Source: a virus (lineage: Duplodnaviria > Caudoviricetes). Taken from it: a stretch of DNA of 53,525 nucleotides. The stretch lies in IMG/VR virus record IMGVR_UViG_3300010047_000004, positions 1 through 53,525 of that record, one strand, 5' to 3'. Both the position numbers and the translations under genes were made by a program. The notes beneath the pieces are model-generated. The model was not told the origin of the DNA, did no database searches, and saw only the letters and a list, made by a program, of their open reading frames with translations. Shown one piece after another: positions 1-53,525 of this stretch. Within the stretch, counting starts at the first letter, position 1. Each line of letters opens with the position of its first letter.

Positions 1-10
1 GCTTCGCGCC
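1..10. other. Left copy of putative cohesive end (cosN) GCTTCGCGCC
   Basis: Identical to 53515-53524; lambda gpA-type terminase genes follow; cosQ-like GGGTCCT lies 23 nt before the right copy. Confidence 0.75.
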
Positions 11-219
11 TGCACCAATTCGCACATGTCCCTGCCAAAGGCGATCTTTCGGTTATAGGGGAGTTCCTGATCTGGGGGTCTGGCCGGTCGGCCTGGGCGG
101 GTTCGGAGGTCACTTACTACCCCCTTAAACCTCATTATAGCAGGTTAATGGTCGTAACTTATTATTTTGTTGACCTTATGGGTGAATCGATGATAAGTCA
201 GTTAGTCAAAGGACAACTC

Positions 220-453
220 ATGATCTCACTCGTAATCCCTATCGGCGCGAAGGACGGCGCGAAGTCCGGCGAGGTGGAAGTGGACGGCGGCACGCCGGTC
301 AAGGGCGTGATCGTTGGCGAGCTTACCGCGCTGGTGATGGTGAGTGAGGACGAGGCCGAAGCGAAACCGGCTGCTCCTGCGGTTCCGGTGACGGTGACTC
401 CGGCGACGACGACCACGACGCCGCCGCCCGCGCCCGCACCACCCAAGGTCTAA
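220..453 (+). CDS. Hypothetical protein with Pro/Thr-rich tail
   Basis: ORF 148..453; ATG at 220 preceded by AAGGA; start uncertain. Confidence 0.5.
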   Translation: MISLVIPIGAKDGAKSGEVEVDGGTPVKGVIVGELTALVMVSEDEAEAKPAAPAVPVTVTPATTTTTPPPAPAPPKV

Positions 454-564
454 AACAGCGAAGCCGCTGGGGTTCGATGCCAGCGGCTCCATGAACGATA
501 TCTTCGACAGGCTTTACTTACGCGAAGTGTACAGCAACTTCGACCGTGAGGCAAGACCTGTCGA

Positions 565-1065
565 ATGGACGTCTCGATTACTGAATACGCCGTCCAGCGC
601 GGCGTGAACCCGCAAGCCATCGCCAACGCAGTGCGCGACGGGCGCATCACGCGCAACGCCGACGGCACCATCGATAGCGAAGCGGCGGATCGCGAGTGGG
701 AAGCCCATAGCAAAGCCAAGATCTCCGCTGGACCCCACGGCCCCCAGCCGAAGCAGACCAGCGTCCCGGCGACGGAGCCGGTCGCGGGCATGATGTACGC
801 CGACGCTCGCGCACTGAAGGAAGTCTATGACGCGCAGAGGAGAAAGCTGGAGCTTGAGGTCCGCGCTGGTGAACTGATTTCCCGCGCCGCTGTAGAACGC
901 GCCGCCTTCAGCCGGTTTCGGATGATTCGCGATGCGTGCATGAACATCCCCGCCAGAGTCGCGCCACTCCTGGCCGGGGAGCGGGACGAGGCCAAGGTGT
1001 TCCAGATCCTTGAGGAGGAGATCCGCCGGGTATTTACCGACTTTGCGGAAACTAACCTGACTTAG
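565..1065 (+). CDS. Terminase small subunit (Nu1-like)
   Basis: N-terminal HTH-like SITEYAVQRGVNPQAIANAVRDGRI, coiled coil KLELEVRAGELI, C-terminal IRDACMNIPARVAPLLA; near genome left end upstream of terL. Confidence 0.85.
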   Translation: MDVSITEYAVQRGVNPQAIANAVRDGRITRNADGTIDSEAADREWEAHSKAKISAGPHGPQPKQTSVPATEPVAGMMYADARALKEVYDAQRRKLELEVRAGELISRAAVERAAFSRFRMIRDACMNIPARVAPLLAGERDEAKVFQILEEEIRRVFTDFAETNLT

Positions 1066-1074
1066 GAGTGACTT

Positions 1075-1143
1075 ATGACTTACATCGATAAGCCGAAGGA
1101 CGATGAGGAAGACGACAACGAAGACGACAAGGAAGAGGAGTAA
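1075..1143 (+). CDS. 22-aa highly acidic peptide MTYIDKPKDDEEDDNEDDKEEE
   Basis: AGGAG at 1064-1068, ATG at 1075, TAA at 1141-1143; fills the gap between terS and the next ORF. Confidence 0.5.
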   Translation: MTYIDKPKDDEEDDNEDDKEEE

Positions 1144-1145
1144 CT

Positions 1146-1652
1146 ATGCCGGACGCCTTAGAAAAGCTGAAGGACCTGAAGGACTCCATCGCCCAACTGC
1201 CCGCGATTCCTGGGACCGCGCAGGAACTCAGCGATGAAATGCGCGAGTGCCAAATCGCGGAGTTCGGTCCACCGGATAACTGGCAAATGAACACGCGCAT
1301 CGGCCCTGAGCCCTCGCCGGTCTGCGCGTTTCCATCGTTGTACTTCCTGGGCTACGTGACGGTGAGCTTGCCCCAGGGCGGCTTCCGCCAGGAGGCGCCG
1401 CGCTACTGCGGAACCGGCTACGCCGCCGCCACCATGTTGCGTCTGGTGCAGGACAACTACGACCCGGACGCCAAGATGTATTACGACTGGCCGCAGGATG
1501 ACGAGTACGGCGGCGGCTATGCCGCCAACCGCAAAGTGCCGTGGATCAAGGCCAAGGGCGGCAAGGCCAACGTAGGTTTGCAGTGCGAATACTTCACTCA
1601 TGGTTACCCGCCGGATAAGTGCCTCGCCGCCGCGCTGGGTGAGTTCCGATAA
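1146..1652 (+). CDS. Hypothetical protein between terminase subunits
   Basis: GAGGAG RBS, 168 aa, stop abuts terL start. Confidence 0.75.
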   Translation: MPDALEKLKDLKDSIAQLPAIPGTAQELSDEMRECQIAEFGPPDNWQMNTRIGPEPSPVCAFPSLYFLGYVTVSLPQGGFRQEAPRYCGTGYAAATMLRLVQDNYDPDAKMYYDWPQDDEYGGGYAANRKVPWIKAKGGKANVGLQCEYFTHGYPPDKCLAAALGEFR

Positions 1653-3605
1653 GTGACCGTCACGCTCATTGACGAGTTGAGAATCGCGGACGCCCTCGCC
1701 GCATACGACCGTGCAGCCCGCGACGGCGCCAGACCTGATCCTGCCTTCACCGTCAGTCAATGGGCGGATAAGTTCCGTCAGCTATCGGCGCGATCCTCGC
1801 CGGAGCCGGGACCGTGGCGCACGTCGAGAGCGCCGTTCCTGCGAGCCATCATGGACGATCTGTCGCCAGCTTCCCGCGTGGAGACGGTGGTCTTCCAGAA
1901 GGGGGCGCAGATCGGCGGGACGGAGTGCGGCAACAACTGGTGCGGCTTCACGATCCACATGGCGCCCGGTCCCATGCTCATGGTGCAGCCGACCATCGAG
2001 ATGGCGCGGCGCAACAGTAAGCAACGCATCGGCCCGCTCATCGAAGACTCCGTCGTGCTGCGCGAGCGGGTGAAGGATTCTCGAGCCCGCGACAGCAGTA
2101 ACACGCTACTTAGTAAGGAGTTTCCTGGCGGGTTACTGGTAATGACCGGAGCTAACTCAGCCAAGGGACTCCGGTCTATGTCGGCGCGTTACTTGTTCCT
2201 CGATGAGGTCGATGGTTACAAGGGCGACGTGGAAGGCGAAGGCGAACCGTGCGGACTCGCCATCGCCCGCACGACGAACTTCGCACGCCGGAAGATCTTC
2301 ATCGTCTCGACGCCGACGGTATCAGGCCACTCGCGCATCGAGCGTTTCTACGAGGACAGCGACAAGCGGCAATACTGGGTGCCCTGTCCGCACTGCAACG
2401 AGATGCAGATCCTGGTCTTCGCGCAGTTGCGCTGGCAGCACGGCAAGCCGGAGACGGCCCGCTATCACTGCGCGGGCTGCGGCGAAGCGCTCCAGAACCA
2501 TCACAAGGCCTGGATGCTTCCGCGTGGCGAGTGGAGGCCGGACGGCGCGGAGAACTCGCGCATCCACGGCTATCACCTGTCGTCGCTCTACTCGCCGGTC
2601 GGCTGGCTGTCCTGGGAAGAGGTTGCTCGTAAGCGCGACGAGGCCGGAGAAGACCCGGAGAAGCAGCAGATCTTCTGCAACACGATCCTGGGCTTGCCCT
2701 GGCTGGACGTCGCGGAGGCGCCGGAGGCCGACCGGCTGTACGAACGCCGGGAGGATTACCAGATGGGCGTCGTGCCGGAGGGCGGCATCCTGGTCACCGC
2801 TGGCGTGGACGTGCAGTCGCGCCGCCTGGAGTGCGAGATCGTCGCCTGGGGTCGCGACCGGCATAGCTGGTCGGTGGACTATCGCGTATTCGACGGCGAC
2901 ACCACGCAGCCCGCTGTCTGGGAGAACATCACCAAGCTCTTGGACGAGGACATTCCGACCGAATACGGTCAGCCCACGAGGATCGCGAAGCTCGCCATCG
3001 ACACCGGCTACAACACGATGGCGGTTTACGACTACGTGCGGCGCATGAGCCCGATGCGCGTGATGGGGGTTAAGGGAAGCAATCGTCCCGCGTCCCTGGT
3101 GGGGTCCGCTTCCATGGTGGAGGTCGGACCCCACGGCAGCAAGCTGAAATACGGCATCCGGCTCTGGCCGGTCAACACAGACATTGCGAAGGAGGAGTTG
3201 TACCGCTGGCTGCGGAACCGCACGCCGGACCTGGGCGCGGGCGAATCCTGGCCGGTCGGCTTCTGCCACTTCCCGAACTACTCACGCGAGTACTTTGAAC
3301 AGCTAACAGCGGAGCGGTTGGTCACCTCGACGGTGCGCGGCATCAAGAAGACCCAATGGGAAAAGCACCGCGAGCGGAACGAGGCGCTGGACTGCCGGAT
3401 CTACGCACGTGCGGCGGCGGCGAGCCTACGGTTTGAAAACTGGAACGAAGCCAAATGGCAGGATCTCCAAGACCGGCTGACCTCCAGCGAGCGCAAGGGC
3501 GAGCCGCCCAGCGCCAAGAAAGCAGTCATGAACGCGCCGAAGCTCCGCACCACGCCGATGCCGACGTTTACCAGCTTCGCGCCAAGGACGGACTTCACGG
3601 AGTGA
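1653..3605 (+). CDS. Terminase large subunit, lambda gpA family
   Basis: Walker A KGAQIGGTE, Walker B YLFLDEVD, STPT, Zn-binding VPCPHC/YHCAGC, nuclease motifs TAGVDVQ, AIDTGY, RNEALDCRIYA. Confidence 0.97.
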   Translation: MTVTLIDELRIADALAAYDRAARDGARPDPAFTVSQWADKFRQLSARSSPEPGPWRTSRAPFLRAIMDDLSPASRVETVVFQKGAQIGGTECGNNWCGFTIHMAPGPMLMVQPTIEMARRNSKQRIGPLIEDSVVLRERVKDSRARDSSNTLLSKEFPGGLLVMTGANSAKGLRSMSARYLFLDEVDGYKGDVEGEGEPCGLAIARTTNFARRKIFIVSTPTVSGHSRIERFYEDSDKRQYWVPCPHCNEMQILVFAQLRWQHGKPETARYHCAGCGEALQNHHKAWMLPRGEWRPDGAENSRIHGYHLSSLYSPVGWLSWEEVARKRDEAGEDPEKQQIFCNTILGLPWLDVAEAPEADRLYERREDYQMGVVPEGGILVTAGVDVQSRRLECEIVAWGRDRHSWSVDYRVFDGDTTQPAVWENITKLLDEDIPTEYGQPTRIAKLAIDTGYNTMAVYDYVRRMSPMRVMGVKGSNRPASLVGSASMVEVGPHGSKLKYGIRLWPVNTDIAKEELYRWLRNRTPDLGAGESWPVGFCHFPNYSREYFEQLTAERLVTSTVRGIKKTQWEKHRERNEALDCRIYARAAAASLRFENWNEAKWQDLQDRLTSSERKGEPPSAKKAVMNAPKLRTTPMPTFTSFAPRTDFTE

Positions 3606-3608
3606 TGG

Positions 3609-3944
3609 ATGGCTGATCGCGGCGACCTCATCATCTACCAGGGCGACGATTGGGGCGCGACCGTCAGCGTCTTCAACGGGACCGCGCCAGCCGATATCAC
3701 CGGCTATACGGCGAAGGCGCAGATCCGCCAGGACGTCGCGGACAACGACGCCGACGTGGACGTGGAGATCGTGACGGCGGTCACCTCGCCAACCATCAGC
3801 CTGACCATCCCGGCGGCGGTCACTGCGGATATGTGCGGCGATTATGTATGGGACTTACAGATCACTTCGCCAGCCGGACAAGTTACTACCATCCTCGCCG
3901 GTAACGTGCGAGTAACCCAGGAAGTTACCAGGGCGGTTGCATGA
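3609..3944 (+). CDS. Fibre attachment/collar protein (T5 LtfC/p132-like Ig fold)
   Basis: IYQGDDW...DITGYTAKAQIR...YVWDLQIT...TTILAGNVRV..EVTR pattern; immediately upstream of a fibre gene. Confidence 0.6.
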   Translation: MADRGDLIIYQGDDWGATVSVFNGTAPADITGYTAKAQIRQDVADNDADVDVEIVTAVTSPTISLTIPAAVTADMCGDYVWDLQITSPAGQVTTILAGNVRVTQEVTRAVA

Positions 3945-5593
3945 CGCAACAGTTCAGAGCCACGCTCACTCCCAAACAGCAATTCAAGGTGTCTTACTGT
4001 CAGGGACCTCCTGGGCCTCCGGGTCCGGCGGCGTCCCAGAGTCCCTGGACGCAGAACATCGACGCGGCTAACCACGATCTGAGCAACGTCCACAACATAA
4101 CGGCTTCCAGCCAGATCAGTGCGCCGTACCTGAATATCGCAGACCTGACGCCGCCTAAGTCATGGACGTTTTTTGGCGATGCGGGTAATCTAAACCTGTC
4201 GTATTACGGGAACAATCTCTTCGGCTTCACTGGCGTTGATCCGTTCGGGATGTCAGTCTCAGGAGATCTCTCTGTTGCCGGTAGTGTGAACATTCTCGAC
4301 CAATACAACCTGGGCTACACCTTCAAGATTAACGGCATTCCTATCGGAAGCGGGTCGCAGACGCCCTGGACGAGTGACATTGATGCCGGAGGCTACCAAC
4401 TCTATAACGTAGGCATCATAACTACCAACGCTCATATCAATGTGCGCGGCATTCAGATGCCGGATGTATGGAGCACTTATGCCTGGAACATGTCGCTGGA
4501 TAACCTGGGCGGCAACTGGACCGTGCGGCGCACCGACACCTGGGTCAACTTGCTTCAGGTCGATCCAAGCGGCAACGTCAATATCCCGGCGGGCGCAGAG
4601 TACCGGGTCAACGGAGTTCCGATTGGCGGCGGTGGCGGCGGCGGCAGTCAGACGCCCTGGCTTAGTGCCATCGACGGCGGCGGCTTTGGTTTGTACAACG
4701 TCGAAAGCATCGATGCGACTTGGTTCAACGGCAGCATCAATACGACCTGGATGTACATCACCGACCCCGGCATCTCGTTCCAGTGGGGCGTAGGCACCAG
4801 CGGCGGCGTGTTGAAGTTCCAGCGCAATACCGACTGGCTCACCGTTCTGGGTCTGGACGGAAATACCGGGCGGGTCGGCGTCCTCAATGGAGCCCCGGCT
4901 TATCCACTCGATGTTACCGGCGACGTGAATACCACCGGAGTCTATCGGGTCAACGGCGCACCGTTCGCGCCTGGGCTGGACGTGCGCGTGAACTCCACGC
5001 CCTACGGTGCTTCGACGATCCTGAACATGATCGCCGGGACGAACATCACGCTGGGAACAAGCTTCTCTGCGGGCGTGATGAATCTGACGATCAACGCGGC
5101 GCAGACACCGTGGTCAACAAACATTGACGGCGGCGCTAAGAACCTGAGTAACGTGAACGTACTTACCGCCGTTCGGCACATTACCGCGACACTCCCCGCT
5201 GGAAATAACGTTCCGTTCTTCGCCACTGGTAGTGACGGCGCCGGATCTATCGCCTTTGGCTTCAATCAGGCGGGCGTGAACAGTTACCTCACCTATTACG
5301 GGCCTAGTCATGGAGCGGCTGTCCCAAAGCGAGGCAACTTCAATATTGAATGCGGCACTGGTTTCTGCGTAGTCACCAATTCCAGCAACGTGCGCGTCTA
5401 CGTAACCCAAGCTGGCCTCGTGGGCATCGGCCTTGGCGCGGCCAGCCCCGCCTATCAACTCGACGTTGGCGGCGATATCAACGGTAGCGCAAACCTTCGG
5501 CTTCCCGGTCTTCCATCTACCGCGCCAGCCGCTGGCGCCAAGACACTTTGGTACGACCCAGCCGACGGCAATCGAGTCAAGTATGCAGCTTAA
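3941..5593 (+). CDS. Virion fibre protein (550 aa)
   Basis: Short GPP collagen-like stretch, four SQTPW..IDxxxxxLxNV repeats, GRVGV...PAYPLDVTGDVN fibre motifs, Gly/Asn/Thr-rich. Confidence 0.75.
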   Translation: MTQQFRATLTPKQQFKVSYCQGPPGPPGPAASQSPWTQNIDAANHDLSNVHNITASSQISAPYLNIADLTPPKSWTFFGDAGNLNLSYYGNNLFGFTGVDPFGMSVSGDLSVAGSVNILDQYNLGYTFKINGIPIGSGSQTPWTSDIDAGGYQLYNVGIITTNAHINVRGIQMPDVWSTYAWNMSLDNLGGNWTVRRTDTWVNLLQVDPSGNVNIPAGAEYRVNGVPIGGGGGGGSQTPWLSAIDGGGFGLYNVESIDATWFNGSINTTWMYITDPGISFQWGVGTSGGVLKFQRNTDWLTVLGLDGNTGRVGVLNGAPAYPLDVTGDVNTTGVYRVNGAPFAPGLDVRVNSTPYGASTILNMIAGTNITLGTSFSAGVMNLTINAAQTPWSTNIDGGAKNLSNVNVLTAVRHITATLPAGNNVPFFATGSDGAGSIAFGFNQAGVNSYLTYYGPSHGAAVPKRGNFNIECGTGFCVVTNSSNVRVYVTQAGLVGIGLGAASPAYQLDVGGDINGSANLRLPGLPSTAPAAGAKTLWYDPADGNRVKYAA

Positions 5594-5605
5594 CGAGGAA
5601 CTTAG

Positions 5606-5893
5606 ATGACTTACACCGAATCATCGCAACTTATGGTCGATATGAATTTTCGCGGGCGCGTGAAAGTCGCCGCCATGCAGTTCGCGACGGCGATTATGAA
5701 CGAGGAGCCGACCATCGTCGCGCATAATGCGCGGCTGAGATGGGCTCAGACCATGTATCAGCAGCCGGACGCCGTCGCCTCCCAACTCCAGACGCCCACG
5801 GTCATGGACCCGGCAGTTCAAAGCGCTGGCGCCCAGATCGAGGACGCCGCACTGCAAGGCGCAGTGGAAGCGGTCGTCAACAAGCTGATCTGA
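5606..5893 (+). CDS. Hypothetical protein, possible fibre chaperone
   Basis: GAGGA RBS; small helical protein directly after fibre gene. Confidence 0.6.
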   Translation: MTYTESSQLMVDMNFRGRVKVAAMQFATAIMNEEPTIVAHNARLRWAQTMYQQPDAVASQLQTPTVMDPAVQSAGAQIEDAALQGAVEAVVNKLI

Positions 5894-6168
5894 TGCCCTG
5901 CAACCGCAGACCGAATCCGATTCCGTTGCCGTGCCAGCAACTCGCCCAGGCGCAAGCGCAGATGGGCGTGCTCATGCGCGGGCAGAACATCAGCGCCATC
6001 GAGACGCCGCAACTGGGGCGCGTTGAGTACGAGGGCTCGCAGACCGCCATCGGTGATCTGCAACGCTACATCGACCAACTCACGGCGCAGTGCGCTCTCG
6101 CCCAGGGCGACCTCACTGGCTATCTCCGCGCACGCCGGAGGCCGGTATCGATGGAGGCCATCCCGTGA
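5893..6168 (+). CDS. Head-to-tail joining protein gpW-like
   Basis: ATG overlaps previous stop; LMRGQNISAIETPQLGRVEY...IGDLQRYIDQL...RRRP pattern; immediately upstream of portal as in lambda. Confidence 0.75.
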   Translation: MPCNRRPNPIPLPCQQLAQAQAQMGVLMRGQNISAIETPQLGRVEYEGSQTAIGDLQRYIDQLTAQCALAQGDLTGYLRARRRPVSMEAIP

Positions 6169-7739
6169 CGGCTGCGCCGGTCAAGTGGATCTCGCGGCTC
6201 TGGAGCAAGCCCAGCGCTATGTCCAGCGAGTCGCCGGTTCGCTTTGGCGAGCGGGCGCACGCCGGAGCTTCCCGCTGGCGCAAGCAACTCGCGAACTGGT
6301 TGCCGTTCCGCGCCATGGCAGACGCGGAGATCCTGCCGGACCAGGACATGCTGGTGGCGCGTGCGCGGGACCTCGCCAGGAACAACGGCGTCACCAGCGG
6401 CGCGTTCCAGACACTCGTGGACAACGTGGTCGGCATCGGGCTGCGCCTTGCGTGCTATCCCGATTACCGCGCCCTGGGACGCGACATTACCTGGGCCGAA
6501 GAATGGTCGCAGCAAGTCGAGTCACTCTGGAGAACCTGGGCGGATACGACGGCGTGTGACGCCGCCGGTAAGTACAACTTCCACTTCCTCACGTCGCTGG
6601 TCTACAGGTCCTGCATCGAGTCCGGCGAAGCGCTGGCGTTGCCTCTCTGGCTGGAGCGTGGCGACACGCCCTGGCGCACGTGTCTGCAACTGATCGAAGT
6701 AGATCGTCTATCGAATCCGAACTTCACGCCGCCCACGCTGAAGCTCCGCGGCGGTATCGAATTAGACGACTACGGCAAGCCGCTCACCTACTACGTGCGC
6801 GTCATGCAGGACTGGATGGTGATTACCGGCTGGGTCAACGTGGTCGGTCCCTGGCAAGCCATTCCCGCCGAGACTTCCTGGGGGCGCAAGCGCGTGATCC
6901 ATGTGCTCTCGACGGATCGCGTGGATCAGACTCGCGGCAAGCCGGTGCTGTCCTCCGTCATCGAGCAGTTCCGCATGCTGGACAGCTACCAGCGGACGGA
7001 GCTTCAATCCGCCATCGTGAACTCCCTGGTCGCGGGCGTCATCGAGACGCCGCTTGATCCCCAGGCGATCCACGAGTTGATGGGCGGCGATCCGAACGCC
7101 TACCTGGAAAACAAGAACCAGTGGCGCGTCCAGCTTGAGGGCGGCGCCATCATCCCGCTGTACCCAGGCGACAAGCTCACTCCGTTCACGCCCACGCGAC
7201 CCGCGCCGCAGTATTCCAACTTCGTCGAAGCGGTGCAGAGGCAGATCGGTGTCGCCCTGGGCATGCCGTATGAGTTGACGATCAAGGATTTCAGCAAGAC
7301 GAACTACTCCAGCGCTCGCGCCGCGCTCAACGAGGCGTGGAGATATTTCGTCACGCGCCGCATGTTTGTCGCGAACTACTGGATGCAGCCGGTGTACCGG
7401 CTCTGGCTGGAGGAGGCGATCAACGCGGGGATGATCGACGCGCCGGGTTACTACGAACTGCGACCGCTCTACGAACGCGCCAAATGGATCGGCCCAGGTC
7501 GCGGCTACGTGGACCCAATTAAGGAAGCCGAGGCTTCGCAACTCCGCATGTCTTCGATGACCTCGACATTGGAGAAGGAGTGCGCCGAACAGGGCGACGA
7601 CTGGATGGAAGTGCTGGAACAGGCCGCGATTGAACGCGAGCGGCTGAAGCAGTTGGGGCTGTATGTCGAACCGCCGCCGCCCACGCCGGTCGGCTCGCCA
7701 GCGGAACCGACAGTCACGCCGGTAAGGGCGAAGGAGTAA
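6165..7739 (+). CDS. Portal protein, lambda family
   Basis: LVARARDLARNNG, DNVVGIGL, GGIELDDYGKP, QTRGKP, GMPYELTIKDFSKTNYSSARAAL, YVDPIKEAEA; GTG start at 6165 after GGAGG. Confidence 0.95.
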   Translation: MTAAPVKWISRLWSKPSAMSSESPVRFGERAHAGASRWRKQLANWLPFRAMADAEILPDQDMLVARARDLARNNGVTSGAFQTLVDNVVGIGLRLACYPDYRALGRDITWAEEWSQQVESLWRTWADTTACDAAGKYNFHFLTSLVYRSCIESGEALALPLWLERGDTPWRTCLQLIEVDRLSNPNFTPPTLKLRGGIELDDYGKPLTYYVRVMQDWMVITGWVNVVGPWQAIPAETSWGRKRVIHVLSTDRVDQTRGKPVLSSVIEQFRMLDSYQRTELQSAIVNSLVAGVIETPLDPQAIHELMGGDPNAYLENKNQWRVQLEGGAIIPLYPGDKLTPFTPTRPAPQYSNFVEAVQRQIGVALGMPYELTIKDFSKTNYSSARAALNEAWRYFVTRRMFVANYWMQPVYRLWLEEAINAGMIDAPGYYELRPLYERAKWIGPGRGYVDPIKEAEASQLRMSSMTSTLEKECAEQGDDWMEVLEQAAIERERLKQLGLYVEPPPPTPVGSPAEPTVTPVRAKE

Positions 7740-7741
7740 AC

Positions 7742-9034
7742 ATGCCAGGGCATCCGCTATTCCGCGTGCTGCAAGCGATTCAGGAGAGGCCATGGGCTAT
7801 CACCGACCGCTCGATGGTCACCATCATGGATATCGTCGAACGCCACATGGACGGTCGCGAGATCGACCTGGAGGCCGTGGCGGCGAAGCTGGGCCAGCCA
7901 CTCGACAATACCGGCGGCGACGTCAGCATGCGCGGAAGTATCGCGATCATCGACGTCACCGGACCTATCTTCCGCTACGCGGATATCTTCACCAGGATCT
8001 CCGGCGCTACGGCCATAGAGACGCTCAGTCAGAATTTCCAGACGGCGATTGAGAGTTCCGCCGTGCAGCAGATCGTGCTGAACGTCAACTCACCGGGCGG
8101 TCAGGTGGACGGCGTGAGCGAGCTTGCCGACATGGTGCGGGCTGGCGCCGCCGTCAAGCCTGTCACTGCTTACGTGGACGGGCTCGCCGCCAGCGGCGCT
8201 TACTGGATCGCGAGCGCAGCCAATCGCATCGTGGCGAACGAATCAAGCTTCCTGGGCTCCATCGGCGTGGTAGTGACCGTGATGGATAATAGGGCGGCTC
8301 AGGAAAAGCGGGGAGTCAAGCGGTACGAGATCGTCAGCACTGTGTCCCCGTTAAAGCGGGCTGACGTGGCAACCGACGAAGGCCGGTCCCAGCTTCTCGC
8401 CATCGCTGACTCCCTGGCCGAAATCTTCGTTTCCCGCGTGGCTGCGTTTCGCGGCACGACAGCGGAGAACATCACGCAGAATTACGGTCGCGGCGGCGTC
8501 ATGATCGCACGGCAAGCCGTCGCCGCCGGAATGGCCGACGCTGTGTCCAACTTTGAATCGCTGATGAACGAGTTGGGCAACCCGGTCACGATGGAGTCTC
8601 TCATACGTCCAGCGGCGTCAGCCGCCCAGGAGTTAATCACCACGATGGAAAATCCGACGACGACTACAGCGGCGGCAACGCCGACTGTCGCTACACCGGC
8701 TCCTGCGCCGGTCGCGGCTGCACCCCCGGTCGATCAGAAACTGCGGATCGCAGCCATTCTCACTTGCCAGGAGGCCAACGGACGCGAGCAACTCGCCCGC
8801 ACGCTGGCGCTGGAAACTGACCTCGACCCGGAGGCCGCACGCAAGATCCTCACGGCTGCGCCGCTCGCGGTCCCGGCTGCACCGGCGCCCGCGCCCAACC
8901 GGCTGGAACAAGCCATGACGCAAGTCCCCAATCCGAAGGTCGGCACCAGCGCCGACGCAGGACTGGGCGATAGCGCGGAGGCCGACGCCGCCAGCATTCT
9001 GCGATTCGTCCCGAAGGACCGGCGGGTCGCGTAA
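7742..9034 (+). CDS. Capsid maturation protease, S49 family (gpC-like), with C-terminal scaffold domain
   Basis: LNVNSPGGQV, LAASGAYWIASAA, GSIGVV, AGMADAV motifs; Ala/Pro-rich C-terminal region with RIAAIL...ANGREQLARTLA. Confidence 0.93.
   Translation: MPGHPLFRVLQAIQERPWAITDRSMVTIMDIVERHMDGREIDLEAVAAKLGQPLDNTGGDVSMRGSIAIIDVTGPIFRYADIFTRISGATAIETLSQNFQTAIESSAVQQIVLNVNSPGGQVDGVSELADMVRAGAAVKPVTAYVDGLAASGAYWIASAANRIVANESSFLGSIGVVVTVMDNRAAQEKRGVKRYEIVSTVSPLKRADVATDEGRSQLLAIADSLAEIFVSRVAAFRGTTAENITQNYGRGGVMIARQAVAAGMADAVSNFESLMNELGNPVTMESLIRPAASAAQELITTMENPTTTTAAATPTVATPAPAPVAAAPPVDQKLRIAAILTCQEANGREQLARTLALETDLDPEAARKILTAAPLAVPAAPAPAPNRLEQAMTQVPNPKVGTSADAGLGDSAEADAASILRFVPKDRRVA
8645..9034 (+). 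CDS. Putative in-frame internal scaffold protein (Nu3-like)
   Basis: AGGAG at 8628-8632 and in-frame ATG at 8645 at the protease/scaffold boundary; analogous to lambda C/Nu3. Confidence 0.5.
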   Translation: MENPTTTTAAATPTVATPAPAPVAAAPPVDQKLRIAAILTCQEANGREQLARTLALETDLDPEAARKILTAAPLAVPAAPAPAPNRLEQAMTQVPNPKVGTSADAGLGDSAEADAASILRFVPKDRRVA

Positions 9035-9049
9035 GGAAAGGAAAAGAGC

Positions 9050-9697
9050 ATGCCAGCAGTAGCAAATCCCATGGCGCAAGCCATGTTCTCAACGACGGCA
9101 TTTTCTTACTTGCCGTTGCTCACCGATGGCGACGACGTCGTATCGCGGAGCGGCACGGTGGCTTCCGGCATCGGCGTCCTGCTTCGCGGCACCATCGTCA
9201 AGATTGATCCCGCGACCGGCGCCATCACGCTTCCCGCTACCGCCGCCGATTGCAACGCAATCCTGGTCAACGACGTGGACTCGACAGCCGCCACCGTCGC
9301 CGCGACCGTCTATCTCAGCGGAAAGTTCTCCGCAGCCGCAGTGGTATGGCCCGCTGCATTGGGGCATGGCGCCGTGGCAGATGCACTCCGCAACTTCTCC
9401 ATCCTCATCGAGTCGGTCGTCTACACCGACGGCACGTTGGTCAAGTCGGCGCCGCTCGATGCGGAAGCCGCCCAGGCCAAAGCCCAACTCGATGCGAACC
9501 GCGCCGCGCTCAAGGCAGCGGAAGACGCAGCCGCAGCCGCCGCCACCGAACCGCCGCCTCCTCCGGCAGTGCCGCCCAGCGATTCTCTCCTGGGTTACCT
9601 GACGGCTGAAGAGCGGGCGCTGCACCCCGAACTCGCGGATGTTCCGCCGCCTGAACCGGCTGCGCCGCCGACGACTCCTCCACCGACGACGCCGTAG
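9050..9697 (+). CDS. Head decoration protein (gpD-like) with Ala/Pro-rich C-terminal extension
   Basis: VLLRGTIV...AILVNDVDST...VYLSGKF..AVVWP pattern; position between protease and capsid. Confidence 0.85.
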   Translation: MPAVANPMAQAMFSTTAFSYLPLLTDGDDVVSRSGTVASGIGVLLRGTIVKIDPATGAITLPATAADCNAILVNDVDSTAATVAATVYLSGKFSAAAVVWPAALGHGAVADALRNFSILIESVVYTDGTLVKSAPLDAEAAQAKAQLDANRAALKAAEDAAAAAATEPPPPPAVPPSDSLLGYLTAEERALHPELADVPPPEPAAPPTTPPPTTP

Positions 9698-9784
9698 GTG
9701 GATCTTTTGGCCGTTCCTGCGGCTAGGCGATGAGTCGCAGGAAGCGGCGGGATTACAAAGCTTGGACATTTCAGGAGCAACAGA

Positions 9785-10807
9785 ATGGCAGATCTTTTCT
9801 CGACAGACGTGCTGACAAGGGTCGTCGCCTCCTTGCTGGGCAACCCGCAGTTTCTGATCGACAGATACTTCGGCACGGTGCAAACCGAAACAAGCGAAGA
9901 CATTCACTTCGACACACTGGACGGCAAGCGGCGCATTAGTCCGTTTGTAAGTCCATTAGTCGAGGGTCAGATTGTAGCTTCGCTCAACTTCAAGACGGCA
10001 ACGTTCCGGCCCGCTTATGTGAAGGACAAAAGGGTGTTCGATATGAATCGTCCGCTGAAGCGCACTGCGGGCGAGCAGATCGGCGGCACGATGATGCCTG
10101 GGGACCGGCTGCGGCAGCTCATCGCCCGCGACTTACAAGACCAAGTAGATATGGTTCGCCGTCGCATGGAAGTGATGGCGAGTGAGGTATTGGTAACTGG
10201 TAAGTCAACCATCACGGGCGATAAGTATCCGACCGTCGTGCTGGACTTCGGTCGCGCCGCCGGTAACACCATCGTGGCCTCCACGTTGTGGAGCGTCTCG
10301 ACCGCAACGCCGCTCGATGACTTTCAGGATTGGTCGCAGATCGTCTTGCAGAGCACGGGCGTGCAGGTGACCGACGTCATCATGGGCGTGGATGTTTGGA
10401 AGGTCTTCCGCTCTCACCCCAACGTGAAGGACCGGCTGGCGTTGCAGCGGGTCTATCAGAACATGCCGACGATGACCCAGGACGCGCAGATCACCGAAGG
10501 CGGCGTGTACCAGGGCACCATCGACGGCTTCAATATTTTTGTCTATGCCGGTTGGTATGTCGATCCAGCCGACGGCGTGGAGAAACCCATTTTCCCGGCG
10601 CAGACCTGCGTGCTGACGTCAGCCGCGCTGGAAGGCGTGCAAGCCTACGGCGCCGTGCGCGACGAGCAGGCCGGTCTGCAAGCGGTCCAGTATTTCGTCA
10701 AAAGCTGGATCGAGGAAGATCCATCGGTGCGGTTCGTCATGCTGCAATCCGCGCCGCTGGTCGTGCCCTATCGCCCGAACGCGAGTTTCAAGGCGAAGGT
10801 GCTCTAG
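9785..10807 (+). CDS. Major capsid protein, lambda gpE family
   Basis: FLIDRYF, ISPFVSPLVEG, FRPAYVKDK, RRMEVMASEVL, DPSVRFVMLQSAPLVVP. Confidence 0.96.
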   Translation: MADLFSTDVLTRVVASLLGNPQFLIDRYFGTVQTETSEDIHFDTLDGKRRISPFVSPLVEGQIVASLNFKTATFRPAYVKDKRVFDMNRPLKRTAGEQIGGTMMPGDRLRQLIARDLQDQVDMVRRRMEVMASEVLVTGKSTITGDKYPTVVLDFGRAAGNTIVASTLWSVSTATPLDDFQDWSQIVLQSTGVQVTDVIMGVDVWKVFRSHPNVKDRLALQRVYQNMPTMTQDAQITEGGVYQGTIDGFNIFVYAGWYVDPADGVEKPIFPAQTCVLTSAALEGVQAYGAVRDEQAGLQAVQYFVKSWIEEDPSVRFVMLQSAPLVVPYRPNASFKAKVL

Positions 10808-10914
10808 TTTTGCTCGCGGCTCCATCGCCGGAGCCGTGGGTCAAATCCGGCGCATTCCCCGGAGCCACCCAGCCAGTTGCGGCGCCGGGGAATCGCGCAG
10901 GGAAGGAGGAATAG

Positions 10915-11229
10915 TTGGCGACGGCGTTCAATGCGTTCTTCGCGCCGGAACTATGGCAGGCCCTCCTGCCGGTGTTCGGACAGCAAGTCGAATATCGCAT
11001 CGGCGGCAATTCGCCGGGATTCATGATCTCCGCGATCTGGAAGGACGGCGCCGAAGACGAGGATCAATCGCCTGGGCGCTATTCGCATTTGTGGATTCAG
11101 AATGCGGACCTGCCCAGTGTGCCGGAGCGGGGCGATGCCGTCTTTCGCGACGGAGTGGAGTTCGACGTGGTGCGCGTGAACGAATACATCATCGGCTACA
11201 CCAGCGTCGTGCTCGTGGAGAAGCCGTAA
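10915..11229 (+). CDS. Head-tail joining protein (gpFII-like)
   Basis: AAGGAGG RBS with TTG start; FGQQVEY...PERGDAV.RDGVEFDVV beta-barrel pattern; position. Confidence 0.65.
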   Translation: MATAFNAFFAPELWQALLPVFGQQVEYRIGGNSPGFMISAIWKDGAEDEDQSPGRYSHLWIQNADLPSVPERGDAVFRDGVEFDVVRVNEYIIGYTSVVLVEKP

Positions 11230-11735
11230 TGGCGATTCCTGACTTCGCCGGAGAAGCGGCGGGTTATGCCGCCAAGGCTCGCCGGTTCTTCAAGTGGCAA
11301 CTGCGCATCAAGACCAAGCAGAGCGGCTACTTCAGACAGCCGCAACTCGCTGATCCGCAGATGCGTGCGATTGGCGAAGCGATGATCACGGCGCAGAAGG
11401 CACGCTGGTCAGTGGCGAAGGATGCTTACGGCAATCCGGCGCCCAAGCTCAAGACGCGCTACGCCATCGTCAAGCAGAAGGTCACCGGCAAGCGGGCGAT
11501 CCGCGACAACGTGCTGACCGGCATGCTGTCGTCCAACTTCACTTTGCGCAAGGCTTCGGGGAGACTGATCCGCGCAGAGAACACAGCGAAACAGGCTCGA
11601 GATCACGCTCGCCGCGCCCAGGGCTACGCGGAGATGATCGGCTTCGCGCCGGACGATCAGAACGTGGTGTTCCAGGCGGCGAACTCGCAGTACGGCGTGT
11701 ATCTCAAGAGAGGCTGGGTGACCGTGCGTGATTAG
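11229..11735 (+). CDS. Neck/tail completion protein
   Basis: Basic protein with KLKTRYAIVK...RDNVLTGML segment; ATG overlaps previous stop; position in connector cluster. Confidence 0.55.
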   Translation: MAIPDFAGEAAGYAAKARRFFKWQLRIKTKQSGYFRQPQLADPQMRAIGEAMITAQKARWSVAKDAYGNPAPKLKTRYAIVKQKVTGKRAIRDNVLTGMLSSNFTLRKASGRLIRAENTAKQARDHARRAQGYAEMIGFAPDDQNVVFQAANSQYGVYLKRGWVTVRD

Positions 11736-12183
11736 CCGTTCGGGTCTGATTACTGCGGTGGTGAGCACGCTCCAGTTGATCCCCGAACTGGTGGCCGCGC
11801 TGGAAGGCGATCCGGCCAACGTGTTCGGCTACATCGACGTGAACCCGCAGATGAACTCGCGGGCGCGGGCGATCTACCAGCAAGCCCCAGGGACCGTGAT
11901 GGTGTACTGGGACGAGACGACCATCACCGAAGGCGAGATGGAGGGCTGGCTCCACGTTCTGATGATCTTCATTCGCGCCAAGAAGGGAAGCTCGCCGCTG
12001 GACATTGGCGATCTCATCGTGAACGGCATTCCCGTACCGGGCGACGGGTTGCGCTGGCGGTTCTGCCCGGTCATGGACGGCGTCTTACCGGCGACTCTCA
12101 AGGAACTGGGTTGGACGCAAGACACTGAGGGAATCGATTACCTCTACATACGAACTGAAATCAAAGAATCAGGAGATGCGTAA
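11728..12183 (+). CDS. Putative tail terminator
   Basis: 151-aa acidic protein immediately before tail tube gene. Confidence 0.5.
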   Translation: MISRSGLITAVVSTLQLIPELVAALEGDPANVFGYIDVNPQMNSRARAIYQQAPGTVMVYWDETTITEGEMEGWLHVLMIFIRAKKGSSPLDIGDLIVNGIPVPGDGLRWRFCPVMDGVLPATLKELGWTQDTEGIDYLYIRTEIKESGDA

Positions 12184-12186
12184 CAC

Positions 12187-13299
12187 ATGGGCACCACAGT
12201 TGTAGATCCACCCGTCGAAACCGTGACGCCGATGGTGGGACCGACCAGTTGTCCCGCCAACGTCAGGGAGACAAAAATCGCCTTCGGCTTCAAGCCGCAA
12301 TCCGCCGTTCAAACCGAGAACTTGATTGCGGAGGTCTGGTCACTCACCAAGACCAACCCGGCGTTGATGGTCGTCAACCCGATTAACGAAACCGATGCGA
12401 TGGATATCGGGAAAGGCGATGAGTTTCCAACTCAGACATTCCCGTCTAACATCGACGCCGCCGTGACGATTGAGAAGTACGTCTCGTCGCAATTCATGGC
12501 ATGGTTGTTCTGCTTCACCACCGGCAATGCGACCAAGACAGCGGCGGGAACCGGCTTCACTTACGCGGCGACTCCCAGCGATCCGGTTGTGCAGTGCATC
12601 AACTTGCCGCCGTTCACGTTCGCGGAGCAGATCCGCACGCCGCCGGACTCAGTCATTGATCGCGCCGGTATCGGCTTCGTCGTCAACGACTGGACGCTCA
12701 CCATGCAGAGCGGTCCAGGCCGCGCCAACTGCACCATCAGCGTGAACTGCGTGGGGACCGGCAAGATGGCTTCGCCCAGCGGACTGACTCCATGGCCCGC
12801 AGTGACGAAGGAGAACTTCCTGAACGCGGCATCCGCGGCGATCAACATTGTGGGTCAGGACTACGTGTTGCAGCAGAGCTTCATCTCGTTGGAGCTTCGC
12901 TGGAACAACAACGTGCGTTTGCCCAGCGGTTACTTCCCAGGTAGCGGTACTTACCAGGGTTACGCCGTGCGCGGGCGCATGGAGTACGGCGACCGTGAGT
13001 GCGCGTTAACGTTCGTCGCCCGCGCATCCAAGGGAAGCGCGGAGTACAACGCTCTCGTTTCCTCGCCGCAGACCGAAGGTCCCGTGACTGTCACGGTGAC
13101 CGGCGCGATCATCGGCGCGGGGCCGGACACGCACAAGTTCACGGTGAACTTCCCGCGTGCGGTGTTCAGTGCAGTGACCAACGGCGAGGCCGACGGCATC
13201 GTGACCGTCAATTGCACGGTGACGCCGCTGAAGCCCACAACCGGCGCCTATGTGACTTTCTCCGCGACCACTGACAAGGACGCAATCCTGGGGCTGTAA
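12187..13299 (+). CDS. Major tail (tube) protein
   Basis: 370 aa, Thr/Gly-rich beta protein, LELRWNNNV motif, upstream of chaperone and tape measure genes. Confidence 0.8.
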   Translation: MGTTVVDPPVETVTPMVGPTSCPANVRETKIAFGFKPQSAVQTENLIAEVWSLTKTNPALMVVNPINETDAMDIGKGDEFPTQTFPSNIDAAVTIEKYVSSQFMAWLFCFTTGNATKTAAGTGFTYAATPSDPVVQCINLPPFTFAEQIRTPPDSVIDRAGIGFVVNDWTLTMQSGPGRANCTISVNCVGTGKMASPSGLTPWPAVTKENFLNAASAAINIVGQDYVLQQSFISLELRWNNNVRLPSGYFPGSGTYQGYAVRGRMEYGDRECALTFVARASKGSAEYNALVSSPQTEGPVTVTVTGAIIGAGPDTHKFTVNFPRAVFSAVTNGEADGIVTVNCTVTPLKPTTGAYVTFSATTDKDAILGL

Positions 13300-13309
13300 G
13301 GAGGCGCAT

Positions 13310-13468
13310 ATGTCGATTCTCACGCTGATGCTTCTCATCGCCGCATTGCTCTGCTTCCTGGCCGGGACTGTGCAGGTGCAGACGCCAGCCGCACGCCCGA
13401 TTAACTGGCAGTCGTTGGGGCTGACTCTGCTCACCATCGTTTTTCTCATCAATAACGCGAGGACTTGA
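13310..13468 (+). CDS. 52-aa two-transmembrane protein
   Basis: AAGGAGG RBS; MSILTLMLLIAALLCFLAG...WQSLGLTLLTIVFLINNART; too short for the supplied ORF track. Confidence 0.7.
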   Translation: MSILTLMLLIAALLCFLAGTVQVQTPAARPINWQSLGLTLLTIVFLINNART

Positions 13469-14077
13469 ATGTTCGATCTTAGCTGTGAGATTGCATTTGA
13501 AGCGCGTGTCGCTTCGACCGGCGGATCACCCCAGGAGGTCGTGCTGCGCTATCCGACCGATGCGGAGTGGATCGCTAGGGCGAAGGCCAGGAAGCTGATC
13601 ATCCGGCGCCTGGGGCGCGGCGTCAGCGAGACGGTCCTGCCGGAACCCGGCGAAGCGGAGGTCAAGCTCTATCAGGCCATCGCCATCAACGGCGCACCGG
13701 CCATGACGCCCGCAGAAGCGCAGAAGGTTCTGGAAACCATCGGCAACTGCGACGTGATCGGCGTGGAGCTTGAGGATAATGACGCCGAAGTGGAGGCCGT
13801 CATCCTAAACGGTCGCGTGAAGCACCGCATGAAACTGCCGACCGCTGATCAGGTGGTGAAGTTCCGCCGGTCGGCCTTCCGGCTTCTGGATCTACCGTTC
13901 AACCAGCAACAACTCGTCGTCACGCCGGAGGCCGGTGCGCGGCTCTACGACGAATGCGGCGGCAAGAGCGACGACTATCCGAAAGGGATACCGGCTATCC
14001 ACAAGGACGCCGTCGCCAGGGCGGTGATCGACTTCACCGACCGCTCGCTTGGACCTCGTGATGACGGAAATTTTTAG
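13469..14077 (+). CDS. Tail assembly chaperone (gpG-like)
   Basis: Between tube and tape measure; ends GGA AAT TTT TAG containing slippery A AAT TTT. Confidence 0.85.
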   Translation: MFDLSCEIAFEARVASTGGSPQEVVLRYPTDAEWIARAKARKLIIRRLGRGVSETVLPEPGEAEVKLYQAIAINGAPAMTPAEAQKVLETIGNCDVIGVELEDNDAEVEAVILNGRVKHRMKLPTADQVVKFRRSAFRLLDLPFNQQQLVVTPEAGARLYDECGGKSDDYPKGIPAIHKDAVARAVIDFTDRSLGPRDDGNF

Positions 14078-14433
14078 TCGGCGGGGACTGGCCGGAGCAG
14101 CCCTCTCCGCGCTTTATCTTTCACCGGCTCCTGAGACAGGGCAACCTGTGTCCCAGCCCGAAGTTGTGCCCGGAAGTGTTGACGGAGACGCCGGAGCCGG
14201 ACGACAACGTTTTGCCGTGCGAACTGTGTCCGCGAGTTCTCCTCAACGAATATTTGGCCTCTCCCAACGCAGCACTCCTGGCGTCAGTACTTGACCTTGA
14301 TTTCGCCCTCCAGGTGGGCATGGCGGTGACGATGGCGGAAGTGCCCTATCCAGTGTTCGTCTTGCTCCGGCAATTAGTCGAGGAACGCGACCGCTTCCGC
14401 CAGGAAGAGATGGAGCGGGCGAGGAAACGTTAG
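14068..14433 (+). CDS. Tail assembly chaperone frameshift extension (gpT part of gpGT)
   Basis: -1 frame from heptamer AAATTTT (14068-14074) is open (LVGGDWPEQPSPRF...) to the stop at 14433, adjacent to the tape measure start. Confidence 0.85.
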   Translation, partial: KFLVGGDWPEQPSPRFIFHRLLRQGNLCPSPKLCPEVLTETPEPDDNVLPCELCPRVLLNEYLASPNAALLASVLDLDFALQVGMAVTMAEVPYPVFVLLRQLVEERDRFRQEEMERARKR

Positions 14434-17400
14434 ATGGCAGCTTCCCAACGCATCACGCTGGAAGTTCAATTCAACTCAGCCGCCGCGCAGAAGGATGTTC
14501 AGAACTTAAACAAGTCCATCCGCGACACCGGCAAGGCTGGCGTCGAAGCCGGAGCCGAAGCTTCCAGCGGTTTCGCCAAGATCTCTGCCAGTGTCGAATC
14601 AGTGGGCGAAGATATCACGCGCCTGGGCAACGCATTCGCCGCAGCCGGAATTGCGAAAGGATTGAAGGAACTCATCGGCCTGGGCAATGACCTGTCGCGA
14701 GCCACCAGGGGCATTGAGGAGTTTGCCGGTGGAGCGGAAGCCCTGAAGGAATTACGCGAGTACACCAAATCAACCGGCGCCGGTTTCGATGAGATGGTTA
14801 CCGCGCTCAACAAGATGGTCCGATTGGGCGTGCCGATTGATGAGGCAATCCGCCGCATCAAGAATCTGGATGACGCCCTAGCGGCTGCGCATCTCCCGGT
14901 GTCTACGCTCAAGGAAGCACTGGAGGCCATTGACAAACTGGTCGTGAGCCCTAAGGTCAGCGGCAAGCAACTGAAGGGACTGTCGGACGAGTTGGGCATC
15001 CCGCTATTCCAGAAAATGCTGGAGGTGACCGGCAAGAGCGCCAGCGAAGTGAACAGCGAGATGAAGGAGTTCTCCGGTCCTCTCGCCGCCAAAATGATCA
15101 CCACGCTGATCGGCATGAACGTCCACGGTAGAGCCGCCAATGAATCGATCACAGATCTGGCGCGGCAGCAGAACAAGCTGAAGGATGCGGTTGGCGAAGT
15201 GGCGCTCTCGCTGAATCAGAACTTCGGTAAGGCCATCGGCAACGTACTTTCATTAGTAACTCACTTAGTCGAAGGAGTGAACGAGCTTGTTATCGCCATA
15301 GGTAAGTTGCCCCCGGTGTTGAAAGATTCGCTGGTTTATATTGCCAGCACGGCTCTCGCCGTGAAGAGCATCACCAGCATTTTTCGCCTCGTGCGATTCG
15401 GCTTGGGTATTGGCGCCCCGGCTGCGGCGGGAGTTGGAGCGGTAGCGGCTGGAGAAGCCGCCGTAGCTGCCGGAACCGCCGGAGCGCTTGCGGGAAGTTC
15501 ACTTAGCGGTTATGGCGCCCTGGGCATCCTGGGCACGACCGGCACGGCGACCGTGGGAGTCCCCGCAGCCGCCGCAGCCGCAACCACGAGCCTTACGGCC
15601 CTGGCGGTAGCAGCCGGTGGCATCGCTGCGGCGTTTGGCGCCATCACATTGGCGATCATCAATTACACCCGAGATATCAAGGACGTCAACAAAGATTTCT
15701 ATTCCGATTACGAGACGGCGAGGAGACGTCCAGGCGCGGGTGCGGGGCTCTATGGAGTCTATACCAGGGCTGGCGCCGACCCGGTCGAACTAGCCATGAT
15801 GGAAGAGGCTACGCGTAACCGCCGCTACGCGAACCTGCCGACCAATCGCCAAGAACGCGCCGCATATCGTCAGATGGCGCAGGCGTTTTCATCGCCCGCA
15901 TACATCCAGGGCGCCGGAGGCCTCCCTCTGTTCTTCCCGGCTGGGGCATCACCAGCAGAAGCGGCGCAAGCACGAGCCGAATACGAACAGGCGCGGCAAG
16001 AGAACGTCGTCAAGATGCGCGAGGAGACGGAGAACGCCAAACGGGAAGTGCTGGCGGCACAAGCGGAACTGGCGCGAGTCGGCAAGGAAGCCATCCTGGG
16101 AATCCCGTTTGAATTTGAAGCTGACGTCAGCCGCGTGAAAAAGAACGCCGATGCAATCGCGCAGTATCGCATCAAGGCCAATCTGAAGGTGGACGTCGAA
16201 CTCGCGAAGGCCGAAGAGGAACGCAAAAAGGACGAACTCAAGAACGCGGAGGAGGTCGCCCGCGCCACTCGCCAGCTAACCGTCGCCCAGGCGGAAGCCC
16301 GGTACGGCGAGGACACCATCAGCGGTCGGCAGAGAGTCGCGGAAGCGCGGGCGAAGGCCTACGAGCAGGATCTGGAGGCCGTCAAGAAGCTGGAGCAGGA
16401 CCGGATCGCGGAGCGGACGAAGGTGCTGGCCGAAGGCACTTTCCACGACCGGATGATTACCCTCGACGCCGCCAAGTTGACCAACGACCAACTCACCCAG
16501 GCCTTCCGCGAGATGCAAGCCGAACGTGACCGGATCTATGAGAAGGGCGAGCAGGAGAAAAAAGACAAGGCCATCCAGTACGACATTGCCATTGCCAAGC
16601 ACAGGATCGATGTCGAAAAAGAAACGCAGAACTTGCTGCTGGAGATGGCGAAGAAACGGATCGAGGACGAAACCAACCTTGCTGTCGCGGCGCTTACCCA
16701 GGTGTCGGCGTACCGGACCACGGCTGCGGAACTCCGGCGTCCCAGGAATCTGGAAGAGCGCCTGGGGCAGATTCGGGATATCGAAGCGGAGCAGGTCTAC
16801 TTCACGCGGAAACAAGTCGAACTGCAAAAGCAAGCCAATCTCGATTACGTCGAATGGTTCAAGGACACCCACACCAAAGCGGTCGAACAGGCCCAGGAGT
16901 TGACCGACGAGGCGCGGCGTCAGAATGAAATCCTCGACATTCAATCCAATACCCGCGTGCAGGAGGCGCGGTTTGAACGCTGGCGCCAGACCAACGAAGC
17001 TATCCTGGCCGACCAGCAAGAGATGTACGGACAGTTGCTCTCGTTCACTGATCAGTTCTGGAATGCGCTGACGGATCGGTCGCACTCCGTCTGGCAGAAC
17101 ATCGGCAATGCGATCAAGAGCGCATTCAGCAATGCGCTGAAAGGTTTCGTCACGTCACGGCTCGCCGGATTCCTGCAAGAGACGTTCGGCGGCGGTCATG
17201 TGGAGTTCACCGGCAACTGGCTCGATAGACTCCTGGGACGCAAGCCTTACTTTGAAGGCAGTAAGGAAGCTATGCCAGCGCTCGCGATGCAGCAAGCTGG
17301 CGCATCGCTGACTTATTCCGGCGTGGCGCTCTACAACGCGGCAAACAACCTGGATCTGGCGGCGAATGCTCTCATTGCGGCGGCGAATCAACAAATGCTC

Positions 17401-18654
17401 GCGAGCGGCGACACTCCCGGTGGTCCACGCCTCGTCGCCGGAGGATCGGGTATCGGCGGCATCATTCACGACGACGGCCAGGGAGACGCCCAGCGCATGA
17501 TGGATGATCTCTCCACCATGCCGACCTACGACATTGCGAACCTGCCGAGGACGACGCCACTGCCCTCAGTGCTCTCGACCATCGGAATGCCCGGTATGCC
17601 CCGCACGACGCGCCTGGGCGGCTTCCTAGGATCGCTGAAAAAAATATGGAGTGGCATCAAGGGCAGCTTCGACATTGGCAAGCCAATCGGCGGGGTTGAT
17701 TGGTCGCAAGCAACAATCTGGCAGAAGGCTGGCGCCATCCTGAAGTCCACCGGCATGGCTAACATCATGGCACTGGCGGGCGGCGCGTTATTGATGGGCG
17801 GCTTGGGCGCCAAGACCGGCGCGGGACAGTTGACGCAGACAGCCATCGGCGGCGCCTTGCTGGGCGCGAGCGTTGGCTCGCAGATCGCCAAGAATCTTCC
17901 GGGGTTGGGATTCGGCATAGGCAAGGGCGCCATCGCCGGAACCGGCGCGGGACTGGTCGCATTCGGGATGAAGCGCGGCGGGTTGACCGGCCTGGGCTCA
18001 TCCATTGCCGGTGGAGCGATGCTGGGCGCAACCATCGGCTCGATCATCCCAGGGGTCGGCACGCTGATCGGCGCCGCTGTCGGCGCAGCCGCCGGAGCCG
18101 TTGCCGGAGCCATCCGCATGCTCGTCCCAGGTTTTCTGTCGCAGGTCCGCGACCGGATCTTCCAGGCGTATCACGTGATCATTCCAGACCAAGGCGTGTT
18201 GCAAAGCATCGCGGATATCATCAACCAGAAATATGGCGGCAAGATCTCAACCGGCATCTACTCAACCGAAGTGCAGGAGATCGTCCGCGCTTACGCCATC
18301 TCATCCGGCCAGACGCACGCCGCGCTACCCAGGCCGATGTATCCCGCGACTTTCGCGCAGAGTGCGACCGGAGGCTTGCAATTACAGCCGGTTTATTCCA
18401 GTGGGCAATTGGTCGCGAGCCCATACACGGGTGCGACCACGACGCAGTATGCGCAAGCGCTCACGCCCGCGCCGCCGCTGTACTTGCAGTTGAATCCTGG
18501 GCAAGCGAACGCATTACTGGAGGGGAGAGTCGTGAACGCCATCGCCAGCAATCCCGGCGCTGTCGGCGCCGCGAACACGACGGCGGCGGTAACCGGCGTG
18601 AACAGGACGCGGCAATCTAGTGCGTTGCTGGAGCCGCTCACGGTGACGCGATGA
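14434..18654 (+). CDS. Tail tape measure protein
   Basis: 1406 aa, helical Ala/Gly-rich and coiled-coil segments, GAAVGAAAG hydrophobic repeats, follows G/GT. Confidence 0.92.
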   Translation: MAASQRITLEVQFNSAAAQKDVQNLNKSIRDTGKAGVEAGAEASSGFAKISASVESVGEDITRLGNAFAAAGIAKGLKELIGLGNDLSRATRGIEEFAGGAEALKELREYTKSTGAGFDEMVTALNKMVRLGVPIDEAIRRIKNLDDALAAAHLPVSTLKEALEAIDKLVVSPKVSGKQLKGLSDELGIPLFQKMLEVTGKSASEVNSEMKEFSGPLAAKMITTLIGMNVHGRAANESITDLARQQNKLKDAVGEVALSLNQNFGKAIGNVLSLVTHLVEGVNELVIAIGKLPPVLKDSLVYIASTALAVKSITSIFRLVRFGLGIGAPAAAGVGAVAAGEAAVAAGTAGALAGSSLSGYGALGILGTTGTATVGVPAAAAAATTSLTALAVAAGGIAAAFGAITLAIINYTRDIKDVNKDFYSDYETARRRPGAGAGLYGVYTRAGADPVELAMMEEATRNRRYANLPTNRQERAAYRQMAQAFSSPAYIQGAGGLPLFFPAGASPAEAAQARAEYEQARQENVVKMREETENAKREVLAAQAELARVGKEAILGIPFEFEADVSRVKKNADAIAQYRIKANLKVDVELAKAEEERKKDELKNAEEVARATRQLTVAQAEARYGEDTISGRQRVAEARAKAYEQDLEAVKKLEQDRIAERTKVLAEGTFHDRMITLDAAKLTNDQLTQAFREMQAERDRIYEKGEQEKKDKAIQYDIAIAKHRIDVEKETQNLLLEMAKKRIEDETNLAVAALTQVSAYRTTAAELRRPRNLEERLGQIRDIEAEQVYFTRKQVELQKQANLDYVEWFKDTHTKAVEQAQELTDEARRQNEILDIQSNTRVQEARFERWRQTNEAILADQQEMYGQLLSFTDQFWNALTDRSHSVWQNIGNAIKSAFSNALKGFVTSRLAGFLQETFGGGHVEFTGNWLDRLLGRKPYFEGSKEAMPALAMQQAGASLTYSGVALYNAANNLDLAANALIAAANQQMLASGDTPGGPRLVAGGSGIGGIIHDDGQGDAQRMMDDLSTMPTYDIANLPRTTPLPSVLSTIGMPGMPRTTRLGGFLGSLKKIWSGIKGSFDIGKPIGGVDWSQATIWQKAGAILKSTGMANIMALAGGALLMGGLGAKTGAGQLTQTAIGGALLGASVGSQIAKNLPGLGFGIGKGAIAGTGAGLVAFGMKRGGLTGLGSSIAGGAMLGATIGSIIPGVGTLIGAAVGAAAGAVAGAIRMLVPGFLSQVRDRIFQAYHVIIPDQGVLQSIADIINQKYGGKISTGIYSTEVQEIVRAYAISSGQTHAALPRPMYPATFAQSATGGLQLQPVYSSGQLVASPYTGATTTQYAQALTPAPPLYLQLNPGQANALLEGRVVNAIASNPGAVGAANTTAAVTGVNRTRQSSALLEPLTVTR

Positions 18655-18848
18655 GTTACTGCACTTCTTACGGTTGTGCTCTTGTAACGCCACGATGATA
18701 AACGACATGATACAGACGCCGAAGATCATGCCCATCCAGCAATCGAGACTTTCGTCCCAGGGGAAAATGCCCATAAGCATAGCCTCTCATCGCATCACGC
18801 GCCCGCACGCGAGGTCAATAGCATTTCACCCCAACTTGAGGTTGCAAT

Positions 18849-19247
18849 TTGCCGGGTAATGTGGGTCCAGGCAATCCGACCGAAGTCATGCCATGGGTGC
18901 TCTGCGCGGCGTTCACCGAAGAACTGCGCTATGAGGCATATGTCGATTCCTACATGGATGGCAGTTCGGATCGCGCCGCCCTGATGACCAACCCGCGACA
19001 CTTTTTCCGCATGACGCAGAAGCTCAAGCCCGCGCAATACACCACGCTCTTCAATTTCTACAAGGCGCATCTCGTGAAGGCGTTCTGGTTCTATAACGTT
19101 TTTGAAACTCCGAACTTCACTTACGATCCGACCGGCGCCAATCCAGTGGGACGTTACTGCGTCGTCTTCGACGGATCGTTCAACGATCAGATCGCACTCG
19201 CCCGGTCCCAGGCCTCATTCGGCCTCCGCGAGGTCTACACGTCGTGA
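18849..19247 (+). CDS. Distal tail protein (gpM/Dit-like)
   Basis: Follows tape measure; YTTLFNFYKAH..KAFWFY pattern; TTG start after GAGGT. Confidence 0.6.
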   Translation: MPGNVGPGNPTEVMPWVLCAAFTEELRYEAYVDSYMDGSSDRAALMTNPRHFFRMTQKLKPAQYTTLFNFYKAHLVKAFWFYNVFETPNFTYDPTGANPVGRYCVVFDGSFNDQIALARSQASFGLREVYTS

Positions 19248-22200
19248 GCGACTCCCTGGGTCCGATAGCGATTCCTGATCCGCATGTCATCGGAGACTTT
19301 CCGCTTACCGGCGAGTACGCCAGCGGCTTCGACTGGACGCCGCCGATTGCGATCCATACCTTCGACCAGCCTGGGCTCAACCAGGAACAGCGCTACCTCC
19401 TGGGCAACGGCGCACGCCGCTTCCGCGTGGTGCGCGAACGCGGGCTCGCATGCAACGAATACAACGCGCTCAAGGTTCATTTCCAGCAAGCGCAAGGTCA
19501 ATACGCGCAGTTCAATTACACGCACCAATACCCAGGCGGCTCCGAGGTCGTGGTGTGCCGCTACGAGAATCCATCGATCACCTTCGATCACTTGTACGCC
19601 AACCTATGCAATGACCCAGGCATCACGCTCATCGAGGTTTCCACGACGACAGCGAACTACACGTTCAGCGCTGGACAACGTGTGACGCGCTTCCCGGACG
19701 CCACGGTGACGCCCGCGCTCCAGGCCCAGGTGCAGGAGTTCATCCCGCTGGTCAAGATCTCGCCGCGCACGCCGGTCCCAACCGCTTCGGTCCCTTCCCC
19801 GGTGGCGCCTGATCCGCTCTATCTCTCCAACCGGCGGGTCACTATGAACGGCCAGCTATTCCTGCCTCGCTTGCTGGAGTGGTCCGCAATCACGCAGACG
19901 CTGAACGAGGCCTCCGATGCGGTCACGTTCACATTCGGCAACTCCGACGACGTCTGGACGCAGTACGCCAACCTGATCAACCTCTACCGCGCCACGGTGG
20001 AGTTCAAGCTATTCCACGTCAATTCCAACTACCTGATCGATTTCTGGGCTGGCTTCGCGAGGCCGTGGAACCTCACCAGCGATGGCCGGTTCGTCATTCA
20101 GTGCAGCGACGGCGTGTTTGAACTGGGCATTCCGTATCCCTCGCGCACGGTCAGCCGGTCGTGCTGGAAAGTCTACAAGGGCCGGTTCTGTCCCTCGACG
20201 GCGAGCTTCCCCGATTGTCCGAAGGACTACGACGCATGCGTGGCGCGTGGCGTGAAGGGCTCGTTCGGCGGCATCGTGGCGTTACCGGCGAGCGTGCGCC
20301 TGAAGGACAATTCAACCGGCGTCTTCGGCTTTGGCCGGTCGCGCATCACTTCCGTCACGCTGACCAACGAGAGCGTATACCAGCGACCCATTCAGGAGAT
20401 CTGGTCGGACCATGAAATGCCGGTGGTCTGCGACGTTGCCGCCGGTCGCGAGGAGAGCGAGTTCTATTCCGCCCTGGGCATCGTCAGCGAAGGCCCGATT
20501 GCGGGCTATGCCACCAACCTGCTCAAGCACAAGTTAGACGACCAGCCGCCGCACGATCCGGTTCACAACGGCGGCTTTCGCGGGATTAACGGCAACGATC
20601 CGGCAAACCTGACAACGGAATATTTCCAGATCAGCTCGTCGCCCTGGGGCGCAGTCCCGGCGCAAAGCACTTATGCGGCTGGCGTGGCGTTCGCGGAAGT
20701 GCGGCGCACCGATGAAGTCGGCATGCAGTTGAAGCAGGTCGTGGACCGGCACATGACCGTCACGGTGGTCGGCGGCATGTACGGCTGGTCGTGGAACGCG
20801 GACAAGACGCGCAACTGGCAGCAGAAACTCAGCAACCCGGTCTGGATCGCGATCAACGTCTTCCTGCGCGGATTAGGCGAGAAGGTCACCAACGACATCA
20901 TCGGCACCATCCCCGCCAACGAGATGGAAAACTACTTCGATCTCGATGCAGCGCTAGCCGCGGCGGCCATCTGCGAAGAGATCGTGCCCAGCATGATCGT
21001 GACCGGCGTGAACGAATCCCAGTTCAAGTTTCGCGGCGTGCTGAAAGAACAGAAACCGCTCAAGGACTGGATTCAGGAAATATTGAACTGCTGCTGCGGG
21101 TATTATACGTTCGTCAACGGGAAGCTCTGGATCGGAATCCGCGAGAATGCCGCCGTGCTCACCGGCCAGGGCTTCACTCGCGACACGATCCTCTATCAGT
21201 CGCTCCAGGCAACGCCGATGGCGCCCGCGTTCAATTGGCTGGATGGTCAGTTTGGCGATGAGGAGTTCGCCGCCGATGCGAGCCAGACCGGCTCCGGCTG
21301 GGCGATGAATGTCATCTCCGTTTACGACATTGATCAGGCGCGATTCAGCGGCAACGGCGCGGCGCCGATGTACACGCGCAACCAGATGAGCTTTGTCGGC
21401 GTGTCCACCAAGTCCCAGGCGGCTCGCATCCTGGTGGCGCGGCTGCGCGAGGAACTGGGCGGCTGGGGACCGACCGAACCGCAGAACACGCGCAACATGC
21501 AGTTCCGCACGACACTGCTCGCGATGCAGACCAAGTGCGGCGATATTATCGGCGTCCAGCATTCGCGGCTACCTGCGGGCGCGAGCGCATACCAGAAAGG
21601 GCGCGTGCAGCGCTGGACGCTGAACCCGGACTTCTCCATCGATATCGTGTGCAGCGGCGTGACCGATTCGATGTACGACTTCACCGCCGGTCCCAAACCA
21701 GCGGACGTGCCGACCGACCCGGTGATACCGGAGCATCTGCCCTCGATCAATGGGCTCGCGTGGATGCCGAATCGCGTGCCGCCGGTCACGGGCGATCCGG
21801 TATACACCGATGCGATGGAGCGGTCGTTTGATTTGTGGCAGGACTACAACATTACCCGCGAAGGCATCTGGGCGCCCAGCATTTTCGTCAGCGGCGAGAT
21901 GGTCATCAACACGTTTCCCGCGCAGGTGCAGCCGCGAATATTGGGTGCGACGTTGGTCGCGGGCGGCACGCTGAACGGGCCGATGACGATCTACGTTGCC
22001 GTGGGGCAGCATGGGCCAGCGGGCTACACGATTCCCTCATTGCCGATTGCGTTGTGGATTCCGGCTGGCGTGACCGGCCAGGGCGTGCATCTCGACATGA
22101 CGCCAGCGACCAGCGGCTCCTGGGACACCTGGGACCTATACGCGGGGACCGACCGGCGGTTGATCGGCTGGCAGCAGAGCACGGTCGCGCCATTACCGGC

Positions 22201-23296
22201 GAGCACGACGTTCAATGGCCCCGTGCATCCCATGACGCACGAGCTTCCCGAACAATCCGCTCGCAAGGTCCGCATCCAGGCGAAGCATGTCTGGCATTCC
22301 GGCGTTGCGGGCGTGGTCGTGACCGGCGTGTCCAGCAATACGATCCAGTCGAACGACTTCATCGGCTCCACCGATACCTGGACGAACCGCATCCTGACAG
22401 CGGTCGCGGACGCCAGCGACGGTTCTGCACCCCTGTGGAATTTCAAGGTGATCAGTTTCAACAGTGGCGCCGGATCGTTCACCGTCACGCCGGACCCGAT
22501 GGCCGGTGATCCCCTACAGCCTGGGGATGTTCTGATCGCACGGTCGCAGCCAACCTCCTGGGACGCGGGCGGAACCTGGGTTGAGGATTCCCTGTGGAAT
22601 AACTCTGTGGGTTATGCACAGTCCGGCTTCCGCCCAGGCTGGGCTGGCCTCGATCCTGGCGTCGAGGTCGGCAACATTTTCCGCATCCTGCGCGGCAAGG
22701 GCGCCGGACAGTTTCGCGCCATCACCGCCAATACGAACATCCGCATTACCGTCAACCCGCCGCTGGACACACCGCCGGACGCGACGTCGTTGTGCATCGT
22801 GGAAGCTCGCGATTGGGTCTACTTCACAGAGACGACCGACACCAACGTCATGGCTCCTGGCGTGTCGTTTGAACTGCGGCTGCGCATCGAGAACCTCCAG
22901 AACATGGTCGCGCTGGTCGGCGGATTTCTCGTGGACGATCAAGGGCGCATCACCGATGAGGAGTCGGCGTGCATGCGCGAGATCTTCATCTTCGCGGAAC
23001 CCCCAGGCGTGCGCGAGATCGGACCCGGCGCATCGGACCCGGACGTCCCAGGCAGCACGTACTGGCTCGCCCGCGTCACCGACCAAACCATCCGCGTGGA
23101 CTGCTCCACCAACGACGTGCCGGTGCATCTCCTCGCCCTGGCGGATTACCAGGGGCGTGCGCTCTACATCGCCAACGTGAAGGGGACGCACAACGTGATC
23201 ATCACGCCGCAAGCGGGCGATCCGCTATGGGACGCCGCGACGACGATAACGCTGGGACCGCTGGAGTCGGTTACCATCACGGCGGCGGGAGATTAA
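19244..23296 (+). CDS. Tail tip/hub protein (fused Dit-like, gpL-like and gpJ-like regions)
   Basis: SCWKVYKGRFCP...DCPKDYDAC four-Cys motif like lambda gpL; SNPVWIA, IQEILNCCCG..TFVNGKLWI hub motifs. Confidence 0.75.
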   Translation: MSDSLGPIAIPDPHVIGDFPLTGEYASGFDWTPPIAIHTFDQPGLNQEQRYLLGNGARRFRVVRERGLACNEYNALKVHFQQAQGQYAQFNYTHQYPGGSEVVVCRYENPSITFDHLYANLCNDPGITLIEVSTTTANYTFSAGQRVTRFPDATVTPALQAQVQEFIPLVKISPRTPVPTASVPSPVAPDPLYLSNRRVTMNGQLFLPRLLEWSAITQTLNEASDAVTFTFGNSDDVWTQYANLINLYRATVEFKLFHVNSNYLIDFWAGFARPWNLTSDGRFVIQCSDGVFELGIPYPSRTVSRSCWKVYKGRFCPSTASFPDCPKDYDACVARGVKGSFGGIVALPASVRLKDNSTGVFGFGRSRITSVTLTNESVYQRPIQEIWSDHEMPVVCDVAAGREESEFYSALGIVSEGPIAGYATNLLKHKLDDQPPHDPVHNGGFRGINGNDPANLTTEYFQISSSPWGAVPAQSTYAAGVAFAEVRRTDEVGMQLKQVVDRHMTVTVVGGMYGWSWNADKTRNWQQKLSNPVWIAINVFLRGLGEKVTNDIIGTIPANEMENYFDLDAALAAAAICEEIVPSMIVTGVNESQFKFRGVLKEQKPLKDWIQEILNCCCGYYTFVNGKLWIGIRENAAVLTGQGFTRDTILYQSLQATPMAPAFNWLDGQFGDEEFAADASQTGSGWAMNVISVYDIDQARFSGNGAAPMYTRNQMSFVGVSTKSQAARILVARLREELGGWGPTEPQNTRNMQFRTTLLAMQTKCGDIIGVQHSRLPAGASAYQKGRVQRWTLNPDFSIDIVCSGVTDSMYDFTAGPKPADVPTDPVIPEHLPSINGLAWMPNRVPPVTGDPVYTDAMERSFDLWQDYNITREGIWAPSIFVSGEMVINTFPAQVQPRILGATLVAGGTLNGPMTIYVAVGQHGPAGYTIPSLPIALWIPAGVTGQGVHLDMTPATSGSWDTWDLYAGTDRRLIGWQQSTVAPLPASTTFNGPVHPMTHELPEQSARKVRIQAKHVWHSGVAGVVVTGVSSNTIQSNDFIGSTDTWTNRILTAVADASDGSAPLWNFKVISFNSGAGSFTVTPDPMAGDPLQPGDVLIARSQPTSWDAGGTWVEDSLWNNSVGYAQSGFRPGWAGLDPGVEVGNIFRILRGKGAGQFRAITANTNIRITVNPPLDTPPDATSLCIVEARDWVYFTETTDTNVMAPGVSFELRLRIENLQNMVALVGGFLVDDQGRITDEESACMREIFIFAEPPGVREIGPGASDPDVPGSTYWLARVTDQTIRVDCSTNDVPVHLLALADYQGRALYIANVKGTHNVIITPQAGDPLWDAATTITLGPLESVTITAAGD

Positions 23297-23297
23297 C

Positions 23298-26200
23298 ATG
23301 GCACGATCTTGGATCTACGAGAAAGGTTCTCCGACCGGCGGCTCCAGCAGTGGTTCCAGCCAGACGCCCTGGCTGTCGGACATTGACGGCAATCAGCATA
23401 ACTTGCACAACGCTTCGCTGGTTTCTGTCGCGGAGGATTTCACCGCGCCGGATAAGAAGCAGAGCACGGCGCTCTTCCCTGACAAGCTCGTCTTTTACAA
23501 CAACAACACTTCCCGCTGGGCATTCGCGGAGGAGGGCGCGGAGACAGGCTCCAACGTTGGCTCCGACCTGCACCTCTTCGCATACGACGACACGGGCGCG
23601 TTCCTGCGCACGCAGATGAGCTTCATCCGCAGCACTGGCGAGACGATCCTCAATGCCGACCAGGGCGCGGAGATCATTACCCAGGCTGGCTACGGCATCG
23701 AGTTCACGACCGACTATCTGGCGTTGCCGACGAGTACGGCATACAACTCGCTGCGCATCCCGCAGGGCGGCATCGATTGCGCGGGCATTTACCTGTCATC
23801 GCACGCCTCGCCTTACTGGGGCGGCTTCATCGACTTCCCCTCGCTGGCCGGTGCGCTGAACTTTCCGGTGGCTCTGGCGGGGCATGCATTCGGCGCGACG
23901 GATGTACTCCTGTGGGCCTCCACGTCGAACGGAACGCCAGCGCAGTTGATCGGACAGCATCTGTGCTGCAACGCCTGGATCGATGCAGCCGCTGGGTTCG
24001 TAACGGCGCAGGGCTACCACATGTTGAGTCACGCCAATAAGAGCGAGCTTAACGGGCCGGTATCCACTTATGGCGCACTGGCGCATAAGAGCGGATCGAC
24101 GTACTGGTTCTTCGATCCCACGGTCCCAGACTGGAAGACCATTGACTTCGCGGCGGCGGGAACCGGGGCAGTGCCGGGAGGCGTCGATCAGTCAGTGCAG
24201 TACAAGGTGGGCTCCGTCTTTACCGGCGATGGAAATATCAAGTGGGACTACACGCAGAAAATCCTGAATATCGTCGGCACGGCAGGCCAACAAGGTATCT
24301 ACGTCACTAACGCCTATGTGTTCGCGCAGGGTGGCTTCAATACTAGCTCTACTTCCGACAACGCCATCCAGGCGCCGAGCGGAGGCCTGACGGCCAGAAA
24401 AGCCGTCCTGACGGCCTCATCGGGTACTTTTTCGGATGCTTCGCCCATAGCGTTGGGCAGCTTCGCCACATTGTCCGGCGCTACGGCTGGTTCGGTATTC
24501 ACGCCAAACGACTTTTACACAGACATCTTCAATAGCACCATCGCCAGTGCGGGCTGGGGCACTTTTGATCAGATGCAAGTCAGGGGTAATACTTATTGCC
24601 CTGATCTGCGGGTCATTAACGTGCGCCCTTACTTTCAGGCCACTGGCACGACCGCCATCCCGTATTTAACTGGCGTGGGAGTCGGCGCATACTTCAATGC
24701 ATCGACTGGCCCCATCACGAATTACACTGCGTTCCTCGCAGATCCATGCGCCTATTTCAATGGAGCCACGACGCAAGTCACCAACTTCCGGCAGTTCTGG
24801 GCGCGTACTGCGGGCGCCGCTGGCTTCATCACTTACATGTTCGGACTTGCAGTTGAGGGCTTGACTTCTGGAGCACACAATTTTGCGATCTATACGAACC
24901 AATTAGCCAGCGCCGCTGATAGCTGGGCCATGTATCACGCTGGCGATGCATCTTCCTATTGCGGCGGTCGTCTGGGCGTACAGGTGAATCCAGCGTTTCC
25001 ACTCGACGTCAAGTCTGCGGCTGGCGCGGCGGCGATTCACGCTGACACCGGCTACATCCTCTCCGACGGCGGCTTTAACACGCCATCCGCCAGTTACCAA
25101 GCGATTCAGGCGCCCAGCGGCGGGCTGTGGTGTGCGGGCATCGGCATTGTTTCCAGTTCCATCTCACCTTACAAGGGCGGCTACATCGACCTGCCCAGGT
25201 TGCAGGGCGGCATCAATTTCCCGGCGCCACTGCTCAACGCTTCGTTCCCCGACGGCTGGACCGACGTGCTGCTCTGGGCCTCCAGCGCTAATCAGCCGCC
25301 AGCGGCGAAGATCGTCCTGACAACCCATCTCTGCTGCAACGCCTGGATCAACGCGGCTTCTGGCTTTGTGACTGCGCAGAACGTCCACATGAAGGCCCAC
25401 GCTTCGACATCGGATCTGAACCCGCCCGGTGGCGGCTATGGCGTGTTCGGCTTCCAGGGCAACTCGACGTACTACTACTGGGACGACACCCCCTCGCCCA
25501 CGTTGCCAGCGGGCTGGAAGACCATCGACTTCAACGCCGCCGGAAGTCAGACACCGTGGCTAACTGATATCAACGGCAACGGCAAAAACCTTTACAGTGT
25601 GTCCAAGATAGCCATCGGCGCGGCCAGCCCTCTGGCTCCGTTGCATATCTATCGTGGTTTTATTTTCATGCAGTCGCTGTCGCTGTCCAGTAGACCGGCC
25701 ATCTCTACAACCAGGATCGACAATGAAATCAGTGGTGGAAGTGCTCTGCTAGGCGACGATGGCTTTCTGCGTTTGTCTGCTGGTGGCGGAAGCGCGACTA
25801 CCTGGAAGGCCTGGATCGATCTCTCCGGTTACGGCGGCTCTAACCCGGATCTCGATAGAAACATCGTCTTTGGGGTTGGTACGGAGAGAATGCGGATCAA
25901 TCTCAACGGTTACGTTGGCATCAACAATCCTGGGCCAACCACATGGCTGCACGTCAAGGGTACGTCCAATAGCGCCGTTGCCATCGAGTGCGAGCAGGGC
26001 TTCATCCAGAGCAACGGCGGGCTGTATGTGGATGTGGCGACCAACTACAATTCGATTCAAACTGTTGGCGGAATCGTGGCGCTGGGACGCATCGGCGTCT
26101 TCCCGCAATTCACGCCGGATTTGGGCTCAGGCCTGACCGGCGTTACCGGCTTGTTCGTCACCTCCAACACGACCAACAACCTATTGGTGGATTGCTACGA

Positions 26201-27278
26201 TTCGGCCAACGACCCAGCCCGCGTCCCAGGCTTTATCGGACGTCGCGCATACTATACCGGCGGCTTGCCAGGGAGTGGAACATTTCAGAATCTGCCAAGC
26301 GGCCTCACGCTCATGGCAATCGGCGGGCGCGGCAGCACGACGGCTGGCTTCGTCAATGCGGCGACGGCCACGATCACGTTCGCTACTGCCGAGGCCTGGA
26401 CGGCTTCCACGCTTGGCACCGAGATCACATTCAACGTTACGCCCATTCTCCAGGCGAGTCGCTACGCCAAAATGTGGCTGCGGCAAAGCGGCATGTTGGA
26501 AGTGCGCGGAATCGTTTACGGCGAGAATTCTACTTCCGTCTACTCAACGCAACAACAAGCCACGCAAGCCATCGGGCTCCTGCTGGACAACGGCAACTTG
26601 CGATTGGCCGACAGCAACGGCGGCGGCGCGGTGATGTTCACGGCGGCGGTGACCAGCGCCAATCTGCCGGTCCCCACAGGGGGCGTGGGCGGCATTGCCT
26701 ATAACACGGGAAGCACGTTCTGGTATTACAACGGGTCCTCCTGGGGCACGGTCAACTTCGCGACGACCGGCGCGGGCGTCACCAGCGTGAACGGCATGAG
26801 CGGTCCCGCGATCTCGATTGCCGACGGCACGGGCGTCACGCATAGCAACGGATCGAACACGGTGACGATCAGCATCGGTCAGGCCGTCGCGACCAGCAAT
26901 GCTCCGACCTTCGCGGGGTTGACGGCCAACGGCACCATCACGGCGAATGGCGTAATCCAAGCGAGCAATCCCGGCGGCATCATTTTCCAAAATTCAGGCG
27001 GCTCCAACTTCCAGGTGAACAGCGCCGGAGTCGTCTCTCTCATGGAGATTCATATCAACGGCATTCTGTCTGTGGCGAGTGATGGAAAGTGGGTGCGAAC
27101 CGTGCAGACCGATAATCACGTTTATGGTGGAGACTTCGGGATCATTGGCGGCGGCGTTAGCACTGTCGCTGGCAATTACACCGGCTACACCGACTCAAGC
27201 GGCGGAATTGTGACGCTGGTGCTCAACGGCATCTCACGGAACGTCCGTATCATCGGCGGCATCATTTGCAATCCATAG
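23298..27278 (+). CDS. Long tail fibre protein (1326 aa)
   Basis: Gly/Ser/Thr-rich, ERMRINLNGYVGINNPGP and GVTSVNGMSG fibre motifs, internal duplication, two SQTPW repeats. Confidence 0.85.
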   Translation: MARSWIYEKGSPTGGSSSGSSQTPWLSDIDGNQHNLHNASLVSVAEDFTAPDKKQSTALFPDKLVFYNNNTSRWAFAEEGAETGSNVGSDLHLFAYDDTGAFLRTQMSFIRSTGETILNADQGAEIITQAGYGIEFTTDYLALPTSTAYNSLRIPQGGIDCAGIYLSSHASPYWGGFIDFPSLAGALNFPVALAGHAFGATDVLLWASTSNGTPAQLIGQHLCCNAWIDAAAGFVTAQGYHMLSHANKSELNGPVSTYGALAHKSGSTYWFFDPTVPDWKTIDFAAAGTGAVPGGVDQSVQYKVGSVFTGDGNIKWDYTQKILNIVGTAGQQGIYVTNAYVFAQGGFNTSSTSDNAIQAPSGGLTARKAVLTASSGTFSDASPIALGSFATLSGATAGSVFTPNDFYTDIFNSTIASAGWGTFDQMQVRGNTYCPDLRVINVRPYFQATGTTAIPYLTGVGVGAYFNASTGPITNYTAFLADPCAYFNGATTQVTNFRQFWARTAGAAGFITYMFGLAVEGLTSGAHNFAIYTNQLASAADSWAMYHAGDASSYCGGRLGVQVNPAFPLDVKSAAGAAAIHADTGYILSDGGFNTPSASYQAIQAPSGGLWCAGIGIVSSSISPYKGGYIDLPRLQGGINFPAPLLNASFPDGWTDVLLWASSANQPPAAKIVLTTHLCCNAWINAASGFVTAQNVHMKAHASTSDLNPPGGGYGVFGFQGNSTYYYWDDTPSPTLPAGWKTIDFNAAGSQTPWLTDINGNGKNLYSVSKIAIGAASPLAPLHIYRGFIFMQSLSLSSRPAISTTRIDNEISGGSALLGDDGFLRLSAGGGSATTWKAWIDLSGYGGSNPDLDRNIVFGVGTERMRINLNGYVGINNPGPTTWLHVKGTSNSAVAIECEQGFIQSNGGLYVDVATNYNSIQTVGGIVALGRIGVFPQFTPDLGSGLTGVTGLFVTSNTTNNLLVDCYDSANDPARVPGFIGRRAYYTGGLPGSGTFQNLPSGLTLMAIGGRGSTTAGFVNAATATITFATAEAWTASTLGTEITFNVTPILQASRYAKMWLRQSGMLEVRGIVYGENSTSVYSTQQQATQAIGLLLDNGNLRLADSNGGGAVMFTAAVTSANLPVPTGGVGGIAYNTGSTFWYYNGSSWGTVNFATTGAGVTSVNGMSGPAISIADGTGVTHSNGSNTVTISIGQAVATSNAPTFAGLTANGTITANGVIQASNPGGIIFQNSGGSNFQVNSAGVVSLMEIHINGILSVASDGKWVRTVQTDNHVYGGDFGIIGGGVSTVAGNYTGYTDSSGGIVTLVLNGISRNVRIIGGIICNP

Positions 27279-27295
27279 GTTAGACTAACTTACAT

Positions 27296-27652
27296 ATGGC
27301 ACGAGAAAGAAGTATCCCACTTAGCGTCGTGCAACGCCTGGGATTGGAGAATCTCTTAGGCGAGCAGAAGGGCAAGCGCGAGGAACTGCGCGTCTGGTAC
27401 AACGTCAGGCAGAAGATCCGCATCAACGGCGAGGAGAGGCGCAAGTATCTCCGACCGAATGGCGCCGGAGGGATGGCCTTCGATGACGTCGCCGCTGAAG
27501 CAGCCGACAGCGCGGGGTTGTTCCAGGCGAACTTGACTGACGACGAAATACGCCGTCTCATCAAGCTGGGCGACTCGATTGAATTTTCTTGCGGCATGTT
27601 GGATTGGATGGAGCCGCTCTTGCAAACCTTGGAAGCCAAGCCAGCCGACTAG
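27296..27652 (+). CDS. Hypothetical protein, possible fibre chaperone
   Basis: Last gene of the late operon, directly after the fibre. Confidence 0.55.
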   Translation: MARERSIPLSVVQRLGLENLLGEQKGKREELRVWYNVRQKIRINGEERRKYLRPNGAGGMAFDDVAAEAADSAGLFQANLTDDEIRRLIKLGDSIEFSCGMLDWMEPLLQTLEAKPAD

Positions 27653-28096
27653 CCGGTAAACCCCTGTAGCGCGTCTTCCGGCGGCTGACTGTCCTAGGGA
27701 CAACTCCTGAGCGACAGCTACGTCTTAGCCTCAAGCCCTTGATTCCAGACCATCCTGGCGCGTCTTTTCCTCATGTGCTCTCCGTCACAGAAAATTCAGC
27801 GAGCAAAAAAATATTTTTCGGTGCAAAAACGCCCTCGTGAGCGAATTTTCTCGTGCGCCTCGCGCAGGTTTCTGCTGACTGAACTTGGCGCCTCGACGTG
27901 TCGCGCAACGTGCGTTGCACATGCCGCCGTAACGCAGTTGTATTGAGCGCATTGAACTTCTCAGAGTGGCTCGCTCAGAGTTGTTCAACAATTCTTGACA
28001 AATTCGCGAACAAGCTCGCGCAAGAATTAGAAAAACTTTTGAGAAAAAAGTAGAGGAACTTTTACAAACAAGTGCTGTATCGTCAATCATTTGGGC

Positions 28097-28125
28097 TTGA
28101 CACGATTTTTGCATCGCCGTATATT
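28097..28125 (+). promoter_or_regulatory. Sigma70-type promoter TTGACA-N17-TATATT
   Basis: Perfect -35, 17-nt spacer, 5/6 -10, in an AT-rich gap upstream of the recombination operon. Confidence 0.75.
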
Positions 28126-28255
28126 TTCACTATCGAAGTTGAGAGCGACCTTAGAAATCAAATGGGCTGGGAATCAGGCGTTCAGCAACTGAGATAGATC
28201 CCTTCAACTGACACATTGAGTGACGAGTAAATCAACGAGAGGAGACGTGTGTCTT

Positions 28256-28576
28256 ATGGCTCGCCCGAACAAGCCCGCTGACGATAACAGGCCCAGGCGA
28301 TATGTGGATTTCACGCGCATCGGACTGATGCGCTTGCTAGAGGAGAAGGAACGTCGCGACGGCGGCGGCTTGGCTAAGTTTCCAGTGGGCGCCATCATTG
28401 ACGACCTGATCTTCGGTCGCATTAATTCATTGCCGCCGTGCAGCGAGGAGGAGCATGGCCCCGCGCCGGTCACGCCGCCGGTCGTGCCGCTGGTCAAGAA
28501 GCCGGTGGTGAAGAAGCGGGCGCCCAGGCGTGCGAGAGCCAACGGCGCGGCGGCTGGGGAGGCCCTCAGTGCCTGA
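28256..28576 (+). CDS. Hypothetical protein with basic Pro/Lys tail, possible DNA-binding
   Basis: GAGGAG RBS; first gene after promoter. Confidence 0.6.
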   Translation: MARPNKPADDNRPRRYVDFTRIGLMRLLEEKERRDGGGLAKFPVGAIIDDLIFGRINSLPPCSEEEHGPAPVTPPVVPLVKKPVVKKRAPRRARANGAAAGEALSA

Positions 28577-28760
28577 TCCCGGCGAGCGGGCGACGGCGCT
28601 TATCTGCGACCGCTGCAAAGAGAAGCTGGGCGCGAAGTATCTCCTGGGCCGATGGCTCTGCGCCGACTGCCGTGAGGTCGAGATGACCGACCTGATTTTA
28701 GAAGTCGCCAAGCCATTACCGTTGAGGCGTCCAGTGGCGGCGAGCAAGGGGAAGCGCTAA
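28569..28760 (+). CDS. Small zinc-finger protein
   Basis: CDRC...CADC; GTG start after GGAGG. Confidence 0.55.
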   Translation: MPDPGERATALICDRCKEKLGAKYLLGRWLCADCREVEMTDLILEVAKPLPLRRPVAASKGKR

Positions 28761-29728
28761 TGGACCCGGTGCGGCGCCGCCTGGGCATCGGCGGAAGCGA
28801 CATATCGGCGTTGATTGGCGAAGACCCGTTCAAGGACGAGAGCGACGTTTACGTCAGCAAGATTGCGGAGCCGGAGACGATTGCGGAGCCGGAGCCCCAG
28901 GTAGACGATGAGCGTGCCGAAGGGCATGTGTTTGAATCCGCGATCATCACGCTGGCGGCTCGCCGGTTCAACCTGACGGTCACGCCCAACGTCATGATCC
29001 AGCATCCCGAATGCGCCATCGCCCTGGGGACGGCTGACGCCCTGGGCGAGAAGGTCGGCGTGGAGGCCAAGCATGTTACACAGTTCAGTCCCCTGCACTT
29101 CGGGGAGTCGATTGAATCGGTCCCCAGTCACTTCGCGCTTCAGTGTTATTGGTACATGGGCGTGTCTGGGCGCGAATCTTGGATTCTGGCTGTCCATGAT
29201 CGCGGCACTATGCGCTATTACGAGTTCCGCGCAGACCCGGAGCTATTCGCCGTACTGCGGAGAATCGCGGTTCGGTGGTGGGATATGCACATTGTCGGCG
29301 GCGTGCCGGTGGAGCTTACCTCCAGCGACCTGTCGCGGCGCTGGCTTCAGCGGACTTATCCGCAGCATAAGAGGCCCGACCTGAGGTTTGCCCAGGAATC
29401 CGAACTGGAGTTATTGAACGAGTATCTATGGAACCGCATCAACGGCGCAGACCTGAAGCGGCGCAAGGAAGACCTGGAGGTGCAACTCCAGCAATTGATC
29501 GCCAATCGCGAAGGCATCAAATGGGTCGATGGTCAGGTGACCTGGAGAAAGATGAAGGATCGCAATATCACCGATTGGGAGTCGATGGCTCGCGGGCTCA
29601 TGAATCAGTTCATGCTGCCGACCGAACGCGAGGACCTGATCAAGTTCTACACGCGGACAAAGGAAGGTTCGCGGCGATTCTTATTGACGTCCAAATTTCT
29701 GAAAGAGAGAGAAGAGGAGGCTGCATAA
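28760..29728 (+). CDS. YqaJ-family (lambda Exo-like) recombination exonuclease
   Basis: RRLGIGGSDISALIG, GHVFESAI, TADAL...VEAK, QCYWYMGV motifs. Confidence 0.92.
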   Translation: MDPVRRRLGIGGSDISALIGEDPFKDESDVYVSKIAEPETIAEPEPQVDDERAEGHVFESAIITLAARRFNLTVTPNVMIQHPECAIALGTADALGEKVGVEAKHVTQFSPLHFGESIESVPSHFALQCYWYMGVSGRESWILAVHDRGTMRYYEFRADPELFAVLRRIAVRWWDMHIVGGVPVELTSSDLSRRWLQRTYPQHKRPDLRFAQESELELLNEYLWNRINGADLKRRKEDLEVQLQQLIANREGIKWVDGQVTWRKMKDRNITDWESMARGLMNQFMLPTEREDLIKFYTRTKEGSRRFLLTSKFLKEREEEAA

Positions 29729-30699
29729 TGCCGGAGCCGAATGAGTTGGTCAAGGGCGGATCGCAGATAGTCGTGCGCCAGGATCTGGTGGATGAAGTAA
29801 GTGTCAGTCACGACATGTCTGTTGCAGCCGCCGCGGCTGAAGCCAAGGCCGAAATCGAGGCGCGAATTATTCATGCGAGGAAGTTTCCCAGGAACATCGA
29901 TATCTTCGATGAGGCCGTATGCAAGGATTGCAAGCGGTCCACCTTCGCGGACGTCGCATTGTTCCGCAAGCCGGTTGGCAAGAAGAAGAACGAGGAAACC
30001 GGCAAGTGGGAACAAGCTCATGCGGTGGACTTCTCGATCCGCTTTGTCGAGACGGCCTTGCAGCACTACCAGCATATCCATGTGACCTCCAGGGTCAGCT
30101 ACGATGACGCGGACAAGGCCAAGATCATCGTGGGCGTAATCGACGTGCAGAACAATGTCGGCTACTCCCAGGAATCCATCGTGGAGAAGCTGGTGGAGCG
30201 AAGAGAGGTCGCGAAGGGGCGCAAGATTCGCGGCATGCGCCAGAACACCTACGGCGACACCGTCTACTTAGTCGATGCGACCAAGGACGAGTTCCGGCTG
30301 GCTGTCGGCGCGGAACGCAGCAAGCTGATCCGCGACCAGGGCAAGCGGCTGCTGCCCAGGGATATTTTGGACAAGGCGCGAGAGATCATCGAGGCGACTC
30401 TCGCCGCCGCCACCGTGCAAGATCCTGACGCCATCAAGCGGAAACTGATCGAAGGCTTCGCCAAGGTCGGCGTGTCGGTTTCCATGCTGATCGAGTACCT
30501 GGGCCAGCCGCTCGATGCGCTGACGCCCAAAGACGTCGCAGAGTTGCGGGTCCTGTGGAACGGCCTGCGGGACGGCGAGTTCACCTGGGCCGAAGTTCTC
30601 CGCGCCAAGGAAGAGCCAGCCGAAGGCGAGCCGGAGCAACCCAAGAAACTCCGCGACCGTATCTTATCCAAGCCGACCGGCGAAGCGCCCAAAGAGTAA
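29728..30699 (+). CDS. Putative single-strand annealing protein (partner of YqaJ)
   Basis: Translationally coupled to YqaJ; EIEARIIHARKFPRN...FSIRFVE region; function inferred from position. Confidence 0.55.
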   Translation: MPEPNELVKGGSQIVVRQDLVDEVSVSHDMSVAAAAAEAKAEIEARIIHARKFPRNIDIFDEAVCKDCKRSTFADVALFRKPVGKKKNEETGKWEQAHAVDFSIRFVETALQHYQHIHVTSRVSYDDADKAKIIVGVIDVQNNVGYSQESIVEKLVERREVAKGRKIRGMRQNTYGDTVYLVDATKDEFRLAVGAERSKLIRDQGKRLLPRDILDKAREIIEATLAAATVQDPDAIKRKLIEGFAKVGVSVSMLIEYLGQPLDALTPKDVAELRVLWNGLRDGEFTWAEVLRAKEEPAEGEPEQPKKLRDRILSKPTGEAPKE

Positions 30700-30725
30700 C
30701 TCCCTCCCCGAAAGCTGGCGAACCT

Positions 30726-31511
30726 ATGAAGGATGGCAACAGACAAGGCCAGAGCCTTAGCAGCATCGACAAGGGACGGCGGATAGCCGCTATGTTCAGC
30801 ATCAGCATGAGGATAGTCGAGTATTCCGATACTTACTATCACTTCGACCTCAACGCCGGTTCGGGCTGGAACGATGAGTATGGCGTGCCGGGGACGCCGC
30901 TGGTTTTTTTGGAGCTTGCGCAGAAACATCTGCGCCGCTGGAAGGCGATGTTCTTTGAACTCGACAACACACGCGCCAGCGAGCTTGAGATGCGGCTGCG
31001 AGGCCGACCCAACTGCCGGGTGGAGATGCTGGACAACCGGCACTTCATGGAGTGGGCCAAAGGCTTGCCGCCGCACGCTGTCGGCAGTATCGTGACCGAC
31101 CCGAACGGCTGGCTGTACCGGAGTAGGACCGGCGCGGGGAGTCCGGTCGCGGAGATCATCGACTGCTGCGCCCGGTTCCTCGACATGGATCTGATCATGA
31201 ATTTGAACCTGCGGCACTACCGGCTGATGCGCGGCGATCTGAAGGCCAACCCGGAGAAAGCGCACCGGAGACTATACCGGCTGGAGGAGATGCCGAAGCT
31301 CTTCCATAGACCGCACGGCTTGATCAGCGACCGCTCCAATCATGGGCATGGGCAATTCGTTCGGATGATCCTGCGGAGCAGGAAGACGAAGCCCTACGAC
31401 GCAATGGGCTGGCATCTCCTCGACTCGCCGGAGGCGAAGGAGATTTATCGACTCGCGGAAATAACCACTGAGGAAGGAGACGTTGCACATGCCGTTAGCC
31501 GCGCTATTTAA
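30726..31511 (+). CDS. TcmP-like SAM-binding Rossmann-fold protein
   Basis: YYHFDLNAGSG...GTPL...FFELD...L and DPNG motifs, DLIMNL. Confidence 0.6.
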   Translation: MKDGNRQGQSLSSIDKGRRIAAMFSISMRIVEYSDTYYHFDLNAGSGWNDEYGVPGTPLVFLELAQKHLRRWKAMFFELDNTRASELEMRLRGRPNCRVEMLDNRHFMEWAKGLPPHAVGSIVTDPNGWLYRSRTGAGSPVAEIIDCCARFLDMDLIMNLNLRHYRLMRGDLKANPEKAHRRLYRLEEMPKLFHRPHGLISDRSNHGHGQFVRMILRSRKTKPYDAMGWHLLDSPEAKEIYRLAEITTEEGDVAHAVSRAI

Positions 31512-32454
31512 AATCGTGAAGCCGCAAACGCCGGTCGAGAAGAAGACCCGCACGGTCGTGGACACCATCATGGTGACGCCGACCTTGCTGGAGAAGTGGA
31601 AGTCGCCGCCGTTCCAGAGGCCGGTGCGCCAGAACGAGAAGGTCCGCGCCCTGGCCGAAGAGATGAAGCGCGACGGCGGCGTCTGGCCGGGAATCATCAC
31701 GCTGGCGATTCTGGACGGCGAGATCTATCTGATCGACGGCCAGCATAGGAAGGAGTCGTTTATCCTCTCCGGCTGCAAGGAAGGTTACACCGACGTCCGC
31801 ACGCACTACTTCAACTCCATGGCCGACATGGGCGAGGAGTTCGTCCGGCTGAACTCGCAACTGGTCCGCATGCGGCCAGACGATATTCTGCGCGGGCTGG
31901 AATCCTCCATCGACGGTCTGCGGAAATTGCGGGCGCATTGTCCCTTTGTCGGCTACGATTACATCCGCCGCAATCAGTCGGCGCCGGTCGTGGGCATGTC
32001 GCTGGTGCTGCGGGCGTGGCGCGGCAGCATGTCGGAAGTCCCCAGCACGGGCGCGACGTTAAGCGCCGCCCTGGTAGCGGAAACGCTCGATCCGAAGGAG
32101 TACGACGCGCTCATCGAATTCCTGAACCTTGCCGTGGGCGCCTGGGGGCGCGATTTGCAGTACGGGCGGCTCTGGTCAACGCTCAACATGATCATCTGCA
32201 TGTGGCTTTTCCGGCGCTTAGTCCTGCACCCCGAACTGTCGAGTAAGGTGGCGCCGATTACTAGGGATTCGTTCAAGAAATGTCTCATGTCGGTAAGCGC
32301 GACAGCAGACTATGTGGACTGGCTCCTGGGGCGCACGATCTCCGAACGCGACCGCACGCCCGCGTACAACCGGGTTAAGGCGATCTTCGTCGCACGTCTG
32401 CAAACCGAAACCGGCAAGAAGGTGTTCTTGCCGCAGCCCAGTTGGGCGCATTGA
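31489..32454 (+). CDS. ParB-like/DGQHR-domain protein
   Basis: FQRPV...YLIDGQHR...EEFVRLNS motifs; AAGGAG RBS. Confidence 0.8.
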   Translation: MPLAALFKIVKPQTPVEKKTRTVVDTIMVTPTLLEKWKSPPFQRPVRQNEKVRALAEEMKRDGGVWPGIITLAILDGEIYLIDGQHRKESFILSGCKEGYTDVRTHYFNSMADMGEEFVRLNSQLVRMRPDDILRGLESSIDGLRKLRAHCPFVGYDYIRRNQSAPVVGMSLVLRAWRGSMSEVPSTGATLSAALVAETLDPKEYDALIEFLNLAVGAWGRDLQYGRLWSTLNMIICMWLFRRLVLHPELSSKVAPITRDSFKKCLMSVSATADYVDWLLGRTISERDRTPAYNRVKAIFVARLQTETGKKVFLPQPSWAH

Positions 32455-32463
32455 GGAGACGTC

Positions 32464-32820
32464 ATGAAGATGACCGAAGAAGTGAAGCGACCGTTCACCG
32501 CCGAAGAGACGTCGCGGATGAAAGACGAACTGGTTTTCCGCGTGGGCGAAGTCTACGCTCTCCGCTCGCAGAAAAAGGAAATGACCTCCACGATCAACGC
32601 GAGCATCTCCACTGCGGAGAAGGCGTGCTCCGACGTGCAGACCAAGCTCGCGCTGGGCTACGAGTTGGAGGAGATCGAGATTGGCTGCACTTACGATCTG
32701 CCAGAAATAGGAATGAAAACTATCTTCGCCGCGGCTACCGGCAAAGAGATCCGCGTGGAGAGAATGACTCCGGCGGAACTTCAGCGGCAGTTGTTTGAAG
32801 ATCCAAGAGACGAGGACTGA
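32464..32820 (+). CDS. Hypothetical protein
   Basis: GAGGAG RBS; ends ERMTPAELQRQLF. Confidence 0.7.
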   Translation: MKMTEEVKRPFTAEETSRMKDELVFRVGEVYALRSQKKEMTSTINASISTAEKACSDVQTKLALGYELEEIEIGCTYDLPEIGMKTIFAAATGKEIRVERMTPAELQRQLFEDPRDED

Positions 32821-32986
32821 CGTGGGCTCCGAAGACGGTGCGCCGGTCTGCGGGTCCTGCGGCACGCCGGACATGCGATATGTCGAGGTCGAATATCCAT
32901 CCGGCGTTAGCTGTGACGGCTATTCGGAATGGATGGTGTTTTATGGGTACGTTTGTCAAACCTGCGGCGCGACTGAGGAGTTATGA
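32795..32986 (+). CDS. Small zinc-ribbon protein
   Basis: CGSC...CQTC; start may be GTG at 32822. Confidence 0.55.
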   Translation: MKIQETRTDVGSEDGAPVCGSCGTPDMRYVEVEYPSGVSCDGYSEWMVFYGYVCQTCGATEEL

Positions 32987-33186
32987 CCAAGCTTGAAAGC
33001 TCAAGCTCAGTAATTCGCGAGACGGCGGCGAGGCATCGCGACCGGCCTCTGGTTATCCGGCTGTTTCCGCGCTACCTGGAGATCAGCGAGAAGCGGCGGC
33101 GAGAAGCGTTTTTAGTCGCCTATGATGTGCTCTTCGACTTCGCCCGCAAGCTTCAGGTCAAGCGAGGGGGGAATGGAACAACCTAA
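32983..33186 (+). CDS. Hypothetical protein
   Basis: GAGGAG RBS, ATGA overlap. Confidence 0.65.
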   Translation: MTKLESSSSVIRETAARHRDRPLVIRLFPRYLEISEKRRREAFLVAYDVLFDFARKLQVKRGGNGTT

Positions 33187-33505
33187 GATTCGGAGTCTCC
33201 GCGAGATTCAGTTCGCGCACGATTTATACGCGGGACTCATTCTCGAGCCCAGCATCCCTATCGGCTCCGGCTCGATGTTAGCGATTCGCATTCATTCTTA
33301 TGCGGAGGTTCTGTGCTGGGTCCTGGGGCACACGCACAACCGCTCGTTCGCAGATCACATGGACAGAGTCATGCGCGAATTCAAGCGCAGGGGGATCGCC
33401 ATGATGGAGATCTCCGGCGAGCCGGTGACCTGGGAGGAGGGCCAAAGGATCTTGACTGAAGAGCCGGAGACGGCGAAGCCGGTGAAGGAGCCGCCGAAGG
33501 AATGA
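33173..33505 (+). CDS. Hypothetical protein
   Basis: GAGGGG RBS; VLCWVLGH motif. Confidence 0.65.
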   Translation: MEQPKIRSLREIQFAHDLYAGLILEPSIPIGSGSMLAIRIHSYAEVLCWVLGHTHNRSFADHMDRVMREFKRRGIAMMEISGEPVTWEEGQRILTEEPETAKPVKEPPKE

Positions 33506-34293
33506 AACAACCGGAGCAATTAGCTTTTGATTATGGCTCACTCGATAAGTCCACGCGAGAATTCGTTCAAGAACGGGCGGCGCAGATCCATCAGGCGGCG
33601 CGGGCGACAGCGGCGGGGATTGTGAAGATTGGCGGCTGGCTGACGGAAGTGAAGGAACGCCTGGGCCACGGGAAGTTTCTCGACTGGATCAAGCGGGAAT
33701 TCGCATGGAAGCAAGACACAGCCCGAAGCTTCATGCACGTTTTCGAGATGCTCAAAAACCGAAATTTTCGGGATTTGGAAATCGACGTTTCCGCCCTCTA
33801 CCTGATCGCCGCGCCACGCACGCCCGAACCCGTTCGCACCGAGGTTATCCATCGCCTTGAGATGGGCGAGCAGATCAAGCATTCGACCGTGAAGGTCGTG
33901 GTATCCGAGTACAACAAGACCGGCGATGCGCCCAAGGCCGTCGCCAAGTTATTCGACGCCGTGAGAGAGGCGCAACAGAAGGAGATCGTGCAGAGGCGGG
34001 AACTTCCCTCGCCAGCGGAAGCCCGCAAGACGGCCATAGCGACCGGCATGCACACGTTGGACCGGAACGGCGTGTACCAGCCGCCGATGACTGTCGAAGC
34101 CCAGGCTGACTATCGCGCCGACTGGAAGAGGGTCGGACCTATCGCGGACTTCATCCGCTGGGCGTCGTCATCGCCGGATCGCGCCCAGGCGCTAGTCGAA
34201 CTGGTGAAGGCTCGTCACTGGGCGCGGGACTTCAAGCCCGATGAACGGCGTCGTGCCGTGCGGCTACTCAAGGAATTTGACGAGGGCCTATGA
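33502..34293 (+). CDS. DUF3102-domain protein
   Basis: IVKIGGWLTEVKERLGHGKFLDWIKREFAWKQDTARSFM and SALYLIAAP. Confidence 0.85.
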   Translation: MKQPEQLAFDYGSLDKSTREFVQERAAQIHQAARATAAGIVKIGGWLTEVKERLGHGKFLDWIKREFAWKQDTARSFMHVFEMLKNRNFRDLEIDVSALYLIAAPRTPEPVRTEVIHRLEMGEQIKHSTVKVVVSEYNKTGDAPKAVAKLFDAVREAQQKEIVQRRELPSPAEARKTAIATGMHTLDRNGVYQPPMTVEAQADYRADWKRVGPIADFIRWASSSPDRAQALVELVKARHWARDFKPDERRRAVRLLKEFDEGL

Positions 34294-34823
34294 GACAGAA
34301 GAACGAGATCAAGGATCTTCAGACTGAAGCGCGGTCAAAATTTGAACGCTTCATTGCGTCTGAGTTAGTCGCCAAGCCGCAGGTTTCGACTAAGAACTTG
34401 GCGCGGGAATTCTACGACCAGGAGGAAGTCCTCCTGCGACGGATCGCAACCTATTCGATCATCCGCTTACTGGTCAAATGGGCGGATGACATTCTCAATA
34501 CGTCAACCACTCTTGAAATCTCGCGGAACGGAAAAACCCAGTTGCCATTACCGTTCGATCTCCAGGGTATCGACGTGCCGGGGGCGATCAGCTTCATTAC
34601 CGGCGCGAGCAAGGTGGAATGGGTAGCGAATTATAAAGCCCTGGGCTGGCAGATGGATTCGCATGCGTATCTTCTCCGCAAGCATGAAGAAGAGGTCATC
34701 GCCGCCCGCGCCGAATTCGACCGGCTGCATTATGCCGTCAAGCCATTGCAGGATGCAGATCCGGCGCTAACGCTGGAGGAAGCTCTTATCCAACTGACTG
34801 ACGACGACAAAGGAGCCGCATGA
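34290..34823 (+). CDS. Hypothetical protein
   Basis: ATGA overlap with neighbours. Confidence 0.7.
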   Translation: MRQKNEIKDLQTEARSKFERFIASELVAKPQVSTKNLAREFYDQEEVLLRRIATYSIIRLLVKWADDILNTSTTLEISRNGKTQLPLPFDLQGIDVPGAISFITGASKVEWVANYKALGWQMDSHAYLLRKHEEEVIAARAEFDRLHYAVKPLQDADPALTLEEALIQLTDDDKGAA

Positions 34824-35038
34824 CGATCAAGCTTGATCACTTGCGCAACGCCGACCCAGGCTGCGGCGATCAGCCGCCCAGCGAAGCGGCCATCTTCTTG
34901 GCCGAACAGATTCTCAACGCGCAGCCCGAAGTGCGAGCAAACCTGCTTGGCGGCGTCGAGATCGAATGGCGGGATCGCTCGCGGAATCTGCTGCATTCGG
35001 TGACGATCACTGCGGAGGGGACCGAATGTCTGGAGTGA
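34820..35038 (+). CDS. Hypothetical protein
   Basis: AAGGAG RBS, ATGA overlap. Confidence 0.6.
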   Translation: MTIKLDHLRNADPGCGDQPPSEAAIFLAEQILNAQPEVRANLLGGVEIEWRDRSRNLLHSVTITAEGTECLE

Positions 35039-35250
35039 ATGAACTAACTGAACTGGAACGCGCCCACGCGCTCACGAGGGCGTTGCTGTCGCGGGTTGGG
35101 AATCCGTCAGTGTGTCGTGGCCCCAACTGCAAGGCTGAAGTCTATATGGTGCGCCACCTGAACGGCGTCCTGGGCATCTACAACCCGGACGGCGAGTCGC
35201 ACTTCGTTACGTGCCCTGATCGCGAGTTATTCAGGAGGCCGAAGCGATGA
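35026..35250 (+). CDS. Small Cys/His metal-binding protein
   Basis: CRGPNC...SHFVTCP; GGAGG RBS. Confidence 0.65.
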   Translation: MSGVNELTELERAHALTRALLSRVGNPSVCRGPNCKAEVYMVRHLNGVLGIYNPDGESHFVTCPDRELFRRPKR

Positions 35251-35480
35251 CGAGTAACGAAATGGCTCTGCTCCTGGGCGACTTGCTGACGGATGTTTTC
35301 CGCACGCACTCGATCACGTCGCCGGACCCGTTCTTCACCGTGCGGAAAGTCGTGCAGCCGGAGGAAGGGCCGATCTACATCTTCGCCACCAACCAGCCGG
35401 GAATGGACCTGCTCGATGACGCGGCGAAGGCTGCTGGCGGCATCTCGATTCTGGAGGCGGAAGATGGCCGACCTTCCTGA
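35247..35480 (+). CDS. Hypothetical protein
   Basis: AGGAGG RBS, ATGA overlap. Confidence 0.65.
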   Translation: MTSNEMALLLGDLLTDVFRTHSITSPDPFFTVRKVVQPEEGPIYIFATNQPGMDLLDDAAKAAGGISILEAEDGRPS

Positions 35481-35721
35481 TCCCTGGGCGGGAATGGAAT
35501 CCGTCCTGTCGCGAAGCGAGGTCGCGGCGATGCCGCCCCAGGTGGATTCCCGCTCGCCGCACGGCTTCATCGTGGTAGGCCTCCAGTGGCTGCGCCAGCA
35601 CCTGCGCGGGCGGCACTCCGACATACTGCGCATGCACCTGACCGGCGAGTCGGCTGACGGGCGCCGGTTCTGGTTCCGCGACCTTCCCGGCGTGCGCCAG
35701 GAACTGGGGATGGAGGAATGA
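35464..35721 (+). CDS. Hypothetical protein
   Basis: GGAGG RBS before ATG 35464. Confidence 0.55.
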   Translation: MADLPDPWAGMESVLSRSEVAAMPPQVDSRSPHGFIVVGLQWLRQHLRGRHSDILRMHLTGESADGRRFWFRDLPGVRQELGMEE

Positions 35722-35722
35722 C

Positions 35723-36811
35723 ATGACTCAGGAAACAACCCAAGAAGAGCAGGTTCTGATTCGCGGCAAGGTTTTCTTGTATCGCCAGAAGGCGCCATTT
35801 GTTCCGTCCGGCGCATCGGTGCATGGAGCATTGGAATACAACGGAGAGTCCGACGAGTTGCGCTGTCACGAGTGCGGCGGCTGGTATCGCATGCTCGCTA
35901 CTCATATCGTCAAAGCGCATCGCATCCGCGCCGCCGAGTATCGAAAAAGGCACGGCCTCAGAAGGCTATGCGCCCTGTGCGGGCCAAAGATGATCGCCAA
36001 GATAAGAGGCGGCGAGCGGAAGGAGCAATACTACCAGCGTCTCCGCGAGCGGGTCCGCTCGCCCGAGGGAAGGGCAAGCTTCGCGGCGCTGGCGCGAGAC
36101 TGGAGGGCGAGATATCCCAGAGTTCAGCCGCCGACGGATTTAGCCGAACGAAGAAATGAAACTGGACATTGCCATGCCCAACTCACACGACGGCTAAAAG
36201 AATTGGCGGCGATGTACGGCGGGCTTCCGACCAACGCAGAACTGTCGAAGCATGGCCTATCCCCGGAAAGTATCTGCGTGGTTTTCAATTTGCCGACCGT
36301 GACGGAGGTGATGAAGCTCCTTCAGTTGGCGCCGTCCCGAAATAGGGCTGGAGCCAGTGCATATACGCGAGAGGTACTGATCGAAATGCTGCGGGATTTT
36401 TGGGCGAAGTACGGTTGCCTCCCAATGCGCTCGCATATACGCATGGGTTTGGTCCCGAGAAGCGAGGCCTTTACCCGCGCCTTCGGCTCGATGGCAGAGG
36501 CCTACGAGGCGGCGGGATTATCGATAGCAGCCGCTCGCAGCCCACATGGGAAAGCCGCACGCCGGAAGGAATTAATCGGCAAGATACAGAAGTTTTATCA
36601 GGAGCATGGGGACGTGCCGAGGGCATCGCGCAAATATGGGCGTGGCGACGGCGAGTCATTGCCAGCCGGATTTCCATCAAGAGGGGCCATCGAAAGACTA
36701 TTCGGCTCGATGTATGCGGCTTATGAAGCCGCCGGTCTGCTTCGCGAGTTTCACGCCTTCAACCGCCGCGGCGTGGGTGCGCCATTTCACCCCAAGCCTA
36801 TAGACCTGTAA
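35723..36811 (+). CDS. ROS/MucR-like zinc finger fused to homing-endonuclease-associated repeats
   Basis: LRCHECGGWYRMLATHIVKAHRIRAAEYRKRHGL; repeats of type YTREVLIEMLRDF..KYG..P...FGSMAEAYEAAGL. Confidence 0.7.
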   Translation: MTQETTQEEQVLIRGKVFLYRQKAPFVPSGASVHGALEYNGESDELRCHECGGWYRMLATHIVKAHRIRAAEYRKRHGLRRLCALCGPKMIAKIRGGERKEQYYQRLRERVRSPEGRASFAALARDWRARYPRVQPPTDLAERRNETGHCHAQLTRRLKELAAMYGGLPTNAELSKHGLSPESICVVFNLPTVTEVMKLLQLAPSRNRAGASAYTREVLIEMLRDFWAKYGCLPMRSHIRMGLVPRSEAFTRAFGSMAEAYEAAGLSIAAARSPHGKAARRKELIGKIQKFYQEHGDVPRASRKYGRGDGESLPAGFPSRGAIERLFGSMYAAYEAAGLLREFHAFNRRGVGAPFHPKPIDL

Positions 36812-36835
36812 TAAAGTCCATGTTACATCTAGTTC

Positions 36836-37240
36836 ATGACCGAAACCATTCCGACTCCGACCCGGTTACCCTTCCGCGCCGGGTCCATTCAAATGCGGCA
36901 CGGTTCCTACTGGGCCGTCTACACCGCTTCCAAGGGGAATCAGGTGCAACTCAACACGCAGACCGCCGATTCTGTGGCTGCGCTCCGGTGGTGTGCGGAG
37001 CGGGTTGCGGCGGTTCTGCGCGTGAAGCTCTTCACCATCGAGACGATTGCTAATGGCGCGGGGACCGAAGGCTACGGCTACGGGCTCTCCGCAGCCCAGC
37101 GAGCCGAAATCCGCGCCGCCGTCGAAGCGGCTCAAGGTGACGCTCAAGCAGGGACCACCGCTGGAAGGACCGGGGCTGGTCGCAGCATTAAAGCGGCTGG
37201 TCGAAATCGGGCGAAGGCTGGAAAGGGAGGAACGCGCTAA
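36836..37240 (+). CDS. Small protein resembling an integrase arm-binding domain; candidate directionality factor
   Basis: AGSIQMRHGSYWAVYTASKGNQVQLNTQTAD..AA pattern; stop overlaps integrase ATG. Confidence 0.5.
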   Translation: MTETIPTPTRLPFRAGSIQMRHGSYWAVYTASKGNQVQLNTQTADSVAALRWCAERVAAVLRVKLFTIETIANGAGTEGYGYGLSAAQRAEIRAAVEAAQGDAQAGTTAGRTGAGRSIKAAGRNRAKAGKGGTR

Positions 37241-39009
37241 TGGCCGCAAGAGCATTTCCAAAACCCGCACGCCGGACAGCCATCGGGATTAAGCGCGTCA
37301 GCTTGCTGAAGCAGGTCGGCAACTACTCCTTCGACGGACAGGGCAACAAGTTCGCCCTCCTGGCCGACAAGTACGATTGCGACATTCCCGCCGAACTGAT
37401 GATCGAAGACAAGGGCTACAGCGGCACTGACTTTAACCGGCCTTCGATCCGGCTCGCCAAAAAACAGATCCGCGCTGGCGTGGCGAACGCCGTCGCATTC
37501 CCCTGGATAGACCGCTTCGCCCGCGACGTCGAAGGCGGGCTCGCAACCATCCGCGAGTTCCTTGAACTCAAGGCCCACGTCCTCCTGGGCGACCTGGGCT
37601 GGTATCAGGACAGCGGCTGGTTCAAGATGCAGATGAACATGTTCCTCACCGTCGCCCAGTATCAGCGGGACGACATTGCGGAGAAGTCCCGCTACGGCGT
37701 CATGGCAAAGCTGGCGAAGGGCCTCGCGCACTTCGGGGCGCCCTATGGCTGGCACATGGTCACCGGGCGCGAGATCGCGGCGCGGGCGCTGAACGCGGGC
37801 GAGGAAGTGCCGGTTGGCAGACCGCAGAACTTCTACGAACGGCGCGTGAACGAACTGGAAGTCGTGCAGCTAATCGGTGAACTCGCCCTGGCCGGAGGGC
37901 GCGACGGTTCTCTGCGCGGCATATGCCGGGAACTGGATTCGCGGGGAATCAAGACTCCCGGCGGCAAGCTGGGCTGGAATCCGATTACCGTTTCCGTCCT
38001 GGCGAATGACCTGACGTATTCGACCGGCGAATGGTGGTACGGCAAGCGCAAGTTCATCGAGCCCAAAAAAGTTCGCAACCCGGAAGCGGAGCGGCATAAG
38101 GTCCGCACCGTGGCGGTGTTCAAGCCCCGCGAGGAGTGGGCTGGCAAGATCGAAATGCCCGGTGGCGGCATCTGGACGCCGGACGAGCAAGCGGCCATCA
38201 TCGAGGGCCTGAAGCGCAATGGCGCCGCATCCACCGGCAAGCCCGCACGGCGAGCCGAAGACGGCGGTCAGGTGGCGATACTCAGCACGCTGGTTTCCTG
38301 CGGCGCCACCGTGATCTCCGGCGAGGGCATCGGTGAGGAGTGCAAAAAAGCGATGGCGCCCGCGCATGGAAGTTCGGTGAAGGACGACGGCACGCGGACG
38401 CTCTATTACCGCTGCACACACCGGCACAAGACCGAGGGACATTACGAGTGCGATTCCAAATCCGTTCGCGCCGACATTTTGCATCCCGGCGTTTGGAACG
38501 GCCTGAAGACCGCCGTCTGCGACAACCTGCAAGCCTTGGTCGCGGAGAAGTTCGGTGAGGTGGTCACGCCGGACGACGAGGCCGAACTGGCTCGCCTCCG
38601 TGAAGAGCGGAAGCGGAAGGAGCAGAAGCGGCGCGAGGCTATGAGAAAGGAGATCGAAGCCGACTCCGATGAGGACAAAGCGGAGTATGCTGGGCTGGTG
38701 GCGAAATATAAAACCGAACTCGCCCTCTTGGACCGGCGCATCGAAGCCGGAGCCGGAGAGGTTGAGCCGGAGCAATACGACCTCGCCACAATTCAGCGGC
38801 TAGCCCGCAAAGCTTTCCAAACGACCGACCCGGTGGAGCAACAAGCCATCCTGCTGGACTGGATTCCGGCTGGCGGCGTGCGCTATGCGAATGGCTGGGC
38901 GGAAATCACCATCCTGGTTCGCCTGAATGTTGTTAATTGTAAGCTGCCTGAACGTGCGATTTACAATAAGCAACTCCAGGTAACGACCAGGGTACGGATC
39001 GCGGCGTGA
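37240..39009 (+). CDS. Large serine recombinase (integrase)
   Basis: Catalytic RVS...Q, DKGYSG..FNRP, IDRFARD, APYGW, recombinase domain, Zn ribbon (LVSCG...C...YYRC...C), coiled coil. Confidence 0.95.
   Translation: MAARAFPKPARRTAIGIKRVSLLKQVGNYSFDGQGNKFALLADKYDCDIPAELMIEDKGYSGTDFNRPSIRLAKKQIRAGVANAVAFPWIDRFARDVEGGLATIREFLELKAHVLLGDLGWYQDSGWFKMQMNMFLTVAQYQRDDIAEKSRYGVMAKLAKGLAHFGAPYGWHMVTGREIAARALNAGEEVPVGRPQNFYERRVNELEVVQLIGELALAGGRDGSLRGICRELDSRGIKTPGGKLGWNPITVSVLANDLTYSTGEWWYGKRKFIEPKKVRNPEAERHKVRTVAVFKPREEWAGKIEMPGGGIWTPDEQAAIIEGLKRNGAASTGKPARRAEDGGQVAILSTLVSCGATVISGEGIGEECKKAMAPAHGSSVKDDGTRTLYYRCTHRHKTEGHYECDSKSVRADILHPGVWNGLKTAVCDNLQALVAEKFGEVVTPDDEAELARLREERKRKEQKRREAMRKEIEADSDEDKAEYAGLVAKYKTELALLDRRIEAGAGEVEPEQYDLATIQRLARKAFQTTDPVEQQAILLDWIPAGGVRYANGWAEITILVRLNVVNCKLPERAIYNKQLQVTTRVRIAA
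38929..38974. other. Candidate attP: 46-bp imperfect inverted repeat with central AA
   Basis: GTTGTTAATTGTAA...TTACAATAAGCAAC arms; AT-rich island in the integrase 3' end. Confidence 0.55.
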
Positions 39010-39038
39010 GCCGCCAACCCTCTGACCAGAGGGCAATT

Positions 39039-39070
39039 AGCCCAGGGGCTCTACACCCCTGGGCTTTTTT
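39039..39070 (+). terminator. Rho-independent terminator
   Basis: AGCCCAGGGG-loop-CCCCTGGGCT followed by T run. Confidence 0.85.
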
Positions 39071-39093
39071 GCGTTTGGGGGCGCTCTAAGCCC

Positions 39094-39321
39094 ATGACCG
39101 ATCCGGTGCTGGTCTTTCATCGTCCCGCCGGTCGCGGCTGCGAGGAGTGGCTGCATCTGCGCAAGGACGGCCTATTCCATTACCACTGGCATGGTCCGGC
39201 GTGCTGGCGCGGGCGCCGACCGCTGGTCGAATACTCGATGACGCCCGAAGCCGCGCTGGAAAAATTCCCCGATGATGCGGAGAAGATCCGCGCCGCTGTC
39301 GCTCATCAGGAGGTCGCGTGA
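39094..39321 (+). CDS. Hypothetical protein
   Basis: ORF overlapping the methyltransferase start (GTGA). Confidence 0.6.
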   Translation: MTDPVLVFHRPAGRGCEEWLHLRKDGLFHYHWHGPACWRGRRPLVEYSMTPEAALEKFPDDAEKIRAAVAHQEVA

Positions 39322-40589
39322 ATGGCCTCTCCCTCTGCGCCGGAGTCGGCATGCTTGACCTCGCCGTCGAGTCCGTCTTCCCCTCCTACCGATGCATCGC
39401 CGGAATCGAGAACAACGCGCAAGCGGCACGCCGGTTCCGGCGCCGTTTCCCGGCTGCAAAAGTCTTCCGCGATGTCGTGGGATTCGATGCACGACCCCTC
39501 GACGGACTCGTGGATTGCGTTACTGCGGGCTGGCCGTGCCAGCCGCATTCCTGCGCGGGTAACCGCCGCGGCGCGGGCGACGAACGATGGATCTGGACCG
39601 ACATCGCCAGGATCATCGACGAGTGCGGAGCCGCCGTCTTCTGCGGAGAAAACGTCTACGGCATCCTGCGCGACACCGATTGCCCAACTGAGCGATTCGC
39701 AGACCTGGATGACGCCGCAACTCACCCTATTGGGGGAATGGGAATCGTTCTGCGGGATTTGGCCGCGCTGGGGTTTGTCGTCACGTGGGGAAGTCTTCCA
39801 GCTTCCAGCGTGGGCGCCAGCCATCAACGCTGGCGAACTTTCTTCCTGGCCTACCGCGACGTCGAAGGACGCGAGATCCTCCGCGAGGCGTTCCACCATG
39901 ACCGGCGTGATGCACGACGGCACGACGCTGAACGATGCGATCCGCCAGTGGCAGACGCCGGACGCGGGCTTCTCGCAATCGGGGCACGGCCAGCGTGGGG
40001 GCTCGAGATCGAACGGCTCGCAGAGCGGTCGCGACCTGAAGGCCCAGGCGCAACGCTGGCGCACGCCGGACGCTGGGGACAGCGGGAACTACATCGACCC
40101 GGTGACCGTGCAGACGGGACTGGACTCGCGGGGAATGGAGCGCACGGTGGACCTGTCGAATCAGGCGGAATACTGGCAGACGCCGCGCACGCCCCAGGGC
40201 GGCAACAAGCTGGACCCGGCGACGGTCGCACGCAAGGGAATGGACGAGCAGGGCGTGAAGCGCACGGTGGATCTCAGCAACCAGACGGAATGCTTCCGCT
40301 CTTCGCCCCAGGTCCTAACGATCCTTCCTGGGCTGACGTTCTGCGAACGAGTCCGCATCTATCGCCAGCTTTGTCGGCAATTGAAGCGGCGTTTGCCGTC
40401 GCCCTACAACAAGGCGAGATCGATGTTCAAGCGGAGATTGAATCCGAATTTCGTGGACTGGCTGATGGGTGCGCCCATTGGCTGGTCGGACGCCGACCAC
40501 GCCTTCAATGCGACGGAAATGGAGTCGTACCTCTCCAGGCTGCGGTCGCATATTCGGTGCTTGCTAGGAGGTTGAGTGACCTGTCCTGA
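39318..40589 (+). CDS. DNA (cytosine-5)-methyltransferase, catalytic polypeptide
   Basis: Motif I LSLCAGVG, IV AGWPCQPHS, VI ENV, VIII VGASHQRWR, X RLQCDGNGVVP. Confidence 0.9.
   Translation: MNGLSLCAGVGMLDLAVESVFPSYRCIAGIENNAQAARRFRRRFPAAKVFRDVVGFDARPLDGLVDCVTAGWPCQPHSCAGNRRGAGDERWIWTDIARIIDECGAAVFCGENVYGILRDTDCPTERFADLDDAATHPIGGMGIVLRDLAALGFVVTWGSLPASSVGASHQRWRTFFLAYRDVEGREILREAFHHDRRDARRHDAERCDPPVADAGRGLLAIGARPAWGLEIERLAERSRPEGPGATLAHAGRWGQRELHRPGDRADGTGLAGNGAHGGPVESGGILADAAHAPGRQQAGPGDGRTQGNGRAGREAHGGSQQPDGMLPLFAPGPNDPSWADVLRTSPHLSPALSAIEAAFAVALQQGEIDVQAEIESEFRGLADGCAHWLVGRRPRLQCDGNGVVPLQAAVAYSVLARRLSDLS
39709..40575 (+). CDS. Overlapping-frame C5-methyltransferase second polypeptide (TRD repeats and motif IX)
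   Basis: Four W(P/Q/R)T(P/A) repeats and RRLNPNFVDWLMGAPIGW in the +1 frame; start uncertain (frame open from 39322). Confidence 0.75.
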   Translation: MTPQLTLLGEWESFCGIWPRWGLSSRGEVFQLPAWAPAINAGELSSWPTATSKDARSSARRSTMTGVMHDGTTLNDAIRQWQTPDAGFSQSGHGQRGGSRSNGSQSGRDLKAQAQRWRTPDAGDSGNYIDPVTVQTGLDSRGMERTVDLSNQAEYWQTPRTPQGGNKLDPATVARKGMDEQGVKRTVDLSNQTECFRSSPQVLTILPGLTFCERVRIYRQLCRQLKRRLPSPYNKARSMFKRRLNPNFVDWLMGAPIGWSDADHAFNATEMESYLSRLRSHIRCLLGG

Positions 40590-40911
40590 TTGCCACAACC
40601 CGCTTCCCGATCTCGCGCTGGTCTGCCCCGCGTGCTTGCTGAAGCGCAACGAGAGCGCCGTATACGAGCAGCAATTGGTCTTCCTCGTTTCGGTCGTAAA
40701 GGGCCGGTATTCGCTCAAGACCGCTGTCATCGGGCGCGTGCGGCATATCTGGATGTTCGGTGAGCGCGTGACCAGGACGTGGTGCGGCGACGACATCACT
40801 CGCGCCCACAAGCGCGGCGTGCTCGCCTGGGACGAACTGGAGAAGCACGACGTCTGCACCAAGTGCCGGATCGAAGTCCGGCGTGCAGCCCAGGAGGCCG
40901 TGGCGGCGTGA
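40576..40911 (+). CDS. Cys-rich zinc-binding hypothetical protein
   Basis: CPDC...CPAC...CTKC; AGGAGG RBS. Confidence 0.65.
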   Translation: MTCPDCHNPLPDLALVCPACLLKRNESAVYEQQLVFLVSVVKGRYSLKTAVIGRVRHIWMFGERVTRTWCGDDITRAHKRGVLAWDELEKHDVCTKCRIEVRRAAQEAVAA

Positions 40912-41129
40912 CCCCGGCTTCTCAATTCCGGCTCCGCTGGCATCGCACCGCGCCGCCTGAGATCTTCCACGGGCGGATCGAGATCGACAGCGTCACCGGC
41001 TGGAACATCCTGGGCGTGATCTCGTGCGGCAAGCCGGAATGGGTTTCGCTGGTCAGTCTGCTCATGCGGGCCGGAGTCCACGTGTACTTCGACCCCGAGG
41101 CGCAAGCCAGCGCCGGAGCGAACGTATGA
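40908..41129 (+). CDS. Hypothetical protein
   Basis: GTGA overlap, AGGAGG RBS. Confidence 0.55.
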   Translation: MTPASQFRLRWHRTAPPEIFHGRIEIDSVTGWNILGVISCGKPEWVSLVSLLMRAGVHVYFDPEAQASAGANV

Positions 41130-41509
41130 GAGATCAGTTCGGCAGGACGAAGGAGGCGCGTCAGCGATTCGCGCTACGTCCACCGAAGATCAAGCTTTCG
41201 GAAAACGACGTCGAGAAAGCTTGCTGCGACATTCTCCGGCTGAAGGGCTACATGCCGGTGCGCCAGCACGTGGGCTTGTTCAAGACGCCGAACAATTGCT
41301 TCATCCGCATGGGCGTCCCAGGCGATCCCGATTGGGTCGCAGTGAAGCATCCCAGCTTTCTCTTGGAGGTCAAACGCCCAGGCGGCGCGATCTCCGAAGT
41401 ACAACTCCGGCGGCACGCCGAACTGCGCTTATACGGGCTTGAAGTTGTGGTAGTGGAATCGGTCGAAGAGTTACTGGAGTGCCTCAGTCGATTTGAACAT
41501 TCTCCCTAA
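41126..41509 (+). CDS. VRR-NUC domain nuclease (putative Holliday junction resolvase)
   Basis: SENDVE, GVPGDPD, LEVKRPGG.ISEVQ, VVVVESVEE. Confidence 0.88.
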   Translation: MRDQFGRTKEARQRFALRPPKIKLSENDVEKACCDILRLKGYMPVRQHVGLFKTPNNCFIRMGVPGDPDWVAVKHPSFLLEVKRPGGAISEVQLRRHAELRLYGLEVVVVESVEELLECLSRFEHSP

Positions 41510-41512
41510 CAG

Positions 41513-41541
41513 AAAAAAGCGGCTGACCGTCGTCAGCCGCT
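41513..41541 (-). terminator. Minus-strand terminator-like hairpin
   Basis: A run followed by AGCGGCTGAC-CGTC-GTCAGCCGCT. Confidence 0.55.
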
Positions 41542-41645
41542 CTACCTGCTGAATCCCACCTGAACGGCCCGTCATAACCGCTCAGGTTTAGAGCGCCGCC
41601 CAATATTTTTGGGAGACACCGAACGGCGCCCATAGGAGACGTCCT

Positions 41646-42584
41646 ATGACAAACGCATCCGCTAATAATCATCGCACAGAACCATTCATTTGTGTCCCCC
41701 AGTCCCTCATCCTGCGCAAGGATGTATCGCCGGTTGCGCTAAAAGTGCTCCTGGTCCTTTATTCGTTCTGTAACAGGCAGACCGGCAAGTGCAACCCGAA
41801 GCGGGCGACTCTGGCGGCGCGTCTGGGTTTCAGCCTGAGCACACTGGATCGCGGCATGGCCCAACTGCGCGACCTGGGCGTGGTGCGTTGCGGCTGGAAT
41901 ACCGGGCGCGGATGCTCCTACGAATTCCCCACTCCCGGCGAGTGGAAAGCGGCGCCCAGACCCGTCAAACCTGACGAACCAGCTTCGTCACGGGTGACAA
42001 ACCAGCTTCGTCACCAGCGACAAAGCCAAGCCCCGCTATCTATATATGAACCAGATGTTTTTGAACCAGAGGTTCTTAGCCGTGCCGCCGCCACTACTGG
42101 AGAAAGTAGGGAAACGGCGGCGGCGGCGGCGGCGAAAGATGCTGCGCATAACACAAAACACCCGGAGGGGGTGGAACCGGCCTCCGTTCCGGCTCGCCCA
42201 GCTTCAACCCAGGTTGAGAAATTAACAACCCCGGTTGAACCCCAGGCTCGCCCGGTGAGCCAGGGGTCGTGCTCCGAAGCCGAAGCCCTGGCCTGGGAAC
42301 TCCTGGCTGAACATCCGCAACCTGGGCTACCCCTGAAGGCCGTCGCGGAGATCGAGAAGGTTTTGCGGCGCGACCCGGCGGCGGCGGAAGTCATTCGGGC
42401 GCACCACCCGGCGTGGTGCGAGTACTGGGCGAGTTTACCGGCGGAAAAGTTTGTGCCCATGCTGTGGCGCTGGATAGCCGAAGGCGAATGGCGCATCGAG
42501 CCGGTGGTGCGCAAGCCGATGCTCGTGGCCGGGAGGATTATCGATGGCCGTAAGATCCGTTTTGTTGAACCGCTACGCCGATGA
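41646..42584 (+). CDS. Replication initiator with N-terminal wHTH
   Basis: ALKVLLVLYSFCN..TGKCNPKRATLAARLGFSLSTLDRGMAQLRDLGVV; internal iteron-like repeats; C-terminal FVPMLWRWIAEGEW. Confidence 0.75.
   Translation: MTNASANNHRTEPFICVPQSLILRKDVSPVALKVLLVLYSFCNRQTGKCNPKRATLAARLGFSLSTLDRGMAQLRDLGVVRCGWNTGRGCSYEFPTPGEWKAAPRPVKPDEPASSRVTNQLRHQRQSQAPLSIYEPDVFEPEVLSRAAATTGESRETAAAAAAKDAAHNTKHPEGVEPASVPARPASTQVEKLTTPVEPQARPVSQGSCSEAEALAWELLAEHPQPGLPLKAVAEIEKVLRRDPAAAEVIRAHHPAWCEYWASLPAEKFVPMLWRWIAEGEWRIEPVVRKPMLVAGRIIDGRKIRFVEPLRR
41972..42070. repeat. Putative replication origin: two 20-bp iterons plus AT-rich tract
   Basis: TGAC(G/A)AACCAGCTTCGTCAC at 41972 and 41995, then TATCTATATAT and two TGAACCAGA. 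Confidence 0.65.
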
Positions 42585-42798
42585 TGAGGAGTATCTGGCG
42601 TGGTTCTATCCGCCCGACGCCAAGGTCACCGAGGAACAGTGGGCCGAGATCGTGCGTCAGGATGCGCTGCACATGAGCGGCACACTGGCGCCGACGGAGC
42701 ACGTGCCCATGCTGGAGTTCGGCAGGTTCTGTGGCAAGCCAATGGAACGCGACGTCTGCTCCTGCGGCTGGAAGGACGAGTGGCGGCGATGCGAATGA
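42544..42798 (+). CDS. Hypothetical protein
   Basis: GGGAGG RBS. Confidence 0.55.
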   Translation: MAVRSVLLNRYADDEEYLAWFYPPDAKVTEEQWAEIVRQDALHMSGTLAPTEHVPMLEFGRFCGKPMERDVCSCGWKDEWRRCE

Positions 42799-42865
42799 AT
42801 GCGCCGGATCAACGATGGCGGTATGGAACGTAATACCGCATCGTCGCCCAGGCCGGATAGCATGC

Positions 42866-43132
42866 CTACGCTTGCCGCTTGGACCGTGGGTGCAGGTTGT
42901 TTTCAAACTCCTGCGCGAATTCGGGGAAGCTCACCCGCAAGACTGGCAGCAGTTGATAAATCGTATTCAGCGATGGACTATGGAGCCCCCGTTCCAGTGC
43001 TCCCATATAGCTTCGCCCTATGCCCGTTTCCAGCGCCAGCGTTTCCTGCGCCAAGCCGATCCGCTTCCTCAGACATCTCACGGTTTTGCCGAACGTTCGC
43101 TGTAGCGCTTCCGGTAATGGAGGCTTGTTCAT
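42866..43132 (-). CDS. XRE-family HTH transcriptional regulator (candidate repressor)
   Basis: FGKTVRCLRKRIGLAQETLALETGIGRSYMGALERGLHSPSL; only clear minus-strand gene; no S24 protease domain. Confidence 0.9.
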   Translation of the reverse strand: MNKPPLPEALQRTFGKTVRCLRKRIGLAQETLALETGIGRSYMGALERGLHSPSLNTIYQLLPVLRVSFPEFAQEFENNLHPRSKRQA

Positions 43133-43494
43133 TCTGTTTACAAAAATTACATGACGGGTATAAACTTAGCCACGTCGTAAAATTGCCCCAGGAATACAGT
43201 GGGTCGATGCCAGCCCTTCTGGCGCGGTGCGGATGGCCGGAGGGGTATTCGGCCTTTACAGCGGGTCCTTGCCCCGCTTCGGCGGCTGGCGACCGGCGGC
43301 GGGCGTCCTATGTTGCGTAGATCTTTCGATAGGTGTCCGGGGTGCGACACATTAGTGCTCGCAGAGTGCGGTATGTTTGTCACAAATTTGTTAAGAATTT
43401 GTTTGTGTCTGAAATACACCGGAGATATAATTCCGGGCAAAGTTTGCGCCCGCAAAAAAACAGGGATTTTAATTTGTTGGAGGGAGAAGAGGCA

Positions 43495-44013
43495 TTGAGG
43501 ACAAGGGAATCAGAAACCACGACGTTCACCGAATCAGAATATGAAGCCCTCATGGAAGGGCTGGAGGAGGGCATAAAGTTTCATCAGAGAAGGATCGACG
43601 CATTCCAGCGTCAGATTGATGCGCTGAAGGCTTTGTCGCCTAACGCCCAACCAATTGTCGTCCGCGAGATCCTGCCGGTCGTTAGGGAGGCGACCGAACG
43701 CAGGAGACGGCGCGGCATCCCCAACTTGCGCACCGGCTGGCCTGACGACCCGGAAGAGCGCAAGAAGGAGATGGCGAGGCGCGTGGCGAAGCGCAAGCCG
43801 AAGCCCACGCCGGTCGTGAAGGTGTCCAAGCTCGCGCCGACCGACATGCGGCACCCCGATAATCCGGGCTATCAGAAGTGGCGCCGCAAGATCAAACGCG
43901 CACGCCGACAGGCGTGGGCGCACATGACGGCTCGCGAGCAGAAGAAGCAACTGGCGGCGATGGTGGCGGGTCGCGGCTCTAAAAAAAACGGCCATCTGGG
44001 GGCTGAAGTATGA
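43495..44013 (+). CDS. Basic protein with N-terminal coiled coil, possible DNA-binding
   Basis: TTG start after GGGAGAAGAGG; Arg/Lys-rich; divergent from XRE gene. Confidence 0.6.
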   Translation: MRTRESETTTFTESEYEALMEGLEEGIKFHQRRIDAFQRQIDALKALSPNAQPIVVREILPVVREATERRRRRGIPNLRTGWPDDPEERKKEMARRVAKRKPKPTPVVKVSKLAPTDMRHPDNPGYQKWRRKIKRARRQAWAHMTAREQKKQLAAMVAGRGSKKNGHLGAEV

Positions 44014-44348
44014 AGGCGCCGGTTAAGACCATCCGCAAGATCGTCCGCACCTTTCTGATCGTGGTCTGGAAAATTCAGCGCAATCTGGAATGGATCAGCA
44101 TCCGCGCATCCTTCGGGAGTTCATTGGACCGCGACCGGAACACGCTTGACGTTCAGGTCGAATATGGTTTCACCAAGGACGACAAACAGGTGATGCACTT
44201 CGGCCTTCCCCTCGACGTCAAGAACCACGCCAATCATGAAGCAATGCACGAGGTCCAGTCCATGATGCTGGAGGCGTATGCGGCGGCTTTAGTCGGCGCG
44301 AAGACACGCCGGGTTTACGTGGACGTCACGCGAGGACCGAAGAAATGA
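44010..44348 (+). CDS. Hypothetical protein
   Basis: ATGA overlaps at both ends. Confidence 0.6.
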   Translation: MKAPVKTIRKIVRTFLIVVWKIQRNLEWISIRASFGSSLDRDRNTLDVQVEYGFTKDDKQVMHFGLPLDVKNHANHEAMHEVQSMMLEAYAAALVGAKTRRVYVDVTRGPKK

Positions 44349-44650
44349 TCCAACTCTCCAACCGTGGCTACCCCATGCTCCGCGCATTCGCGGAGTCCGG
44401 CTCCGGCTACTACATGACCATCAGCGAAGCGGGGAAATACGATCAACGGCCTTTCCGCTCGATGCTCATCAGGAAGTGGATCTCATACCGACCGGGGCGC
44501 GGCTTTCATCTCACGCGCCAGGGCGCCGATGCGTGGCGCGAGTTCCAGTCAACGGAGATCTGGCGCAAGCATCCTGAGGCGCCCATGACGAGCTTGTTCG
44601 ACCCCACGGCCTACGGTCGGCGCCGCACTCTGCGGTCGCACGCCGCCTAG
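44345..44650 (+). CDS. Hypothetical protein, possible winged helix
   Basis: SMLIRKWI...FHLTRQG pattern. Confidence 0.6.
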   Translation: MIQLSNRGYPMLRAFAESGSGYYMTISEAGKYDQRPFRSMLIRKWISYRPGRGFHLTRQGADAWREFQSTEIWRKHPEAPMTSLFDPTAYGRRRTLRSHAA

Positions 44651-44730
44651 CAAACAGGGGCCGACAAGGTTCGGGGCTGAAGGTTGCAAGACTTCTCACC
44701 CCGGCTGCATTCGGCCCCCGGTTTTCTACC

Positions 44731-45048
44731 ATGATGACAGAGGCTCGAGATTTCAGAATGAGTGATCCGAATATGATACTCGTGTGCGCCAGGGCCGATG
44801 CGGACTGGACGACTCGCGGCTCAAGCTTCGACCGCACCTGCGCCAAGTGCGGCTGGCATGTGATGGTGGCGGTGTCCAGCCAGCGCTTCCTCAAGAAACG
44901 ACCGGAGACTCCGATTCTCTGCGAGCAGTGCTGGCTCGCCCTGGGCGGCTTGGGGCCGGAAGACGAGGTGAGGTTGCCGGACAAGCCGGAGGCCGTCGCG
45001 GAGGAGATACGCGGGGCAGTGCCCAACAACTGGAGCAAGCGCAACTGA
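44731..45048 (+). CDS. Zinc-binding hypothetical protein
   Basis: CAKC...CEQC; start may be 44758. Confidence 0.6.
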   Translation: MMTEARDFRMSDPNMILVCARADADWTTRGSSFDRTCAKCGWHVMVAVSSQRFLKKRPETPILCEQCWLALGGLGPEDEVRLPDKPEAVAEEIRGAVPNNWSKRN

Positions 45049-45983
45049 TGGCCCGCTTCCTCGATGACCTCCGCCGCGGCGCGGTGCGCCCTCCTTGGTT
45101 CGTCGCGCCGTCCAAGTACGACGCCTGGGAGAAGCACGCCGTGAAGGTTCTCGACATTCTCCAGAACGAGATGCCGTGTCTCCACATTCCGAACGTCGCG
45201 GAATACTTTTACCAGAGCGACCAGGAATATTGGGACCTGAAGGAAGACTTCCCCAACCTCGCGCCGCCCTGGCCGCAGTTCTGGAGCGAACATCCACTCC
45301 CCAATCACATTTACTCCAAGGAAAAAGGGCTCACCGATCTCAGCGACAAATGGGGCGGCGGGCGCCTGGGCGTGCTGACGACGTCGCTCGATCCGGCGAA
45401 GGAGATCGTCGCGGACAAGAAGCCGCCGGAGGAGTGCAAATGGCTTCTGTGGTTTGAAGTGTTCATCGACTACCGTGTGCGCAAGGACGTCGTCGCGGAT
45501 GGCCCGCACGGCTCGATCTTTCTCATGCTCGATAAGGACGGCGTCATCATCGAGCGACCCTGGATGCAGACCTACTCGCCCAGCGGCGAGCCCTACGACA
45601 GCGTGATGCGCGACCTGATGACGTTCGTCAAGCCGACATGCTTGGCAATGTGCTTCATGCATTGCCGCAACGTGCGCGTGGTGGATAACAAGATCGACCC
45701 GAAGCTGGTGAAGCGGCATCGCGAGCGGCATGAAGGCCAGACGCCGACCGGCTTCAAGACGCTCATCATCGATCCGCTCAAAGAAATTCTGCGGAAGGAA
45801 GGCAACGCCGACAAAGTTGGACTCGCGAAAGCGATGCACATTTGCCGTGGGCACTTCCGCGACTATCGCGAGGGCAAGGGCTTGTTCGGGAAATACCACG
45901 CCATGGTCTGGACGCCGATGACCGTGCGCGGCAGCAAGAAGCGGAAGATCGTGCGCGATATCGACGTCGAGGTGAAGATATGA
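45048..45983 (+). CDS. Hypothetical protein (311 aa)
   Basis: TGATG overlap; C-terminal HICRGHFRDY..GKGLFGK...W motif. Confidence 0.75.
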   Translation: MARFLDDLRRGAVRPPWFVAPSKYDAWEKHAVKVLDILQNEMPCLHIPNVAEYFYQSDQEYWDLKEDFPNLAPPWPQFWSEHPLPNHIYSKEKGLTDLSDKWGGGRLGVLTTSLDPAKEIVADKKPPEECKWLLWFEVFIDYRVRKDVVADGPHGSIFLMLDKDGVIIERPWMQTYSPSGEPYDSVMRDLMTFVKPTCLAMCFMHCRNVRVVDNKIDPKLVKRHRERHEGQTPTGFKTLIIDPLKEILRKEGNADKVGLAKAMHICRGHFRDYREGKGLFGKYHAMVWTPMTVRGSKKRKIVRDIDVEVKI

Positions 45984-46132
45984 AGCGCGAGGTCTATAAC
46001 GAAATCGAGTTTCTGCGCGAGCAAGTAAGGTTCCTGCGGCGCACGATAACCGCGCTACAGCGGCAGGTTGACGTATGCGAGACGCGCATTGACGATCTGC
46101 GGCGCGAGCGGGATAAAGAGGTCGAGGCGTGA
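45980..46132 (+). CDS. Small coiled-coil protein
   Basis: GAGGT RBS; heptad pattern. Confidence 0.6.
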   Translation: MKREVYNEIEFLREQVRFLRRTITALQRQVDVCETRIDDLRRERDKEVEA

Positions 46133-46467
46133 GACGGCGCGGCATCAAGAATTATGTGCTCGCCGCCGACGGCAAGACGCCGATTGAAGAGCCGGACACT
46201 CTGAAGTGGGCATGGTGGTTTGAACATGCGGATCGCGTCGTGCGCCAGGATCGCGTGGGCGACTACACGATCTCGACAGTGTTCCTGGGAATCGATCACA
46301 ACTGGTGGGGCGGCAAGCCGATCTTGTGGGAGACGATGACCTTCGGCGGCTGCGGCATCAGTCTCGCGAGCGAGGACATTATGCAGCGGCGCTATCGAAG
46401 CTACGAGGATGCGCTCGCCGGTCACATGAAGGTTCTGGAGGGCGTGAAGATGGCGGTGAAGTCATGA
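46129..46467 (+). CDS. Hypothetical phage protein
   Basis: ISTVFLGIDH...PILWETMTFGG...RY.SYEDALAGH. Confidence 0.75.
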   Translation: MRRRGIKNYVLAADGKTPIEEPDTLKWAWWFEHADRVVRQDRVGDYTISTVFLGIDHNWWGGKPILWETMTFGGCGISLASEDIMQRRYRSYEDALAGHMKVLEGVKMAVKS

Positions 46468-46649
46468 ACAACGATCTTCAGCGGCTGATCGAAAACTTTG
46501 TGCGCGATCATGCTCCACGCCCGCGACCGGCGCGGGACCTGTTCATCGATCAGTTGCGTGAACTGATGAACGCCTATGCCGATGCAGCCCTCGCGCATGG
46601 CGCACGCCCCGAGGCCGGAACGCCGCACGGAAGCGGGAGGCCGCAGTGA
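46464..46649 (+). CDS. Hypothetical protein
   Basis: ATGA overlap. Confidence 0.55.
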   Translation: MNNDLQRLIENFVRDHAPRPRPARDLFIDQLRELMNAYADAALAHGARPEAGTPHGSGRPQ

Positions 46650-46879
46650 TCTGCCTGTGGTGCGGCGAGCCGGTCGCAGAAGACGAACAAGCCGAGTGCA
46701 ACGTACCCATGCACCAGGAGTGCGCGTTCCGCTCCATCGTGGGTTCGGCGGCGCATATCGAACATCGCTGCATGTGCTACCGGAAGGGTTCCGATGAGCA
46801 CGATCCGCCAAATATGACCAAGCGGCAAGCGGCCAGGGCTGCGGTCCTGGCGTGGACGTTTTGGATGCAACGACAATGA
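46646..46879 (+). CDS. Cys/His-rich hypothetical protein
   Basis: CLWC...HQEC...CMC; GGGAGG RBS. Confidence 0.65.
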   Translation: MICLWCGEPVAEDEQAECNVPMHQECAFRSIVGSAAHIEHRCMCYRKGSDEHDPPNMTKRQAARAAVLAWTFWMQRQ

Positions 46880-47187
46880 GCGAACGATCCATCCTGCGCG
46901 TGCGCGAGCGACCGCATATCCATCCTGACCGGCGCAACGAGCAGATCTGGGAAGTCGTGCGCGACGGCGAGGTTGTGGCGCACATCTACGGCACGCGGGA
47001 CGGCGTGCAGGTCGTCAGCCCGCGCCTGGACCGCGACGGGCGCAACAAGCCTTACCTGTTTGAAGCAAGCGGCGTCTCGCCGGGTTGGGTGATCCCACTG
47101 CTCGCGCCGGATGACCCATGTCCGCTTTGCGTGGGCGGCGTTTTTCTGGGAGTATTGCCGTGTCCGATTTGCAGAGGGACGAAATGA
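46876..47187 (+). CDS. Hypothetical protein with C-terminal CxxC pair
   Basis: ATGA overlap; CPLC...CPIC. Confidence 0.6.
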   Translation: MSERSILRVRERPHIHPDRRNEQIWEVVRDGEVVAHIYGTRDGVQVVSPRLDRDGRNKPYLFEASGVSPGWVIPLLAPDDPCPLCVGGVFLGVLPCPICRGTK

Positions 47188-47351
47188 AGTACTGGCTCTC
47201 CTGCGTAAAGTTCACGATCCAGGCCGACACCGACCAGGAGGACCGCATCGTGTACGCGGCGCCCATTGCGCGGCGGTTCCTGGGGCAGTCGCTGGTGAAC
47301 CTCATCCGCTGGATGCGGACGCTGGGCGGATTTCGCATGGGGGAGTTGTGA
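47184..47351 (+). CDS. Hypothetical protein
   Basis: GAGGG RBS, ATGA overlap. Confidence 0.6.
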   Translation: MKYWLSCVKFTIQADTDQEDRIVYAAPIARRFLGQSLVNLIRWMRTLGGFRMGEL

Positions 47352-47839
47352 TCGACGACCTCCGCACCTTCCTGGGCAACATGGTCACGATCCACCGGAC
47401 TATCGCTGGCGCCGACAAGCGGCGGTTCGCTTCCATCGAGGATCTCGTGCTGCGGCACGGTCAGGAATATTCCTGGCGCCAGAATAAACATCCGCTGGAG
47501 CCGCAGCAATGTTTCGCCCGCGCTTACCGGCTTGCTACGCGCTACCCGCAGAAGTGGGTCTATGTCGAAGGGTACGCCGTTTCACCAACTCTCCCAATCG
47601 CCATCCATCACGCCTGGGTCATGCCGGTCGCCGCCCCAGGAATAGCCGTAGAACTGGCCTGGAGGCGCGGCAATGCCTCCGGCGCCTACCTGGGGGTGCC
47701 GATCAGGCCGGAATACCTACGGAGCGTCCACAGAGCCTCTGGACGCTTAAGGCTGTATAACGTGCTGGACGCCTACTGGCTGCGCCATCCCCTGCTCACC
47801 GGCAAGACGCCCATTGAGGACGTGATCTGGAGAGGGTAA
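47348..47839 (+). CDS. Possible papain/transglutaminase-like fold protein
   Basis: QCF..A...YVEGYA...IHHAWV motif with Cys and His. Confidence 0.5.
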   Translation: MIDDLRTFLGNMVTIHRTIAGADKRRFASIEDLVLRHGQEYSWRQNKHPLEPQQCFARAYRLATRYPQKWVYVEGYAVSPTLPIAIHHAWVMPVAAPGIAVELAWRRGNASGAYLGVPIRPEYLRSVHRASGRLRLYNVLDAYWLRHPLLTGKTPIEDVIWRG

Positions 47840-47917
47840 ACTGAGGATGGTTTCGGTAATTCCCTTGGCAGTCCAACCTGCCAACCACTTCTCAGTTCGA
47901 CAATATTCCACAGATCT

Positions 47918-47948
47918 GGGCCTCCTTCCGCGAGGCCCTCTTTTTTTT
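47918..47948 (+). terminator. Rho-independent terminator
   Basis: GGGCCTC-loop-GAGGCCC then T8. Confidence 0.85.
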
Positions 47949-48010
47949 GGGTGAAAGCCTATTGACTTGGAGGCGCGATCACCCCTTAGGCTGAGAACTG
48001 GAGACACCAC

Positions 48011-48157
48011 ATGGACGCGAAACAACTCATCGACGCCGCCATGACCGACCTCAAGGCCGGTCTGGCTACCGAAGGCCAGGAATGCATCGACCACCTGCGG
48101 GACGCCGCCGTGAACATCGACATGGCGCTGGACCTGCTCGCGGAGGACGCGCAGTGA
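48011..48157 (+). CDS. 48-aa acidic protein
   Basis: GGAGACACCAC-ATG leader; MDAKQLIDAAMTDLKAGLATEGQECIDHLRDAAVNIDMALDLLAEDAQ. Confidence 0.65.
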   Translation: MDAKQLIDAAMTDLKAGLATEGQECIDHLRDAAVNIDMALDLLAEDAQ

Positions 48158-48414
48158 AGAGCCCGAACGCCTCCTCGATCAGCCGCAAGCTCCACAAGGC
48201 CGGTTTCCGGCTGGCCTACGACTACAACCATGAAGGCATGCGCGTGCGGCGAGGCATGCGCCTCGTCGCCAATCAGCCGGTCACGGTGATTGCGCAGTTC
48301 GACTCTGACGCCACGGCGAACCGCACTGCGGCGGAAGCGCGGGAATCGCTCACCAGCGCGGGCTATGCCTGCTCCGACCTCAAGGCCAATATCTTCCAAG
48401 TGCTGCCCCACTAA
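48154..48414 (+). CDS. Hypothetical protein
   Basis: GGAGG RBS, GTGA overlap. Confidence 0.65.
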   Translation: MKSPNASSISRKLHKAGFRLAYDYNHEGMRVRRGMRLVANQPVTVIAQFDSDATANRTAAEARESLTSAGYACSDLKANIFQVLPH

Positions 48415-48430
48415 ACTCCCCGCAATCTTC

Positions 48431-48472
48431 AGCCCCGCGTTCCGCTCCGGCGGCGCGGGGCTTTTGCTTTTT
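48431..48472 (+). terminator. Rho-independent terminator
   Basis: AGCCCCGCG...CGCGGGGCT followed by TTTGCTTTTT. Confidence 0.8.
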
Positions 48473-48807
48473 ATGGGCTCATTTCTCCTGGGGGACTCCT
48501 AAATGAAAGTCCGGCCCAATTTTGCCCGGTCAAAAAATATAGGAATTTCCGCGCACGCCTAAAGTACCCCCCATTAACCGCCTGTTAACGGAACATGTTC
48601 GGCGCCCGATGTTCGATGTTCGATGCGCCGATAAGTGCTCCGCCGCGGCTGGGCGAACGTTACTAGAACCGTTACCGGACTAGGACATAGACCTAGGTCG
48701 CGAGTCACGCGAGACATACACCCATGCCCAGGTCGCATGCGGCGCCGCCTGAAGTCAGCCTAACTCGCGTTTGCGCCACCAAGTCAATAGCTGAGTGAGT
48801 GAGTCAC

Positions 48808-48837
48808 TTGACTACCTGGGGTACGAGTCACTAGGCT
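48808..48837 (+). promoter_or_regulatory. Putative promoter TTGACT-N18-TAGGCT for the ribozyme operon
   Basis: Same hexamer pair at 47962-47992 (N19); flanked by GAGTCAC repeats. Confidence 0.55.
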
Positions 48838-48847
48838 GGACTTACCT

Positions 48848-49081
48848 ATGACAAACAAACGCAGTCACTCAGAGAGCAGTATCACGGTACTTGATTACTT
48901 CGTCGGCGGCGCCCTGTGCTTCGCCGCGGCTGGCTTTTTGCTGCTGGCACTGTCAGCGACATTTAGCACGGTTGCTGCGGCGCCGACAGTCAGCACGGTC
49001 GGCGCATGGGCGGCAATCACTGGACTAGGCGGCGCAGTAATCGCGGCTGTCGTGATGCTGCTTGTTGATCTGAGCAATTAA
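48848..49081 (+). CDS. Small two-transmembrane protein
   Basis: Two hydrophobic segments; ATG 10 nt after the -10 box. Confidence 0.6.
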   Translation: MTNKRSHSESSITVLDYFVGGALCFAAAGFLLLALSATFSTVAAAPTVSTVGAWAAITGLGGAVIAAVVMLLVDLSN

Positions 49082-49092
49082 GGGAGACACAA

Positions 49093-49950
49093 ATGGCACG
49101 CAAACGAACACCGAAACCCGATCAGATACCGTCCTTTGACGGTCGCGACCTGACTACCCAGGATGTAATCCTGATATCAACGTCTGGCGGCAAAGACTCA
49201 CTCGTGACCATGCATGTTGTTCACGCCCTTGCCGTTGCCCAGGGCGTGACTCACAAGCTGCGAGCAGTGCATTGCGACCTGGGACGCATGGAGTGGCAAG
49301 GGACTCGCGAACTAGTGGAAAAACAGTGCGCCATGTACGGCATTCCTCTATACGTCGTCAGCCGTCCCCAGGGAGACTTGCTGGCACATGTGGCTGAACG
49401 CGGCAAGTGGTATAGCCCCAAACAGCGGTATTGCACAAGCGACCATAAGCGCGATCAAGTGACGAAGGTGATCACGCGCCTAGTGGCAGAGCACATTGAC
49501 ACCCTGGGCGCCCAGGGCGCCGTGCGCATCCTGAGCGTTATGGGGCTCAGGGCGCAAGAGTCCGATGCACGCAAAGCGAAACGACCGATAGCCCACAATA
49601 AACGCGCTAGCAACGGTCGGCGCATTGTGACTGATTGGTTGCCAATCCATCAGTGGACTGAAACTCAGGTATGGGACCTGATTCACTCCGAAAATCTCCC
49701 CTACCACTACGCATACGACCTGGGCATGCCCAGGTTAAGCTGCGTGTTCTGCATTTTTGCGCCGAAACCTGCGTTGTTGTTGGCTGGATATCATAATCGC
49801 GCACTGCTCAGTGAGTACGTGGCAACGGAGCAAGCGACAGGTCACACGTTCACAGGAAAGATAGCCCTGGTAAACATCGAAGCGACACTGAACGCGGGTT
49901 ATGTGCCGACCGCAAAGGTATCTAGTGCATCCTGGGCGCAATGCGCCTAA
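49093..49950 (+). CDS. PAPS reductase family (PP-loop, Fe-S) protein
   Basis: STSGGKDS, RYCTSDHK, GLRAQESDAR, LPIHQWTETQVW, AYDLGMPRLSCVFCI. Confidence 0.9.
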   Translation: MARKRTPKPDQIPSFDGRDLTTQDVILISTSGGKDSLVTMHVVHALAVAQGVTHKLRAVHCDLGRMEWQGTRELVEKQCAMYGIPLYVVSRPQGDLLAHVAERGKWYSPKQRYCTSDHKRDQVTKVITRLVAEHIDTLGAQGAVRILSVMGLRAQESDARKAKRPIAHNKRASNGRRIVTDWLPIHQWTETQVWDLIHSENLPYHYAYDLGMPRLSCVFCIFAPKPALLLAGYHNRALLSEYVATEQATGHTFTGKIALVNIEATLNAGYVPTAKVSSASWAQCA

Positions 49951-50001
49951 CTCCCCTGATGAGTCCCTGCAATGGGACGAAACGCCGTGAGGCGTAGGGA
50001 G
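49951..50001 (+). ncRNA. Type I hammerhead ribozyme 1
   Basis: CTCCC-CTGATGA-GTCCC(TGCAAT)GGGAC-GAAA-CGCC(GTGA)GGCG-TA-GGGAG; predicted cleavage after 49996. Confidence 0.93.
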
Positions 50002-50010
50002 ACACAAACG

Positions 50011-50265
50011 ATGACGAAAAAGACGAGAAGAGTACTTGAGGCAATCACGTATATAACCAAACTTCAGTTTTCATGCGATGTTATTTCGCGCCGTGACATT
50101 GAAGCGATGTTCGATTCGGTTGATTTCTCCGACCCAGTTACAGCCGTAGCAACCGTCGAATCGGACGCTGTCGCTTGCACTGTCCATTTCCACTTGCAGA
50201 CTGGCGGCGCCCAGTTCTCCAGGTCGCTTTATGCGGTAACGCGGATTGAATCGGAGGTTAACTAA
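50011..50265 (+). CDS. Hypothetical protein
   Basis: ATG 9 nt after the GGGAG of ribozyme 1. Confidence 0.7.
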   Translation: MTKKTRRVLEAITYITKLQFSCDVISRRDIEAMFDSVDFSDPVTAVATVESDAVACTVHFHLQTGGAQFSRSLYAVTRIESEVN

Positions 50266-50267
50266 CC

Positions 50268-50489
50268 ATGGAAAGACCATACATCGTAGGTTTCGACAAC
50301 AATACCGAAACGTCGTTTGACGTGACGGTTCACGGCGCCACATGTGACGGCGCCCAGGAATGGACTCGTGATTACTTCGGTCACGCTGACGGTTCACGCG
50401 ATTACCGCAATAGGAATCACGTTGAATACCTGTGGAGTGACTTTGATGGTAATCACACTTTCCGCGTTCACTTGGGAGGTTCACGCTAA
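50268..50489 (+). CDS. Hypothetical protein
   Basis: GGAGGT RBS. Confidence 0.7.
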   Translation: MERPYIVGFDNNTETSFDVTVHGATCDGAQEWTRDYFGHADGSRDYRNRNHVEYLWSDFDGNHTFRVHLGGSR

Positions 50490-50707
50490 TGAAATTTCGC
50501 GACTTGGCAATTGGCGCCACTTTTGAATTCGATCACTCTGACTTGCCGTGCGCGTGTTTTCAGATTGCGCATGGTCCATGGGTTAAGGTTTCCGCACGGA
50601 AGTATCAATGGCTTGCTGGCGGTTCCGAAATCAGAGTAGGCAGCATTAACGCGACCGTGCGCCCTGGGGATGATTGCGGCAAACGCTGGATTTTCAAACG
50701 GCGTTAA
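50489..50707 (+). CDS. Hypothetical protein
   Basis: GGAGGT RBS, TAATG overlap; begins MKFRDLAIGATFEF. Confidence 0.7.
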   Translation: MKFRDLAIGATFEFDHSDLPCACFQIAHGPWVKVSARKYQWLAGGSEIRVGSINATVRPGDDCGKRWIFKRR

Positions 50708-50763
50708 CTCCCCTGATGAGTCCCTGCAATGGGACGAAACGGCGCCCTGGGCGCCGTAGGGAG
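50708..50763 (+). ncRNA. Type I hammerhead ribozyme 2
   Basis: Same core; stem III CGGCGCC(CTG)GGCGCCG; predicted cleavage after 50758. Confidence 0.93.
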
Positions 50764-50772
50764 ACACCCACT

Positions 50773-51489
50773 ATGACGACGAATAAACGGAAACCAAACG
50801 GCTACAAACGGCTGCTACAGGATGACAATTACAAGACAGTCAAAGGCGAGTCCCTAGGCTGGCTGACTGCGATTATGTACTTGGCGCCAGCTATGTCCTC
50901 AGGCGTTCTTAACGTGTGCCTAGGCGCAACGGCATGGTGCATAGCGCTATGTCTCAACACGGCTGGCATGGGACGGTTCCGCAACGTGCAAGCGGCACGT
51001 GTTGCGAAAACAATGTTGCTCGCATCTAGCCGTGCGTTGTTTCTGGCATGCCTGAGGTATGACATAGGGATGTACGTGCGCCGTGCTGCTAAACGCGGCA
51101 TGCGGCTGGCTGTCAGGATTAACGGCACGAGTGACCTACCATGGCTGGCTAAAGAAATGGCGCGGTCATTTCCGACAGTCCAGTTTTACGACTATACGAA
51201 ACTGGCAAAGGCTGAACTGCGGCAATTGCCCAACTATCACATCACGTACTCGTATAGTGGCGAGAATTTATGCGAGTCCCTGCGAGTACTCGCACAGGGC
51301 GTCAATGTCGCTGTCGTGTTCCATGTGCGCAAGGGCATGCCGTTACCTGAGACTTGGCATGGTTACCGTGTGATTGATGGCGACTTGCACGACTTGCGAT
51401 TCCTAGACCCGAAGGGCGTGGTAGTCGGTTTACGTGCAAAGGGACTCGCTATCAACGCGGACAGTCCCTTTATCGTGTTGGCGTCCTAA
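50773..51489 (+). CDS. GP88-family phage protein with three-Cys motif
   Basis: YLAPA..SG..NVC..AT..C...CLNTAG, AVRINGTSD, QFYDYTK, NYHITYS, NVAVVF, VIDGD.HDLRFLDP.GVVVGL.AKG. Confidence 0.8.
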   Translation: MTTNKRKPNGYKRLLQDDNYKTVKGESLGWLTAIMYLAPAMSSGVLNVCLGATAWCIALCLNTAGMGRFRNVQAARVAKTMLLASSRALFLACLRYDIGMYVRRAAKRGMRLAVRINGTSDLPWLAKEMARSFPTVQFYDYTKLAKAELRQLPNYHITYSYSGENLCESLRVLAQGVNVAVVFHVRKGMPLPETWHGYRVIDGDLHDLRFLDPKGVVVGLRAKGLAINADSPFIVLAS

Positions 51490-51545
51490 CTCCCCTGATG
51501 AGTCCCTGGGACGGGACGAAACGGCGCCCTGGGCGCCGTAGGGAG
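51490..51545 (+). ncRNA. Type I hammerhead ribozyme 3
   Basis: Same core; loop II TGGGAC; predicted cleavage after 51540. Confidence 0.92.
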
Positions 51546-51554
51546 ACACAAACG

Positions 51555-51755
51555 ATGAGACTACGAGCAACCATCAAACGAACTGAAACCGATACGCATC
51601 GATTCATTCACTTTGTTTTTCCGAAGGGCGTGAATCCGTTTATGTACGAACACGTGCTGCGGCGCAACCTGGGCGCACGCCCTTATTCCGAAGCGTTCAG
51701 CATGAACGCTCAGGGAGAGTCATTGGTAATGTTCGGCGCACGCAAACGGCGTTAA
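51555..51755 (+). CDS. Hypothetical protein
   Basis: ATG 9 nt after the GGGAG of ribozyme 3; stop abuts ribozyme 4. Confidence 0.7.
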   Translation: MRLRATIKRTETDTHRFIHFVFPKGVNPFMYEHVLRRNLGARPYSEAFSMNAQGESLVMFGARKRR

Positions 51756-51810
51756 CTCCCCTGATGAGTCCCTGGGACGGGACGAAACGGCGCCACGGCG
51801 CCGTAGGGAG
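51756..51810 (+). ncRNA. Type I hammerhead ribozyme 4
   Basis: Same core; stem III CGGCGC(CACG)GCGCCG; predicted cleavage after 51805. Confidence 0.92.
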
Positions 51811-51815
51811 ACACT

Positions 51816-52046
51816 ATGACGATTAACAAACATGTTCAGTTGATCAACAACGATACTCGCCTATCGTTGTTCTTTTTTCGGTTCCATTTGCGCAATGGGC
51901 ACACGCGCCTATTCTGCTTTCATTGCGAGTCCCTAGTGTCGGCATGGTCAAGCTTGATCAAGCGTGTTGCTGCCCAGGGATACGACCTGTCAGCAATTGC
52001 GGCTGTCGAATTGGAATCGATGGAATCACCCAGGGAGAACAACTAG
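51816..52046 (+). CDS. Hypothetical protein
   Basis: ATG 5 nt after the GGGAG of ribozyme 4. Confidence 0.7.
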   Translation: MTINKHVQLINNDTRLSLFFFRFHLRNGHTRLFCFHCESLVSAWSSLIKRVAAQGYDLSAIAAVELESMESPRENN

Positions 52047-52047
52047 C

Positions 52048-52353
52048 ATGCGTGCCGCGGCGGTCCACTTTTTTCTGTCGCTTGCTCTGCGACTTTCACG
52101 GCACGCTGACGTGCGTGCGTGCCTAACTATGACTCTTGCAGACGTAGAAGACTGGCATAACGGCGCCGTGCCGCCGACCGCTGATACGCCCTGGTACGGC
52201 ACGCACTGTCCTAGTCCCGTGCCGTGCTGCAATCCTCGCGATCTAGACCTACGTGCCGTTTGCCCAGGGTGCGCCGATACTGTGCCGTACTCTGATGTCG
52301 CCCAGGGCGCCGTGTTCTGTGAACGTTGCGCCCTGGTATCACTCGTGCCGTAA
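52048..52353 (+). CDS. Cys-rich hypothetical protein
   Basis: AGGGAG RBS; CPGC...CERC; start uncertain. Confidence 0.5.
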   Translation: MRAAAVHFFLSLALRLSRHADVRACLTMTLADVEDWHNGAVPPTADTPWYGTHCPSPVPCCNPRDLDLRAVCPGCADTVPYSDVAQGAVFCERCALVSLVP

Positions 52354-52394
52354 GATACCCCGCAGTACCTCATTACAGCCCCACAGTTGAAACG

Positions 52395-53155
52395 GGCGCC
52401 CAGGTCGCAAGACTTAGGGCGCCCTTAGTGTTTTAGGGCGTGCCCAGGATGCGCCCAGGGGAGTCGGCAGCATGCCCAGGGCGCCGACCGTCCCAGGGCG
52501 CCGACAGCGTGTCCAGGATGCGCCGCCCAGGGGATGTATAAACGCTGAATAAAGCAGTGCTACATGTTGTAACAGTACCCCTGTAAGTTGTTGATAATCC
52601 CACAAGTGAACACATGGTTTCTGAGCGTTCCTGGGCGCATGGTTGCGTCAATTTTTTCCTGGGCTATCAGGGTATTACCTATAGGCGAAACTCAACCGAA
52701 ACTGAGCGAAACTCAGGCGAATTTATCCTCCTCCTATCCTGTGGAAAAACCTGCTAGAAACCTAGCAGAGATCAGGGCGTGCCGACAGCCGTTTGGATAA
52801 ATATTCAGTATCGTGAATAAATATCCATAGCCGTTTGGACAGGTCGCGACTCAGGGCGCCCAGGGGTATCGGACAGGGCGCCCAGGATGCGCCGACCGTC
52901 AGCCGTCCCAGGGCGTGCCCAGCATGCCCAGGATTACCGCGCACGTGCGCCCAGGGCGCCCAGGATGCGCCGCCCAGCATGCCGACAGCGTGCCGCATGG
53001 GCGCCGACAGCGTGCCCAGGATGCGCCCAGGGCGTGCCGACCGTCCCCAGGGCGTGCAATCCTATTTCAGACAGCCTAGTCTGATTCCAACATTAGTCCA
53101 GCTTATATAAGGCGTTCAGTTGAAAAAATTACATAGCGACCTGGGCGTGCCGACA
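52395..53155. repeat. Non-coding low-complexity region of GCGCCCAGG/GCCGACAG/GGGCGTGCC motifs
   Basis: Two dense blocks (about 52395-52535 and 52850-53060) of recurring short motifs. Confidence 0.75.
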
Positions 53156-53242
53156 GAGGATTTCACCCCTACGGCGCAAATTAGTTTTCCGCCTTTGTTC
53201 TCAGTGGTTTAGCGGCGGTGCTTTGTTTTCAATAGGATGCGC

Positions 53243-53406
53243 TAACTGGCTGTCTTTTCAGCTAGATAGCTAAACAGTTTGGTTTCATGCGGTTAGCATA
53301 AAGGCAATAGAATCAGGCAGATAGCTAACTGCAACAAAGCAAAGGCGTTAGCTAAGTGCTTGAGCGGATTGGAGTTAGCTAAGTCGTTTGCAATCAACGC
53401 GGTAAC
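53243..53406. repeat. Tandem array of six 27-28 bp TAA...TAGC units with IHF-like half sites
   Basis: Units begin at 53243, 53271, 53299, 53326, 53353 and 53380. Confidence 0.7.
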
Positions 53407-53484
53407 GTTACACGTAACGTGCGGCGCCCTGGGCATGCGCCAGCCAAGGCCAGCGAGTCGGTTCGATGCCATGTTCGGTGTTTC

Positions 53485-53524
53485 GGGTCCTTCCCAGCCG
53501 AAAAATCGCCCGCCGCTTCGCGCC
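53485..53524 (+). other. cosQ-like GGGTCCT and right copy of cohesive end
   Basis: GGGTCCT 53485-53491, 23-nt spacer, GCTTCGCGCC 53515-53524. Confidence 0.75.
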
Positions 53525-53525
53525 A

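Follow-up and report, generated by a model that had tools for sequence, protein, structure and literature searches.

What purpose is served by self-cleaving ribozymes in phage genomes, and in particular by hammerheads that separate one gene's stop codon from the ribosome binding site of the next? The role of many bacterial and phage self-cleaving ribozymes is an acknowledged open question (PMC6155905, PMC6765202). The temperate tailed phage considered here poses it in compact form. Its complete 53.5-kb record (IMG/VR IMGVR_UViG_3300010047_000004; 53,525 nt, analysed in full and referred to as the window) encodes terminase, portal, capsid, tape-measure and integrase genes, as well as a plus-strand operon composed of a PAPS-reductase-like gene, a GP88 gene and small ORFs. 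Within 1.9 kb of this operon lie four hammerheads on one strand, bounding blocks of three, one and one genes. The initial annotation of the locus read this as protein-free operon processing; the clustered ribozymes are indeed present, but the general idea is older, as clustered hammerheads that cut phage polycistronic RNA to gene-length mRNAs were already proposed in 2011, in a report describing cleavage by tandem prophage hammerheads both in vitro and in vivo (Perreault 2011, PMC3088659). [quoted passage not shown]

Four type I hammerheads

All sequence and structure criteria applied identify the four repeats as type I hammerheads. The core C3-U4-G5-A6-N7-G8-A9 and G12-A13-A14 is present as CUGAUGA and GAA in 4/4 copies, together with an A15.1-U16.1 pair (GAA-A...U-A) and the cleavage triplet GUA, in which H is not G. 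Stem I and stem II each have 5 bp and stem III has 5-8 bp, with no mispair adjoining the core; the published acceptance rule calls for three helices with Watson-Crick pairs directly adjoining the core (Perreault 2011, PMC3088659). The segments follow the order I-5', core, II hairpin, GAA, III hairpin, H and I-3', which defines type I, with stem I open and stems II and III capped. In hammerhead 1 (HH1) the parts are CUCCC (49951-55), CUGAUGA (49956-62), the stem II hairpin (49963-78), GAA (49979-81), the stem III hairpin (49982-95), A17 (49996) and GGGAG (49997-50001). Every copy has a U-GNRA-Y loop II, e.g., UGCAAU in HH1 and UGGGAC in HH3, while stem III reads CGCC-GUGA-GGCG in HH1, the palindrome CGGCGCC-CUG-GGCGCCG in HH2 and CGGCGCC-AC-GGCGCCG in HH4. 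UAA flanks the 5-bp stem I. Cleavage is predicted after A49996, A50758, A51540 and A51805. The 5' ends originally predicted (49997, 50759, 51541 and 51806) match these hammerhead cleavage positions, and the original description of four 51-56 nt repeats with a full core is borne out by sequence, fold and model scores. Loop II and stem III had also been named as the sole differences between copies; these elements do differ, but so do the spacers between GGGAG and ATG, which are ACACAAACG in HH1 and HH3, ACACCCACU in HH2 and ACACU in HH4.

Chance is excluded as the source of the core by a pattern count, in which CTGATGAG-N(3-30)-CGAAAC occurred four times, always on the plus strand, against an expectation of 0.02, and none of 100 shuffles reached four. 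A core scan of the whole record found four forward and zero reverse matches, and zero in a control read backwards. At minimum free energy each copy folds into the three-way junction of a hammerhead (z -3.3 to -4.0), with none of 200 shuffles as good. A covariance model, R1, was trained on 112 phage hammerheads of type I, with the window and its close relative L020 excluded; this training set was picked by the authors' own core-based scanner and omitted any hammerhead whose stem I was under 4 bp or whose total length exceeded 80 nt. Searched against both strands of the 53.5-kb window at E <= 10, R1 returned exactly four matches (48.1-51.5 bits, E 3e-14 to 4e-13). The R1 family itself covaries, with 94.8% of cells paired compared with 57.4% when shuffled, and double changes in 16 of 18 pairs.

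A search with Rfam hammerhead models, suggested as a check in the initial annotation, gave a negative outcome, since the curated models found zero matches in the whole window at gathering thresholds. In E-value mode on positions 49800-52000, all four copies scored 28-32.5 bits with RF00008 (Hammerhead_3; gathering score 48.5) and 19-21 bits with RF03152 (RAGATH-1-hammerhead; gathering score 56.3), and the other sub-threshold matches, eeev_FSE and DUF805b, were both at chance level. RAGATH-1 membership was rejected on these scores. The type III topology of the best-scoring model, Hammerhead_3, was likewise rejected because it cannot form, only 7 nt being present where a stem I hairpin is needed. 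The catalytic core of RF00008, RF03152 and clan CL00010 is nonetheless common to all four copies, and the missed gathering scores are attributed to model composition and topology rather than to an absent defining nucleotide. Pairing of loop II with the tail following stem I (CCCA/UGGG) was considered as a pseudoknot and discarded, as it fits some copies only and shows no covariation in eight copies. With a 5-bp stem I and no consistent pseudoknot or loop-loop partner apparent in the sequences, the rate of cleavage at cellular Mg2+ is uncertain.

Operon layout and junction geometry

One plus-strand transcript, extending from about 48.8 to 52.4 kb, would carry all four ribozymes (Table 1). Upstream of it, the terminator-like hairpin is followed on its 3' side by ~390 nt without a long ORF; no promoter was identified nearby in a consensus scan, and the hairpin and ORF-poor stretch together likely mark the upstream limit of the ribozyme operon or its promoter region. 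The genes orfA to orfC (50011..50707) are tightly packed without a ribozyme between them, the SD sequences of orfB and orfC being GGAGG / GGGAGG.

Table 1. Features of the ribozyme operon and its upstream flank (positions in the window; bit scores from model R1).
Feature	Position	Strand	Remarks
GC hairpin followed by T-run, terminator-like	48444..48461	+	Consensus scan only
orf77, 77-aa hydrophobic ORF, first gene of the operon	48848..49081	+	Conserved in L020, 75.7% nt identity
Ribozyme-free junction TAA-GGGAGACACAA-ATG	49079..49095	+	Stop/SD/spacer module as at the four hammerhead junctions
PAPS-reductase-like gene	49093..49950	+	PF01507, phrog_424; TAA abuts HH1
Hammerhead 1 (HH1), type I, 51 nt	49951..50001	+	49.9 bits, E 8.6e-14
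orfA, small ORF	50011-50265	+	No Pfam/PHROG match
orfB, small ORF	50268-50489	+	Own SD; no Pfam/PHROG match
orfC, small ORF	50489-50707	+	Own SD; no Pfam/PHROG match
Hammerhead 2 (HH2), type I, 56 nt	50708..50763	+	48.1 bits
GP88-family gene	50773..51489	+	PF17338, E 5.7e-42; phrog_1617
Hammerhead 3 (HH3), type I, 56 nt	51490..51545	+	50.5 bits
orfE, 66 aa, between HH3 and HH4	51555..51755	+	Absent from L020
Hammerhead 4 (HH4), type I, 55 nt	51756..51810	+	51.5 bits, E 2.7e-14
orfF	51816-52046	+	Conserved in L020
orfG	52048-52353	+	Conserved in L020; own GGGAG SD, no ribozyme

The junctions are built exactly as first described in 4/4 cases. The TAA codons at 49948-50, 50705-07, 51487-89 and 51753-55 terminate real upstream ORFs and stand directly 5' of stem I, and the 3' strand of stem I is GGGAG, with the next ATG (50011, 50773, 51555 and 51816) following after 9, 9, 9 and 5 nt, respectively. 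GGGAG is the sole SD-like element before each of these ATGs, the spacers containing no other GGAG, GAGG or AGGA. Genes of the operon that are preceded by no ribozyme (49093, 50268, 50489 and 52048) are served by the same GGGAG(G), 5-11 nt away. At 49079-49095 the stop, SD and spacer are kept and the CUCCC...GUA ribozyme body is absent, which shows that the initiation region, and translation as such, need no hammerhead; the homologous junction of L020 has one.

Among isolated-phage GenBank records, a blastn search with positions 49000-52100 found no homologue of the ribozymes, its sole match being 76 nt inside the GP88 gene (Puniceispirillum phage HMO-2011), and tblastn with orfE and orfA gave no match. 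In a large protein collection, orfE matched itself only. GP88 was rejected as a ribozyme-associated gene, as R1 detected type I hammerheads at just 2 of 80 GP88 viral loci (±3 kb), both of which belonged to the R1 training set; Rfam models at gathering thresholds found two tRNAs and nothing else at the first 20 of the 80 loci.

Phage hammerheads that carry the SD in stem I

Before counts were made on phage type I hammerheads of IMG/VR, the window copies (L001-L004) and L393 (a duplicate of L020) were dropped, as were L067 and L248, judged spurious (3-bp stem I or odd core in coding sequence; 70-nt 'stem III'). The typical form resembles the window copies in its topology and core, in the stop abutting stem I and in the gene that always follows, and it is often clustered, as here (five copies in L061, four each in L018 and L194). 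It differs in that stem I usually has 6 bp and does not resemble an SD, with a separate SD downstream, whereas CUCCC/GGGAG of the window copies includes the SD itself. Also different is the reach from cut to start codon, which is 20-112 nt in the typical form (61 hammerheads with a separate downstream SD), compared with 10-14 nt in the window copies and 10-17 nt across 18 hammerheads whose stem I holds the SD, a difference that speaks for co-adaptation of start codon and ribozyme and thereby for an SD role of stem I. At H17, 115 of 133 typical copies have C, and those of the window have A.

None of 79 phage type I hammerheads sampled regardless of stem I carries the SD there, and SD gating is thus not the general purpose of phage hammerheads. 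A targeted scan did find the arrangement in 10 hammerheads on eight unrelated contigs, in addition to L020, and on these eight further contigs the start codon lies 10-15 nt from the cut, with no second SD. Another candidate, L102 (CUCCC/GGGAG followed by gcaATG), was dropped from the class, as its ATG opens an ORF of just 19 codons and the actual gene is served by a separate SD 56 nt downstream. Across the window and L020, stem I is invariant in 8/8 copies, whereas loop II and stem III differ among copies without loss of pairing. A scan of genome contigs yielded, among the matches listed (at least 119 stretches), an unrelated hammerhead of type I (L319) and L393, which is the L020 phage again, on a contig binned with a Blastocatellia MAG; the other listed stretches failed the structural scanner.

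Proximity to the upstream stop is general among phage type I hammerheads. In the 113 surveyed copies for which an upstream ORF could be identified, the stop ends 0-4 nt before stem I in 68 (exactly 0 in 34) and falls inside the ribozyme in 34 more, 22 of them at the core UGA, so that 102 of 113 share a stop-abutting geometry.

Predicted masking and release of the SD

It is on balance probable that self-cutting type I hammerheads split this operon into SD-first mRNAs, with each SD masked until cleavage. Each ribozyme fills the whole intergenic gap, CUCCC standing right after the upstream UAA and GGGAG doubling as the downstream SD. Once GGGAG is transcribed, the three-way junction would form and the RNA would cut itself after GUA. 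The upstream mRNA would keep its stop codon and end in the compact body of the ribozyme, bearing a 2',3'-cyclic phosphate, and the downstream mRNA would start as 5'-OH-GGGAGACAC..., tied to the ribozyme by the 5-bp helix alone. This helix should dissociate, exposing the SD at the extreme 5' end. Five independent mRNAs would result (orf77 and PAPS reductase; orfA-C; GP88; orfE; orfF-G), every one with the same short context-free leader, and masking would restrain de novo initiation on uncut RNA. Effects on translation or on mRNA stability in the cell may follow.

The initial annotation inferred that the SD is sequestered until cleavage, and folding predictions agree with it for the uncut RNA of all copies and for release in three of the four. 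The predicted probability that the three SD G residues are unpaired is 0.00-0.06 in uncut RNA and rises to 0.67-0.86 (0.67-0.99 at its widest) in the 3' products of HH1, HH3 and HH4, but in HH2 the GGG released by cleavage is predicted to pair anew with a CCC downstream (0.01-0.03). The models therefore predict that cleavage turns a paired SD into a mostly free one for HH1, HH3 and HH4, and not fully so for HH2. Calculated duplex energies are -7.0 kcal/mol for stem I alone versus -6.9 for SD:anti-SD. With 80 nt of upstream context, predicted equilibrium pairing of stem I is ~0.9 for HH1, 0.5 for HH2, 0.4-0.7 for HH3 and 0.05 for HH4.

Engineered systems offer several parallels. RiboJ-type insulators are self-cleaving ribozymes that generate identical leaders, with the ribosome binding site near the 5' end but outside the ribozyme. 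A hammerhead aptazyme design that masks the ribosome binding site is reportedly due to Wieland and Hartig in 2008. In twister platforms with the SD masked in a ribozyme stem, active ribozymes are described as giving 5- to ~100-fold higher reporter output than inactive ones (PMC5052635). These devices likewise pair the SD in a ribozyme helix and free a short-leader mRNA by cleavage, but they are synthetic and usually ligand-controlled, whereas the window junctions would be natural, ligand-free and inter-cistronic. The pRAP system also places self-cleaving ribozymes between cistrons, producing monocistrons with identical leaders and the ribosome binding site at the 5' end; it is engineered, and its ribosome binding site lies outside the ribozyme (PMC9872166). 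Closest among natural systems are the prophage clusters of Perreault (2011, PMC3088659), in which hammerheads lie close together and bound single phage genes or short blocks, the flanked genes being described as small and not conserved (also PMC6155905), as in the window operon. The clusters tested in that report are described mainly for type II and mixed types, whereas the window copies are of type I, and no mention was found there of an SD as stem I strand or of a stop abutting stem I, although its figures and Dataset S1 might differ. An SD inside stem I of a natural hammerhead therefore looks new, no description having been found in the literature searched, which covered few subscription journals.

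The operon provides a clean test case, with four near-identical minimal type I hammerheads that each use the only SD of the next gene as a stem I strand, a ribozyme-free control junction, and a relative with ribozymes at other junctions. If cleavage licenses translation, these junctions would be a natural counterpart of masking aptazymes, RiboJ-type insulators and pRAP, and would give phage hammerheads a concrete function. If it does not, they are still well-documented hammerhead-bounded gene cassettes in a temperate phage.

A somewhat unlikely alternative limits the ribozymes to processing and insulation, by means of fast, constitutive, co-transcriptional cleavage that leaves the SD masked for an instant. 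The SD/stem I overlap could then be incidental, a product of genome compaction in which the ribozyme adopted an existing SD as a stem I strand, and the gain would lie in separate mRNA stabilities and the context-free leader, not in translational gating. This is exactly the role proposed by Perreault (2011, PMC3088659) and in a 2019 review (PMC6765202), engineered pRAP operates in this way (PMC9872166), and the functional SD and spacer at the ribozyme-free junction and the separate SD of most unselected hammerheads are consistent with it. Recurrence of the SD-containing stem I on eight unrelated contigs, always close to the start codon, argues instead for masking; the invariance of stem I also fits a dual constraint, though SD function alone could explain it. 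A different and quite improbable proposal turns on the terminating ribosome, which would cover CUCCC and the core, melt the ribozyme and free the SD for coupled re-initiation, so that only untranslated transcripts fold and cut, and cleavage marks or separates uncoupled RNA rather than licensing translation. Its evidence is geometric throughout, namely the general adjacency of stops described above and the stop distance of 0 in all four window copies, but short gaps are expected anyway in compact phage genomes, and the constructs of Perreault are reported to have cleaved in vivo (PMC3088659). Less improbable, though still unlikely, is a combination in which the SD is freed either irreversibly by self-cleavage or transiently when a terminating ribosome melts stem I. 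The hammerhead would then read upstream translation and choose between coupled translation of the intact polycistron and a stand-alone 5'-OH, SD-first mRNA; if true, the prevalence of stop-abutting geometry would cast ribosome-ribozyme interplay as the general function so far missing for phage hammerheads.

The 5'-OH GGGAG of an excised segment could pair with CUCCC of its own 3' ribozyme. Reversal of the cleavage reaction, or an RtcB-type ligase, could then rejoin the segment to give circular or shuffled mRNAs. All four copies have an identical stem I, and spliced or circular products were raised by Perreault in 2011, but that report states that its authors failed to detect them (PMC3088659), and re-forming stem I would mask the SD again; this outcome is exceedingly improbable. 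Recombination linkers are highly improbable as well. Here the 55-72 nt repeats, comprising the ribozyme and the GGGAGACAC leader, would act as homologous cassette boundaries for gain, loss or swap among phages, ribozyme activity being secondary or vestigial. Differences between the window and L020 do start and stop at hammerheads: orfE and one hammerhead occur in the window only, [PAPS reductase][HH1][orfA] corresponds to [HH][unrelated ORF][HH] in L020, and a hammerhead precedes orfB in L020 but not in the window. Copies 2 and 4 share 10 more identical bases (CAAACGGCGT) upstream of TAA. A plain DNA repeat, however, need not keep 11 core nucleotides, the core-adjacent G-C and compensatory stem III changes in 8/8 copies, and unrelated phages retain the fold with wholly different stem sequences.

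Hammerhead motifs in a temperate phage

The linear record, estimated to be a complete IMG/VR virus, encodes a large terminase, a portal, a major head protein and a tape-measure-like protein, as well as a large serine-recombinase-type integrase and a DNA methyltransferase, and this gene set, including the integrase, therefore identifies a temperate tailed phage. The integrase (phrog_95, E 2.9e-42) adjoins the methyltransferase (phrog_363) at 37240-39009 and 39318-40589, a neighborhood that likewise points to a temperate lifestyle. Four candidate hammerhead ribozymes, HH1 to HH4, sit in a plus-strand gene string near the right end of the window, preceded by a terminator-like hairpin (48444-61) and then by ~390 nt without a long ORF. 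One gene of this string, orfE, found only itself in a collection of 5.8 billion proteins at the sensitivity of the search tool; the identical protein is present on three contigs.

Hammerheads and genes of the string, in 5' to 3' order
Feature	Positions	Strand	Length	Description
77-aa ORF	48848-49081	+	77 aa	Hydrophobic; first in string
PAPS-reductase-like gene	49093-49950	+		PF01507, phrog_424; followed by HH1
HH1	49951-50001	+	51 nt	Direct repeat
Three small ORFs (orfA, orfB, orfC)	50011-50707	+		Between HH1 and HH2
HH2	50708-50763	+	56 nt	Direct repeat
GP88-family gene	50773-51489	+		PF17338, E 5.7e-42; between HH2 and HH3
HH3	51490-51545	+	56 nt	Direct repeat
orfE	51555-51755	+	66 aa	Sole gene between HH3 and HH4
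HH4	51756-51810	+	55 nt	Direct repeat
Two ORFs (orfF, orfG)	51816-52353	+		After HH4

Each copy consists, in order, of CUCCC, CUGAUGA, a GUCCC-loop-GGGAC hairpin, GAA, a hairpin closed by A...U, a single A, and GGGAG. The hammerhead core is complete in all four (C3-A9, G12-A14, A15.1-U16.1, and A as H17) and the topology is type I, with stem I open and stems II and III capped. The four repeats described in the initial annotation were recovered with their coordinates, full core and topology. The core pattern matched four times, all on one strand, vs. 0.02 matches expected by chance; over the whole record there were four forward matches, none in reverse and none with a reversed-pattern control. 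Every copy has precisely the three-way junction as its minimum free energy fold (-24.4 to -31.4 kcal/mol, z -3.3 to -4.0). The copies had been said to differ only in loop II and stem III. Both do vary, loop II being UGCAAU twice and UGGGAC twice (GNRA tetraloops between U and Y) and stem III being CGCC/GGCG or CGGCGCC/GGCGCCG with pairing preserved, but the word "only" does not hold: the spacer between GGGAG and ATG also varies, and 10 further bases 5' of the stop are common to HH2 and HH4.

The Infernal search with Rfam models suggested at the outset was negative at gathering thresholds (release 15, whole window, no match to the four hammerheads) and gave sub-threshold matches only, in which the core aligned to Hammerhead_3, the best model in E-value mode (28-32.5 bits vs. 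a gathering score of 48.5). Hammerhead_3 has type III topology, which HH1-HH4 are unable to adopt, and RAGATH-1-hammerhead reached 19-21 bits (gathering 56.3). Because the Rfam thresholds were silent, an independent covariance model, R1 (55 positions, 18 pairs), was made from type I hammerheads of other phages, found by a structural scanner on pattern-fetched viral contigs. Its training alignment held 112 distinct hammerheads annotated with their own stems and excluded the window and its close relative. R1 returned exactly the four copies from both strands of the 53.5-kb window at E <= 10 (48.1-51.5 bits, E 3e-14 to 4e-13). In the training alignment, whose members were picked by a scanner demanding the canonical core, paired cells made up 94.8% (57.4% in shuffles), both-side changes occurred in 16 of 18 pairs, and the covariation score was 0.744 (0.145 shuffled, <= 0.12 with slid partners); this covariation is as expected of a real fold. 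By every criterion that can be tested in the sequence, save the Rfam thresholds, the motifs are hammerheads. Standard pipelines probably under-annotate phage type I hammerheads with a short stem I, including those of the window, L061, L018, L194, and other surveyed contigs.

Stop codon, stem I and Shine-Dalgarno sequence

In all four copies, the TAA of the upstream ORF ends on the base directly 5' of CUCCC, and GGGAG lies 9, 9, 9, and 5 nt from the ATG for HH1-HH4, which agrees with the geometry originally described (TAA abutting CUCCC, GGGAG 5-9 nt before the start). No second GGAG, GAGG or AGGA occurs between the cut and the ATG. The ribozyme-free genes at 49093, 50268, 50489, and 52048 have the same GGGAG or GGAGG 5-11 nt 5' of their starts, and such a motif lies 4-12 nt upstream in 22 of 35 gene starts inspected. 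On these grounds, GGGAG is credibly the Shine-Dalgarno (SD) sequence of the downstream genes.

When 80 nt of upstream context is included, the three G's of this motif are predicted (ViennaRNA) to be paired in the uncut RNA (probability unpaired, 0.00-0.06). In the isolated 3' product, the probability rises to 0.67-0.86 for HH1, HH3, and HH4 and is only 0.01-0.03 for HH2, because its GGG pairs with CCC 5 nt downstream. The earlier claim that the SD is sequestered until cleavage is thus matched by prediction in the uncut RNAs and in three products, but not fully in that of HH2. The stem I duplex alone is computed at -7.0 kcal/mol and the association of the two cleavage products at -5.3 to -8.9 kcal/mol, from which we infer that the products should separate at cellular RNA concentrations. 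The equilibrium probability of stem I pairing in context is ~0.9 for HH1, ~0.5 for HH2, ~0.4-0.7 for HH3, and ~0.05 for HH4; on these values, HH4 at least must fold co-transcriptionally or with the assistance of ribosomes.

The close relative L020, an IMG/VR contig of 54.8 kb, is ~80% identical to the window from orfB to the GP88-family gene and over orfF and orfG, and its four hammerheads share the TAA-CUCCC...GUA-GGGAG module with those of the window. Hammerheads bound the segments in which these phages differ. The window alone has orfE and one hammerhead; positions 51559-51752 are unmatched in L020, and the final hammerhead of L020 gives alignments with HH3 and with HH4. In the interval from the 77-aa ORF to orfB, the window carries the PAPS reductase gene, HH1, and orfA, and L020 carries a hammerhead, an ORF without blastn similarity, and another hammerhead; through these different cassettes, orfB follows a hammerhead in L020 and a plain 2-nt junction in the window. 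Window positions 49079-49095 read TAA-GGGAGACACAA-ATG, the same module of stop, SD, and spacer with the ribozyme body precisely missing, at a junction that carries a hammerhead in L020. The ribozyme is thus a self-contained element, inserted between stop and SD and dispensable there, and, judged from these alignments, the repeated module marks cassette boundaries. The four hammerheads of L020 also occur in contig L393 (DASTMP010000475.1; 54.8 kb, whole-phage-genome scale), binned in a Blastocatellia (Acidobacteriota) MAG; the binning, which could be spurious, is a weak hint of Blastocatellia as host of this phage group.

Distribution among phage type I hammerheads

The survey pool comprised 133 distinct type I hammerheads, partly from the matches listed and including the four of the window and four of L020; L001-L004 (window copies), L067 and L248 (judged spurious), and L393 (an L020 duplicate) were left out. 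Hammerheads unselected on stem I came from a stem II pattern (20), GP88 loci (6), and, among the matches listed (119 stretches), a generic core pattern (53). Among the matches listed, none of these 79 has an SD in stem I, 41 have a recognizable downstream SD and a start codon at 20-112 nt from the cut; the other 38 have no SD or start recognizable by a simple rule. A targeted scan demanding CTCC in the 5' strand of stem I yielded 46 hammerheads in 33 loci. Ten of them, in eight loci (L103, L105, L112, L114 with two, L118, L143, L173, and L191 with two), have GGAG, GGAGG or GGAGGA as the 3' strand of stem I and a start codon 10-15 nt from the cut that opens an ORF of at least 40 codons; their stems II and III are unrelated. 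The remainder divide into 20 with a downstream SD and 16 with none recognized. With the window and L020 copies, the class has 18 members, and across hammerheads the start-codon distance moves together with SD position. By these counts, the SD-in-stem-I design is rare but recurrent.

Among the matches listed, 113 hammerheads have an upstream ORF of 40 codons or more, and these were used to count stop adjacency. In 68 the stop ends 0-4 nt 5' of stem I (exactly 0 in 34; TAA in 52 of the 68), in 34 it falls inside the ribozyme, and in 11 it is further away. For 22 of the internal stops, at -8 to -10, the stop codon of the upstream ORF is the UGA within the conserved core motif CUGAUGA. Phage type I hammerheads thus seem to share stop adjacency as a general feature that has gone unremarked.

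In many of these hammerheads, the sequence of the stem I 5' strand recurs in the tail that directly follows stem I, e.g., UUAGAC-aaucaa-GUCUAA in L194 (15-1384), and likewise in viral contigs L255, L269, L261, L284, L015, L017, and L019. Cleavage could therefore let the new 5' end fold back on itself as a terminal hairpin, which would block re-ligation and might stabilize the mRNA. The window copies lack this repeat, save for a weak GGG...CCC in HH2.

Proposed roles in cleavage and translation, and alternatives

Perreault et al. (2011; PMC3088659) describe hundreds of bacterial hammerheads near prophage genes, three tandem arrangements cleaved in vitro and one in vivo, and a halovirus hammerhead whose distance to the downstream start codon is 13 nt, and propose that long phage transcripts are processed into operon- or gene-length mRNAs. 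A 2019 review (PMC6765202) restates polycistron processing and calls the function unresolved, and a 2026 paper treats type I hammerheads as usually DNA-encoded motifs of bacteria and bacteriophages. The window arrangement is a member of this known class of clustered phage hammerheads. Natural hammerheads with the SD as stem I were not described in the literature searched (main texts, few of them from subscription journals), and this geometry is apparently a rare, recurrent, undescribed variant. The mechanism considered for the window has already been built in synthetic biology: an SD masked in a twister stem gave 5- to ~100-fold more reporter with active ribozyme (PMC5052635), and inter-cistron ribozymes yield monocistrons that carry the RBS at their 5' ends (PMC9872166).

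We lean toward the view that the ribozymes are active and cleave the operon transcript at the four junctions. Each upstream message would then terminate in a folded ribozyme body bearing a 2',3'-cyclic phosphate, and downstream messages would begin with 5'-OH-GGGAG, loss of the 5-bp helix unmasking the SD. By established enzymology, 5'-OH ends escape 5'-monophosphate-dependent decay. The outcome would be separate mRNAs, insulated from context, on which cleavage licenses de novo initiation. A possible though doubtful alternative is that the ribozymes serve insulation only and the overlap with the SD is compaction, as the ribozyme-free junction at 49079-49095 and the lack of an SD in stem I among the 79 unselected hammerheads (among the matches listed) would suggest.

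The stop codon abutting stem I could instead drive a ribosome-sensing switch, which we regard as unlikely, and it is more improbable still that the repeats, found at cassette boundaries, act as recombination linkers. Ligation or circularization through the shared stem I is very improbable; Perreault et al. (2011; PMC3088659) could not detect such products. Through its SD-as-stem-I geometry, the locus allows a direct test of what phage ribozymes do.

In the window, the palindrome GCGCCCWGGGC occurs 14 times (0.22 expected; 0 of 100 shuffles reach 14), with 12 copies in the last 4 kb (49508-53434) and the others at 11614 and 15515. HH2 and HH3 have copies in their stem III hairpins, and others lie in a repeat-rich non-coding stretch at 52.4-53.4 kb that is ~77% conserved in L020; the palindrome could be a protein-binding or iteron-like site adopted as stem III by these two ribozymes. 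Positions 41609-41655, TGGGAGACACCGAACGGCGCCCATAGGAGAC...ATGAC, lie shortly 3' of a strong bidirectional terminator (41516-41543) and 5' of an ORF starting at 41646. They align to the 3' half and leader of the hammerheads with a score of 33-34.5, not significant alone against shuffles (18.2 +/- 3.7, maximum 34), and may represent a degenerate copy of a ribozyme or leader.

Follow-up and report, generated by a model that had tools for sequence, protein, structure and literature searches.

Predicted type I hammerhead ribozymes between the genes of an accessory operon in a complete temperate phage genome

The stretch of DNA analysed here (the window, 53,525 nt) is the whole of virus record IMGVR_UViG_3300010047_000004. 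It is a complete, lambda-like, temperate soil phage with a lambda-type terminase, portal and capsid and a serine integrase, and its host is probably a member of the Acidobacteriota. An accessory operon of ~3.5 kb (about 48840–52353) carries four near-identical repeats that, by their sequence and modelled folding, are type I hammerhead ribozymes. We consider it fairly probable that they cut the operon co-transcriptionally into separate mRNAs, each of which would start at a ribosome-binding site. Processing of mRNA is a published proposal for phage hammerhead arrays (PMC3088659, PMC6765202), and in each of three arrays assayed in vitro, clustered hammerheads flanking phage genes cleaved at every site (PMC3088659). 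Reviews nevertheless still describe the role of these arrays, a question that dates from 2011, as unresolved (PMC6155905, PMC6765202).

The four ribozymes all lie in intergenic gaps on the coding (+) strand. HH1 (49951–50001, predicted cut after 49996) has a short stem III; HH2 (50708–50763, cut after 50758), HH3 (51490–51545, cut after 51540) and HH4 (51756–51810, cut after 51805) have a long stem III, closed in HH4 by a CACG loop. The core pattern, CTGATGAG-N6..30-CGAAAC, occurs four times in the window, always on the + strand, as compared with 0.02 occurrences expected from shuffled sequences. Every copy has the layout TAA / CUCCC / CUGAUGA / GUCCC-6 nt-GGGAC / GAA / stem III hairpin ending in U / A (cleavage) / GGGAG, with GUA as the predicted cut triplet. 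Stem I comprises 5 bp, and all of its strands are identical. When the four copies of a related phage (G001, described below) are included, the TAA stop directly abuts stem I in 8/8 copies, and in 8/8 copies the Shine-Dalgarno sequence of the next gene, GGGAG, also supplies the 3′ strand of stem I. The conserved hammerhead core (C3 U4 G5 A6 N7 G8 A9, G12 A13 A14, the pair A15.1-U16.1, and A at H17) is present in all four window copies and in all four copies of the relative, and the core-adjacent pairs are canonical in the window copies; the required core and canonical adjacent pairs were the acceptance criteria given in the methods of Perreault et al. 2011 (PMC3088659).

The MFE structure of each 51–56-nt window element is a three-way junction with a z-score between −2.9 and −4.5 (−3.47, −4.46, −2.90 and −3.00 for HH1 to HH4), and this fold is retained in 4/4 window copies in a context of 121–126 nt; in the same context, the hammerhead is the MFE structure for one of the four copies of the relative. 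The proposed three-helix structure pairs 98.1% of cells, versus 42–52% when the partners are slid. Stem III occurs in short and long forms, both paired, and one of its pairs differs as G-C or C-G with both sides changed. Covariation within the family is minimal, the observed score being reached by 35 of 500 shuffles. Model R1 scores HH1 to HH4 at 75.3, 83.3, 84.5 and 84.9 bits, and it identifies exactly four copies in the window and four in the genome of the relative, with none elsewhere at E <= 1.

None of the window copies matches a family at the Rfam gathering threshold. Hammerhead_3 (RF00008), for which the threshold is 48.5 bits, gives 28–32.5 and is aligned in the wrong topology, and the RAGATH-1 hammerhead (RF03152) gives 20.7 bits against 56.3, for HH4 only. 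The type III reading that the best Rfam alignment implies was rejected: under it stem III contains two mispairs and stem I forms no hairpin, whereas the type I structure pairs perfectly. Fast cleavage by hammerheads needs a tertiary contact between loop II and stem I, either loop-loop or a pseudoknot. Neither was found, a search of the flanks having given no conserved partner for loop II, and the ribozymes could therefore be slow at cellular Mg2+. Two further structural candidates were discarded. A conserved hairpin or extended stem I within the upstream coding ends is seen for some window copies and not in the relative; AAACGGCG could act as an alternative partner of the stem III 3′ strand in two of the three long-stem window copies and in 0/1 in the relative, and it is more likely to be a gene-conversion scar.

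The operon may be transcribed from a promoter-like TTGACT-N18-TAGGCT (48808–48837, + strand) that stands 10 nt before its first ATG. This motif was read from the sequence and is absent from the consensus-scan list; the relative has TTGACT-N18-TAGGAT at the equivalent position. Terminator-like sites lie upstream of the operon at 47918–47948 and 48444–48471, and no strong terminator is found within 48848–52353. The operon is a low-GC island (0.51–0.57 versus 0.60), and all of its genes are on the + strand. The first (48848–49081) encodes a 77-aa predicted membrane protein with no Pfam family. Its TAA adjoins a leader of the ribozyme type, GGGAGACACAAA (49082–49093), which overlaps the ATG of a 285-aa PAPS-reductase-family gene (49093–49950; PF01507, E 1.2e-18; phrog_424, E 2.3e-31) and which shares all of its 12 nt with the sequence immediately following the cut in HH1, HH3 and HH-A of the relative. 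As the preliminary description had stated, this leader has no ribozyme body. The motif GGGAGAYMC occurs six times in the window, namely in the four ribozyme leaders, in the leader at 49082 and at 41611; the last site, with GGGAGACAC, is unrelated.

The predicted cuts define three units. (i) Unit 1 (49997–50758, 762 nt) contains three ORFs of 84 aa (50011–50265, with no known family), 73 aa (50268–50489) and 72 aa (50489–50707). (ii) Unit 2 (50759–51540, 782 nt) contains one ORF, a GP88-family gene of 238 aa (50773–51489; PF17338, E 5.7e-42; phrog_1617, E 9.6e-71); a search of solved structures with E up to 1 gave no relative of its product. (iii) Unit 3 (51541–51805, 265 nt) contains a single orphan ORF of 66 aa (51555–51755). 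ORFs of 76 aa (51816–52046) and 101 aa (52048–52353) complete the operon. The preliminary description had given the same unit lengths, with which the predicted cuts agree exactly, and had divided each unit into a Shine-Dalgarno sequence, one or more ORFs, a stop codon and a ribozyme body, an anatomy that the sequence bears out. It had also reported that units 1 and 3 end alike, and AAACGGCGTTAA is indeed found at 50696–50707 and 51744–51755, inside unrelated ORFs. The common tract is longer by one nucleotide, since the preceding C also matches, and the resulting 13 nt, CAAACGGCGTTAA (50695–50707 and 51743–51755), end the 72-aa and 66-aa ORFs, reading K-R-R-stop in frame in both. Searches for other homes of the 66-aa ORF gave a single weak match in a viral contig, which reads as spurious; no paralogues or other homes were found for the cargo ORFs, and no ribozymes were found beside PAPS-reductase homologues (0/12 loci). 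A literature search found nothing linking self-cleaving ribozymes with PAPS reductase.

From the motifs, their positions, the fold predictions and the differences in cargo from the relative, we infer the following course of events. Each ribozyme, which fills the gap between a TAA stop and the ribosome-binding site of the next gene, would fold during transcription and cut after the A of GUA. The upstream message would retain the whole ribozyme as a structured 3′ end with a 2′,3′-cyclic phosphate, and the downstream message would begin with a 5′-OH at the first G of its own Shine-Dalgarno sequence, which would become unpaired as the short stem I dissociates. The predicted products are mRNAs of about 1.16 kb, 762, 782 and 265 nt, followed by the tail, and their stability and translation would be uncoupled from those of their neighbours. 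As a by-product, the modules of 63–76 nt that comprise stop, ribozyme and leader (87–97% identical) would be substrates for homologous recombination, through which genes could be gained, lost or swapped at the joints. It counts against this course that a given gene does not need cleavage to be expressed: the PAPS-reductase gene has the leader with no ribozyme, and the 73-aa ORF is without one in the window.

A second family of type I ribozymes in phages comprises 46 ribozymes in 20 viral contigs (L045/L264 and 19 other IMG/VR contigs). It resembles the window family in the order of stop codon, stem I of 5–6 bp, hairpin stem III, leader, Shine-Dalgarno sequence and ATG, with a stem II of 4–5 bp and a 6-nt loop placed as in the window module, in having GP88 as a neighbour and in forming arrays of 2–5 copies. 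It differs in its sequence, in its GUC cut site and in a covarying stem I, for which six different sequences, always complementary, are found. Its Shine-Dalgarno sequence is unpaired and lies 8–12 nt beyond stem I, whereas that of the window family is inside stem I. In the neighbourhood of GP88, a descriptor script identified ribozyme candidates in 14 of 231 loci, three of them dubious (L162 and L028/L132), with arrays in L045, L007, L206 and L174. For 19 of the 80 viral GP88 loci, L007 among them, Rfam gave no ribozyme at its gathering threshold, so the type II calls near GP88 are those of the descriptor only.

It is possible, if on the whole unlikely, that the ribozymes mainly regulate the gene that follows: stem I would sequester its Shine-Dalgarno sequence for as long as the RNA is uncut. 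Ribosomes that terminate on the adjoining TAA would cover stem I and CUGAUGA, and upstream translation would thus be set against cleavage. The invariant positions of TAA and GGGAG relative to stem I in 8/8 copies are what such a translational gate would have, and an engineered counterpart works in this way (PMC3664830). However, a 5-bp helix is a weak lock, and the PAPS-reductase gene uses the identical leader with no ribozyme. The position of the Shine-Dalgarno sequence in the second family also argues against a gate; because it is outside stem I and unpaired, masking is not general to such arrays.

The related phage G001, ~80–90% identical to the window, is the sole independent relative; L174, which is 100% identical to it over 5936 nt, represents that phage again. 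Two pattern scans of viral contigs for other carriers of the window ribozyme family returned G001 only, a metagenome pattern scan gave no matches, and GP88-based scans of viral, metagenome and genome contigs (231 loci) encountered the family only in L174. A phage collection contained no close relative of the window (two records, with a 76-nt match). The relative lacks unit 3 (window 51524–51752), and the two breakpoints both fall within the repeat; the 66-aa ORF has no counterpart there, and the conserved 76-aa ORF directly follows HH-D. The left ends differ between the membrane-protein gene and the conserved 73-aa ORF: the window has the PAPS reductase, HH1 and the 84-aa ORF, and the relative has HH-A, an unrelated 79-aa ORF (which a search for other homes matched to itself alone) and HH-B. 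Neither the PAPS-reductase gene nor the 84-aa ORF has a match in G001. A ribozyme is located directly 3′ of the homologue of the 77-aa membrane-protein gene in the relative, and the 73-aa ORF, which lacks a ribozyme in the window, has one there. The 72-aa ORF is conserved except for its last codons, its orthologue being without the 13-nt tract. Three of the four ribozyme bodies of the relative are identical, and loop II is UGGGAU in 4/4; two window copies carry UGCAAU and the other two UGGGAC, all different from the relative. The ribozyme copies therefore look homogenised within each genome. Ten size-changing breaks separate the two genomes, and two of these are in the array, within an operon that makes up about 6.5% of the genome and in which about 0.65 would be expected; this enrichment is not significant (Poisson P about 0.14).

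These differences bear on whether the array is a selected cassette system, which we regard as doubtful. In such a system the ribozyme-plus-leader modules would serve mainly as portable homology for the exchange of accessory gene units, with RecE/YqaJ-type recombination or host RecA adding, dropping or shuffling units among phages and with cleavage making the expression of each unit independent; the conserved linkers of other cassette systems are a parallel. The absence of unit 3 from the relative with its breakpoints in the repeat, the different left block, the homogenised copies and the low GC content of the operon all agree with exchange, as does the 13-nt tract that precedes HH2 and HH4 in unrelated ORFs and is missing from the orthologue. 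Among four non-redundant arrays of the second family, the gene that lies downstream of GP88 on the other side of the ribozyme is different each time. The idea of DNA cassettes in the preliminary description is partly upheld, in that G001, a single relative, carries other cargo between conserved repeats, but not by any significant concentration of breaks in the array. Neighbours also change at junctions that have no ribozyme (for example, in F15), and the early regions of phages are mosaic in any case. Furthermore, the exact absence of the ribozyme body at 49081|49082 is not expected from recombination between repeats, no paralogue or alternative home was found for the cargo ORFs, and no dedicated recombinase is nearby, the only recombinase found being a large serine recombinase (37240–39009) 10 kb from the array. 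Of the phage YqaJ/annealing system that had been suggested as the agent of exchange, a YqaJ/RecE-like exonuclease is present (28760–29728), but neither Pfam nor PHROGs names an annealing protein. If exchange of this kind held across more genomes, the ribozyme modules would represent a new type of conserved linker through which phages exchange genes.

It is highly improbable that host RtcB or the reverse ribozyme reaction joins the two ends of a cut unit to give a circular mRNA, which would be a coding RNA resistant to exonucleases. A ligated unit would rebuild a hammerhead, as had been proposed; this is true by geometry because all stem I strands are identical, and both ends of any unit could pair for the same reason. 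The predicted 5′-OH and 2′,3′-cyclic phosphate ends would suit RtcB, which can join such ends (PMC3458531), the type I topology leaves the entire catalytic body on the cyclic-phosphate end (PMC3088659), and the MAG that contains the contig of the relative encodes an intact RtcB (571 bits). However, RtcB is common (10 of 14 control genomes), and the assignment of the host by binning is weak. The ends would be held by 5 bp alone across 265–782 nt; 4x4 chimeric folds gave no pairing particular to the ends of one unit, other than the 5-bp stem I, and the energies had no preference for circle-type combinations of ends. A reconstituted active hammerhead would re-cut the circle, and the stop codon in every unit leaves no endless translation. 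Perreault et al. 2011 sought circular or spliced products of other phage arrays, and their text reports none detected (PMC3088659). We attach similarly little credence to a double life of the modules, in which any ribozyme body could be joined to any leader, again by RtcB or the reverse reaction, because intact cyclic-phosphate bodies lie upstream and identical GGGAG 5′-OH ends downstream, to give circular or re-sorted translatable mRNAs in addition to joints in the DNA for the exchange of accessory-gene cassettes among phages. That the repeats are inactive relics or a different element (decayed ribozymes, or protein-binding sites or terminators that resemble hammerheads) agrees with the Rfam scores below threshold and with the lack of a tertiary contact but is scarcely credible given a consensus match far beyond chance (4 versus 0.02), the absence of a U-tract after stem III and 0 core mutations in eight copies from two genomes that differ by 10–25% elsewhere.

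Intercistronic cleavage into separate mRNAs, translational gating, cassette exchange and circularisation could each be separated with a few constructs because of the features of this locus, which make it a clean test bed: four intact ribozymes, each fused to a stop codon and a ribosome-binding site, in a complete phage of 53.5 kb, a natural control leader with no ribozyme at the PAPS-reductase gene, and a close relative in which one unit is missing and one block is replaced.

The arrangement of hammerhead clusters around small phage genes is already published (Perreault et al. 2011). The window has a clustered array in this sense, with four same-orientation hammerheads that bound blocks of 3, 1 and 1 ORFs, and it shares with the prophage clusters of that study several same-strand hammerheads bounding small, mostly unknown and varying genes (PMC3088659). 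The flanked genes vary between the arrays of the window and G001 and also in the second family. Processing of polycistronic RNA was proposed for the prophage clusters, and circular products were considered there as well. The window array is distinguished by type I ribozymes with a stem I of only 5 bp, the 3′ strand of which is the Shine-Dalgarno sequence of the next gene and the 5′ strand of which abuts the stop codon. No mention of ribosome-binding sites was found in PMC3088659, although arrays of this type may be included in its Dataset S1 and Figure 3. With the hammerheads of Rfam clan CL00010, the window copies share an identical catalytic core and the three-helix junction; relative to type III of RF00008, stem I takes the place of stem III as the open helix, and alignment to RF00008 forces a poor stem III. 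They share with RAGATH-1 (RF03152) a type I layout in which stem III is a hairpin and stem I is short, and HH4 aligns with it end to end, but the conserved hairpin 5′ of stem I in RAGATH-1 is not conserved in the window or the relative, and the score is below that of the family.

Integron-type gene cassettes have a dedicated recombinase that acts on repeats at the cassette ends, and none was found for the window array, in which the repeat is a ribozyme and not a recombination site of any family testable here. Retrozymes and viroid-like RNAs also have units bounded by direct hammerhead repeats with ligatable ends (PMC7761336, PMC6155905, PMC7229834). These are non-coding, eukaryotic or subviral, spread by reverse transcription or RNA replication, and have been detected as circles, whereas the window units are protein-coding cistrons of a dsDNA phage, and two of the ORFs have Pfam families; a scan of 52 ORFs gave neither a reverse transcriptase nor an RNA-dependent RNA polymerase family. 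Engineered hammerhead switches (PMC3664830) are similar in that a ribosome-binding site is paired in stem I and freed by cleavage. They are synthetic and use an extended stem I of the Schistosoma ribozyme, whereas the helix of the window ribozymes is natural and comprises 5 bp.

The 53,525-nt window is a complete virus record. It encodes a lambda-type large terminase, a portal, an S49 protease, a decoration protein and a major capsid protein together with a YqaJ/RecE-like exonuclease, a replication-initiator-like protein, a DNA methyltransferase and a large serine recombinase, a gene set that identifies it as a temperate tailed phage. The operon (48800–52000) is a low-GC island, with a GC content of 0.51–0.57 as compared with 0.60 for the genome and 0.60–0.65 upstream. 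It comprises, in order, a 77-aa membrane protein, a bare leader, a PAPS reductase (PF01507, 49093–49950), hammerhead HH1 (49951–50001), ORFs of 84, 73 and 72 aa, HH2 (50708–50763), a 238-aa GP88-family protein (PF17338), HH3 (51490–51545), a 66-aa ORF, HH4 (51756–51810) and ORFs of 76 and 101 aa. Terminator-like hairpins with U-tracts are present upstream (47918–47948 and 48444–48471), and no strong terminator was found between 48848 and 52353. A promoter-like sequence, TTGACT-N18-TAGGCT (48808–48837), is situated just 5' of the first ATG and is kept in the related phage G001; because it ends only 10 nt from the membrane-protein ATG, the first cistron may be nearly leaderless. The 76-aa ORF itself contains another terminator-like hairpin (51846–51881), 40 nt past the HH4 cut, that has a stem of 10 bp and a U-rich tail; in the relative it has one change, in the loop, within DNA that is ~81% identical. 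The HH4 cut and this hairpin would bound a short RNA of ~75 nt. The region 3' of the operon (52400–53150) is densely packed with direct repeats that are based on CCCAGGGCGCC and GCGTGCCCAGGATGCGCC and fall into several families, each with 3–5 copies. Repeats of this kind are also present in the relative; they may serve as iterons, in packaging or as a regulatory region.

The window contains four matches to the pattern CTGATGAG-N6..30-CGAAAC, always on the plus strand, as compared with 0.02 occurrences expected. In each copy, the sequence reads as the 5' strand of stem I (CUCCC) directly after the TAA that terminates the upstream ORF, the core box CUGAUGA, stem II (GUCCC, a 6-nt loop and GGGAC) followed by GAA, a stem III hairpin that begins with A and ends with U, the cleavage-site nucleotide A, and the 3' strand of stem I (GGGAG), which is separated from the ATG by a 5–9-nt spacer. 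Stem III is either short (ACGCC-GUGA-GGCGU) or long (ACGGCGCC-loop-GGCGCCGU), with pairing intact in both forms and one position altered on both strands between copies. In type I hammerheads, stem I is the open helix, and the window copies are of this type. The 3' strand of stem I doubles as the next gene's Shine-Dalgarno sequence. The predicted cuts, after 49996, 50758, 51540 and 51805, reproduce the ribozyme-bounded units of 762, 782 and 265 nt given in the preliminary description; AAACGGCGTTAA, reported there at the end of both unit 1 and unit 3, and the GGGAGACACAAA leader of the PAPS reductase gene, which has no ribozyme, were likewise found in place. For HH1, HH2 and HH3 (49972, 50674 and 51498), the frame of the downstream ORF is open across the ribozyme and in HH3 includes the ATG within CUGAUGA; HH4, with a leader 4 nt shorter, has no such in-frame run. 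The open frame is probably incidental to the repeat.

Core positions and core-adjacent pairs are canonical in all eight copies (four in the window and four in G001), and these features are the acceptance rules in the methods of Perreault 2011 (PMC3088659). The minimum free energy structure of each 51–56-nt window element is a three-way junction (z scores of −2.9 to −4.5), and in a context of 121–126 nt the hammerhead fold is kept in all four window copies and in only one of the four from G001. Covariation adds little because the family hardly varies apart from stem III; its score was matched or exceeded by 35 of 500 shuffles. None of the window copies reaches the Rfam gathering threshold. In a search by E-value, the type III model gives the highest-ranking match, in a forced alignment (28–32.5 bits versus 48.5 for gathering), and HH4 scores 20.7 bits against the RAGATH-1 hammerhead model (gathering, 56.3). 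A search of the copies for a tertiary contact between loop II and stem I found none. From the match to the consensus, we take the window copies to be genuine ribozymes.

Pattern scans for this ribozyme family identified one viral contig, G001, and no match in the metagenome collection. The G001 phage genome is complete at 54,786 nt and has terminal repeats; 41.4 kb of it can be aligned to the window, at 73–96% identity. A contig from a Blastocatellia metagenome-assembled genome matches G001 at 100% identity over 5936 nt and thus represents the same phage, a weak hint that Blastocatellia are the host. Elsewhere, the window has a 1.3-kb insertion with a DUF3102 protein (33501–34810) and a replaced gene encoding ROS/MucR and homing-endonuclease-associated repeat domains (35714–37132), and the relative carries its own insertions of ~1.1 and 2.3 kb.

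G001 also has four ribozymes (HH-A to HH-D) with different cargo: membrane protein, HH-A, an unrelated 79-aa ORF, HH-B, ORFs of 73 and 72 aa, HH-C, GP88, HH-D and a 76-aa ORF. The suggestion that the ribozyme repeats are joints for exchange of gene cassettes is partly supported, in that cargo differs in G001, the only independent relative, and in a second ribozyme family. Residues 51524–51752 of the window (unit 3) are absent from G001 with both breakpoints within the repeat, and G001 has 387 nt in place of the 1211 nt that carry the PAPS reductase, HH1 and the 84-aa ORF. However, only two of the 10 genome-wide breaks between the two phages (size changes of >200 nt) fall in the operon, which is ~6.5% of the genome, and this is not significant; also, recombination between repeats would not produce the junction at 49081/49082, where TAA meets GGGAG exactly, with no ribozyme body between them. 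Three ribozyme bodies of G001 are identical and loop II is UGGGAU in all four, whereas the window has UGCAAU in two copies and UGGGAC in two; non-orthologous copies from the two phages are up to 96–97% identical. To judge from these sequences, the copies look homogenised within each genome. A 13-nt tract common to the ends of the 72- and 66-aa ORFs of the window is missing from the 72-aa orthologue in G001, which has different end codons and equal length; this fits a conversion tract extending out of the ribozyme to the adjacent end of the ORF.

Homologues of GP88 abound (>600 viral and >580 metagenome stretches). Among the 231 loci kept, our descriptor found hammerhead candidates in 14, three of them dubious; none of 12 PAPS reductase loci had a hammerhead. 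Arrays around or next to GP88 include five type I elements in L045, four type II in L007 and five type II in L206. The type II arrays called by the descriptor take up nearly every base of the gaps that separate GP88 and small ORFs (L007, 4745–5770; L206, 3908–6850). Rfam at gathering reported no hammerhead in 19 GP88 loci, including L007, so the type II calls are those of the descriptor alone. A pattern derived from L045 located 46 type I hammerheads in 20 viral contigs, with the common order stop, stem I, core, stem II (6-nt loop), stem III, A-rich leader, GGAG and ATG, and with six stem I sequences that are complementary without exception. Crude ORF clustering indicates the same gene families in varying order; in four non-redundant arrays, GP88 is followed across a ribozyme by four different families. 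Some neighbour changes also occur at junctions without a ribozyme. The Shine-Dalgarno sequence of this second family is located past stem I, whereas in the window family it is the 3' strand of stem I, and for this reason one stem I is common to all four window copies. In L266 and L268, of the second family, stem I alternates along the array (GCACUA, GCACAU, GCACUA, GCACAU), which would keep adjacent ribozymes from mispairing.

The most likely reading, in which our confidence is moderate, is that the ribozymes would cut the operon transcript during transcription into separate messages, that each downstream message would start at its own ribosome-binding site, and that the repeats would, incidentally, also provide joints for recombination. 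That the units circularise as mRNAs is improbable: the ends would pair through only 5 bp of stem I, chimeric folds of the unit ends do not favor circle-type combinations, any circle would be cut again by a rebuilt ribozyme, and RtcB, found in the putative host bin, is also present in 10 of 14 control genomes.

The locus belongs to a known kind, the hammerhead-punctuated phage operon. The role of bacterial and phage ribozymes is called unresolved by two reviews (PMC6765202 and PMC6155905). In the prophage arrays described in Perreault 2011 (PMC3088659), multiple hammerheads flank single genes or short blocks whose identities are not constant, cleavage in vitro occurred at all sites of three arrays, and circular or spliced products were considered and none detected; its discussion names type I as the one topology that keeps the catalytic body on the cyclic-phosphate end. 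The paper texts searched yielded no natural case in which a strand of stem I is a Shine-Dalgarno sequence. The arrangement does have an engineered counterpart in the switches described in PMC3664830, in which a ribosome-binding site is hidden in stem I and is freed by cleavage.
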